64,000 nucleotides of DNA. Source: Epiperipatus broadwayi. Taxonomy: Eukaryota > Animalia > Onychophora. A program made the position numbers and the translations under genes. The notes under the pieces are model-generated. The model searched no databases. It was not told the origin of the DNA and saw nothing but the letters and a program-made list of their open reading frames with translations. The stretch covers positions 7,936,001 through 8,000,000 of the forward strand of contig JAQFVV010000005.1 in assembly GCA_028023455.1 (NCBI GenBank), in the 5' to 3' direction. Below are positions 1-64,000 of this stretch, piece by piece; the stretch's first letter is position 1; each line of letters opens with the position of its first letter.

Positions 1-47
1 TTACGCGAGCCACATGTGACTCGCGAGCTACGGGTTGGGCATCCCTG
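1..47. mobile_element. Right end of a hAT (Charlie/Buster-type) MITE, cut by the window edge
   Basis: Ends ggttgggcatccctg (reverse complement CAGGGATGCCCAACC, typical hAT/Charlie TIR), followed immediately by ttctagag (48..55), which fits the nTCTAGAn 8-bp target preference of this group. Left TIR/TSD is outside the window. Confidence 0.7.
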
Positions 48-430
48 TTCTAGAGCATACCACTATCAGCAGAAAGATATGAAAGCTCATAGATAAGGGG
101 AATCAAGATTTAATCTATACACTTGCATTTGTTGAAGCTACTGCACCAGTTTTGCTATGTCTTAGGGTGTATAATCCCCAAATAAGAATAACAAAATATT
201 TTAGGAATTTTATTTAGATATAAAGAAAATAAAAACCATAGTTGTTCAATTTCTTTGTGCACTTTAATACAAGTTACAATATATAAAAATAATAGATATA
301 AATTTATCAAAATATACTATTCATATGAGTTCAAGTTTGTCTAGTAGTAATCAGAAACAGGATTTTGATTAGTAGCCAGAAGTTTATAGGCATAATAAGG
401 TTAAACTGGCTGGATAAGTCAACCTATTGG

Positions 431-518
431 AAAGTAGTTCAGTAATTGTGGGGCAAATATATATTTTATTTATTGTAAAGTAGTTCAGTAATTGTGGGGC
501 AAATATATATTTTATTTA
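431..518. repeat. Tandem duplication, 42-bp copies, period 46
   Basis: aaagtagttcagtaattgtggggcaaatatatattttattta at 431..472 and 477..518. Confidence 0.95.
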
Positions 519-547
519 GTAGTTACTAATTTGGATTAGAGTTAAGA

Positions 548-2995
548 TGATGGCTATGCCACAAGTGACAATAAATGAGTTTAATATTAATAGTCCTGTT
601 GATTGGCCAATTTGCCTCAAGAGGATTGAAAATTTTTTTTATTAATGGATTTATCAGTGACCCCATTAATGTTGCCACATTTTATTATGCAGGGCAACAA
701 GTGATAGAAATGACAAATTAGCTATGCAATCACCAAGAAACAGAGAAATTACCAACCAGAATAGTAATTAAAAAACTAAATAATTATTTCAGCCCCAAGA
801 CTTCTAAGCATGTAGCATAGCTACATGTGAGGAATATATGACAAAATAAAAGGGAACACAAGTGATTATGATCAACATGAAACTTTCTATGAGTTGTAGT
901 TATAGTGATGCATTAGAGGATAATCTTCTTGGACAATTACTTTGAGGGATATTCAATGGTAGGCTTAGACAGAAATTATTGTTCTCGAGAGACTTGTTCC
1001 ATGAGGAGGCAATCAAAATTAAAGTAACCCTTGAGATTGTGATTGACAAATCAAAGGAGTTTGGGAACTTTACTAATAATAATGAATGCATTTATATAAA
1101 AAAACAAAATAAATATCAGTCTGCTAATAAATGAAGAAAATTGTTTGCTACTGTTGTGCAAAAAGATCACATGGCATTGAATAGATTTAATAAAGGTCAT
1201 TGTATAGCCTGTAGCAAAATAACTCATTTAGAGAAAGTATGTAGGGCTAATGGGAAAAAAGATTATAGCTTTTTGTCAACTTTTCCAAAAAGAAACAAGA
1301 AGAAATTATCCAGATTACTCATGGCCATCAAATTATGATATCAGTAAAATTACTAAATACAATTCCAGTCACAGTGAATCAGGTGTGTCAATGATGGCAG
1401 TCATAGAATGAGATAAAGTTATAAAAAATTGTATGAACACCCTTATATTGATGAGAAATAGTTTGAGCATGAATGATGTTAGTCGTAATATTATGAGGGA
1501 AAATAAATGTAAGCATAGAAATTTAAAAACTGTCTATAGGTTATTATTATATATAGTGTGAGGTGGTATTAGCACTATATAGGTAGATAATGGTTTGTTG
1601 CTCTGGAAATAGAAGTAGCTTATGATTTTGAGCTAAATTTTAAAAAAGGAGATGTCATTGAGCATGCGGATGTGCTGTTGAGAATTCCAATTAAATCAGC
1701 TCCACAGGAACTTGATCCCACCATTAACTACATAGACCATTGGAATAATGTAGTAACAGACAGTAGAAAGGTAGCAGGTTGGACAAAAAGCTAAGCAAGG
1801 TCATAAAATTTTGATCAAGTGGATCAGCAAAGCTGACCTAGAAGGCAGGCTGAGATATTTCATAAAGTTATATGGGATGTTAAAGAAAACTCTACAAATA
1901 AGGATACATATTAATGGATGATAGAGTATTAATACCTAGTAGTGGTCATCATCAGATTTTTCATTTATCAAGGTCACCATGGTATTATATGTGCTAAAGC
2001 ACTTGCTCAAACTTATGTATGGTGGCCTGGAATTAATTCTGAGATAGAACAATTTGTGAAAATCTAAAGAATTGTCAAGTGAATGCAAATGTTCAAAAAG
2101 AAATTATATTACTTGGCCTGTAGTTGAAAAAGCTTGGAACTGTATTCACATTGATCATGCCAGACCATTCCATGGCTACAATTTTTAGTAGTGATTGACT
2201 CATACTCAAAGTGGATGTAAAAAATACAAACATCAAAGAAGCAATCTGAAAACTTCAAGGAAATTTTTGCTTTTCATGGTTTTCCCAAAACAGTAGTATC
2301 TGACAATGGAACCAGTTTTACATCCATTAAATTCGAGGATTTTCTTAAGGAATCAGTAATCAGACATATAACCAGACTACCATATCACCTGAGTCCAATG
2401 GTATTGCAGAAAAGTCTGTACAAATGCTACAAAAGGAAGGTACTGCAAACATACAAGAAACACTGTATTACATTTTATTGTATCAGCACAGTATACTAAT
2501 GAGTAACATAAGTAAATCTCCAGCTGATATAATATTTGGATAAAAAATCCACACAAAGTTATTACTAATTCACCCAGATCAAAATTTTTCAAATAATGAA
2601 AACAGGAGCATAAAATTGCAGTACACAGAGGGATAAAAAGTCTGTTTGAGAGGTGTTCTTGAAAAGTACTGGGTCAAAGGCATAATTAAAGAACATCTGT
2701 CAAAGCAAATGGTACTCATTGAAATAGAAATAGAAAAAAACATGCAAAAACATGTAAATCACATAAATCATCAGAAAGAAAAAATTGAGTGATTTGGTAA
2801 TAATATAATGCCAGACATTCCAAATTTTCTAGAGAAATCAGACTTGCTGGAAGTAAATGAAGGGCACAAAGTAGATAAGGACATTACTGATGAAAAGAAA
2901 AAAAATTCTGCATAGACTTCAAAAAACCAAGAAAAAACTGAGCTATCTGAAAGACTATGTGAGACTTCAGAAATTACAATTTCTGATGTGGAGCT
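548..2995 (+). mobile_element. Decayed, internally deleted Ty3/gypsy LTR retrotransposon (gag-pol relic, RT missing)
   Basis: Motifs in the expected order with many stops and frameshifts. Gag CCHC knuckle CIACSKITHLEKVC (in ORF 1141..1338); protease-like ESGVS (~1376); RNase H end YDFELNFKKGDVIEHADVLLRIP (1621..1689); integrase zinc finger GHHGIICAKALAQTYVWWPGINSEIEQFVK (~1972..2063); core WNCIHIDHARPFHG..VVIDSYSKW, HGFPKTVVSDNGTSFTS and SPESNGIAEKSVQ. Only ~380 bp separate knuckle and RNase H end, so RT is deleted. Boundaries approximate. Confidence 0.9.
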
Positions 2996-3105
2996 ATATA
3001 TATATATATGATCAATAGATGGTGTTTACCAAAAACACCATCAAAGCATATGTTTGTTTACATAAATGTCAGAGTAAGCATTCACTATCTCTTTTGTTAG
3101 TTCCA

Positions 3106-3150
3106 CCTTCAGATCATGATTTCAAGCTGATTTGCTATCATCAGTGAAGG
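3106..3150 (-). ncRNA. Minimal type I hammerhead ribozyme (best-preserved copy of family 1)
   Basis: Minus strand reads CCTTCA CTGATGA TAGCAAATCAGCTT GAAA TCATGA TC TGAAGG: 6-bp stem I, intact CUGAUGA and GAAA core, stem II AGC/GCT with 6-nt loop (closing pair is a non-canonical U-U), stem III with palindromic CATG loop, AUC cleavage triplet. Confidence 0.85.
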
Positions 3151-3507
3151 ATAGGAATAAGAAACTAGATCTAAACACTAACTCTGAGCATTTATGAAAC
3201 AATTTCTATTCAGCTTGCAAGCGTGAATCTTTTAGACACATAATGTCTTCAAACTCACCATAGCAAGCCAGATAGCTATATGGGTCCAATATCAGTTCAG
3301 CTTCACTACATAGTAGATGCCTCTGCAATATATATCATTGCAAGAAAAACTTCAAAGATACATTTATGAAAAACAAAAAACAAGTTAAACTTGCTAATGC
3401 TTGTATTTATGATCAATAGATGGCATTTTACCAAAAACACTGTCAAAGCATATGTTTGTTTACATAAACGTCAGAGTAAGCATTCACTATCTCTTTCATT
3501 AGTTCCA

Positions 3508-3549
3508 CCTTTAGATAATGATTTCAAGCTGATTTGCTATCATCAGTGA
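3508..3549 (-). ncRNA. Family 1 hammerhead copy truncated in stem I by the inversion junction
   Basis: Minus strand TCA CTGATGA TAGCAAATCAGCTT GAAA TCATTA TC TAAAGG; the 5' strand of stem I is cut at the array's inversion point. Confidence 0.7.
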
Positions 3550-3804
3550 TCATAAATACATGCATTAGCAAGTTTAACTTGTTTTTTGTTTTTCATAAAT
3601 GTACCTTTGAGGTCTTTCTTGCAATGATATATATTGCAGAGGCTTTTACTAAATGGTGAAACTGAACTGATATCAGACCCATATAGCTATCTGGCTTACT
3701 ATGCTGAGTTTGAAGACATGACATGTCTAAAAGATTCACACTTGCAAGCTCAATAGTAATTGTTTCATAAACGCTAGTGTGCAGATCTAGTTTCTTATTC
3801 CTAT

Positions 3805-3849
3805 CCTTCACCGATGATAGCAAATCAGCTTGAAATGATGATCTGAAGG
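3805..3849 (+). ncRNA. Family 1 hammerhead copy with core mutation (probably inactive)
   Basis: ccttca CCGATGA tagcaaatcagctt GAAA tgatga tc tgaagg: U4 to C in the core and loop III no longer palindromic. Confidence 0.7.
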
Positions 3850-4204
3850 TAGAACTAATGAAAGAGATAGTGAATGCTTACTCTGATGTTTATGTAAACA
3901 AACATACGCTTTGACAGTGTTTTTGGTAAAATGCCATCTATTGATCATAAATACAAGCATTAGCAAGTTTAACTTGTTTTTTGTTTTTCATAAATGTACC
4001 TTTGAAGTTTTTCTTGCAATGATATATATTGCAGAGGCTTCTACTATGTGGTAAAACTGGACTGATATCAGACCCATATAGCTATCTGGCTTGCTATGCT
4101 GAGTTTGAAGACATTACATGTCTAAAAGATTCACGCTTGCAAGCTGAATAGAAATTTTCATAAATGCTCGGAGTTAGTGTTTAGATCTAGTTTCTTATTC
4201 CTAT

Positions 4205-4249
4205 CCTTCACTGATGATATCAAATCAGCTTGAAATCATGAACTGAAGG
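4205..4249 (+). ncRNA. Family 1 hammerhead copy with mutated cleavage triplet (probably inactive)
   Basis: ccttca CTGATGA tatcaaatcagctt GAAA tcatga AC tgaagg: conserved U16.1 replaced by A, stem II weakened. Confidence 0.7.
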
Positions 4250-4599
4250 TGGAACTAATGAAAAAGATAGTGAATGCTTACTCTGATATTTATGTAAACA
4301 AACATACACTTTGACAGTGTTTTTGGTAAAATGCCATCTATTGATCATAAATACAAGCATTAGCAAATTTAACTTGTTTTTTGTTTTTCATATATATAAA
4401 TATATTGTAACGGGCACACATGCCGTTACATTCTAATAAATAAAATTGAAAATAAAAGTTTTTTTTTTTTCAAAAAATATATTTATTAGAACTTTAGATA
4501 CAAAAAAATTACAGAAAACCCGACTGTCTTAAAACTGTGGAGCTAGTGGTCTCTAATCCATTGGAGAGTTGGTTATTTCAGTTAAAAGTCTATGGAAAA

Positions 4600-7500
4600 T
4601 TCAGTCCTGTAAAATTCACCAATGTCCAGAATTCCATATGTAGCCATTTGGGGACTAACATGTGATCTCTGAGGCAAAACCCTTTTAAAAGCTTTATAAA
4701 GTATTCCAGAGTCACTGAAAAAGTATTCCAGAGTCACTGAAAATGTATTTACATCTGACAGGCCAGATTGCAAAAGAAAAAACACAGATAGTCTGATTTT
4801 TTAAAAAATACCTGACTTTATGGCATTTTGTATAAATAGGACATCTCTGTGATCATGGGAGATCTTTTCATTGATGAACATCCTAACTTGACCAAGAGCT
4901 GGACTTGTATGGATGATATGAGTGATGGTTTCATCTGCCAAAGAACACAGCTAACCTTGGGGGTTGAGATTGTTGAAGCCTCTTTGCCACACAAGAAAGT
5001 GGTTCATTGATAGAGAAGAGAGGTTGCATTTCAGCAAGAAGTCTATGAATTTGGATTCTAGGAACCACCCTTTTGATTTCTTTATTAGTAGTTTATTAGT
5101 TAGTCCTAGAGCATTATGCAGTGGCCATAGATCTGGATGTTTCAGTTTGTATGTCTCCCAGTAAGTGGTCTTTCTTTCTAGAACAGGATCTATCAAATTT
5201 GTAGTGGAAGTCACATAGTCGGATAGATCAGTTAACCACTTGCTACATGAATGAGGAGGGGTGTCAGTGGGAGTTAAAGGCAGTGCTGAAGTCAGATTGG
5301 CATGTTTAAAGTGAGTCAACCTAACAACTGCAATTGCCTTCTGTAAATACAATATGAGCACTGTGTGGAGACCAAGCCCATTTAGTTGTCTCAGCATATG
5401 TGCTTTTCTTATGCTTATGGCAACCACCTTGGTCTTCCAAAACAGCTTAGAGGAAAGAGAGTTCAATGAGGTCTCGAAAGCCTTGGTAGGCTTTATTATG
5501 GGTAGAAAGTAGCTGAGCCTGGGGAAAACTAACATATTTAACAATGTAGTCCTGCCTGGCAGAGAGAAAGTAACGTTAGAGAGCTGTATAGTAATTTTCC
5601 TTGTTTTTTTCAAGGATAGAGCTCTGTAATTCCTTGGCCATGGCAAGTCTAGTCTTGGCCATGAGGAAGCCTAAAAACTTTTGAGGTTGGGCAGTAAACA
5701 TAGATGGTATTGTTTTGCCAGACCTAATGTTCCACATGGAAGATTTGTTGTAGTTTATCTTAGATTCAATTTCTTGGAGTATTTATTAATAATTTGCAAC
5801 AATGGTTGGAGATGACTTTGGTCAGGCAGGAAAATTGAGACATCATCTGTATAGGATATATAGTATACTTGACATTGTAAGGATGATATATAGATTCCAG
5901 GTAGTTTGCATTCGACTTCAATGAGAAAGAGATTTATGTATGTAATGAAGGATAGTGTTGTGAGAGGGGATCCCTGGGGAATGGACAGTTGTGGCTTAAA
6001 ACCATCTGATAGTCTCCCATCAAGGGTGGTAAAACAGGATCAATTTGAGAGATTTGCTATAATGTTTATATAGACTTCTGGAACCTGATAGTGTTTTGGG
6101 GTGTGTAGCAGGACAGATGGTATGACAGAGTCGAATGCCGAGGTTAAATCTAATTGAATCACTAGAGGCTTGGACTTTCTGTGTGTGTGTGTACATATTC
6201 TTTTGTGAGTAAAAAACACTCAATGGCATCTAGGGCTGAGATTCCCTTCTGAGCAAATTGGTGCCTGGAGATCTGGGGAAGTAGCTGATCTTGAAATTTG
6301 TCCTTTAATATTGATTCGATTGGTTTTATTAATAAAGGTATCATTGATATCGGATGCTGATTTAGCAAGCTGGATGAGTTTTCATTTTTTTAAGGAGTGG
6401 AACCAGTGCTACCGGGTACAAATCCAGGATGTGTTGAAAATCTTCAGCCAATGTGTCAATTATTCCATGAATAATGGAGGCTGTAATTTTACTAAGGTGT
6501 AATAGCACAAACCTAGGAATGCCATGGAGTCCTGGATGAGTGTTATCAGTATATGATTGGAGTTTTTGAACTATCTGCAGCTCAGTAACATCATGTACCA
6601 GACATTCATTTGAAGCCTTCCAATTTTTCCAGACACCAGACATTCATTTGAAGCCTTCCAATTTTTATGAGCTGTCACATATTGATCTGCTGTTTTAGTC
6701 CTGAAATACTTATGAATTTTTGTAAGCATCTCTGGTCCACTATATAGTTCTCCCTTGACCTGTGTCATGATTGGAGTTGGATGCTTTGAAGATCCAAGGG
6801 CCCACCTTATATAGCTTCAAGTCCAGTTATGCTGTGTGGACAGGAATATTTTGGATCTCTTTGTGGAGATGTACTGAGCAAGAACTCTTTGTTTTTCATG
6901 GTATTGTGTTTTTAAAGTCATTATTTCCTGAATGGTGGTATCAGTTGGTGAAAGTAAACTTAATCTGTTATTGATAGTGTCAAGTTCTTTTAGCATTTGA
7001 TTCAGCCCTTTAGTTTTTCTGGTATGCGAGTCTTTCAGCATGCTGAGTATTCCCACTAATGATGACCATGCCTGAAGAGGTGGAAGTGATAAAATGGCTA
7101 TTTTGTTGAACAAAATGTATGCCTCAGAGAACACTGACTCAGGAGTGGCAGATTTGTTTAGTAGACAAATTGTGCTATGGTAAGTTGAGTGTGTGGGTAC
7201 CTTGGGGTGAATCTGTAGTGAGATTAACAGAGCTAGATTATCTGAGAAGGGAACTAATTTTAACTTGGCATTTAGATTGTAATGAAGGTCAGGCATGTAT
7301 TAAAAAAAGTCTATCAGTGACCTTTTTTGCTGTGTGTAGAAAGAGAAGGCATCTGGAGAGGAAAATCCTTCTCCACACAGAAGAACTCTGTTGATGAAAT
7401 GTAGATATTTGCTATTGAAATTGCCATAGCTCATGTTAAAATCACCAAAACAGATTATTGGTCCAGGGTCTGAAGAAAGAAGAGCATTTATCTTGTATAT

Positions 7501-7902
7501 TACTGAGAGTATTATATTAGAGTCATTTTTGACATATAGGTATACCAAGTTAATTGAGAAATTACCCAGGCTGATATTTAATATTACTAACTCCTTGCTT
7601 AGATATAGCATTCTAAACTTATTATAATTTAGGTTTTTGTTAATCAAGAATGCTACTCCAGATGATGCAGATGTGGATGGAGCAAAGTGAAATATGCTGA
7701 AGTGTTGCATTAATTCATTTATTTTCGAGTTTGAGTTTATGTGCAGTTTCATCTCAGAGAGACAGGCAGTATGTATGTTTATCATCTCCAGCCATTTTTT
7801 AACAGCAAACACTTGATCTAGTGAGTTTAGTCCCCTTACATTTATTCCTCCAAATTTTAATAACATAGTTGGTAGTATGTTTAGGGAGTTTTTAAGTTTC
7901 AA
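4600..7902 (-). pseudogene. LINE ORF2 (APE endonuclease - reverse transcriptase), frameshifted
   Basis: APE motifs INVRGLN, CLSEMK, SGVAFL, CFGDFN, SLIDFF (ORF 7300..7902). RT motifs HPGLHGIP, HPISMIPL, PQGSPL (~5960..5980), YTDD (5842..5853). C-terminal ETITHIIHT zinc-finger remnant (~4900-4950). A 38-bp internal duplication (6598..6666) and other indels break the frame. Confidence 0.9.
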
Positions 7903-7904
7903 GG

Positions 7905-8240
7905 TCTAGTTGTTCTTCCATGTTGACAAAGTCCAGTCGATCTATTTGATCTTCTGATATGATTGAATCTTCTATTTGACAGCTGGCTACATTGGGATTT
8001 TTATTGGATTTAATTTGTTTTGTGTGATGATTTATTTCAGCTATGTGATGATTTATTTCAGCTATTGATGCTGCTAAAGTATTTCGTTCCAAAGAAAAGC
8101 TGTTGTGACAAGGTGTTGTTTCTGTTATTTTAGATCTTTTCTCTTTCTTCCTTTTCGGTTTCGGTGTTTTATCTGTGTTTTGGGGTTTTGGTGTTTTTTT
8201 TAGTGGGGGTAAATTTTGTTTTTGGGGTTTTGGGGGGGGG

Positions 8241-8276
<36 letters not shown>

Positions 8277-10278
8277 TGTTTTTGTGTTGGGGGGTGGGGT
8301 GTTGTTTTTTTTTTTTTTGTGGTTTTTGTTTTAACCAAGTTGGTTGTTTGTTTTTTCCCCCCATAGGGGGGGAGAGGTGTTTTTTTTTTTTTGTTTTTTG
8401 GGAAAAGAGTGTAGATTCTGGTATATTCCTTCTGGGTTCAGTTCTGTTTTCTTGTTTACTTTGCTGCATTGTATTTAAGTGTATTTCAGTTGTTGATTGG
8501 AATGTAGTGTCTATAGCTTTGGAATTATATAAAACTGTTGAGTGTGTTGAGCTTTGTGAAGTTATGTTATATTTATGGTATCTAGCTTTCTTCACATTGC
8601 AGATCTCACAAATTCTTTTTGGACAGGCTTTGAACAAGTGTGTGCACTCACCACAAAAGAAACATTATGGCTGGACACCCCAGATGGAGATGAAGATAGG
8701 ACACTTTCTTTCTTCCAGAGTTGAAGGTATATCTAGTAGAGTGTATTCTTTGTTTAATTTTAGTGTAAAAGCTGCATTATTGGAGGGCAGCTCAAGATCC
8801 CTTCTTTTTTCTGTAAGATATTTGAAACTGGTAATTGTTCCAAACTTGGCCAAAAGTCTTTGTAAGTCTGTTTTTGCGAAGTTGAAATAGCAATTTCTGG
8901 CTAGTCCATAAGCTACTCTTGGCCTGTTCATCTCAATTTTAATGAGTTATCGTTGTTTCAGGTAAAGCTGACTTCTCTTAAACAGTTCATTTTGGATGAG
9001 GTTAAAGAACTCAACTATAATATATCTTTGGTTCGGGTGATGGTAGATGCGTTTAATAGCATCTCCCAGCTGCTGAGTTTTAAGTAGCTCGAAAAAGTCG
9101 TCTGTTGGAAAAGGGAACAAGTTGCACTCGTTATTAGTTGTACTTAGAATAAGGGTATTTTCACTATGATAGTGTAAAAATGAGTCGAACAAGTGTGGTG
9201 GGATTCGCGAGTTGAATTCTAGATTTACTGCCTCATAATTATCAAGTGGGGTGAGTGAATTTAGATATTTCAGTTGGGTTGTGATTTCATCATTTATAGG
9301 TGTATTGGGTTGTGATTTCATCATTTATAGTTGTATTGTTATCATCTGTTACAAAGTCCAAGATGTTATAGTGCTGTTTTGGATCGTTAGTTGTTGAGAT
9401 TGTTACATTTGAAACTTTATTATTGAGTACTGCTGCATAGCTCTTACTGTTTGTTTGCTCTGAAACGTTCGATTTACTTTGAGATTGATTTAATAAACAG
9501 GTGTCTTTTTTTGATGCTGTATGGTCATTAACTTGTGTAACTTTGGATTTATTTTGATGTGTTTAGTGTTGGAAAATCATTGTTGTGAAGATTTTGTGCT
9601 CCTCGTAACATAGGCACTTTGTCGTGATTTAAATGTATTGTTTTATTTTTATCACTGTTTTGAACCTGAGTTTCTGCGATTAAATTTCCAATAGAGCGGT
9701 TTGTTTATTGACTTAATTGTATTAGATTTAGTTTTATTAGGTGTGTTTTTATTTAATTCTTTAGGGTCTCGCGTTAAAGCCTGATCCACCTCAGTTTTCT
9801 GGCTCCAAATAGTTTCGTTACGGTGAACGTTAGGTGCTTTCGGTGTAGTGCCACCTGCATTTTTATAGCTCACAGTAACTTCTTTTGCAATACCGATTTC
9901 TGTAATTAGTAGGTTATTTTTGGTGATATTTTCGTGTTTTACATTGTTTAAAGTTGTGATTTCATTGGCAAAGTTCGTTTTTGTTGAACTTGGAATAGCG
10001 ATCTTTTTATTAGAATTTGTTATCGCTGTAATTTTCTGTTTACAGCCAGTAGCGATTTCTTTTTGATTTGGCTGTTTAAATCCTGGCATATTGTTACTAG
10101 AATTATCTATTTGATCTGTTTTGCAGGGCTTAAATTGATACCAAGAGCTTACACTTTCCCTAAGTGGAGGGCTCGTGGAAAGCTTAGTTGAGTTGTCTCT
10201 AACATTACTCTCAGTTCTAGATCTAGTAAGGGGGGATGGCCCTAGACTTTGTTGTTCTAGAAAAGGTAGTCTTCTCAT
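7905..10278 (-). pseudogene. LINE ORF1 (low-complexity N-terminus, RRM-like region, CCHC knuckle), disrupted
   Basis: Fragments 9652..10278, 8947..9324, 8665..8931 and 8200..8637 join. Across a stop the frame reads WGVQP*CFFCGECTHLFKACPKRICEIC (C-x2-C-x4-H-x4-C), typical of L1/Tx1 ORF1. Confidence 0.8.
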
Positions 10279-13200
10279 TTTTGATGTTTAAATAAATAAC
10301 CACAATAAAAAACACTTACCTTGACTATTTCTAGGCTCATATTGGAACACTTTTTTAATATAATTATTAATTTCTGCTTTTTTCTTGCTATACGATGTAC
10401 ACATGAGATATTCATTAGGCGCCATAAAAGGACCACAGCCAGAAAATGCTTGTCTTTTTTTTAGTTTAATCCACCAGTCATATTTAAGCCTCCTGTTCTT
10501 TCTTTAACTTATACTTTCACATGTTTATATTTAGTATGAAATTCCATATTTAATCTGACAAACAGAAAATAATAAGGGCATTGCCAGAAAACTAGTCTTA
10601 ATTGTTTTTTTTTAGCAAACCAAAGAATGGATTTACTTGTATCCATAACACATTCTTTAAGGGAGTAATGTGAATGTCATGAAGATCTAAATTAGCACAT
10701 TTAATGTTTTATAGCTGCTAAAATGGAGTATGTATAGATAAATTCTAAAGAATGAAAACAATTTTCTATAAACATGATTTGAATTAAGGCATTTTTATAA
10801 TGATAAAAATGTTCTTACAATTTTAACTTTGAAACATACTAATCTGTGATGTAAGTTCTTACATAATACAAACTCTTGCATTCTGACTCCTAAGTAAAAT
10901 ATAATTTATTAATATCATTGTTTTGAATGTGGATATATTCATTTTCCTTTATGGCAATTTCTTGCCTCAACAATTGTGCCAAAATTCAATAACTTCAGAC
11001 TATTTGATTTATAGCACTAATATTACTATTTCTAACAAATCTGACCAAAAAAAGTCTATTATTTGTAGTAAGATGTAATTTAAATCATCGGAAAGAAAAA
11101 TTTAAGCCTTTAAAATGATATTCTTGTAATAAGGTCAACCAGTGAGGAATAAAAGCTTTATCTGTGTTCTCTGAATCTAATGTTGAAGCATAGATATTAA
11201 CAAAATAGGCATTGATGTCATTGTGCAAATCAAATTTTTAATTTGTTACAATGAAGAATTCCAAGAATATTAAATTAGATTTCACAGCAAATCGAGCATT
11301 ATATATTCTCTTTTTCTAATTGATCTGTCTTTTCAAAAATACATGTAGTCATCTACCTAGTCTATTAATCTTCTTCTGGAATATGAATTTCACTAAGAGC
11401 AGATGTGTTGATCTTAAAACCTTAAAAATAAGTACAGATCTCCATTTTTGTATCATGCAATGATAACATATTTCATATATCTATATTTGAAAAAAAAAAA
11501 CAGATTTATAATACTTACATTTAGTACCATTATTAATTCCTGTTTTAATGTTACTAATATTATAATATTGATTTTTCGGTTTGTTTGTATTTCTAATTCA
11601 AATTTGCAAATGTTTGTTTGTGTAATAAAGTGATTTCTTTCTTTTCTATAATCTAATGTTAACTGCACTTTTGATAAAGTTGACCATAACCATAGCTCTC
11701 TTAAATTATATTACTGCTGCTGTTTTATTTAAATTGTAATTAGGTAATCATTTTTATATAAATTATCTCATTTAAATATTTATTGATAATATTATTATTT
11801 TTATCACTTTAAATGACTTATTCATTACGAATAATAATATTTAGATTGTATAAAACAGGCATTTTGGACCACATTTCTTGGTACTTTCCACTTCTGAAGT
11901 AGGTAATAATTTTTTTTAATATGGCTGCTTAAACATTTAATTGTCACCCAACTAAAATTCCTATCTCAAATTCAACTTTAACATTTAAATATTTAAAAAT
12001 GGTTTAAAAAAACAATATCTTAATAAAATTAGCATAATTATAATAATTCCATTAAACTCATTATAAAAAAAAAAAAATGGTTTATTGACTACTGTTTCTT
12101 TGAAATTACAATTTAATCTTGATTTTTTTATTTTTTTATTTAAGTAAATGTCAGTACTTTCAATTCATTTTATTTCTTGATCCTTGAAAAATATCTTTCA
12201 CTGAATGAAGAAACTTATTTATAGATTACCAAGTCAAAAAAACTGGTAAAAATATTGATTCTGAGCATATTTGACAATTTATCTTGATTATTGATACAAA
12301 ATCAATCTTTGTATTTGGAAAATGAAAATAAAGACATCACATTGTTTTTAAATTCTTCTTCAGTAAACCCTTCTTTCTGAAAGGCTTCAACATTCTGCCC
12401 AATTGTAATTCTTCATTATTTTCTATTTTTAACTGTATTTTTCCACTAAAATAATCAGTAATGTAATTTTTTAGAATATCTTCAAGTTAATCTTTATAAC
12501 ATAATTGAAGTCTGCCTTTTTCATGAAAAATATCCTCAAGTTTATCATAAAATTTTTTGTAGAAAGAATTGTATTGTTCATTTATTTCTCATGTTTCACC
12601 CAATGATGTTATTTTACAATAGGATCATATCTACGAAATTGAATAATATATTTATTAGTTTTACGAATTTGCCATTATATTTTTAGAATTGTGTGATGCA
12701 TCTTTAAATGAAATTTTTATAATGCCTTTATGGTATATCAATAGGGGATCCAAATCTTATTTTCATATAAATTAAGTAAAATAACAGCTTCATAATCATT
12801 TTATTTATTTCAATGTAATAGCATATAAAAGCGATTTACCCACTGAAGAAGAAGCTGTAAGTATCAACCAAAAAATCAAATCAATAACTACCTTAATTTT
12901 TTAAAAGCAGCAACAGCACACTGAGTTTATGATACCTGTTGCCATTTAAATCCATTATACTGTAAATGACCTTTTAAATCAAGAATAGAGAAACTATCAC
13001 TTTACTATAAATGTAAAATTCAAGGAGATAAAAACATTATTTTTAGCTTTCCATTAGTTCAAATTAAATAGTCCACCATCAAACTTATTTTCAATCTTGA
13101 AGCTGCCCATAAACAATTGTAAGATTGTTATAATTGGGAACAAAATTGTTATGAGTAACAATCATTATTCATTATAAGTTTTTATTTCAAATGCCTTAGA

Positions 13201-13479
13201 TTTTTTTTTTTTGCATGTAATAATATTTTCTCTTATTTCATTATATAGAAGATATATAAAATAAATAAACAATAAAAAACAAACAAGTAATTTCAAATAG
13301 TAGCACAAACTTCTTTTATTAATTGAGTTGTTGAACTAAAAAGAAAAGCAATATACAAATATTTTTTTTTATTCTGATACATTCTGAAAATAAAAAATAT
13401 ATCTATAGTGTTTTTGATTTTTAAAAACTATATTGATTCTCTAGTAACTATTTACTGATGACTGATAGCAATGTATTCA

Positions 13480-13860
13480 ACAATATATTTCAAAGTACCT
13501 TTGCTGCATGTAGTGGATAATAATGCTATTTTATAGTAATTATTGCAATTTTATTTACTTCTTTCAGATGACAAAATTTTATGAGTCCATATCTACTTAA
13601 AATATTTCAATATTTTTAAAATGAATATGTTATCAGCATATTTTAACATTTCTCCAGATATTTTTATCAGTGACTACAGTCCTTCCATTTTTAAGATTAT
13701 AAAAAGATGCTTTGATTTCACTAAATTGGATATTTTTGTCCAAATGTACTGAGTAGCTAAAGTAGATATAACATTAAAAGATGTAATTTTAATTCCTGTA
13801 ACTTTACTCAAAAGATTATTAAAATATTCTTTTCACTTTTTAAAATATATTTGTCATCAT
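13480..13860 (-). pseudogene. Degraded LINE reverse transcriptase fragment (RTE/CR1-like)
   Basis: Minus-strand translation with stops and shifts: K*KEYFNNLL ... EIKASFYNLKNGRTVVTD / ISGEMLKYAD ... IW ... CNNYYKIALLST, matching the pre-RT and domain 0-1 region of APE-type LINEs. Confidence 0.6.
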
Positions 13861-15190
13861 ATAAGAAAATGTCATGGATAAAATTAATAGTATTATACTT
13901 TTTTTAACTTCATATGTTACTTTAAGTTAACATTAACCTACTTTTATTTCTTAAAGATCCATCATTTCACATTTGTGAAAGCAAAATTTTACATATGCAC
14001 TCATATAATAAAGATAAAATGATATATATAAAAAATAAATATAAAAACTTACTCCCACCACACATTATGTCAAAAATAAACAATAATCATTCTATTCTAA
14101 ATATCTATTTTACTAAATAGATTATTCATAGTAAGCCTATGCAATATTGTTGAAACATTTACAGTCTAAAGTAACTTATACACAAAACATAACTCATTGA
14201 GTCTATAATTGTATTTCGCTATTTACAGTAATAAAGATCACTTTATAAACAGTTTATAATTACTTACTCATTAATCTGTTGTTAAAATTGATTAAATTGG
14301 CATTGACACTCTGCTTCAACATTATTTGGCAGCTATCAAATTTAATCAACAGTGCAACATTCGTGGGTTTGACATTTCTTCTTAGCTTGTGTAAATCACA
14401 GCTGTCCTCTCATATTCAAACATCATCAGCTAACATCAGGTATGGCTAAGATGATAACATGTCCCCAGGAGATAAGCCCTTGATTTCAATACTTTTAAAA
14501 TAAGCAACTATAGATTCTCACAATAATTGCAATAATCATCCCTTAACAAAAAAAAATCTCTTTAATTTATCCCTTTTTTTTCTTTTTTCACTCCCCATAC
14601 ACACTTTTAATTAATTTTTCTTTTCCAAATAGGATTCTCACTTTTTGGATATTTTTCGAAAAAGTTGCAACTAAAATGTTTTATTCTTTTGTTTCCTAAT
14701 TTTAGCGGCAGAAAACGTTTAAAAAACCTATAATTAATAAAAAATATTTTAGCTAGAATAATTCTCAACCAAAAAAAAAAAAAAAAGTCAAACATTGCAG
14801 TCTAATCCTTTGGGCAGATAAAGAACTTTTAAATTGATTAAATGTAAAATAACACATTTATTTTATATTCTTATAAAATTTTAAACTACAAAATAATGAA
14901 ACTACTAAAAATAACCAAGATATTAAATTTTAAGGTATTTATTTACATATGAGATGGCAGAAAATATCATCTCAATATATACATAAATATTAGCCATTAA
15001 ACTAAAATGTAATGTGACTGGCCAAAGAATATGATTAATCTACAATTAGGTTTGTTAAAAAATAAATAATATAGTTTGCTTGATATTTCCATAATCATGA
15101 GCTTTTTTTCTATCCATATTTCCCACACTACTGTCTTTTTCTTTAGGCACCTTTGATGTAAGAATGTTGTTTTAAAAGACATTATACTTG

Positions 15191-18100
15191 TGAATTTGTT
15201 GCCATATTCTTATTTATTTTCCATTCTATTAAAATTTTGCTTCATCTGATTATATCATTGCTGTATTAATAAAACAGGCAAGACTCTCCATAACAGTAGT
15301 CCCACTCAGTGCAATCCAGAGTAATCAATGGATCCCAAAAGGCTTGTGCATAAAATCCCTATCTAGTGCCTACTCATCCAATATCCCCAGACTAGATTCT
15401 AGTTTGTGACTTTCATTAGTGAGGAAACCACAGTAATTAATGGATGCCAGAAGGCTTATGCATAAAATCGCTATCTAGTGCCTACTTATCCAACACCCCC
15501 AGACTAGATTCTAGCTAGTGGTTTTCATCAGTGAGGACTTTCCTCACTGATGAAAGTCACCAGTTAGAATCTGGTCTGGGGATATTGGATAAGTAGGCAC
15601 TCGATAGGGATTTTATGCACAAGCCTTCTGGCATCCATTGATTACTCTGGCTTGCACTGAGTGGCACTACTGTATAAAGTTTTGCCTGTTTTAATAACAA
15701 TTATGAGCAAGCATAAGAAATGGTGATTATGTGATGCTGTATTAGTATTAACTCCTCCATTAACTGGCTTATTATATGCATTTATCATTGGATTTTCCAC
15801 TTTACTTTTTAATTCTTTAGACTACAGATTTTACTTTTTTTTTTTATTTCATGAAAACAAATATTTTGGGATGAAAAAAATAATAAAATTTATTTCTTTC
15901 CATCAGCCAGCTATTTCCATTATGAACTGGATATGTTTTAGACAAGACTACTTTTCTCATCTTACATATTCCTCTTATTTTAGTAATTAAATTGTTTTTT
16001 TATATTATACTAGATACTGCCCACAACATTTTGAGTGGTATTATTTTTCTCTCTTCTTCAGATATGAATAAAACTTGGACTTTTAGAATTATGAATATTG
16101 AATTTAGGGTAAATTCCTAACCAACTAAGATATTCTGTCAAAGGCATCAGTCAGAAAAATTTCAAATATTTATTTTTGTGGATTCTTCTGATTTCTCCAT
16201 ATTTTTTAAAGAGCAAGATTAGTTAGTGTCTTCCAGGCATTATGTATTATTACAGTAGGTTGACTTACAGAATTATTTAACATTGTCATGTGAGCAGTTT
16301 TTTTGAACATTCTTTTTTTTACCTCTTCTTCTCTATCAATATTTTTGTATTTTCCCTAATTGAACATATATTCCCATTATTACACACATAGTTTGCTGCT
16401 TTAGATACATCTGATTTCGCTTTTCAAATCAGTAGTTTGTGTATTTTGAATTACTTTTCAATGGATAATTGGTCTCACCAATATACTTCCACATTTATGT
16501 GGTATTTCATAGATGTACATTTGTTTTAACAATTCAATTTTAGATTTTGTAGAGTTATCAAGTATTATATAACATTTAACAGCTGTTCTGATGCTTTATT
16601 AATTGCATAGTTTTGTTAGTTTATTTGCCATTTATGGTATATATAAATAAACTACAGTACCAATAAGTGTTTTCTTTTGACATTTTAATCTGCTGCCTCT
16701 TTAAGGCTTTTTAATGCCATCTGGATAACAAATATTCATCAGAGTTTATTTAATACAGATCTTTCATTTTTCCAAATCACTGGTTTTAGAACAAACATCT
16801 TTCATTCTGTTCCATAGCAATAAAATAACTTCATATTTGTTTTTCTGATATAATTGTATATACATGCTAATTTTTTTTCTGAGTGTGTGGATTTTCTGTA
16901 AACTGTAATTTTGATTTTGCCATGATAGAATCTTGTTAAAAGAACCTTTAAGAATATCAATCATTGTTATTGTTCTGATTCTATTGTGAATTTTTTTGAT
17001 ATGTTGTAGGTGTATGTCTAGAATATATGTAATTGTGTTTCACTCTGTGGCCATATGACATGTACTATTAACATAGTATAAACAAATTTTAAGTAAATAT
17101 GGAGTAGTATTTATGAAACTGATTTCAATTTCTTGCATGTAAATGTTGCTAATCAGTGATGATAGTGGTCAACCAACAACCATTCTTTCATTTGGTTGGA
17201 AGAATTACATGTTGTATTGAATGTGTTACTGTCTATCGAGAATGTTAATAATTTCAATAGAAACAGTTGTTCTGGTTTATAAACTATTATCATCATTTAA
17301 ACTTTCTTATAACAAACAATGCTTTATTACACATTACATTTGTGGATAAACATTCCATATCAAGCCTGCCAATATGTCAATTATTTCAATTTTTATGTTT
17401 TTGTTTGATAGTAAATATTTAGAAATAAATCCTCACAATGAACTGTGTTTTATATGAAAGAACTAAAAAAATTGAGAATAAATCTTAAATAATCTTGGAA
17501 AGGTGCATTTTTAGAATTAACAATAAGTTTTACTGAAAATAATTTTTAATTTTTTAGTAAACTATAAATATGAGAAATTTTATTGAAATACAATGTTAAT
17601 TTACCATTGCTGAATCAATGAAATATCTGTGGAGCATTCTGTATAATGTTTTTAACTTTTTCCTATACTTGATATCAGACTTTTAGCCACTTTCTGATAC
17701 TGAATTTCTGTAATGACTTTTAGTATTTTGTTATATAATGAGTTGCAGTCATTATAACTGTAGTATTGCCAGTAGAGAGAATGATTATTGATTTATATAA
17801 TTTGAGACTTATTAGCTTGTCTCACCATACAAACTATGTGATATCAGTATTTATTGCCTATCAAGTATTATTTTTATTTTTCAGCATAATTCTGCAGCTC
17901 CTTAGTGATGGCTATTATATATAATAAAGTGATATTAGATAATGTGATAGCAATGTTTTATTCTTTTTCAGCAAAATAATTTTTAGCATTTGTTATATGT
18001 TTAGAACTGAGATTTTTAGCAGTTGAAGTTGATAGGTTGTTTGATGGAGTCTGATTTTTATAGTTCCATGTAGGGTTATAGGTTTTTTCTTTTAATATTT

Positions 18101-18517
18101 TTTATTCTTTCATGTAATTTAGAATATTTCTTTAAACTTTTGTGAAGTACTTATTAGTAAATGCATTTTTAGAAAACATTCTCATAACTAATAGAATGTA
18201 AGGTTTGATCCTCAGAAACACTTGAGCATTTATTTTTTCCTTTAATAGGACCTCACTTGCTCTTTTCATAAGTTTCTCAGTTTCCTGATAATGAATTGAA
18301 GATTTTAGTTGCAATTCCTCAGGAACAATCACTTCATATTTATAAAAGAAAGTTAACAAATTTTCTTACTCTGGTTGATTTCTGATATATTTTTTCATAA
18401 TGTCTAAAGTTTGTCATAATATTAGAATCATGAAGAATATATAGGGTTTGCCCTAAGATTTGTGATGATGGCATTTTAGTAATAATTTTATATTAAACTA
18501 TTTTTATAATATAATAT
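15191..18517 (-). mobile_element. Dead Penelope-like element, copy 1
   Basis: Degenerate minus-strand RT motifs: GNTTVIM, G*PLSSLISNIYMQEIE, YVNS in place of YVDD (17064..17075), FTIESEQ..LIFLKVLL, GKIKITVYRKSTH. C-terminal ENPMINAYNKPVNGG resembles the GIY-YIG end. Carries a hammerhead-like foldback at 15271..15692. Confidence 0.85.
15271..15692. mobile_element. Foldback with ~112-bp internal tandem unit and three hammerhead-like motifs (family 3)
   Basis: Arms begin aaaacaggc and end gcctgtttt; symmetry centre ~15539. The left arm contains an extra ~112-bp copy. Motif CCTCA CTGATGA ... GAAT CT(A/G)G TC TGGGG at 15385..15424 (-; core reads CTAATGA), 15497..15536 (-) and 15542..15581 (+). 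Confidence 0.8.
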
Positions 18518-20826
18518 TGTAACAGTCAAATCAATAAGACTGAAAGACCAAGCAGGAACTCTCAATCAGCAGATAAACCTCTACCTAGGCTTTCTAGTCT
18601 CAACCACCTAATTGACATCAATTATGTCACATAGTTTTTGTTCTTCATACAGCATGACCTAGCTCAGAGTACTAACAGATAATCTCTCAGAGTTCTTCTC
18701 TTGACTTGGGATTGGTGCACCTTAGCCCACAATTTTACACATTGGAATTGCATTATTAATCATGACCCTATTTAGGTATACTACTAAATCAAACTTTATA
18801 TTAATTTTACAGATGTGATTAGACATGACTTTCTATGAATTAGGTTTGCATCTCAGAATGCCCATTTTTTTATACTTAACAATATACTTAATTCTCTGTA
18901 GTTATTTTATAGTTCCAACATATAGAAAACACACTTCAAATTAATCATAATAATAAATGCTTATATAGGTAGCTTAAAAGTTAATTTAATAAAATGATTT
19001 CATTATTTTTTACATTATTATAAACAGAAGTAATAGCAGTTTACATATTAGTATGTGCCCAAATTGAACAGTGATTAATCTTAACAAATAACTATCAGTC
19101 ATTATGGCTTTTGAGATACCAATTAGTAGAAGTGTATTATGACAATGGCCATTGTGCACAGGTTTGATTCTTCAGTCATGCAGAGGTACACACATATAGG
19201 TGAAGATTAAAGTAAATGAATAATTTAAATATTGCAGTTCTACTTTCACTATAATCTCTATCCACAGTCATATGGAGTACTAATAGGCTTTAAGATCAGC
19301 TTGGTGATCAAATGGTATGGTTCACCACTAAGAATGGATGTCTCTGGCTGCAGAGATGCTTTTGCTTCTGACCATGGGCATATTCCAGAGGAGAGAGTGG
19401 AGATGTGCTAAATCTAGGATTTGGGGTCACAAGGAGTCTACAGCTCCCTGCAGAATCTAATCCTACACTAATACATGGATTAGGAATCAAGGCATGTGGT
19501 GTCTGGTCTCCCCTTATGTAGTTTGACCATATGATGTCTGATCCATACAGGGGATACAATGGTAATGAAGGTGTAATAATGATGATAAACCAAAACAGCA
19601 AAGTTAGAGAGCAGGAATGCAAAATTGTAAATAAGTATAGTAATAATAATCATAATGAGATAAATCTTCCACCCACACTACAAACTATTATGAATTCATT
19701 TTTATTAACTAAAGTCACCCTGGATAATCACAGAGTTCAGATATACTCCTCACCTGCTCACAAATAATATTCATTAATAAATCTTAACTTAGAGTCTTTA
19801 ATATCATAATATAGAATATATGGGGGTACTATCACTCATAATGTGGCTGATAGCTTGCAGCTCATGTTCACATTTCCTATTTACAACAAGTGTTTTAATT
19901 TACATAGCATATAGTGTATATAGGTAATGTGGTACAGATATTTAGATAATATTGCAATATTGCCTTCACACAATATATCCTTGATGATAATGCTGAAGAA
20001 TTTTTAAATTTATTTTCTGTTCATGAAATATTTTTTCACATGTATGTACTCTTGCCTAGATTCTACTTTTTTCAATTTTACTTTCAAAATACTTTTCATG
20101 TTATTTCACTGCATCTTAATTACCAAATGAAAAATATTTTTTTCATCATTAAAATCTTGAACTCTCATATATTTCTTTTAAGTACATTTAAGGTTTTTGA
20201 ATTTTATGCTTTTTAATTTAACTTTTCTTATATTCTCATATTTATTTTTCTTTGTTTTCCTTCACAGATATTTTCATGTTTGTTTTAAGTTCATATTCAT
20301 CAACTTTTAGGTTATCACTAACATCAATTTTCTTTTTAAACTTTTCTATTATTTCAATATTTTTTATATTTTTGTCAAGTGCCATTTATTTCTATTTTAT
20401 CTACATTCTTCTCTGACTTTATATAGTGAATATTAATATATTATTGAATGTCATTTCCTTGATATTTAGAAATTCTTATTCAAAATTATTTTTTTAACAT
20501 CTTTTGAAGGAAATAATATCTTTAAGTCATTTGTTATATCTATAGTTTTTTTTATTAGATACTATCAATGCTTGTTCAATATGTTTTATTTTCCATAACT
20601 TTTAATTTATCAATGAGTCTATCTTTGCATTACAATAACTCATTTCTATAGTATTGTTCAATTCTGCTATATTTTGTATGTCAAATTCTTTAATTTGACA
20701 TACTTACTTCATTTATTATCTCACTTTATTTATTGTCTTTTTTTTCTCTAAATTTACTCATATCTTTTTAAAGTATTTATTAACAGTTTGTATAATTTTT
20801 GACATTTCTTTCCAATTATATCCTTA

Positions 20827-23800
20827 TGAATTTGTGGCCACTTTCTTATTTATTTTTAATTCTATTAAAATTTTGCTTCATCTGATTATATTATTGCTGT
20901 ATTTGTATTAACTCCCCCATTAACTGGCTCATTATATGCATTTATCATGGATTTATCCACTTTACTTTTTCATTCTTTAGACTACAGGCTTTACTTCTTT
21001 TATTTTTCCCTATTTCATAAAAAAATATTTTGGGGTGAAAAAAAGAATGGAATCTATTTTTTCCCATCAACCATCACTTCTATTATGAACTGGATATGTT
21101 TTAGACAAGTTTACTTTTCTCATCTTACGTATTCTACATTTTTTTTTAAAAAAACTATAATTTATTTTTTAGTAATTAAATTGTTTCTGGAATCTATTTT
21201 TTCCCATCAACCATCACTTCTATTATGAACTGGATATGTTTGAGACAAGTTTACTTTTTTCATCTTACGTATTCTACATTTTTTTAAAAAAAACTATAAT
21301 TTATTTTTTAGTAATTAAATTGTTTCTTATATTATACAAGATACTTTCCATAACATTTTGAGATGTATTATTTTTCTCTTCTTCAGGTATGAATCAAACT
21401 TGAATTTTTAGATTCATGGATATTGAATTAAAATAAATATCCAAGTAACTAAACTATTCTGTCAAAGGCAACAATTAGTAAAAATTTCAAATATTTGTTC
21501 TCTTGATTTCTTTGCTCTGAGAGCAAGATTAATTGGTATCTTCTAGGCATTATGTAGTACTATTCTAGGTTGACTTACAGAGTTATTCAGCATTGTCATG
21601 CAAGCAGTTTCTTTGAATTTTTTTCTTTATACCTCTTCTCTATGAATATTTTTGTATTTCCCCTAATTGAATGTATTCCCATGTTTACACACATAGTCTG
21701 CTACTTTAGATACATCTTATGTCTCTTTTTTAATCATTACTTTGTGTTTTTTATATCACCTTTCAATGGACAATTGGTTTCACCAACATATATCTTTCCA
21801 CATTTATGTAATATTTCATATATCAGCTTTTGTTTTTAACAAATCAAGTTTAGATTTTGTAGATTTATAAAGTGTGATATAATTTTGAAAAACTATACTG
21901 ATGTTTATTGATTGCATATTTTTGTTAGTTTGTCTGCTATTTCTGGTATGTATAGATACACTACAGTACCAACAAATGTTTTCTTCTAACATTCTAATAT
22001 ATTTCCTATTTAAAGTTTCCTTAATGATGTTTGGATAACCAATATTTATGAGAGTTTATTCAATATAGAGCTTTCCTTTTTTCAAATCACAAGTTTCAAA
22101 ACAAACTTTTTTTATTCTGTTCCATAGCCACAGTGATAAAATAAATTCACATTTTATTTTTCTGGTGTAACTGGATATACATGCAATTTTTTTTCTGAGT
22201 TTGTGGATTTTTTGTAAATGTAGTTTTGATTTTGCCATCACAGAATCTTCTTACAAGTACATTTAAGATTGTCATTCATTGTTATTGTTCTGATTCTATT
22301 ATGAATTTTATTGATATGTAGTTGGTGTGCATCTAGAATATATGTAATTGTGCTTTATCCTGCTCCCATACAATACATGTATCATTAACATAGCATAAAC
22401 AAATTTTACATATATAGAGAGTAGTATTTATGGCACCTGTTTCAACTTATTACATATAAATGTTGCTAATCAGGGGTAGCAGTGGTCAACCCACAACCAT
22501 TACTTGATTTGTTTAGAAGAATTCCATGTTGTATTGAAAGTATGTTATTGTTTATTCAGAATGTTAATGATTTCATTATTTTTTCAATAGAAACAGTTGT
22601 TCTGGTTTATAAGCTATTATCATCATTTAGCCTTTTTTGCAATAAACAATGCTTTATCACATGTTACATTTGTGAATAAATATTCCATATCAAGCTTGCC
22701 CTTATGTCACTTATTTCAGTATTTATGTTCTTGATACTATTTAGAAATTCTCACAATAAACTATGTCTTATATATTAAAGAACTTAAACATTTGAGAATA
22801 AACATTGAATAGTTTTGGAAAGGTAAATTTTTAGAGCCAACTATAAGTTTTAATGGAACCATAAAGATGAGGAATTTTGTTGAACTACAGTGTTAATTTA
22901 CTTTTTCTGAATCAATGAAATATCTGTGGAGCATTGTATTAATGTTTGTAATTTTTTCCTGCACTTGATATCAGATTTGTAACCACTTTTTGATATTGAC
23001 TTTCTGTGAGAGGGTTTTGTATTTTGTAACATTGCAATTGTAGCATTGACAGCAGAGACTATGATTATGGATTTATCTAGTTTGAGAGATGTAACAGCTT
23101 TTTTTTCATCATAGGAAATATTTGATATTAGTTTTTATTGCCTATCAAGTATTATGTTTATTCTTTAGCATAATTTTGATGTTACTTTTAAGAGGAATAT
23201 TTGAGTGACTTCCCCAGTAGCAGCTATTATATCTAACAAAGTGATATTAGATGTTGTGATGGAACTGTTTAATCATTTTTCAACAAAGGAAATTTTAGCA
23301 TTTATTATATATTTAAAACTGACATTTTTAGCAGTTGAAGTTAGTAGCTTGTTTGATGGAGTCTGATTTTGATAGTCCCATGTAGGGTTACAAGTTATTT
23401 GTTTTGGTATTATTTTATAATTTCATATAATTAAGAGGTTTTTTACTACTTGAGAAACTTGTGTGAAGTAATCATTAGCAAATGTATTTTTAGAAAATAT
23501 TCTATATAATTAATAGAATGTAAAGTTTGATCCTTAGAAAAGTCTTGAGCATTTACTTTTTCTTTTAACAGGACCTTAGTTGCTCTCTGTATAAGTTTCA
23601 CAGTTCCATGAGAATGAATTAAAGATTTTAATTGCGAACCCTCAGAAACAATCATTTCATATTTATAAAAAAAGGTAATTAATTTTCTACTCTGGTTGGT
23701 TTCTGATATATTTTTTCATAATGTCTCATGATTGACATAATGTTAAAACCATGAAGAATATATAGTGTTTGCCTTAAGATTTGTCATGATGACATTTTAG

Positions 23801-23838
23801 TAATAATTTTATATTAAACTATTTTCATAATCTAATAT
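20827..23838 (-). mobile_element. Dead Penelope-like element, copy 2
   Basis: Colinear with 15191..18517 (roughly 80-85% identical by eye). G*PLLPLISNIYM (~22450..22500), YVND (22381..22392), LQKIHKL/VYRK region. Confidence 0.85.
21049..21328. repeat. 140-bp near-perfect tandem duplication inside Penelope copy 2
   Basis: ggaatctattttt...aaattgtttct starts at 21049 and 21189; single in copy 1. Confidence 0.95.
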
Positions 23839-25333
23839 TAAATATTGAATATCTTTAGCAAATTTAAATTTTATTTAAACTTTTTAAATACATTTCACTG
23901 TTAGCTTTAGTATTCAAAATGTTTTGGCATAAACTGACCTATAATGTAAATAGTTTAATATGAAGTTACTATTAAAATGCCATCATCACAAACCATTACA
24001 ATATAATTGTTGGGTTTAGCAATAACCGGTTGACAAAAAGAAAATTGAAACTGCACTTTTAAAAATGCATTATAGTAAAAAATAGAAAAAAACCCACAAA
24101 AATCTGTACTAATGAATTGTTGGTAAAATTAATGTGATTTTTAATGATTGTTTTAATCAAATTTTTATAACAATTTGTCTACTTTTTAATTTTAAAATGC
24201 ACTTGAAAATATTGGTAGCTTTAATCTTTAAGACAATCAATTATTGATCAAAGATTGTTTAGTCTTTTAAAGAGTTTAGAAAATATTCTTGAGGATACAA
24301 TTTATTTTAAATGTCAAAAACACCACAATTTAGAAAAATTGTATTTTTTCATCATAGAATTGATGTAAATTACCAATATCCTGAATTAAATATAAAAATG
24401 GTTATATGCATATATATTCTGTCTAAGTATTCTTTTTCCTCTTGAGCAATATTTTTGAATTTTTTGACTTTGGAAATTGAATGCTAACATTTTAAAATTT
24501 TCTATTTTTTTACTTCCACTTGTGTATTACTTAGTACATATTTAACAGTGAAGATGCAGTTGTTTTATTTTATCAAGATTTACTCATGTATCAAAATTAT
24601 TATTGTTACTTAAATAAATGCATTTAGTTATGGAAAACTGTTCACTATCTATTAGAAAAGTGGTGTTTTTTAATGATTTCATCGCTAAATCTCATTGAAC
24701 CTGTCTAAAACATTTATTAGATTTTGAAGATTTTCTTATATTCTTTTGATATTATGTTTATTTTTAAATGAAAATTTGTAGTTTTGAAGTTACAAATTTG
24801 ATTCTTCAGTTTGAGTTGTAAATAATTAATTTATTCTTACCTACTATAACTTTGAAAAAATGGTGGGTGAGAAAAAATTATTTCTCTTACCAAAATAATT
24901 TAATGACTACAAGTAAAATATCTTTCCTTTGAATATTATATTGCTTAAACTCTTATGTAATGAAATACTTTACAAAAGCCTTTTTTAAAATTAATTTAAT
25001 GTTTTAATATAAAGTTACAACACAACTTTTATAGAAAATGTCAAACTATAATAATCACCAACAGAATTAACAAACATTGACAAAATAGCTTTTTAAAGTT
25101 TTATAAATTTACATTTTGATTTTGAGCAATAATTAATTAAATTTTTATTTCCTTATTAATATATAAACATTTATGCATATTTTAAACACTCATGGATTTA
25201 AAATACATTTTTCACTAGGATTTTTATTTTTGATTGTTATCAAATTATTTTGCTGAAAATACACAAGTTGAAGCTGTAAGAAAATCATTGAACAGTCTTT
25301 CTGATCTTCCTTGTGTTCCTAAGTTTCATCACA

Positions 25334-28300
25334 TCAATTTATACTTTCAGTTTTTTCATCATCATAGAAAGACAATTTTTCAAAAAGTGGGCAAATGGAT
25401 GTTTTTAATATTGGGTTACTATAATGTAAAAAAAGTTCTACATTAGAACTATTTTCAATAAAGGCACGACTATGACCATAATCTAAATCTCTAAAATGTA
25501 AAGTATTATATTTTTCATGAGTGTTTATATTTATTAAACAATCATCTAAATTTATCTTAGAAACATTTTGTAACAAATTGTGTGTTACTACAAAATAATG
25601 TTCTAACATCCCATTGGCAAGTGAATCTTTTAACTTTTTGACAATGTCATTTTGATATCTTTTTCCTATATATTGACAATCAAGTGGTGTGGTTTCAAAA
25701 ATCCACAAACAACATGTTTTTATATAATAAGCCTGCATAATTTCATCTTTATAATAATATTTTATATAATTATAAATTTGTCTCTGGGAATAAGTCATGG
25801 CTTCATGCAAAAATTGTTCAGCAGTTGAAAAAGAAAGATAACCATCATAGATATGATTAGATTGACAAGACTTAAGCACCACCTTGTATCCATTTGTAAA
25901 AATTTTCTGAACCATTTCAGGACTGGGCCAATATCGTTTTCTTGAAGCCCATTCCCTGGCCTCATTTGGCCAGCCATCAATGCTTAAGAAAGGAACTATT
26001 TTAAGATTGTGGATCCATGGTTTCTGTTTATTAATAATATGATTTTTATAAGTCATTAATATATTTTTAAAATGTCTGCATAAAATAATATATTTATCTA
26101 CTGAAGGAATGTCATCATTGGTAGAGGAGTCATAATCTGTATCATTGTCACCAGAAATTTTAAAACATTTTACTTTCTGTGCATCTGTTTGGAAAGTGTT
26201 ATCTTGGATGCTCCTATATATTTTACAATTACAAACAATAGCTTCCAATTGTTTAATATTTACATTCATTTTACAGCTTAAAACATTACAAAAACATTCT
26301 ACATTATCATGGCAACTTTTTAACAGTGTAGCAAGATTTTTGTCCTTAAAAACTGTATTAAGTTGTGTCACCATTTCATATAATAGAACAAGTTTAACAA
26401 TATTTTTATAACACCTTTCTGTGTCATCTCCATTATAAAAACAAGCTTTTGCTTTAAGCAAAATTTTCTTTATTCTCTTTACACTATATTTGAGATTCCG
26501 TGCTATATTCTTTACATTTTTTGACACTTTTTCATTATGATTACTAGTTTCACTTTTATTACCTGGTTTATCAAGATTAGTAGTTAACTGTAACTTTTTA
26601 TTGTTACTGATATTGATTTTTCTTCTTTTTACAGTATGTTTATTATTACAAATAGATTTTTTATTTTTATGATCTGCATAGAATATAAATGCTATTAATT
26701 TCATAAAGTCATTTCTTGTTAAAAGGTTTATTAATGTCTGGAATTGATGTTTTTCATTTATTTGCTCACACAAAAATGAATTTTTATTTATATTATTTAA
26801 TGTACTTTTAAATTCTTTGCTTATGAAATTCAATATTGGTTTAAAATTCAAAGCAGTGGAGTTACTCTCCAGATGTTCTGAGATTGTTTCTTCTTCTGCA
26901 TTGTTTATACACATTTCCATATAATTTGCTATAAAGCAATTCTGAAAGTAAAATTTATCATTTTGAAAATTGGTTAGAAATTTTAAATTATCAATGATTT
27001 TTGCAACTTCATTTTTAAAATTAATTATAATAGGAACATTATTATAAAATTTTTCTGTGGTAATATGTTTTTGAATTTTTAGCATTTTATGTGCTGTAAT
27101 CATCAATAAAGTCAAAATTGGTTTATTATTGTTATCAAGAATTTGTTTATCAAAAAATTCATCATTGAGAAAAGAAATATTTAAAAAACAACTGTCTATT
27201 ATTTTAAACAGGTTCTTATAAATTTCTTCTTCTTTATAATCTAGTTCTATTAAAGTTAATGTTTTAGTTTCTTGAATAATTTTTTCTTTATGCAATGTAG
27301 TTTCCTTATTTATATTAATCTTAAATCCAATGGGAAATAAACCAAATGTTATTTTATCAGCTGGTCTTGAAAGATTGACATTTATATTTATGTTTTGTTT
27401 TAGAAATACTTCTATTTTTTTGCAAACAATATTTTTTATTTTTTCTGCATCATTTTTTATGCAAGTTAGGATAATATTAATGTAGTTAGTAATATATTTA
27501 AAACACACTTTTGTTTTGCCAAAAATCATAAAATATTTATTCATCAGAGTTTGAATGCTTTTACAATTTTCTAAATAGTAATTGTGTATTATATCTTTGA
27601 CATACGATTTGATGTTTTGTGGTAATGTAAGATGTTCATCTTTTGGATTTTCATCTGTAGCATCTTGAAGCATAATTGCAACATAACATTGCTGGAAAAT
27701 GTCTAATAATGTTTTAGTTACAGTATCAATAAATATTTTTTCAACATGAAATTTGATCTCATCACTATTGAATCTTCCATTCACATCTTTAACAAATAAT
27801 TTAAGATTATCTTTAATATTATCATCACTACTGTCATCTACATTCATCATTTCTTCATCATTTCCCATTCTTTTATTACTTTCTACAATTATTTTTTTTA
27901 CAATCACTTTTATACAGATCATCATGATATCTTTTTTTTGTTTTTTAATATAACCCATAATAAGCTGTATAATTTCAGCAGAAAATCGCTTTTGAATACT
28001 TTCTCTGTTTGTTTTCTTGTTATTTTTTTCATTCCATTTTATTTCCTTTACATACATATCTAGAATTGAAATAGATGATTGCTGAACTTTTATTGTTAAG
28101 AAGTCAATCAGTTTTCGTTTATAAAGTTCATAAAATTCTATTTTTTTTTTGTCCCATACTTCTTGAATAATAACTCTTAAATCACAATTCTTATAGTTTT
28201 GCATTTTATGAAATATTTTATCAGCCATAATATCAAATACCAATTTAATGGATTTTATTACATCCTTTCTGCTAATGAAATTTAACATTCTGTTAAAGAT

Positions 28301-29053
28301 ATCTATGATTTCTTTTTTAAAATTTTCTTTTACTTCTAAGGAGATGGTCTTAATGTTTATTATATCAAAATATTTAACTTTCTCATCATAAACAGTATTT
28401 AGTAAAGATTTCATTGACTTATTATACAATTCATAAAGATCATCATCAGTTGGAATATTATCACATTCCTCTACATCATGAAAAAAATTATATTTTTTAG
28501 GTACGGTTACAATATAATTTTTAGGCATTTCCACAAGCAATTGCTCTATTTCAACTTTATTATTAATGTTTTTCTCCAATCTCTGAAAAATATTAATCAT
28601 ATATTTTAGATAAGAACTATAAACATTATGAACAGAGTTATAGAATTGAATTGTATAACAAACTTGGTTATCCATTTGTGCTTGAACGAGTAAATGAGGT
28701 GAGAAAGGGTCCAATTGTTTTCTAACTTCATTGGTCAATACTTGTCGAAGTTTTTCTAGATCTAGCTCTGCTTCTGTTCCGTCCTGACATCTTATAAAGC
28801 TGCAGTTTTTACTAAAAGCAGTTATTCTTCCTTTAATCTTGACATGAGCTGGACTGTCAGGATTACTTTGTAAAGAATCTATTTGGAAAAATGGTTGTAT
28901 TTTATCATTAAGAGAGTATAGTATGTCCACATCAGACTTCCCCTCAGCATCAATTAAAAAAGAGCCATCGGGACAACTGCCTTGGAGACAAAATCCTTTA
29001 GTATTCAGGTTTTCATGATCTACTTCACACGGATAAAATTCTATGTGTTCCAT
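25334..29053 (-). CDS. Mab-21/cGAS-like receptor (cGLR) nucleotidyltransferase-family protein with ~900-aa insertion, 1239 aa
   Basis: Uninterrupted 3.7-kb ORF in very AT-rich DNA. N-terminal QGSCPDGSFLIDAEGKSDVDIL (G25-S26, D41-x-D43) and PAHVKIK. C-terminal Mab-21 signature KIVPFLSIDGWPNEAREWASRKRYWPS...LSFSTAE...YYIKTCCLWIFE...LEHYFVVTHNLL. Start context aaaaatATGG with an in-frame stop upstream. Confidence 0.9.
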   Translation of the reverse strand: MEHIEFYPCEVDHENLNTKGFCLQGSCPDGSFLIDAEGKSDVDILYSLNDKIQPFFQIDSLQSNPDSPAHVKIKGRITAFSKNCSFIRCQDGTEAELDLEKLRQVLTNEVRKQLDPFSPHLLVQAQMDNQVCYTIQFYNSVHNVYSSYLKYMINIFQRLEKNINNKVEIEQLLVEMPKNYIVTVPKKYNFFHDVEECDNIPTDDDLYELYNKSMKSLLNTVYDEKVKYFDIINIKTISLEVKENFKKEIIDIFNRMLNFISRKDVIKSIKLVFDIMADKIFHKMQNYKNCDLRVIIQEVWDKKKIEFYELYKRKLIDFLTIKVQQSSISILDMYVKEIKWNEKNNKKTNRESIQKRFSAEIIQLIMGYIKKQKKDIMMICIKVIVKKIIVESNKRMGNDEEMMNVDDSSDDNIKDNLKLFVKDVNGRFNSDEIKFHVEKIFIDTVTKTLLDIFQQCYVAIMLQDATDENPKDEHLTLPQNIKSYVKDIIHNYYLENCKSIQTLMNKYFMIFGKTKVCFKYITNYINIILTCIKNDAEKIKNIVCKKIEVFLKQNININVNLSRPADKITFGLFPIGFKININKETTLHKEKIIQETKTLTLIELDYKEEEIYKNLFKIIDSCFLNISFLNDEFFDKQILDNNNKPILTLLMITAHKMLKIQKHITTEKFYNNVPIIINFKNEVAKIIDNLKFLTNFQNDKFYFQNCFIANYMEMCINNAEEETISEHLESNSTALNFKPILNFISKEFKSTLNNINKNSFLCEQINEKHQFQTLINLLTRNDFMKLIAFIFYADHKNKKSICNNKHTVKRRKINISNNKKLQLTTNLDKPGNKSETSNHNEKVSKNVKNIARNLKYSVKRIKKILLKAKACFYNGDDTERCYKNIVKLVLLYEMVTQLNTVFKDKNLATLLKSCHDNVECFCNVLSCKMNVNIKQLEAIVCNCKIYRSIQDNTFQTDAQKVKCFKISGDNDTDYDSSTNDDIPSVDKYIILCRHFKNILMTYKNHIINKQKPWIHNLKIVPFLSIDGWPNEAREWASRKRYWPSPEMVQKIFTNGYKVVLKSCQSNHIYDGYLSFSTAEQFLHEAMTYSQRQIYNYIKYYYKDEIMQAYYIKTCCLWIFETTPLDCQYIGKRYQNDIVKKLKDSLANGMLEHYFVVTHNLLQNVSKINLDDCLININTHEKYNTLHFRDLDYGHSRAFIENSSNVELFLHYSNPILKTSICPLFEKLSFYDDEKTESIN

Positions 29054-29111
29054 ATTTTTTATAATTGCTTTTAATTATTTGCACATCCAATTTTGTAATC
29101 CAAATAGTAAT

Positions 29112-29130
29112 CTATAAACAAAAACAAATA
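29112..29130 (-). promoter_or_regulatory. Candidate 3' splice acceptor for a 5'-UTR intron of the cGLR gene
   Basis: Minus strand tttgtttttgtttatag ends 58 nt upstream of the ATG. Confidence 0.4.
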
Positions 29131-29202
29131 TTGTTACCCGTTTCACTTAGTTTTGCTGATTATTATTAATTTATTGCAAAAGTTTCTACGTTTTTGAATT
29201 AG

Positions 29203-29774
29203 AAATAATCAGCATTAAGCTATTGAACATGCGCTTTGTAGATTTTAAACAATAAATGAATACTCCCACTTCAAATACAAGATAAGTCTTTAGAAAAGAT
29301 AGAATGAATCCATCCAACTTTTCGAACCCAAACGCTTTTGTATGAGCAAATATCAAGTATTTGAAAGTGAGAGCATGAAGATATTAAACAAATACTTTAA
29401 ATTACTTATCTTTATTATTTATATACATCGCGCTATATAAAATATATTGTTTATATACATTTAATTTCAAATGAAACTGACGTATCGTAAATTCTAGTAA
29501 ATTTCGCCAGTGTCATTCATTCAAGCATGTAAAAGTAATTAAAGTGTTTCTTTAATATCTTCATGTTCTCACTTTCAAATACTTTAGATTTGCCCATACA
29601 TAAGCGTTTGGGTTCGAAAAGATAGATGGATTCATTCTATCTTTTTTAAAGACTTATCTTGTGTTTGAAGTGGGAGTATTCATTTATTGTTTAAAATTTA
29701 CAAAGCGCATGTGCAATAACTTAAATGCTGATTATTTATATTACAGTTTATATACATCGCGCTATATAAAATAA
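29203..29774. repeat. 329-bp repeat family: inverted 205-bp arm plus ~1.7 direct units, just upstream of the cGLR ORF
   Basis: Inverted arms 29203..29407 and 29533..29737. Tail tttatatacatcgcgctatataaaatat repeated at 29418 and 29747 (period 329). Internal 10-bp stem-loop aaaagataga/tctatctttt. Confidence 0.9.
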
Positions 29775-31013
29775 ATTGTTTGTTTTTGAATTAGATAAAC
29801 AATCACGTGATCTAATATAGATAACAATTGCTGATACATTACTTTAAAGTTTCACGTTTTAATATTTCAAAATTATATAGTATATTCAAGAGAGTTGTGC
29901 AATTTTTTTAAATTATTACCTTGGAATCAAATTTTAAAACGCATGATTTATGAAGTTAACGTAATGACTATTTTAAGAGATACCGAAAGTGAAAAAAGTC
30001 AGTCTTAAAACTATAAATTCTCTCTTATTTTTTATGTTAGCAAGGTCAAAATAGAAATCAAATTCATTGGTTTGCTTTATTTTTAATCACAAAATATTTC
30101 ATTCACTGTGGTTTTGAAAATGTTGATTAAAATATTTTTAATAGATGCATTTTTTAACTTTTAAAAGTAAGAAAAATTTTTTTCTTAATGGCATTAACTG
30201 TAACTATTGAAAAATTATTAAGTTTACCATTTGTTATGATGAATCATTTGATCTATATTTTGAATATTATTCATGGATATTATTGTTATATATTCTACTA
30301 GAGGCAGCCAATAAAAGTTTTAAACGAGGATAATTTATTAGAAGTATCGCCGGTAAAAAAAAACTATTGTTTTACCGGCATATAGGACGCAACAGCGTAT
30401 AAGACAAACACCCTTTTTTATACACATTTTTTTTTTTAAAAAAAAATTCTATATTTTTACTTGAATTTTTATAATGATTTACTATGCTAATTTTATAGTT
30501 ATTTATGTCTACAAAAATGTAACTAGGGAGCACTATAATTAAGTACGTTTTAATCTCCAACCTCGAAACCTAGAAATTCATTTCCAGAGCTAAACATTTG
30601 AAAGATTGTCTTTTTTCACTGTATACTATTTATCCTGTGGATAGACTTATATTTTTGAAGGACTTTTCATATATATTTTAACCATTTAATTTTAAAATAT
30701 TATTTTAAAAATTATAAGAGTATTAAGTTATTTTAAATGTTTTGTTCTGATACTGATATGATTATGAGAATATGTTTGTATAGCTATATATAGCTTACAT
30801 GCATATTTATTTATATAATTGTGTATTTATAAATATTTTTTTTTTTTGTTTTGTAAAAGGATAATATGCATGCATGCTTATATACATGTTAATTGTTTTA
30901 GTAAATTATATAAATGTTTATTAGTATTTGAAATGCAGGCATTCTTCATATACCTGCCGCTTAATTGTAAGTATACGGGATTTGAGCTCAGACTTTCAAG
31001 CATCCTTCAATGA

Positions 31014-31865
31014 ACCATACTATCTCATACTACTGATACACATGACCACACACATGTAGAAAAGATAAATAGTTACTGATGTACATATTTTGTGCTGAAC
31101 CAGCACTCATCAGTTGGTCCAGATTATCTCCCACACATATAAATAATCAGTGCTCAGTTTATATTAGGATAGAAAATCATAATGGACAGACTTCAAATAC
31201 ATTCCAACTCTTCAGCCATCCATACTAATGAAAATCTGAGAATTTAAGCACTAATATATGACAAACATTTACATATCAGATAATAAAATTAATTCCTAAA
31301 TGCTAAAATTCTTTATGCAGCAATTCTTATCAATCAACCAACTGGTGTTTTTTGTGTTAAAAAAATATGAGATTTTTATCAGTTGGTTGATTGATAAGAA
31401 TTGTTGTGTAATGAATTTTAGCTTATAGGAATTAATTTTGTTATCTGATATTTAATGATTTGTAATATTTTAGTCTTTAAGTTCTGGAAATAGCCATTTT
31501 GCTGTTCTTTCTGATGAAAATCAGTCTGCTGTTTGAAATATTAAAGCAGCTTTATAGAGAAGTAATTATGTGTTTTTATTAGTATTTATATATATATTTA
31601 AAGGAGATTCAAACCCACATTCATTCCATCTTATAGAACTCATACACATAACCACATACATACAAAAAAAATAAATGATGATCAACATACATATTTCATG
31701 CTGAATCAGCAGTCATCATTTGGGCTGAATTATTATCTCTTACATATATATATAATTAGTGCTCAGTTTATATTAGGATAGCAAATCTTTAAACTTTAAT
31801 GGATAGGCTTTAATACTCTCCACCCTCCAACACTTCAACCATCCATATAATTGAAAATCTGATGA
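31014..31865 (-). repeat. Two diverged copies (31014..31245, 31621..31865) of a repeat carrying CpG-decayed hammerhead motifs (family 5)
   Basis: Minus-strand motifs CCAA CTGATGA GTGCT GGTTC AGCAC AAAA TATGTA.. (31076..31117) and CCAA ATGATGA CTGCT GATTC AGCAT GAAA TATGTA TG TTGA (31682..31723). Flanking blocks (agtgctcagtttatattaggatag) also shared. Partial inverted copy at ~32003..32068. Confidence 0.75.
31247..31477. repeat. MITE-like foldback, ~98-bp arms, ~35-nt spacer
   Basis: Core arms 31274..31344 and 31380..31450 are reverse complements with few mismatches (cagttggttgattgataagaatt...). Confidence 0.85.
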
Positions 31866-33180
31866 CCTTCTCTGTGTATTTGAATGGACTTCAAGATCTA
31901 CATATGAGGGGTCAGAATGATTTAAGGCCAACATGGGTATAACAACAAAGTTCATAAACAAGGACTTTAAACATGTCATCCCTGATTTTCAATGATTGAA
32001 TCCTATCCATTAAAATTTGAAGATTTGCTATCTTAATATAAAATAAGCACTGATTAAATATATATATTGAAGCAATCACTCTGTAGTCAGAGTGAGCTTC
32101 ATGTTTTCCTATCTAAAATAAACTAACATTTACAAGGGTTCAAACCCAGTGATATTTAAATTACTGACAGTGCCATCATATATATGTATTTCTATATATT
32201 ACAAACTATTATGACAAATATTTTATAATTTTGATTTTGATATTTTCATACTTTTGAATATTTTAATTAAGCTTGTGGTTTGTTTTTTTTTAATTTTAAA
32301 AGAGAATTTGTTAATCACATAAAATTTGTCATTTTTGTAAAAATTATTTGCATTTAATTTCACATTTGTAAAAATTTAAAAGAGGATGGAACCAAGATGG
32401 CAGGTTCAAATCAACCCATTGTGAAATTTTCTTCATTAATTAAATATTTTAAATGCTTGATTTTAATTAATCAAAATATGTCTTATCATAGTTTTACTTT
32501 TATAATTTAAAGACTTTAATTAAAAGTTTTGCTAATGATAGTGATTTGAACCATATCTTCTTATATCTTACTTTTAATTAAAATGGACTGTAATTTGTTC
32601 AGGAATTTAATAATTGTCTCATCTGCCTCTGGGCAAATGAGCCAAAGCATTCATGTAATAGCTTGGGTGGTATAAATAGAATAGATTAGAGATAAGAGAC
32701 AGTCTTAATCTGAGTCTTAGTCTGACAGTCTTGCAGTATTTGCTTTTACTCTCTTAGTTTTTAGAATGTCTACTGGGTAGGTCACCAACCGTCTTTCCCT
32801 GTGCCTCTCGGGGCTGCCTCTAGTATGCTGTCGCGAAACTCCTGCCATAGAAGAAGGCTGCTACTGATGAAAAAGCCATAGTGACCGAGATTGCTGACCA
32901 CCCAGCTATCCATGTAAACTAAAGTTCAAAGAATGAACCACCTAACTATTGTAACATTGCCGAGGTAACAGTTCCATGCTTACCTATATCTGTATTAATA
33001 ATTAATGTTTTTTCTTTTTGTTATATATTTATACCTAATCTCTGCTTGAAAGTCTCTCTATAATCCTATCCATTATATATAAGCAAATGCTTACATCTAC
33101 TTAAGTTTAAATCTTACATTTTATTTAGTGAGGAAAATTTATTATTATAATTATTTGCTTTTTGTTGTTATATGACATTT

Positions 33181-34383
33181 ATATGCCAAATCAACTCAAT
33201 TCCGTGAGCCTCTATTTTAGATTAGTCTTTTAAATCCCCCGCACTTCTGGGATATTTTTAATTACTTTAAATTATTTGTTTTAAAGCCATTGCTCCCTGG
33301 GTTGAGAAATAGTTAAACAATATCATTTCTGTTTCTAGGCAGGTTATTATTATTTTAATACTGTCATATGTATATATTTATTAAATGTAAATTTAATGTT
33401 ATTCAAGAACGCTATTGCTTGAATTCTAGTCAAGATATTTTAAATACTAATGACTGATATTTTTTTATGTAATGATCATTTATTTATATGTAGCACTTTT
33501 AGCATTATGGTATTAAATAATGCTTATTGATTCCAAATGCATGTGGGATCCATTTAATGAAGGGAAATGTAATTGTATGTCTTTAAGTCATTCATCTAGT
33601 TTTAGATTTCAGTTATATAATTTGGTTTAGTTTACAAGTCATGCCGTTATGCCCCATTAAAACTTTATATTTAGGCTATTAGTTATTTTGACATCGTTAA
33701 AGCTCGTATCAAAGTCATAGCGTTGCCAGCATAGGTCAGCCATCATCGTTATTTGCTTTGTCATAACTTGAGGATCATCAGGAACTCTGAATCCTCCATC
33801 TTCACTTATATTTTAGTTGGCATTGGAAGTGCCCTAGGACACCTTTGGAAAGAGTAGCGGAAGTTCTGCATTGATACCCTACATGAACAATTGCATCTCC
33901 CTACCTTCTTCTTTTTTCTCCAGGTATGGCCCATCAGAAGAACGGGTGTACCATTTCTCTTATTCCCACTTAAATGATGAAGCATCTACTCGGCCAAAAT
34001 GGACAGAATCTTATATCTTGTTGCCTCATCCTCACACTGCCATTCATTATAGTATTTTAGAATCATGCCTAAAACTATTCTATAAGCCATAACGCTGTGA
34101 TATAACTAAACCATTTTGTTATTATTAATGTATTTATATTTAGAATGTCACGAAAAGCTTGCATTAAGCTATTTTCCTTAGATGAATGACTCCCACATGC
34201 GTAAATGAATTCTCTTTATTTTATTTTAATTCAAGAACTAAAATATAACGTTTGTTATATTGACATTTGTTTTAAAACTTTGGTGTTTTATATTTAGTAA
34301 ATATAACGGATGTCAGAGACCAATTTACCTGGCATCGCAGTTAAATACATATAGTTTTCTTGTGTGGTCGAAGTGGCATCGAT
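33181..34383 (-). mobile_element. Old dispersed repeat, copy A; probable 5'-truncated LINE 3' end (RTE-like)
   Basis: Colinear with 60886..62047 (e.g. ccaggtat..ccatcagaaga; gaagtggcatcgat). Minus-strand remnants WAIPGEKRRR and HFGRV resemble the RTE ORF C-terminus; classification weak. Confidence 0.5.
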
Positions 34384-34636
34384 TACAGTTTGTTAAATAC
34401 ATTATGTTAATTTATTCAAACATTAAAGTGTCTCTCTTGTGACTTCTTTTGTCTAGGTCATTAATTAATCATCTTTTAAAATAGCGTTTCTCTTCTTAAA
34501 CTCATTATGTAATTTTTTTTCAAACATTGGCATATAAATAAACCGCACTATATAATAATCACAGATGTAAGCATAATGAAACTATTCTAGTGTGAAATAT
34601 ATAAATAATGTACATTTAGAATAAATTGTTTTTATA

Positions 34637-34744
34637 TAATATTAAATTAAAGTATCTTTTAATCCTATCCAGTAATATTAAATTAAAGTATCTTTTAATC
34701 CTATCCAGTAATATTAAATTAAAGTATCTTTTAATCCTATCCAG
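34637..34744. repeat. Three perfect contiguous 36-bp tandem repeats
   Basis: taatattaaattaaagtatcttttaatcctatccag x3, no spacers. Confidence 0.97.
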
Positions 34745-34925
34745 AATTCGAATCTTTATTTTGATTAGTTTTTAAATATAAAAAGGTTATATAATTATGT
34801 ATTATTCTAGCTCTCTTATCTTATTCGGGGATTCATCATCAAAAACCCTAGTTCGAGTCTCATATCTCTGTACCACTGTGTGACATCTCGTACAATATAT
34901 ATATATATATATATGGGGAGTGGGT

Positions 34926-35030
34926 GAGAACTGATGAATGCTAGTTCAGCACAAAATACATATATTGGAGATCATTTATCTTTTTTGCATTGTGGTCATG
35001 TGCATCAGTTGTATATGATGAAATGGATGA
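34926..35030 (+). repeat. Third (inverted) copy of family 5 with decayed hammerhead, next to (TA)n
   Basis: gagaa CTGATGA atgct agttc agcac AAAA tacata ta ttgg (34927..34968); reverse complement matches 31020..31115; follows (TA)n at 34895..34914. Confidence 0.75.
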
Positions 35031-35100
35031 CTAAAGAGAGCTTGAAAGTCTTAATTTGAATACCATACAATTACATCTAGATTAAAAGTATATATACTGT

Positions 35101-35648
35101 ACATGATTAGTAATTTAAAGTGATTAATCAGAATCTTCATGTTCTCAGTTCCAAATGCTTCAGATTGGCCCATACATATATCTTGGGTGAAAAAAGATAG
35201 AGTGATCCATTCTGTCTTTTAAAAAGACTATCCTGTGTTTGGAAAGGAGTGTATTCAGTTTAAATAGTGTTCCATCTGTAAAGTGCATATGCCGTACTTC
35301 AAGCTACATTATTATTTATAATTTATATAAAAACATCATGCTACATAAATATTTACATATGTTTCAGTTTCCATATAATAATGACGTATTGCAAATTGTT
35401 AAAATTTCGTAAATGTCATTAATAGAAATCATATGATTACAATTTAAAGTGATTAATCAAAATTTTCATGCTCTCAGTTCTAAATGTTTCAGATTGGCCC
35501 ATATATATAGCTTGGGTAAAAAAAGATAGAGTGATCCATTCTGTCTTTTAAAAAGACTTTATCTTGTGTTTGGAAAGAATTATTCAGTTGAAATTGTGTT
35601 CCATCTGTAAAGCGCATGTGCCATGGTTTAAGCTACATTATTATTTAT
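35101..35648. repeat. Tandem copies of the 329-bp family (homologous to 29203..29774)
   Basis: aatttaaagtgattaatca at 35112 and 35441 (period 329); shares cttcatg.tctca, aaaagataga...tct.tctttt and aaagcgcatgtgc with the 29-kb locus. Confidence 0.9.
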
Positions 35649-38600
35649 TAAATATTAAATATGTATTTATATATTTATTGCTCATCCTAAATGGAAACAA
35701 AATTTATTTACTGTAAAAGGGAATGAGAATAGATAAGCATACCATGTTCGAAACAACTATTGATGATACTGCAGAAAACAGTTCCAATAGCACTAGTTTG
35801 ACACATTGATAAAAGCAATGTGGCATCCAGATGATAAAATAATTAGCTGCATCTTTGAACATAATATCAAGCATCTGTTAAAGTAATTTTTTTTTTAAAA
35901 AACGGTTTATTTAATTGTATTTCCATAATAATTATGCAGTATATTGAATGTTTGGTATATTATTGATATTTTTGAGTATAATTTTAATAATTAATTTTCA
36001 TATTTTTTTATGGAAATGCTGCAACATCACCATACTTATGGACTACATATCTAACTAACATTGTATTGTGCAATCTTTTGTTAATTATTTAAACAAAGTA
36101 TGGTAAGTATGTCTGTATATATATAAATCCTTAATTGAATAAATGATTAGTCATAATAATAATGTATTTATCTGCAATGTTTGATGTCAAAATTGGGTAC
36201 TATTCCAATAGATTGTGCCAGCTGCTTGATGGCATTGTTGCTTTGCAAAAACACATCAATATAATGTTACTGGGCCCATCCCATTCTTTGTAAAAGAATA
36301 ATAATCATACGGGTTAACGTAATTCATATATTTCCTTAATAACACTTACTGGAATAATTTAAGTAAACATATGTTATTGCAAATATTCTATTATAGTATA
36401 ATTCCCCATGTATGCCAGCTCTGTCTGGCAAAACCATCCTCCCCCTCCCCACAAACTTTACAATGCCTACTAGCATTGCTTGAGACATAACTAACTCATC
36501 ATGGTGACAAAAAAATGCCGATAATGCTCTAATTACTGAGCTGTATTTTACTTTTTTCAGTCATTTTTGAAAAGAAAAAATAATTATTTATTTATTGGTT
36601 GATTTATTACAATATCTATCTTTGAAAGAATATGTGTATAGATATTAATGGCACACTTATTAAAAATGATTACTAATTTCCAACTTGATTGGTTTTTTGT
36701 TTATTTTAATGATTAATAAATGTATTCTTTGGACAATTTCTTTTGGTCTCTAGATAGAAATACAAAATTTTTCACAGTCATACATTATTTCCCAAAGACT
36801 TAATATAATTCATTGATTTCCTTAATCAATTTCTGTCATTAAGTTGAGAACAATTTTAAGCTACCAAAAATTTAAAAAGCTTTAACCACAAGTGGCCAAA
36901 AATTTCATCTTAGTCCTGCAATATAGGGCAGATGGTATGCCTTTTCATATCCACAAGAATTAAAACTTTATCAATTGATCTACCTTATTGCAAAGATTCT
37001 ATTAAGTAAAATTAATGAAATTCCCTATGTATGCCAGCTTCTGTGGATGGCAGTTGGCCTGATTTTGACCTGTCAGCCATTGTTTTTGTTGCAGTCATGT
37101 TCTTGCACAAACATGACTTTTCATGTGAGCTGGTTGAAATCTTGCTTGGATGTACTCTTTCTGAAATTTTTGAAGGTTCCATGTTGAGTAGGAAAGCGTG
37201 GTGATGGGTTGACAATTGTTAGGAGGTAATAGTAGGTCAAATGACTTGTAGGATAATTCCTTTGACATGCATATTTGAAGAGTTGTGGCAGTCTAAAGTC
37301 CAAACACTCTCACATGATACTTTAGAGAACATTGAACTGTGAGCATTGTGGTAAATTGCATAACACTAATGCCCACCAATAAAGGGCATCTTTTCTTTGC
37401 TTTATAGCATAAAAATAATGCCATCGTCTGTGCCACCTTTTAAATGGCCTCTTTCTGTGCTTTTTTGCATAGATATATAGGCCTAGAAGATGATGGCCAC
37501 ATAAACAGCATATTTATATGCTTTTACATATAAATAGTGGCGTAAAGCAGTTGACATGATCTAATAGAATGGTTCCCAAAATTGTGAGTGCAGAAAGTTT
37601 GATAATTTGTAAATTAAAATATAATCTTATAATAAACCATAATGAGTAAACTATGTAAGATAAATATTTAAATAACAAAACAAAATATTAAATACAATTT
37701 TTTATTTATTTCAGTTATATAAATTGTGTAATTATTATTAAAGACACAGAATTTTAGTTATGATGGTAATAAATCTCAAAATATTTCAACATTTAAAACA
37801 GCCCATTATTTAACTTTCCACTTCAATTTTCTTATCTTATGTAAGATAAAATAATGAAAACATGTTTGTCCTTCTAAATCTTTATCTGATACTCTGCCTG
37901 TCCTTATTCTAAAATAGTTTCTCATTTATGGTCTTAATCAATAAAAGGTTTTGGATCTAGGTTAGTGTATTGAATTTTTTAGATGTAATGCATTTTTTAT
38001 TTTGAAGCATTATTCAAATCTACAATTTTTAACTGATAAAAGCCACATATTAGAAACAAGTTTGGGAATATGGACAAAACAGCATTGGAGAAGAAGAATG
38101 TATTAAACATGATCTTGTCACATCTATTGATTTCCTAAGCTTATTATATTATATTCCCTAAGCTTACTATAAATGAAAAAACTGAGATAGAATTTTGCTT
38201 CTGAAAATCATTGTGTAAGCTGGTACAAAATGATGTTTCTTTGTTTTATAAGTTTTCTGTTTATAAAAGTGCAACAATATAGACTTAATATTTAAAATGT
38301 TTTATATATATTGTAACACTTGCAATATATATGTTGTAAAATCACACACACACACGCACGTGCACACACATGTATATATATTGCAACAGGATGGGGAGAT
38401 GGGAGTGGAAGGAATTGAAAGGTTGACCATGGTCACACCTAGGGTGATGGCAAAATCATCATCACTCCCAGTCAATTCAAAATTTAAAATATTAAATATC
38501 AAAAGTAAGAGATTTGATGAAAAATATTAATGTAATTAAGTAATATGGATATTAAGTAATTTTTAATATCTAAAAATATATAAGCAATGTTATATCTTAC

Positions 38601-40329
38601 AAGACAGCATGAGATTAGAGAATCTCTAAGAGATCAGCCAGCTGACACAGAAGATCAATTATAAGTATAATTATAAATCCACCATACATCAACCAGCATT
38701 ATCAATAAGTATAAGTAATACTTGAAAGAAATACCAAAAAGAAACCATTCATCATTATTAATGATCAACAATATAAAATAAAATCAACAGTCAAACTTGT
38801 GACTGGATTGGAAATGGGTCTTCTATAGACCAGGCTAACTATTGAGCCCTTGCCAGCTTGTGGCAGATTATTGAAACCATTATTTGGATACACCACTTAA
38901 GTGCTAATCCATTAGAATACATAACTAGAAAAGTCTAAACATTAATGCTGGAATATTAAAATCTGATCATCATCAATGTTCTGGCCACTTAGCATCATTA
39001 ACGTACTGGCCAACTATAAACTTAATTTCTAAGACTGAACTAAAACAAAATGTAGTGCAGGAGCTTTAAAGAATATAATCTTATGTGCCAATCATGATGA
39101 TGATGATTGATCATCAATGGATGTCCCCAAAAGCACTAATATACATCATTTATATATTCATCCCATGCTTAAATCTAGCTCAGAGAACATAAGCTCATTA
39201 CTGCTATGTGACCAAGAGATGATGCAATGCAATTTTTAACAATTGAATTCAAGTTTATTAACAATGATAACAAAAAATTAAAATTAAGGTCTATAGAATC
39301 AGGCTTCTGGTTTTGAATAATATACAATAGTAAAAGTTATTGTATTGTGATTTATAAGATTAATACAAAATTTAAGTTATTACATTAGTTTATACATATA
39401 TGCACACAGACACATGATTTATAACATATGATTAATATATTTCAATTGATATTCAATAATGACAAAAAATGATTAAATTTTACATATATGTTTTATTTTA
39501 ATTTGTTACAAAAATATTTTCCTAATTGATTCCATTTGGAAAACATACATAAATTTCACACATATACATGCCTGTAAAGAATATATAGATATAATTTAAA
39601 ATTAGTTATCAGTTTATAAGTTATCTTTTTTTTTCTTAAAAAAAGTATAGTAAATTTTTGACAAGTACTTGTTGATTAATTATCAGCATTTTTAAATTTA
39701 AATTATTCTTTACTTTTTTTAATTTTTTAAATCCAGACAAAATTATTTGCTTGTTTGTTCACTTTTAAAATGTCTCTTTTCATTTTAATAAACAAAAGAT
39801 AAAATGTTTTATAGAATTAAAAAATATAAATTTCAAAATGTTTTTCTGCCCTCTCAATAAATGATTTAAAATAATTGCTATAGATTATATATCTCACTTT
39901 TAGAATGTCATTTTTAATGAATATGAAAATTATTTCTTTACAAAATATACATAGCAAATTGTTTTTCCTTTAGACATTTGACTCAAGCAAATTTTACTTT
40001 TAAGTTGCTAAGTTAAAATGTCTTTTTTATGGAATATTTTAAAAAAATACAATTCACTGTATATACATTTATCTGTGCTTCTCTGGATATAGACACAGCT
40101 GCATACATATAACTACTTATTCATCAACTGATGGTTTCTTTTGGTGGTGACATGTTTTGAAAAGACATAATCAGGAAGTTATAATCAGTTAAACCTTGGC
40201 ATTGAATCAGTTCCCTTCTGTCTGGGATGTGATAAATGGTAGTTTTATAATAACATGTTGAAACCACTTGAGAGTGTGGTTTGTTTGTAAACAAAAATAA
40301 ATATAATGTTGCCGGGGCCAGGTTTTTTT

Positions 40330-40587
40330 TTTTTTGGTTTAACACATTTAAAAAAGTAATATAAAATAATTTTTTAAAAAAAAATGCATAAAGCAAAATG
40401 AATTTTAAAAAGTACTTACTTTTTATTCTTTTCATTACTTATATTTTCGGGCTGGGGTGTTTTTTGGTTTGGTTTGTTTATCACATTTAAAAGTAATATC
40501 AAATAAATTTTTTACAAAAAAATACATAAATCAAAATTATTTTTAAAAAATAGTTACTTTTTATTCTTTTCATTACTTATATTTTTG
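40330..40587. repeat. Diverged ~138-bp tandem duplication
   Basis: acatttaaaa(aa)gtaatat...ttacttttattcttttcattacttatatttt twice (cattactt at 40433 and 40571). Confidence 0.85.
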
Positions 40588-40859
40588 ACTTGGTATTCTA
40601 CAAAATCAACTTTTTAAAAAAAAAATTACAAATAAATATATTTACATTTTTTTAACGGTTATTCGATGAAATCAATAAATACATTTACAACAAAAAGTCA
40701 AACTTTTTTGGGGGGAGGGAATTACAATTCTTAACAAAATGGAATGCAACTCGAATGTTGACTAACTTTTTATGGTAATTACTGAAACAAATATATACAG
40801 CATTTAAAACCAACTTTTTTGGCTCTTCAGGAACAGCACACATGCAGCTTCAAGCTCTT

Positions 40860-41020
40860 TTGTTTGATAACCCTTCCAGCAGTCAGAGAACTTTGACATT
40901 TGGAAATGTTACGATTTCAGCCATTTTATTAAGCTTGCAGTTCTCACAGAAACTTGACTTTGAGTGTGATTTGATCAAAATCACGCTTGCACCTACACTT
41001 GCCGAATTTTTTGAGCAGGA
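40860..41020 (-). pseudogene. Possible Merlin/IS1595-like transposase remnant
   Basis: Minus strand gives KFGKCRCKR and, after a shift, SDCWKGY, resembling Merlin KFGKRKYNRG and SDxWxGY motifs. Spacing is shortened and no TIRs were found. Confidence 0.35.
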
Positions 41021-42256
41021 AATCCAGGCTATGGAAGCATGAGACTATGCTCATGATTGTTGTAGACATTCAGAAAACATGGGAGATATAGGAGGAGATG
41101 TCTTAATGAATATTAAAATAGTTTTGACATTCAGAATTCCAGCCACCCTCACACAATATCCAAAAATGAAATGTGATCGCACATCAAAAATGTGTAACAC
41201 AAATCTGAGCTGTAAGCTGACACAATAGCTTCTGCATCAGATTAAATGTCATGTTTCTGTGCATTAGCATAGGAATAGACACAGCCACCATGTACAATGG
41301 ACTATTTCTAGGCTTATGCATTAGAAATAAAACGTTCGATAGCAGAGGCCACCTAAACAGTATATTTCTGTGCACTATCATAGAAATGACATCCTCAGGC
41401 AGTTTCAACATGCTATTATAAAACTACCTGATAAATTTCAGCAAGTAAGCTGTCTTGGATTAGGCTTCAAGTAAATTAGCTGTCTTGGTTTGATGGATTT
41501 CAGGAAAGCAACTGTCCTCCCCACATTAAAGGCTATGAATTTCAACACAAAGAAGTGGGTCATTTTTCTTTACGTGAATTCAAACTCCAGCAAAGGAAAA
41601 TAGCAGCAGCTCCTGGATCTACTGTCCTGCCTTCAGGTATATCAGTTCATGGTACCTATTCTTCCAACTCTCTGCTACACCTAATAACACATTGCAGCTA
41701 TCTATTTCAGGCAGCTAATTGCTGCCATTTATCCAAAATAAAATTTACTAGCCAAACTGTTCTGTCCAGCTCTTACAAAAACTACAATTCAGACTACAGC
41801 TAATGTTTTTGTCAGTCCTTTTATAGTCTTGGTGAGGTGATAATAACACTAAATTTAAAAACAGTTGGTTTTTATCTCTAATCCTTTTTAAAAACAAGCT
41901 TCAAATTTTTATCAACGTCTGATATACATATTTCCACTTAATGGATTTCCAATAGATAGAAATTTTGTTCAATTAATTAAAAAATTTCAAAAATACACAT
42001 TATCAGAAAACATGCTTGTTTTTAAATTTCAAAATCAGAATTACAAATAATATTTAGATCTTTTTAAAATGTTTTAATCTATAATAAAACTCTGTTTAAA
42101 TTCAGAATTATTTAATCCTTTATTTACTATTTTTATTGCAGGTAAAATGTAGAAAAATATCTACAAAAATTTATATCAGTGCTTATTTCTACTTTTCCTT
42201 TCAATTTGATATATAACAGACCTGTTATATATATATAATACAGTAAAAAATATTTT

Positions 42257-42368
42257 AAAAACAAATATATACCATAATTTAATAGAAGTACTTTCAACTA
42301 TCTATGTAGTCATTATCAACTGGATAGTCGAAAGTACTTCTATTAAATTATGGTATATATTTGTTTTT
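42257..42368. repeat. Near-perfect hairpin, ~46-bp arms, 20-nt loop
   Basis: aaaaacaaatatataccataatttaatagaagtactttcaactatc / gatagtcgaaagtacttctattaaattatggtatatatttgttttt with one mismatch; loop 42303..42322. Confidence 0.95.
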
Positions 42369-42439
42369 TAATAATTTATATATATATACTTAGCCAGAGA
42401 CAGCACTTAAAATATCTCTGTCAGGAACCCCTCCCCAAA

Positions 42440-42480
42440 CCCCTGACCATGGTTTCATGCTTTGGCACTCCTCAGAGAGG
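42440..42480 (-). ncRNA. Minimal type I hammerhead ribozyme (family 2)
   Basis: Minus strand CCTCT CTGAGGA GTGC CAAA GCAT GAAA CCATGG TC AGGGG: intact CUGANGA/GAAA core, 4-bp stem II, C-G stem III with palindromic CATG loop, GUC triplet, 5-bp stem I. Confidence 0.9.
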
Positions 42481-42724
42481 TGTCAGGGTAGGTTCAGACA
42501 CTAGATCTAAAAATACCAACCCAAAGCCAGCATTTAACTAAAAGTTATCTATTGGTGGAAAATCTGAAAATTTCAGACATCTACATGTCTTCAAACCCAG
42601 CTATCCAACTCAAATAGCTATATGGGGCTGAAAATTTCAGATTTTCCACTCAATAGATAACTTTTAGTTAAATGCTGGTTTTGGGTTGGTATTTTTATAT
42701 CTAGTGTCTAAACCTATCCTGACA

Positions 42725-42765
42725 CCTTTCTGAGGAGTTCCAAAGCATGAAACCATGGTCAAGGG
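42725..42765 (+). ncRNA. Family 2 hammerhead copy
   Basis: CCTTT CTGAGGA GTTC CAAA GCAT GAAA CCATGG TC AAGGG. Stem I shows a compensatory C-G to T-A change relative to the other copies; one stem II mismatch. Confidence 0.85.
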
Positions 42766-43147
42766 TTTGGGGAGGGGTTCCTGACAGAGATATTTTAAGT
42801 GCTGGCTCTGGCTAAGCATTTATCACAAAGCTTGTAGAGCAACTGGCAATCCTCATTGTTTTATAACTTACAAGCTTAAGAGATAGGGTTATGTGATCTA
42901 TGACTCTTATTTTGACTATTTATAGTCTCTGCCATAAGTCTTATGTAATTTTTATATTGCTAAGACTACTACTATATGGTATGGCTGAAGATCTATCAGC
43001 CCCATATAGCTATTTGAGTTGGATAGCTGGGTTTGAAGACATGTAGATGTTTGAAAATTTTAGATTTTCCACTCAATAGATAACTTTTAGTTAAATGCTA
43101 GCTTTGGGTCGGTATTTTTAGATCTAGTGTCCAAACCTACCCTGACA

Positions 43148-43188
43148 CCTCTCTGAGGAGTGCCAAAGCATGAAACCATGGTCAGGGA
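43148..43188 (+). ncRNA. Family 2 hammerhead copy
   Basis: CCTCT CTGAGGA GTGC CAAA GCAT GAAA CCATGG TC AGGGA; core intact. Confidence 0.9.
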
Positions 43189-46100
43189 TTTGGGGAGGGG
43201 TTCCTGACAGAGATATTTTATTTGCTGGCTCTGGCTAAGCATTTATCACAATGCTTGTAGAGGAACTGGCAATCCTCATTGTTATATATATATATATATT
43301 CTAACCTTCTTTAAGAGTCTCTATCTATAATATATTTAGTTCTATCTACATACATCAATCGCCCCTATAATTAGGCGTCTCATTTTCTAACCTAATAAAG
43401 TATGTTCTCGGTGACATGCAAATTCACCAATGTGCATCCTCAGCCTAGCTCAGTGGTCGGTTAGTTATAAAACAATTTAGCAACAGATATATGCAGTTAA
43501 GACAAGAAAAGAAATTTAAATTATAAAATAAATTATCGTCAGTAAAATAAATATATTGGGAAGAAAGAGAAATGCACTCATTCCCTAATTAATAATTTAG
43601 AATAAAATAACATCCTCTTCTTATCAAAAACACATTATCTGAGCTATAAGAATTTGCACTTTTCAACAATGATGATAACTTCTCATGTTCTTGTTAATGT
43701 TACCCCCCAAAAAAAAATATCCATTATGTAAATCATTTGCCAATATGATCTGAAAATACTTTTCTTATAGCACAATTGTAAGTTAAACTCTTTTAAGCCG
43801 CACCACAATTGTAATATCACCAATAATTGATCACTTCTTAATTAAAGAATAATTATAATGACAATAATAATCTCAGGGTTTCTTTGTCTACTTTAAAAAA
43901 AAAAAACTATACAGTACTGTGCCATCACATATGACTGGTATTCTGGTAAGTTATAGGAAACATTCACTTTACTTCAAAGTTAATGTGTCCTCATATATCT
44001 TAACAACTATTATAACTATTTAAAAGGGGTGATAAATATGATCAACAATGACATGAATAATCACATAAAATTTTGAATAATATAGCCTTTTATCCAGAAT
44101 CTCAGTCAGAATAATAAAGAGACAAGGGTGCTTTTTGTGTCCTTCCATCATCCATGACAACACAATAGATTAACTAAGACTAATTAATTCAACAATTTAA
44201 CTAGATATAACTGGAATAATGTGCAGTCAGAGTTAATAACTTGGGAATAAATTCATTCTTACAATTAAATGATGTTTAGTCTGAAGTTTGCAACCCTATA
44301 AATAATTATTATTAAAAGAAAATGAACTGAAATATTCAAATCTGCATAAAGTTTGTCTATCTGCTATATTAAGCTTTTGAGAGTTTGAAATGATTTCGGA
44401 CTCAAGAAAATGTTTTACAAATATTGTGCAAACACACTTATATTTAGCATACCAAAAAAAAAAATTCACAACGAATATTGACAAGACTATAATTTATTAC
44501 TATCACAGAACTAAAATATATATATATATATATACAAATTTATTGAATAATATCACATTGATATGAAATATAAATCAACATTAATCTGTCTATTGTTTAG
44601 GTATAGATTAAAATTATAAATTCACATGTTTGCAATCATGCTATTGCATTGGATTGACTAGCTAAAAATGCATCTCATTTACTAATATACTAATCTATGA
44701 TTTTGGTAAACTTTCTATAAAGCTTTTACTTAAAGTTACTTACTAACTAGTTTTGTTTTTATTGATTAATACTATGATATGAAGTACGCAAAATCTTAAA
44801 TTTATTCCTAATAAAGTTAATCAAATTATGATTTATAATTGAACAACCTATTTCTAATTATGGGTCATTTATCAGAAGTCCCACTCACCATCTCACATTT
44901 ACGATAAATATTTTAATTATAAGTGTAATTCAAACTATGGATATTTCTTAATTAAATGTTGTGTTTGAATATTCCTCCAACAAATAAGCATTTTAAAATA
45001 CGCAGTTTTAACTTTCTCCATTGGTTTGCTTGTCAACTACTATCAAGATTCAGTAGCACAATACAGATATTGATCTCAATTATTAAGGCACTATTGATAC
45101 TAAAGTGCACCTTGAGGAACTAACACCTCACCCAACATTTATCCTTACCCTAACATTAAAACAAAGCACAAATAATCAACACCTTCTATGGTAGAAGTAT
45201 CTTTATATTCACATGAGGAATGCAGAATAACAATGAATGTCTGCAGATTAAAATCCTACACTGAAGTATTTTGGTGGTTTCTTGCCTATTACTCGGGCAT
45301 AAAACGAACACGCACCAAGTATAATCCTCTCTTGGGATTTAAAATACCTTAAGTATCTAAATATTAGATCAACTATGGATCGTTCTATTTATGAGAATTG
45401 ATCACATGGACTATCAAACCTACCATAACATTGTATCAAAACTAATCCTCTCATGGAAAATAAAGTATCTTGGGGAGATCATTTTCATCCCACAAAATAA
45501 AATACATTATAAGTATTACATATGCTGATATTAAGCATATATCTATCCTACACTTAGGCAAGATAAGAAAACACACTAATCATAATAAAGCTATGTTACA
45601 ATGTATACTTTGATCAATATCTGAAACCAATGGACATGGCAGCATAAAAGTATAAAAATTTTAATTCTAATGAAGGAATACTAAAAAACAATGGGTAGCA
45701 TATCAGCTTAAACTAAATAAAGTGGATGTGTTATTAAAGAATAACTGTTACTAAATTACTTAATTAGTATAATATAAATTCTGTTCAAACATTAAACAAG
45801 AAATATTTTGTTAGAGCTTTTTTTTTTAGAGTTACTTCTGATAATTTTCAATATTTATTTTACCCATTAAATAAATATAAAATATTTTTCTTTTAAGTAC
45901 CTAACATGTAAAGTTTATATCTCCAATTGCATTTAATAAATCTGATGCACTTCATAGGTATTACTTCATATTAAATACAAACTGAATCTGGGGTAATGAT
46001 AATAAGACCTATACTTATCATTACAAGATCATTAAAATATTACATGACAGATATAAACCTTAGCATACATTAATATTATAACACAAAATAAAATTTTACA

Positions 46101-47973
46101 AATTAGTTTTTCTAAAAAAAAAAAAAACATTAAATAAACAAATGCATATTATCTCATTAACAGAACTATTTTTCTGTGAGTGGTTTGTCCAGGTGAAGAG
46201 TTTTCATCCCGTCCAATTTTACAAAGCAATGAAAATAATAAACACATTTTTTTTAATGAAAAGTTTTTTTTATTTAGCAATTCTCATAATAATCATGTAA
46301 AGAAAATTATAGTAGAACTGAAGATTAATTCTCACTTGAATTAAACTAATAAAATTTGTATCCAAGGAAAGAAAAATGAATATTCTAACATAGATGTAAA
46401 ATTTAAATCTGTTAAAATAAATACACACATTAATTCCAAAATATAACTCAAACAACAAAATATGAGATGATAAACACACACATTATTTATTGACTACACA
46501 TATAATTAGCTAGCTTATGTATTGAGAAAAATGCACACTTTTTTTGTAGATTAGGATGATAATAACTGCAGTTGACTTATAGTATATATGAAGTTTTAAG
46601 AATCTCACCTTGCATATAGTATAATATATAATTTGGTTTTATTATTAAGTCACTAAAGATATTTAGTTCTCATTCATAATCTTAGAATTTTATTTTCCAA
46701 TAGTAATTTTTACCTTAAGAATGCACGTATATAATTTCACATTTATTTCAGAAGAGTTGTTTTTTTTCTATTAAAAAAAACATGCAGGTGTATGATAGCT
46801 TAGTATTATTATGATTATTAATTTTTTTCTTTTTAGACAATTCTTAGCAAACAAAAACATATTTTAATGTATAAAATGGCATGATTTAAAAATGCAGACG
46901 ATTTCCTTAGAATGAGCGCTAAAATGTTTCTAGTTTTTCTTTCTTTTCTTTTAATATTCCTTTTAATTATTTTTCTCCTACACCAAGAAAATATTAATAA
47001 ATAATAAGTTACTAAATAAATATTTCCCACTTGGAAATTATTTGTTTTCCTTAATTTAGACAAAATAATAAATTGCTTAATATTCTTAGCTAATTTCTTC
47101 ATTTTTCTTGGTTTTGTTAATAAAAAAAATTTCCAACTTTTAAGACATGATAATTATTTAATATAGAAAGTTTTTGAAATAGATAGATGGCATAGAAATT
47201 CAGGATCTCTTACTAAAAAATTCAGCAACACATTATGAATAGAGTTTTCCTCTGATTGTACATTTATTTCTGCAAAATTTTAAAAAAAATTGGGTTACTC
47301 AAATTTCAGCACTGTTCTCTCCTTGAAATACAGACGGCAGACAATTTCTAAAGAAAATGATTTTGAGTATGAAATTGGTCATTCCTTTAACTCTAGCGAC
47401 CTCTTCCAAGAAAAAAAATAATCACTTGGTTATGACATAAACAAAAGAAAGAAAAAACTTATTACAATCATATAGTATTCAGTATTATTTAAAATGTATT
47501 ACAAAGTAGTTTAATAATGAAAATAATAAATACATTTAAAACCAACAATAATTCTCAGTGATTTCAATTGTACATAAATTATTTTCTACAAATGAATTTA
47601 TCAGAAGTTACTGTTCCTTAGAATAAGATATCTTAAAATTATTTAATTGACATTTATGGTTTTTTCTTCTTTCTATAACCATCTAAGAATTAATTACAGT
47701 TTATTGTATTTGTTTTATCTTATCTTAATTTGCTCTAATAAACAATATTTTAATTAAATTATTGATGTTCTTTTAAAAACATGATATTGCATTAGGAATA
47801 TATTAGTTATTCACACAAACCATGTCTAGGTGATGAATAGCACACTTTATTAACCAATTATTACTATTTTCTATTTTATCTTTTTTTTTTAAATAATAGC
47901 ATTGTTTTCTTGCAGAAATAATGCTAAATAAATCCAAGTGCCAAAAGCACTGGGTTACAATATATATATATAT

Positions 47974-49684
47974 TATAACAGGGCTGAGTTCAAACCCTGT
48001 TTTAAGTCAGAGGGTAATACTACCGAGCATACACATCTAATTAAATCAAATGTAATATTAAGTAAATTGTTATTTTTCTTTTTCGTTGTGGTCTTGTATG
48101 CAGGTGCATATATATATATATATATATTTAAGTAAGTAAATAAAAAAACAGATTGAAATATAAGAGGGACGGGGGATTATACGGTTTGTGCTCTGATATT
48201 TATTTATACGCTTGTTTATATTGCTGAATGAGTGAGTAAATGTAATAATTTCGTAAAAAGAAATAAAGTTATTTTAACTTAAAAAGAAATATTCCAAGAT
48301 GGTCGATTAAAGGTAGAATGCTACAAATTATAAAAAAAATTAATTAATTGCAAAGAAAGGACATGAAAAGTTGCAGATCGCTATCTTGAGACAAAGACAT
48401 TTTAATTAATAAAATAAAATTTTAAAAATAAGAGACAATGAACGGTCAAGTGTAGATCGCAAGGTAAATTGGAAATTCCTAAGTATAGATAAAAGAAACA
48501 AAGAAAAGAAAAGTTATTGAAAAGATTTTTGTTTCACAAACCACGTGATTTAATGAAAGAAGAAAGAACAATAGTATAATTAATGAGAGTCCAGAAAGCT
48601 GAACTTAGAGGACTTCTAGAGCTGTGACTGCCATGAGCAGGATCGCAGGAAAAATTAGTAAAAAGAAAAAAGTTTATAATCTAAAAATCATGAACAGGCT
48701 GGGGTAGAAGAACAGAATGGGCCAGGCTATGCCATCCATCCTGCAAAGATATTACCATCACTGTCAATGTAGGAGTGAAGCCCTTCCTAAAGCTATGAAA
48801 AGAACAGCATTCACCGGACGCCATTGCTTGCCTCATGGAATCTCACCAAAGAAAGAAATCCTTTAATCCTACAGCGCAGCATGAAGCCAGTGGAAAATTG
48901 CTAATAATCTATACCCGGGTGAGATAATCAAGGTAAACCAAACATTTTTTGTAAATGATAGTAACTATTTTGAATGAAAGCACATCCTATTAAATAATGT
49001 GTAAAAGGGTTAAAAGTAAATGAAGAGAAAGTTGAAATAATACCCTGTATAAAGATATGCCTTAATAGACAATGCCTTATTGAAATTGTTTTCAAGTTAT
49101 GATCTGTATTTTTGTGTATTGCATTTATGAACTTATGCAAGTGTATTTTACATGTGGGTTATTTAATTATTTGGGCACAAACCAATATCCAATTATGGGG
49201 TTCTATGGGGTTTTTTATTATTTGTTTTGTATTAATAAATATTAAGTAGTATTATAAATTTAATTGTGGGTGTCCATGTTAATTTCTTAGAATAGTATTA
49301 AAAAGCAAAAAGTAGGAAAGCAAACGAATCATTCATGTGCTACATGCACATTTTTTTATATGTTCCCTCCACCACTTTCCCACAGTCAATGCCTACTACA
49401 CCTGAGTGAGCTAACCAGAGGTACAAGCTCTAATCACCAGAAATAGATACTCATCCTCTCCCAGTGTAATTCTTATTTATTTGTAGGTAAGATTGGCGCT
49501 TGAGGTTATCATTGATGCTCACAAATATTCTGGGCAAGTAATTAGAGTACATTGCAAAACCAACTACATATATATGTGTTCATATTATAATTATTATTAA
49601 ATAAAAGAGCAAAAACTTAAGTTTGAAATACGTAATAAATGTATACCACATATATACGTGTTTACGCCGGAATAAATCGTTACA
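47974..49684 (+). repeat. 5' LTR (1711 bp)
   Basis: Begins TATAACAGGG, ends cgccggaataaatcGTTACA; colinear with 52480..54171. Confidence 0.95.
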
Positions 49685-49685
49685 A

Positions 49686-49698
49686 TGGTGCACCAACG
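49686..49698 (+). promoter_or_regulatory. Primer-binding-site-like motif
   Basis: TGGTGCACCAACG 1 nt after the 5' LTR; cognate tRNA not identified. Confidence 0.65.
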
Positions 49699-50571
49699 AA
49701 GGAGCTTTCGAAGAGCAGAAAGTAGGGGAGGGGAATAAACTATAAGTTAGAAAAGACAGTTTACTATGGAGTTTTGCTTTATATGTTTTTTTTATATAAA
49801 AAAGGAAAGAAATACAGTATAAGAGCTATAAAATATAGCTTGTGTAGATGAATTATTGCTGGTAGTTTTACTTTGTCTGTATTGAAATTAATTAGGTTAA
49901 AATCGCATTCAAGTTAATATTTTAGTATATATATATGTATGTACTGAACAGTCCATGGAAATTTTGTTGTTTGATTCAAAGAGAAATAATATTATATATG
50001 CGAGTTTTATTTTCCATTTAAGAGTTTTCTTATTGTGTTAAATATTTAACTGCTTCGACATGTACAAAAGTGAATAAATAAAACTTTCATAATTTTTTAT
50101 TTGATATAATTAAGAGTGATTAATTTTGGAAAGCAGTATATTGACTACATTCTATATGAACTCGTATATATATACATCTAAACAATACATACAATTTTTT
50201 TTTGGATCCGTTTCATATATGTGTATGCGATTAGGAGATTGATATTTGTGGAACAGTTTTACCCATAAAAGGGCATATTATAAAATACTGCTAGTGCTAG
50301 AAATCTATGGATTCATTTTGAACAAGTTAATATTTTGGTTTGATAGGCAAAGTAACAAGGAAATAGTAATCATCTCAGTGAAAAATAGAAAGAAAGAGAT
50401 TAAGGAATAGGGTGAAAAGGGCTAGATAGAAAAATTAGACACAGAACACAGTACTTCAGGGATGGAGAGCAGGTCTGGTGCATCTGATATGAAATAGTAA
50501 TACAAAATTGTTGTAATTGGTCATTATTAGAAATAATGATAAATATCCAAAAAGAGAGTAAAAGAAAGCGA

Positions 50572-51660
50572 ATGATAACCAGATCAAAAAAAAATGGATC
50601 AGCAGAAGGAATAAAAGGTAAGAGAATATGATTGAAATGATTGTGGAAAGACTAGACAGGAGATTTCAGGAATTAGAGGAAAGGATTGAAAAAAGGTTTC
50701 AAGAGATAGAACGGAAATTAGAAGGGAAAGCAGATAAGTGTATAACGAAAGAGAGCGAGGAAGAGCCAGTAGAGGGAGAAATTATAGATAATGTGAGTCT
50801 AGTAAAAAGAGAGTAGAAGAAAATCAGAATGGAGTGTGAAGAGAAAGAAAAACAGGGAGATAAGGTAAAGGTAGCGGGAACAAGGGAAACTAATACAAAA
50901 TACGTAACTGTGCAGCTAACGTCAGCCAATTTTTAAAGATTCGGCCATTCAATGGTCAAATGGGTGAAGCTCCCATAGAGCACCTGCAGAGCTTGAGGAG
51001 ATACTTCAGTATAAACCCAATGGATGAAGAAAGCAAAATTGCTATAGCGTCTGCCCATTTAACTGAAAACGCACATAGCTGGTGGGAGTTGATGTTGCAA
51101 CATTCCACAACTTTCGAAGGATATCAGCAAGAAGTAAAAGGTATTTTTTGGTCTGAGGATTGTCAAGAGCTAACCAAATATCAGGTCATGCAAGAGAAAT
51201 ATAGAGAAGGGGGCCAAGAAAGCTATTCCCAATTCTTTTATCAGCAGGTGGCAAAGCTGCAGACATTAGACGTATGTAATTTAACTGAAAGTAACATTGT
51301 ACGAATCATAAGGCATAATCTGCCGATGAAAGTGGAACAAATTATGTTTGGGATGAGAAAAGCGTCGATTGAGGAAATGGCCGAGATGCTAGAGGCACTA
51401 GACATGAGGGCCTATGATTATGACAGGCCGATGGATCGAGAAGAAGAGCCTCATGGAGCACGAGTCATCAGATTTGGGGAAAGAGAATGGGGTCAGATCC
51501 GAACCCACCGGATCCCAAGAAAGAAGATAGTAGTACCCCATCAAAATGGCAGTATGATTATGAAGAGCAGAGACCGCTGAGCAAGCCAAATTATAGTCAA
51601 GAAAAGTATTCAAATTTCACAAATGACAAAGGAGGGCAAATAAACAAATCACGAAAATGG
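50572..51660 (+). pseudogene. Retrotransposon gag (coiled coil plus Ty3/Arc-like capsid), disrupted
   Basis: MITRSK start; coiled coil LDRRFQELEERIEKRFQEIERKLEGK; TAG at 50814..50816; +1 frameshift at ~50935 before KIRPFNG; capsid segment PIEHLQSLRRYF...HLTENAHSWWE...QESYSQFF (ORF 50960..51580). Confidence 0.85.
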
Positions 51661-52085
51661 ACACTGATTTTGGAAAGTTTTTTTTTTATTATTTATTTTG
51701 TTTATAGTATTATTACTAGGTGGTGGGTTAACATTTATAATATTATTATATGGGATTTTACATGAAATTAAGTAGAAAAGAAGAGTAGCATTTTTTTTTT
51801 GTTTTGTTTTGTGCAGGTAAGTGTAGAGAGTTAGTGGAGCGGTCTCGTAAATCTGTCAGTGGAGGGTGAGTTTTGCTGCTGGATCGATCACATTGTGTGT
51901 TGTGTGTGGCTGCTGCTATTTCTGACATGGTTGACCTAACGTAGGATTCAGGCGCTACAAGTCTGTTTATTCAAACCAACAAGACTCCAAAGTGAGCATG
52001 GCAATTACATACAGCCCCACCTGTAAGACTCCAGAAGTGAGCAAGGTAGAGGGCAACCCATACAGAAAAGTCCTTCTTTTAATAA

Positions 52086-52178
<93 letters not shown>
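52086..52178. repeat. (AAT)31 microsatellite
   Basis: 93 bp of perfect AAT repeats inside the LTR element's 3' internal region. Confidence 0.98.
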
Positions 52179-52468
52179 CGTTTTTTTTAAATAAAAAGTT
52201 TTTTTTTCGGGGTCGTGTGAATACAGACAGAATGGGGCTAGCTATATGTTGTGCATCACAGGCAGTGTGTGCATGAGTGGTGGTCGGATTCACTGTGTAT
52301 CGCAGGGTTGCTGATCGTTTTATTTTTTGGTAAAGTTGCAGAAGAAAAAGAGAAAGAGGCAAGGCAAGTCGATTTAAGAAGATATTATTTTTTTTTTAAT
52401 AAGTAGAATTATTTTGGGGTTTCAGGAGTGAGCCATTTAAATACTAAAACGGTATTTAAAGGCTTTCG

Positions 52469-52476
52469 AAGGGGGG
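52469..52476 (+). promoter_or_regulatory. Polypurine tract
   Basis: AAGGGGGG followed by a 3-nt spacer and the 3' LTR. Confidence 0.85.
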
Positions 52477-52479
52477 TAT

Positions 52480-54171
52480 TATAACAGGGCTGAGTTCAAA
52501 CCCTGTTCTAAGGCAGAGGCTAATACTACCGAGCATACATATCTAATTAAATCAAGTGTAATATTAAGTAAATTGTTAGTTTTCTTTTTCATTGTGTTCT
52601 TGTATGCGGATGCATATAGATATATTTAAGTAAGTAAATAAAAAACAGATTGTAAGAGAGACAGGGATTATATGGTTTGTGCTCTGATATTTACTTATAT
52701 GCATGTTTATATTGCTGCATGAGTGAGTAAATGTAATAATTTCATAAAAAGAAATAAAGTTATTTTAATTTAAAAAGAAATATTCCAAGATGGTCGATTA
52801 AAGGAAGAATGCTACAAATTATAAAAAAATTAATTAATTGCAAAGAAAGGACCCGAAAAGTTGCAAATCGCTATGTTGAGACAAAGACATTTTAATTAAT
52901 AAAATAAAATGTTAAAAGTAAGAGACAATGAATAGTCCATAGTGTAGATCACAAGCTAAATTGGAAATTCCTAAGCATAGATAAAAGAAACAAAGAAAAG
53001 AAGTTATTGAAAAGATTTTCATTTCACAAACCATGTGGTTTAATGAAAGAAGAAAAAACAATAGTATAATTAATGAGAGTCGAGAAAGCTGAACTTAGAG
53101 GACTTCTAGAGCTGTGACTGCCATGAGCAGGTCGCAGGAAAAATTAGTAAAAAGAAAAAAGTTTATAATCAAAAAATCATGAACAGGTTGGGGTAGAAGA
53201 ACAGAACAGGCCAGGCTATGCCATCCATCCTGCAGAGATACTACTGTCACTGTCAATGTAGAAGTGAAGCCCTTCCTAAAGCTATAAAAAAAACAGCATT
53301 CACCGAATGCCATTGATTGCCTCATGGAATCTTACCAAAGAAAGAAATCCTTTAATCATACAGCACAGCATGAAGCCAGTGGAAAATTGCTAATAATCTA
53401 CACCCAGGTGAGATAAACAAGGTAAACCAAGCATTTTTCGTAAATGATAGTAACTATTTTGAATGAAAGCACATCCTATTAAATAATGCGTAAAAGGGTT
53501 AAAAGTAAATGAAGAGAAAGTTGAAATAATACCCTGTATAAAGATATGCCTTAATAGACAATGCCTGATTGAAATTGTTTTCAAGCTATGATCTGTATTT
53601 TTGTGTATTGCATTTATGAAATTATGCGAGTATATTTTACATGCAGGTTATTTAATTATTCGGGCACAAACCAATATCCAATTACAAGGTTCTATGGGTT
53701 TTTTTATTATTTGTTTTGTATTAATAAATATTAAGTAGTGTTATAAATTTAATTGTGGGTGTCCGTGTTAATTTCTTAGAATAGTATTAAAAAGCAAAAA
53801 GTAGGAAAGCAAATAAATCGTTCATGCGCTACATGTGCATTTTTTATATGTTCCCTCCACCTCTTTCCCACAGTTAATGACTACTACCCCTGAGTGAGCT
53901 AGCCAGAGGTACAAGCTCTAATCACCAGAAATAGATACTCATCATCTCCCAGCATAATTTTTATTTATTCATAGGTAAGATAGGTGCTTAGGTCATCATT
54001 GATGCTCATAAATATGCTGGGTGAGTAATTAGACAACAATGCAAAACCAACTACATATATATGTGTTCATATTATAATTTTTATTAAATAAAAGAGCAAA
54101 AATTCAGGTTTGAAATACATAATAAACGTATACCACATATATACATGTTTACGCCGGAATAAACTGTTACA
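52480..54171 (+). repeat. 3' LTR (1692 bp)
   Basis: Begins TATAACAGGG, ends cgccggaataaactGTTACA then (AT)n; about 10 substitutions against the 5' LTR in the first ~140 bp. Confidence 0.95.
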
Positions 54172-55479
54172 ATATATATATATGTTAATAATTTAAACAA
54201 ATATATATATATATATGTGCTGTATACCCAGATAATGAAGCTTGAAAATATACGTTTAAAAGCAAAATTTTACTAAAATATAAAAATATTAAATTATAGA
54301 GCTTAGCACTTTCAAGAGACTACTTGCTCTCATACTCGTAGCTATTGTTGTTATAACTGCATTGTAGAAATGGAAATGTATGCAAATTGATGCAAATGAG
54401 TTATAATTGCCATTTCTGAGACAGTGCAAAGCATGCTGCTTTTCTATTGATGGACCTGGGGTCACTAGTGTACCGGTCAAAACATGTTTATCCATCTAAC
54501 ATGAGCTGGAACTCACAAAATGTACTTCAAACCCAGTCAAGCCTGAGATTTAGGTCTGGAACAAGCCTGAGTTCGAACCCATTCTCGAAGCCCCAGATCT
54601 AACACCTAATAAATAACATAATAGTGATGGCACATGAGAATTAATTTTAATCTGCCCCACTAGTAATGTGGAGAAAACAATGAGACATCTATTAACTATG
54701 ATATAAACTAAAATATATATAAGCATGGCTGTGCTTTTGGAAGTGGAGAAAAGGAATTCAAACTACTTAAATAACTTAGACAATAAAAATATAGTTTAAT
54801 ATAATGACAAATTATTATACATTATGACTTAATGGTCTACATTAGTGTGTGCAAAAATAAGCAAAGCAGTAGATGATTACATAGTGGCATTCATGCTATT
54901 ATTTCTCATATGCTCTTTTATTAGCTAAATAATATATACTATGCATAAACACACATCTTTGGTGGGTCCAATATTAAGATGTCAATCGATTATTAGAAAG
55001 AATTACATAATATTGCTATTAACGCTTTGGATTATGGTTCTGAAACGTGATGACTAACATTATTTAGGGGAGCATTCCAAGATTCATTACATATATAATA
55101 TAAACTATTTTCATGCCATTATGGTCGTGAAAATACATAAAATACATTTGAAAACATATTTGATTATATGATAAAATACTTAATGACAATTCTTTTAATT
55201 AGCACTGGTAAGAAGAAAGCTTTGTTTTCCCCAAGGCAAATAGATACTCTTAAATACAGGAAGAAGTTACAATGGTGGGATTGTATAAGAATGAAATAAA
55301 TTTAATTAATAAAACTAGAAGTAGCTGGCATTTATATATATTTTGAGCAGAGTGCAATTTTAATATTAGAGCATTAAAACTGGGTCATGAAGCAAAAGAA
55401 ATAATAATATGAACAAGTTTGCAGTGCTGACATAATGGCCAAAAATAATAGGAAAAATCCTGCTACTAGACAAAAGACG

Positions 55480-55663
55480 AAGTGGATAGGCATGCCGCAG
55501 ACATTGCCAACATGTAGGCCTTTTTGTATGAGGAAAGTGGATAGGCATAGCATGTGCCAGACATAGGGAATCATTGCCAGAGGCCCTTTTATACGAAAAA
55601 TGTGGATATGCATAGCATGTGCCAAACTTATGGGAATCACCACCAGAGGCATTTTATACGAAA
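55480..55663. repeat. Three diverged 55-65-bp tandem units
   Basis: gtggata(g/t)gcat...gcc...gg...tttt(a/g)ta(c/t)ga recurs at 55480, 55535 and 55600. Confidence 0.75.
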
Positions 55664-55895
55664 TAAATGGTCCTGGAAAGATTAACTATCCTCAGAACAA
55701 GGGTTCAGAAATAAATCTATGGGTTCAAACTTGTTGTAACCCCCAGATTAAGAAGCACATATATATAAACATGAAGATAAGGCCAAATGTCAGTAACACA
55801 GTATGGATAAATGTCTCTAACAACAATGACTAAGATTTTCTGCTTTAAAAATAAATGTGAATGCCATGATTTAGACAAATAATATGCTATGCAGT

Positions 55896-55952
<57 letters not shown>
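55896..55952. repeat. Compound (TA)n(GA)n microsatellite
   Basis: Directly visible. Confidence 0.95.
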
Positions 55953-55953
<1 letters not shown>

Positions 55954-58900
55954 TTTCCCTAATATGTTAAGATTTTATTTAGTAAAAGAAACATGAAGAT
56001 TTACCCCCTTCCCTTTTCTGCTATTTTAATAAATTCAATCCCATCTTCATGGATTTTACTGATATTGTAAGAGTAAATAAAAAACTAGCAGTTATATAGA
56101 AAACAAATAATGGTCACCTTTTCAGAATTGAATAATAACATTTATAAAATAAATAAGGTTTCAAAGCATTAATTAGTTTAAGCTCTGAATTCACCCCAGG
56201 TAGAAAATCCAGAGTTAAACAAATATACTTTTTATATTAAAACATAAATAAAATATTGACTCGTAAAACAATATGGTGAGCTTATTAATTAATAATGCTT
56301 TATGTTTTAAGAGAACGTTAATAATCTCAATTCATGAAAGTCTACTTAAAACAAGAGAAGATATTAAAAATTCAACTCATCAGATTGCTTGAGACAGGCA
56401 TATTAATAATAAAAATAATACATATAAATAAATGATCACACCAGAGTTAAAGAAAGAGCATATGAGAGAGAATTAAATTTATAGAAATTATTAGAAAAGT
56501 TACAAAATTAAATTATACATTAGGAGAAATTTATAGTAGAGTTTGAGATTAGTTAGACTAGTTTTACTTGCTGCTTGAAAATTTACCTAGCACTATTTTT
56601 AAGAGTCCATATTTTAAAGTCTGCTCATGCATGGCAATTGGTTCTTAAATAACAGCAAGATTTTATTCAGCATTCCACAATTCTCCAGTCAAGCTTTTAC
56701 TTCATTACTATGGGAGCATGATATAACAGCAGCAGAAGATGACCCTCACAGGTCAGAAAGGTGATGAGCTTTCTATGCTTACATTTCAAAACAGCTTGGA
56801 TTCAGTTAACTGTACAGTTCTCTCAATAGTAGCTAATCTATCTGTGATTTAAAATCTGCCCATTTTATACTCCTGCCCAGGTATTTGAAGAATGCTTTTA
56901 ATTACATAGTTTTAGTTTAAAAATCTAATCTCTCATCTAAAATCTTAAGTTTCCTTTGTTCATTGTTTTTGAAAGATGCAACTTTAAGATAATGTCCAAA
57001 ATAAATTCAAATATATTTCCAGATTAGAAATAGATTTGACAAAATGTTTATAACAAAAGAAAATCTTTAATCTTAATCCCATTTTAAGTAAAAACTTTAA
57101 TTAAAAATACCTTCCCCAGATTAAAACAATAGTGTTTCCAACCCTTTAATTATTTTTGGATAATAAACAGTTGCATCTTCCATATTGGATTTTATAAAAA
57201 TATACATTTTAATAGGAAAAAAAAGTACTTTAAAAAGAAAAAGTTTAAAAATGATGTATAATAAAATATTTACAAAAAATCAATATTTTGTTAGTATTTT
57301 GCTCCTATATATATATATATATATGAGCCACACCTATAATACTTTAATAAAAAAGAACTAATAATTAATAAAAAAGAATTAATAATAATTTTAAAAAATG
57401 TTATTGAAAGTTAAAATTTATAAATTTTTAGGTTCGCATCTCAGATATATACATAAAATATATATACATGACAAAAGGAGTGGGATGGGATATAGGGTTT
57501 GAATATGGGTTAGTAGATGGCACCATGAAGCTCAATCTTAAGCTAAGATTGACTGCTTCATTAGCTTTATGATATGCCTCTCTAATCTTGCATGGGATAG
57601 CATGTCTTTCAGAGCACACAATGCTGGCAGAGGTGGGTTCAAATTTATGGCTGGATGTTTTTTTGTGTTCACAGAAGACAGAATTGCTTTCATACTTGGT
57701 TTTAGTTTTATTGTAGATATATTTGTATGTAAGGGAAATCTATATTATTAAGAAAAAGAGAAAAGAAAAATAGTTAAAAAATCTAATTAATGAAAATGAA
57801 GAATTGCATCATGTTTTCCAAGAATAAATTGTTTTTATTAAAAGTAAAGGAGGTGGCGAAAGCATAAGGTAAAATAAAGATTTAAAACTCACTCTCTTCT
57901 TTTTGTACTTTAAAAACAATAAGTAAATGTTAAAAAAATAAATGAACGCAAACAATTTTAAGATAAAATTGTCAATAAAATAAATTAGTCTTGCAAACTA
58001 TCACATCAGCAGGAGTGCACCTAAATTTGGAAAGTTTCCTGGCCAATAAGATAGCAAATAAATCTAAACAAAGATTAAATAAAATGTAAAATGCAATTAA
58101 AAAATCAAATTAAAATTATGATAAAAATTAGGCAATGGGAGAGTTAAGTATGAAAGTGGTAGCTCATTAATTGTTATCCAGTAAATTATTTCTTTCTCAA
58201 AAAATCAATTCAAAATCCAGTTCGAGTTCCAGTTCATCAAGAGAATAGTCAATGACATCTGCAGAGAATATGTTAGTTACTTGTGGAAAATTGAAACATA
58301 GAGGCTGTAGAAGTAGCAACATGTGTTGCTAAAGATGGTGAGGTGTTTATCTGTGCTTCATGTTTTGGATCCTCAGCTTCATCAACTTCTCTCACCTGGA
58401 ATCAATGCCTCAAACCATAGTATAGATGCTACCACACAATCTCTCACTGTTCATCAGAAGAATGGAAATAAATCCAGAGCCAAAGGAAATGTGTCTATAT
58501 TGACAAGTTATATTTACCTAGGTTTTTATTTACGGTGAGATGACATTTTTCTGTAGTAAATAAAATGGCTAGATATTTTTAAAAGAAATAAACTATAATG
58601 AAAGAGAGTCAGTGATATTGAGTTACTAATAATTATTGTCTACTTATTTATTTATTTTTGTTTAATTTTACTATAATATTTATTTGAATACATGTGTGTA
58701 AAAATAAAATGTGTTTATTTAAATGTTGCTTATCTATACTCACTTTTAACTGTGTCACCAGAAGTTTAAGTTGAGAAATATTTTATGTATGAGTTAATTT
58801 TGCACTGAATCCCCTGATCAAGATGTTTGAGTCAGCCTGAGTATATTTCAAGTGCTGAGTTTTTATGCTCATTGGCCTGGCATGCTGGTTATATATAACC

Positions 58901-60377
58901 TATATGGCCAGGTGGTGTCTGACACTTGTTCTCAAACAAATAAAATGCTTTGGATGGTGGATTTTGTCTCAGTAGTATAGAGGGGCGCTATTGTCAGAAA
59001 ATATGGTCAGCACTGTGCATTTATGTAACCTCAATCTGGCCATAAGTATGATTGATGGTCAAGCTATCAATCATATTCCTTCCCTCTGCTTGAATGTGCA
59101 AAAAAAGGAAATAATAAAGCCAGTCATATAAAAATAATAAATAATGTATAATAAATATAATGAATATACAAATTTTTTTCATGTGTTATAGCTTCGACTG
59201 GGAAGTGAACCTGCTAACTCAGGACAACTGTTTGTAAGCAGCTGTGCTGACCTCTTGACCATCATCACTTGACATATACAAATATTTTTAGATAGTGGAT
59301 GGTTAGAAATGACCAAATGTATCCATGTTTTATTATAAGATGGAAATATTTTTAGAGTCCTTGTCAACATAATTTCTTGCTTTTTTTTTAAATATTCTAT
59401 GTTCAAAATTTAAAGAAATAAAATTTTGATGAGATTTACTGTAATATTGAATCCAAAACTTGATGTCTTTTTTATACAGAGAAAAATAATGTTGTATCAT
59501 TGCACTTTTTCCCATTATATTAAGAAGTTTTAAATAAATGGCCTAAATGTATTTACATACTTGCTTATTCTATATATATAGAAGCAATACATCTGTGATC
59601 CAGATTTATACTTCATTGTTTACCCACATTACTACCAACTCAGTAGGATTCAAACCCTTTCATTCATGCGCTTGAGTAACATAGAGAGACAGCCCACACC
59701 TCCATGTAACTTCTCAGTCTCTAATAATAATTTTAAATATGTATTTTAAATATAAACTTTATATAAGTAACTAACTCTAATCCCCACAATAATCAAGAAT
59801 CATGTATGTGCATTTTACATATATAGCGGATTCATATATACTATGTAAATATTAATGTTATATTTATTTTAATATTTTGTTTCTTTATAATATTTATTCA
59901 ATACAAAATGGTTGTAGAAGCTGATGCAATATTAAAAAAATTCTAGAAGGCAATTAGAGATTGTAAGCTTTAGTGAACAATAGAGCAATCCATTAGTAAG
60001 ATTTAACAAAATCACTCAATTAATTTTAAATTACTATATTATTAACTAATAAGTTAATTAATTTTAGTTATAAATAGTTAGTGGAAACTATATTCGAATT
60101 TGTTTCTAAAATTAGAAATAGATTCAAACAATACCGTCAAGGACTTATTAATAAATTGTATCTTCTACTATGTATAGACAAAGGTACATTTCCTGCTGAT
60201 AGAGATCACATGATGTAAGTTGGTATCCACTACCTGGGTGATTTTTTAAAAGCATTCCTAGAATATTGTAAATGAGCATAAATGAGGTTAAATTTAATAC
60301 AGATGATCAATAAGGTTATTTTCTAAGTACAGCAGCTAATCGAAATCTATGCAACTTAGAATTTCAATATTATAACA

Positions 60378-60463
60378 GTTGAATAGAGGGAGTATGATGC
60401 CATACTCTCTCACAAACTGAGTTGAATAGAGGGAGTATGATGCCATACTCTCTTACAAACTGA
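60378..60463. repeat. Two tandem 43-bp units, each an 11-bp stem-loop
   Basis: gttgaatagagggagtatgatgccatactctct(c/t)acaaactga x2; stem gagggagtatg/catactctctc. Confidence 0.9.
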
Positions 60464-60885
60464 TGGACTGCCTATAATGCAACTGAAAGTAATCTAGGAA
60501 CAAAATGCAACCTCCTATGTAGTGAAATAAAGACCTCCCATGCTTTAAGATGAAATGCCTCTCAAGAATATGGATCTCCCAAGCCATCACCCAATATCAT
60601 TGGAAGATAACTTCAATATTGCCCTAGAGATTCATTAACTTTATTTAATTCATTATAAACTCTATTTAACTTCCTTAATATAATTTTCTCACTGTAACAC
60701 ACTGGTGGTGTAATACCAGTGATATTTATTTATATTTAATATCTCATTTACAACTCTATAACCCTATGAAATCTACCTGTAATCTTCTATTTCAATTTCA
60801 TGCTTTATTTTTATTGTAAATTTTCGCATGGTAAATAATTTCCTCAATTATTATTATTTTATGTATTTTAATTGAATTGTAATTA

Positions 60886-62047
60886 ATATGCCAATCCAAC
60901 CCAATCTCATAAGCATGTTTTTGAGTATTATAAATTCCATTAAATCAGGGATGTCGAATTAATTTAAGTTACTTTATTATCAATGCACTCACTCATTAGG
61001 TTGAGTAACAATCAAATAATGCTATATGTTTAAGGGCAGATTGTTATAATACTGCAGTATTTATTAGTAATATTGATTCACTGTCAGTATAAATGCTATT
61101 AATAAATTTCTACTTATAATATAACAACCATTGATTTGCAGTGCCTTCAAGCATGATTGCATATAGGATCTGTTTGATGAAGAGATAATATATTCATTTT
61201 ATTATTATGACATTCACTTAGTTATTTAAATAATAGTTATTTTATAGTTGGTTTATTTTATAAATCTGTCATTATGCTTGATCTTTATATTTAGACTTTA
61301 GTATTCAAATGTCATTAGAGATGTACTTATTTTACTCAGCATTGCTGGCATAAGTCAGCCTTCATAATTATATTTTGCTTTGTCATTTTAGATTGTCAGA
61401 AACTCCAAATCTACTCCTTCATTGTTTTAGTTCTGAAAGAGCATTGATCTTGCCCTAGAACTTTTGGATTGAGTAGTAAATGCTCTGCATGGAATGATCC
61501 TGGGACAGCCAGCCCATAACATCTTCCTACATTCCTCCTCTCCAGGTATTACTCCATCAGAAGAGTGGGCGTACTTTCTACTTTTATTAAATGATCATCT
61601 CATCAGCCAAAAATGGACCAAACTTCTTTTCTTACTGCCATCCATGCTAGCACTGCCATTCATTAGCACCACCCTTCATTATTAGTATTTTAGATTCATG
61701 CCTAAGCAAGGTCTATAAGTCATAATGCTGTGATAAGACAACCTTTTTGTTACTCATTAATTTATTGCATTTAGAATATCATGAGAAAGCTTGCATATAA
61801 GCTATTTACCCTTTAAGTTAATGATTCTCAGATGCATTAAATTTGTTTTCTTATTTTTGATTATAAATTCAAAAATTTGATGCACAACGTCTTGTTATAT
61901 TAAATATGTGACAATTGCATATTAATTTTACTTTATTGTAAACAATCTTTCTGTCTTTTGTTCCCTAGAATTAACAAATGAGAGAAAGGGCATTGATTTA
62001 TTATAGCTATATGTATATGTTTCACGTATGATTGAAGTGGCATCGAT
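60886..62047 (-). mobile_element. Old dispersed repeat, copy B (homologue of 33181..34383)
   Basis: Colinear from atatgccaa... to gaagtggcatcgat; same orientation as copy A. Confidence 0.5.
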
Positions 62048-62073
62048 CATATCGTGATTATATATATATATAT

Positions 62074-64000
62074 TGTAACGGAAACCCAGTGGATCGAAAG
62101 GCTTAAACTTCCCTTTTATATAGATATAATGGGGAATTCTTATAATTCAAGATCGCCCACTTTCCTCTACCACAAGCAGAGAGAAAATACGGTCATAAAC
62201 GAGTCTATACCCGTACTTGACCGAACTTGTATGCTATACAGGTATAGCTCAAGTTATATTTCTCGGTCAACCTTCTCCCGACTGCTGTAAGATTTAACAG
62301 AGTTACAGCACTTGGATAATTATAAATTTAATGGGATCAAATACTGCACCACTAGCTTCACGTGTTAATTAAGTGCTCAAATGCATAATAATTATTTCCC
62401 AACCCTAAGATTCTATTATTTTGGAAGTGGCGAAGAAAGAGACGAAATAGATTTTACATAAATAAAAGATATTTAATACAATAAATTATAATCAAAGAAA
62501 CACTCAAAATTATAAACACTCAATATAAAAAACAGATTATGCTATAACACTACAAAAAATAAATAAAATACAATAGAAGATTCTATAAATGATTGCAATC
62601 TGTGGAAATAACTTATCCCTTTATAGTCATTTCAAATATTCAAAGAGTCTAATTAATGTCTATCTTATTGTATGTGGGATTGGCAATTGCATTAAATTTA
62701 AAGGTATGTGCACATAATTATATAAAATGTCTTATTCATAATTACCTAGGTGATAAAGTCTTCGAATAAACTTGGCATCTTGCTGACCGTCCCGTGGAAT
62801 TTTTCCCACTTCTTTAGTAGGGAACGGTCGCTCTTCGGTTATATTTGATTGTTGGAACTCCTCCATATTGTGGGCATCAAGGCAAGGCAAAAACGAACTC
62901 CTCGGCAGGCGCTATGTCGGCAGTTGTTACATCGAGACACGAACCATTATAGCATGGAAGTCTGGATCGACCGGCTATCATGACTGGCCCTTAGCCACAC
63001 ATCCTCAAATCTTCCCTTATGTTATAGTTTGTTTTCATGTTCCCAAAATTTAACTTTTCATGCCTGCTTTCTATTATATTTCTCTCCTTCTTATCAGAGC
63101 AGTGTCCTCACTGAAGTCTCGACCAATACTGTTTTTCAATTAATTAATTAATGATCTTTATTTTTCAAATTCTTTCCTTATCTTGATCTCTTGCAGGGTT
63201 TTTTTTATTTCACACCTTTTTACTTTAAAAATGCTTTCAACAACTTATACAAAATTTTTTATAATTTGATATAATTTTATAATATAATATTTTAAATTTA
63301 TTTCTCAATCATTTTCTTTAAATAAATTATTTCATTTTGACATGAAATAATTTGTACTCTCTTTATTCATACATTCACACATGCATTTCATTTTTGTCAA
63401 AATGTGTAATTTTAAGAACAGATCTTTATCTTTTCGTTGCATTCTAAATTTTACTTATATTTTATTTAAACTTCCCCAACTATCGCTTTTGTTTTTATAT
63501 CATTAAGTTTTTTATTTTATTTATATTTCATTTTTCATTTTTTTTAATCTTACACTAAACACATGATATCAATATTTTTTAACCTTAACATTTCTATTCT
63601 TTCTAAAATCTGAACTTTGAAGGGTAAAAGATAAGAATCATTTCGATTCTAATTTTCCCTCTTTTTTTGATTAAACATTTCTTTGTTTTGTAAATTTTTT
63701 TTAAACTCACTTTTTTTATAACCCAAGCACAATATTTAACATTCATTAAATGTCAAATATCTGTATGTGTGACCGCAGTATGTGCGATCATCACCTTACA
63801 CCGTTCCCCTCCTTTAAAATTTTTTCTTAAAAAATTTTAACTTACTGCACTTCAAGCTAGATGCTCCTAACTACTGTTAGAACCATTTTATATCTATTTA
63901 CTCCTACTATGACTTAGTGATGAGATTATTCCTAGAGAGGCAACCAGGCAAATTACAACCTACTCTGATGACCCAACCAGCATTGTTAAACCAATTTAAT
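62074..64000 (-). mobile_element. 3' end of a second LTR retrotransposon: 1727-bp LTR (62074..63800), PPT (63804..63815) and start of internal region
   Basis: Minus strand reads AAAGGAGGGGAA, 3-nt spacer, TGTAAG ... ending CCGTTACA followed by (AT)n at 62059..62073. LTR length and AT-rich/GC-richer layout resemble the 48-54 kb LTRs. Confidence 0.75.

Follow-up and report, generated by a model that had tools for sequence, protein, structure and literature searches.

The window, meaning the whole stretch of 64,000 nucleotides of Epiperipatus broadwayi DNA that was analysed, contains on the (-) strand an open reading frame (ORF) of 1239 codons for a protein of the Mab-21 family (Table 1), which is stop-free within DNA with a GC content of 24%. 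From the base composition, the chance of 1239 open codons was about 1e-54. No internal termination codon was found in the frame of the ORF, whereas each of the five alternative frames has 64 to 199, the codon-position composition was typical of coding sequence, and a termination codon was located in frame three codons 5' of the ATG. The ORF matched exactly the one described in an earlier, sequence-only reading of this DNA, which had also placed the gene amid dead repeats. That was a fair description, given a decayed LINE endonuclease at approximately 7.3 to 7.9 kb of the window and a very high-copy fold-back repeat located 160 nt upstream of the gene. A tblastn search of the protein against the window identified no paralogue or fragment, and no Rfam match was obtained for positions 23000 to 31500.

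Evidence for transcription came from run X5, the type of which ("RNA?") was guessed and which we treated as probable RNA. The X5 contigs covered positions 27837-29290, 27193-27866, 26671-26985, 26249-26396, and 25008-25447 with no joints, and were absent over 25448-26248, 26397-26670, and 26986-27192, which leaves gaps in the insert described below. The first of these contigs, X5 record 15, was colinear with the genome across the boundary between the N-terminal core and the insert. As to the check that had been proposed for splicing-out of the middle segment, the probable-RNA contigs are colinear over most of the insert with zero splice joints. At the single-copy flanks, 24400-24972 and 29939-30100, the X5 signal was near zero or zero. 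The contig end on the 5' side falls inside the upstream fold-back repeat, while the contig at the 3' side terminates at 25008 beside adapter sequence, with a TATAAA motif about 20 nt upstream. The gene is real and probably transcribed.

Table 1. Features of the Mab-21 family gene, with positions in the window
Feature	Position	Strand	Evidence
Mab-21 family protein, single-exon ORF, 1239 aa	25334..29053	-	ORF call, 0 internal stops, coding-type codon-position composition
Probable 5' untranslated region	29054..29290	-	X5 record 15, 27837-29290 colinear
NTase core, first half, aa ~20-135; LQGS and DVD strands, then PAHVKIKG	28649..28996	-	hhalign, phmmer, AF2
G25-S26 within LQGS, the activation-loop motif h[QT]GS	28976..28981	-	A1 columns invariant
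D41-V-D43, first two catalytic acids	28925..28933	-	A1 columns nearly invariant
Predicted all-alpha insert of ~870 residues (aa ~141-1010), rich in K/N/I and with very little Pro/Gly	26024..28633	-	Homologue searches, AF2, composition
Basic, hydrophobic-poor stretch, aa ~795-850, with KHTVKRRKINI, probably disordered	26504..26671	-	Composition, AF2
NTase core, second half, and Mab-21_C helix bundle, aa ~1012-1175	25529..26020	-	Pfam, library matches, hhalign, pLDDT
Lys1018 at the place of the third catalytic Asp	26000..26002	-	Three independent alignments
Probable 3' untranslated region	25008..25333	-	X5 contig end

The protein was assigned to the Mab-21 family by two Pfam profiles, both of which passed the gathering score. 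The match to PF03281 (Mab-21; 24.3 bits, cut-off 24.1) covered only positions 124 to 192 of the 197 in the profile and started at residue 1017, in agreement with the earlier statement that the next conserved core strand is not reached until residue 1018 or so, and the match to PF20266 (Mab-21_C; 32.7 bits, cut-off 24.1) covered residues 1105 to 1175. The second half of the core aligned with 33 relatives in hhalign with an E-value of 1.9e-17 and was modelled by AF2 with pLDDT values of 72 to 97. The first half was detected only by hhalign with close relatives. It aligned with the same number of relatives (33) with an E-value of 1.3e-4, residues 20 to 85 falling on family columns 64 to 128, and GS, DVD and PxHV[RK]IKG were all matched in the correct register. 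It was also recovered as weak second stretches, at the corresponding position, in phmmer matches to many relatives, and was modelled with pLDDT values of 73 to 91. The GS...DxD motif, previously placed at residues 25 to 43, corresponds to G25-S26 and D41-V-D43, which occupy invariant or nearly invariant columns in an alignment of the query with 49 relatives (A1).

In the AF2 model, the two halves, both of high pLDDT (72 to 97), rejoin as a bilobed cGAS-like fold. Alignment of the model with cGAS and active cGAS-like receptors (cGLRs) by VIA-align gave Z scores of 18 to 19, with 254 to 271 residues aligned over the model range 3..1200; for mouse cGAS, 267 of 355 residues were aligned with a Z score of 19. 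Structure prediction, which had been suggested as a check, thus reassembles a Mab-21 fold from the N- and C-terminal halves, and the NTase fold is predicted to be rebuilt from two pieces, at residues ~20-135 and ~1012-1175, that are far apart in the sequence. Only 24 residues precede the GS motif in the query versus about 55, including two helices, in the relatives, and the residues of cGAS before position 179 have no counterpart in the model in the VIA-align comparison. The N-terminal spine helix of the relatives is missing from the query.

In place of the third catalytic Asp, the query has Lys1018, which pairs with D207 of MB21D2 (7lt1), with the D of the motif DFVPA, invariant in alignment A2 and nearly invariant in A1, and, in hhalign, with D480 of the ENA protein P0013, which is also invariant in A2. 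The criterion for a cGLR active site is h[QT]GS [X8-20] [DE]h[DE]h [X50-90] h[DE]h (PMC9980059). The query contains the first part, as L-Q-G25-S26, 14 residues, and D41-V-D43-I, but at the place of the third acid it has L-K1018-I, 974 residues past D43-I44. Because of Lys1018 and the missing spine helix, a canonical cGLR enzyme is unlikely. Catalysis has most likely been lost, and with the third metal-binding acid replaced by Lys and the spine absent, the protein would most likely not produce a nucleotide second messenger via the canonical two-metal mechanism. The suggestion that the gene encodes a cGLR with a sensor module was therefore not borne out, given Lys1018, the 974-residue spacing and the lack of the spine helix. 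A second allele in run X5 had V42 and D43 altered only synonymously, with the preceding loop rewritten. The retained GS and DVD motifs and these synonymous-only changes hint at constraint on the nucleotide-binding side, with room for a non-canonical activity.

The sequence-only reading had described an insert of about 900 residues, starting at about residue 110. The large coding insert is confirmed, but since the N-terminal half of the core extends to about residue 135, its limits are refined to approximately residues 141 to 1010, or about 870 residues. As described, it is rich in Lys, Asn and Ile and helical in the AF2 model, although at low confidence (pLDDT mostly 25 to 60), and the patches DDSSDD, KHTVKRRKINI and DNDTDYDSSTNDD are all present in the translation. 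Residues 801 to 850, in the basic stretch, had a hydrophobic fraction of 0.22 and a net charge of +9, and residues 802 to 839 were modelled with no secondary structure at pLDDT values of 25 to 30. The sequence entropy of the insert was near normal and self-BLAST identified no internal repeats in the protein. The FYMINK and GARP fractions were 0.50 and 0.07 versus 0.27 and 0.17 in the N-terminal core, and GC1 and GC2 of the insert were below those of the flanking core. Polymorphism in the insert amounted to 15 nonsynonymous and 4 synonymous differences, where 4.3:1 is expected under neutrality; these counts are small, and one cluster may represent a single gene-conversion event. The sparse polymorphism data gave no sign of amino acid constraint on the insert, and composition and polymorphism together point to weak constraint.

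That the insert has no recognisable motif held in every search, none of which found a homologue or known domain. A full-length word-indexed search gave no match. An exhaustive HMMER search with residues 1 to 1200 against 1.84 billion representatives gave 430 library matches, the best 150 of which were all on the C-terminal half, with the insert unmatched among them, although weaker matches to it may rank below these. The two halves of the insert matched nothing when searched separately, three pieces of the insert gave only noise against Pfam at E-values up to 10, and for the insert a PDB sequence search yielded only designed helical repeats with weak E-values. Nor was similarity to the insert of the nearest clade detected when the clade profile was aligned with the query insert in hhalign (E 0.6). 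A search of the ESM Atlas with the insert returned Mab-21 clusters at 0.83 to 0.84 with few features in common, which we read as leakage of whole-protein context. Two proteins of 1131 to 1213 aa, P0035 and P0052, resembled the query in architecture but were rejected, as they are N-terminal Neuralized/SPRY fusions rather than insertions.

The nearest relatives are encoded by single-exon Mab-21 genes with an insert at the same β-hairpin. They form a clade of uncharacterised Mab-21 proteins of 570 to 990 aa, examples of which are KAK3755580 (P0002) from the sea anemone Actinostola sp. and P0013, and their genes lie in clusters; P0013 is one 2.7-kb ORF inside a tandem Mab-21 cluster. Like the query, they contain GS, G-DVD and PxHV[RK]IKG, with 31% to 39% identity over about 150 aa of the C-terminal half, and their hairpin insert opens and closes with helices. 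The insertion site, between the "SPAxTL" strand and the strand of the third Asp, was the same in A1 and in the N- and C-terminal alignments. The spacing from GS to the third Asp was 128 to 483 residues with a median of 371 in 53 relatives, 993 in the query and approximately 107 in cGAS. At the hairpin, the model of P0013 has a subdomain of 4 helices, a disordered linker of 135 aa and return helices. In contrast to the query, with its insert of about 870 aa of dissimilar sequence, the spacing in the clade does not exceed 483 and the insert is partly disordered. The clade also retains the third Asp and the N-terminal spine helix, where the query has Lys1018 and 24 residues before GS, and has a C-terminal helical extension of about 250 aa that is lacking in the query. 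Since the nearest clade already has an expansion of this hairpin, the query represents the extreme of a clade-wide variable insert. Of the claim to an undescribed cGLR architecture, the extreme size and the orphan sequence of the insert hold, but not the novelty of the site.

Among solved structures, the best sequence match to the C-terminal half of the query was human MB21D2 (PDB 7lt1; E 1.9e-7), an orphan cGLR with the same fold that, unlike the query, is compact (a chain of 464 residues in 7lt1) and has the full triad. An activating ligand or activity of MB21D2 was not detected, and 61 residues are unresolved in the crystal and omitted from the published alignment (PMC8410604). Both cGAS and the active receptors Sp-cGLR1 (8gjy) and Cv-cGLR1 (8gjw) share with the query the bilobed NTase with a helix bundle (Foldseek E 1.5e-7) and the GS and [DE]h[DE] motifs, but their third Asp is essential and located 50 to 90 residues past the second. 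In the query, neither this acid nor the spine helix is present. Extra domains known in cGLRs are terminal fusions (ANK, TPR and death domains) and not insertions into the core (PMC9980059). Mab21L1 (PDB 5eog/5eom) also has the same fold (Foldseek E 7.6e-7) and an active site that is incomplete or unproven, and has a non-enzymatic role, as is probably the case for the query. It differs in being compact (about 360 aa), highly conserved and developmental, whereas the query is restricted to its lineage and contains an orphan insert of huge size.

The explanation that we favour, and consider modestly probable, is that the gene encodes a lineage-specific Mab-21 protein with a two-piece fold and an insert grown from the hairpin, which would serve as a non-catalytic scaffold or adaptor under weak constraint on the insert. 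In the nearest clade, the turn of the hairpin before the third catalytic strand already takes the form of a helical-plus-disordered excursion, and in the query this excursion would have been enlarged, perhaps from the ancestral insert of the clade, to a mostly alpha-helical module of about 870 residues. The protein would not carry out canonical second-messenger synthesis, and its role, if any, is probably that of a pseudo-enzyme scaffold or adaptor in the manner of Mab21L1 and MiD49/51, in which the insert would provide an interaction surface of weakly constrained sequence.

It is possible, if rather doubtful, that the gene is instead a young or decaying lineage-specific copy under relaxed selection, in which a functionless insert, expanded under AT mutation pressure, is tolerated because it lies in a surface hairpin, much as conserved domains of Plasmodium proteins can harbour inserts rich in Asn and Lys. 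The near-neutral polymorphism ratio, the FYMINK and GARP fractions, the low GC1 and GC2, the lack of homologues of the insert in the searches run, the lost catalytic residue, and the partly disordered and length-variable state of the same site in the relatives are all consistent with such decay. However, about 5% of single-base substitutions in the insert would create a termination codon and yet 870 codons are open, the entropy and hydrophobic content are as in a folded helical protein with no repeats, and the gene is apparently transcribed.

We consider it quite unlikely that the protein is an active cGAS-like receptor that still makes a nucleotide signal, with the insert serving as a module next to the active site that senses a ligand or regulates the enzyme. 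Such activity would fit the intact and correctly spaced h[QT]GS and [DE]h[DE]h motifs, the synonymous-only changes at V42 and D43 in the divergent allele, and the nearest relatives, which retain the full triad and have a structured helical subdomain at the same site; moreover, the insert resembles a folded helical protein rather than low-complexity sequence, and its basic stretch could bind nucleic acid. Against this, every alignment places Lys1018 at the third acid, the query has no spine helix and departs from the published cGLR active-site motif (PMC9980059) in both spacing and third acid, and the insert has neutral-like polymorphism and a strongly AT-driven composition. That the insert is an intron or foreign insertion spliced out to leave an ordinary compact Mab-21 protein is very improbable, for although three stretches of it lack contigs from a run of guessed type, a stop-free intron of 2.6 kb with a GC content of 23% is not credible, the contigs are colinear over the core boundary and most of the insert, in the relatives, too, one ORF holds an insert at this position, and Lys1018 remains even without residues 141 to 1010.

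The cGAS-like receptors are major and rapidly diversifying innate immune sensors of animals, in which the known variation consists of surface remodelling and terminal domain fusions. Lacking a key catalytic residue, the query is likelier to be an inactive scaffold than an immune sensor enzyme of a new kind. As an extreme case that looks catalytically disabled, it is of modest importance in itself unless a function of the insert comes to light. A more far-reaching interpretation, which we regard as unlikely, is that the insert is a folded functional module that makes the Mab-21 core into a receptor or adaptor of a new type, perhaps supplying a helix that replaces the spine and kept in several paralogues of the genome, and that a whole clade with an intact triad and a structured insert next to the third catalytic Asp escaped the published census of cGLRs owing to its X50-90 spacing rule. 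The hairpin beside the third catalytic residue can, as predicted here, accommodate very large insertions with the fold intact. This site is used routinely by an uncharacterised clade of Mab-21 proteins, which falls outside the motif spacing of the cGLR catalogue and may therefore hide enzymes.

The Mab-21/cGAS-like protein of Epiperipatus broadwayi is encoded by a single ORF on the minus strand, and since an in-frame stop is located three codons upstream of the ATG, the protein starts at this ATG. The frame contained no internal stops, whereas each of the other five frames contained 64 to 199 stops over the same stretch. The DNA around the ORF has a GC content of 23% to 27%, and a stop-free ORF of this length is expected by chance at about 1e-54 from base composition alone. 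The codon-position composition was coding-like along the whole ORF, including the insert, where GC1 was 0.32 versus 0.19 for both GC2 and GC3 and first positions were poor in T. The stop-free single ORF claimed in the sequence-only reading was thereby confirmed.

Coordinates of the gene and the neighboring repeats in the window
Feature	Position	Description
Mab-21 ORF	25334-29053 (-)	one ORF, 1239 codons
Fold-back (inverted) repeat	29215-29400 + 29539-29724	186-nt arms, 92% complementary, 138 nt apart
Short ORF group	4951-10278, incl. 7300-7902 (-)	34-37% GC island

Two Pfam matches exceeded the gathering score: residues 1017-1080 correspond to the final third of the Mab-21 NTase profile (positions 124-192 of its 197), and residues 1105-1175 to Mab-21_C. 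Among proteins of known structure, the top sequence matches were human MB21D2 (7lt1) and Sp-cGLR1 (8gjy), a cGLR (cGAS-like receptor) from a coral. When 1.84 billion representatives were searched exhaustively with HMMER, 430 matches were obtained, and all 150 of those listed fell on residues ~1000-1200, while residues ~20-85 gave a weak second match to residues ~40-125 of many relatives. The GS, G-DVD, and PxHV[RK]IKG motifs were common to the protein and its relatives in the alignment, and a profile of 33 relatives matched the N-terminal piece in the correct register (E 1.3e-4) and the C half (E 1.9e-17), which upholds the earlier description of a GS...DxD motif far from the next core strand in one Mab-21 protein.

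The structure of residues 1-1200 was predicted with AlphaFold2 from an alignment of 50 sequences. The pLDDT values were 73 to 91 for residues 21-80 and 53 to 65 for residues 81-110 in the N half, and 72 to 97 for residues 1011-1170 in the C half. Foldseek, a local comparison, matched the C half only. VIA-align superposed 254 to 271 model residues, in the range 3 to 1200, onto cGAS chains with Z-scores of 18 to 19, by which the two halves are predicted to reassemble into one cGAS-like fold, in line with the claim of a split core. Mouse cGAS was aligned from residue 179 on only, and the spine helix therefore has no counterpart here; the relatives have ~55 residues including two helices ahead of GS, whereas this protein has 24.

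The proposal of a possibly undescribed cGLR architecture held only in part, as the alignments indicate an insertion site common to the protein and its relatives. The GS-to-third-Asp spacing was 128 to 483 residues (median 371) in the 53 relatives with both motifs locatable, and the Epiperipatus protein is the extreme at 993 (to the Lys1018 position). In human cGAS, this spacing is about 107. Among ten relatives looked up, the one that carries a source name comes from the sea anemone Actinostola. The insert-bearing relative P0013 (900 aa) is encoded by one 2.7-kb ORF on a 1.1-Mb ENA contig, with other Mab-21 genes on its flanks. Its model (mean pLDDT 72) leads from the 'SPAITLNF' strand through a four-helix subdomain (194-290), a 135-residue disordered linker and two return helices to the third-Asp strand, and its structural neighbors in AlphaFold DB were mostly generically named or nameless Mab-21 proteins. 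On the ENA contig (ERZ25073751, L001 1-8703), at least 3 tandem Mab-21 genes including P0013, each called as a single ORF, were located on both strands within 9 kb. Two Mab-21 proteins of 1131 to 1213 aa, P0035 and P0052, contained a Neuralized/SPRY domain N-terminal to a complete Mab-21 core, which differs in type from the domains in the cGLR census.

No homologue or family was found for the insert (residues ~141-1010) in any search, including Pfam and the exhaustive HMMER search (150 listed matches of 430), and a search for internal repeats identified none. The insert is not low-complexity: its window entropy was 3.3 to 3.6 bits versus 3.7 in the core, its hydrophobic fraction 0.36 to 0.54, and its Pro+Gly count 0 to 2 per 50 residues in nearly all blocks. 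It was modeled as long helices with pLDDT values of 25 to 60, and up to 79 near residues 330-350; the basic segment at residues ~795-850 is probably disordered. The composition is strongly AT-driven, with a FYMINK fraction of 0.50 (N core, 0.27) and a GARP fraction of 0.07 (N core, 0.17).

The window differed at 1% to 2% of sites from the DNA run X1 and from X5, a run from a multi-species study labeled 'RNA?', the library type of which is a guess. The unique differences in the insert were 15 nonsynonymous and 4 synonymous (p 0.77 vs neutral 4.3:1), and those in the N core 7:7 (p 0.05 against neutral). None created a stop, a count that is not significant since ~5% of substitutions are stop-creating. 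These few differences hint that the insert is under little amino acid constraint. A drifting expansion without function is a serious rival, which we regard as possible but doubtful. Within 90 nt at 28885-28972 (residues 28-57), the X5 allele contained 13 substitutions along with three deletions of 1 nt each, for a net loss of one codon, whereby the loop IDAEG between GS and DVD was changed to TSKN and SDVDILY was kept, with V42 and D43 changed only synonymously. Such a cluster resembles either a tract that a paralogue donated by gene conversion or a haplotype of great age.

The published cGLR motif begins h[QT]GS X8-20 [DE]h[DE]h (PMC9980059), with which LQGS25-26 and D41-V-D43-I agree, and to this extent the proposed cGLR identity stood. 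The third catalytic acid is absent: the strand 'NLKIVPF' pairs with 'G.DFVPA' of the relatives, in which the Asp was invariant in one alignment (A2) and nearly invariant in another (A1), and the position, which pairs with D207 of MB21D2 and with D480 of P0013 (hhalign), is occupied by Lys1018. Under the criteria of PMC9980059, the protein does not qualify as a cGLR whose active site is complete. An active sensor enzyme, with which the first two motif elements agree and Lys1018 does not, is improbable.

Half of the sampled words from the gene, and likewise from the insert alone, were contained in X5. Its contigs were colinear with the genome (27837-29290, 27193-27866, 26671-26985, 26249-26396, and 25008-25447) with no joints and three gaps, and the contig at 27837-29290 spanned the 5' UTR, the N core and 400 insert codons. 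The depth on the single-copy flanks was near zero at 24400-24972 and zero at 29939-30100. This coverage fits a transcript of ~4.3 kb and, with the RNA type guessed and three gaps, argues against removal of the insert, so that a splicing artefact, a concern of the sequence-only reading, is very unlikely.

The fold-back repeat is located 160 nt upstream of the ATG and had a depth of 17,000 to 57,000 in X1 (summed contigs) versus ~30 to 170 over the gene, and is therefore a very high-copy element; the region matched no Rfam family. Since the probable-transcript contig of X5 terminates at 29290, within the proximal arm, the gene may draw its promoter or its 5' end from the repeat. One ORF of the short ORF group gave a match to Exo_endo_phos, an AP-endonuclease domain, that fell slightly short of the Pfam cut-off (E 6.5e-5), and the group is therefore a decayed LINE-type retrotransposon.

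The active enzyme and the splicing artefact are both less likely than drift or a scaffold. The published census demanded 50 to 90 residues at the third-acid spacing and covers only fusions to additional domains, namely ANK, TPR, and death domains (PMC9980059), and the insert-bearing Mab-21 clade seems to be undescribed. We lean, by a little more than even chances, toward the Epiperipatus protein being an extreme member of this clade, no longer capable of canonical catalysis, that would serve as a scaffold, if it acts at all.
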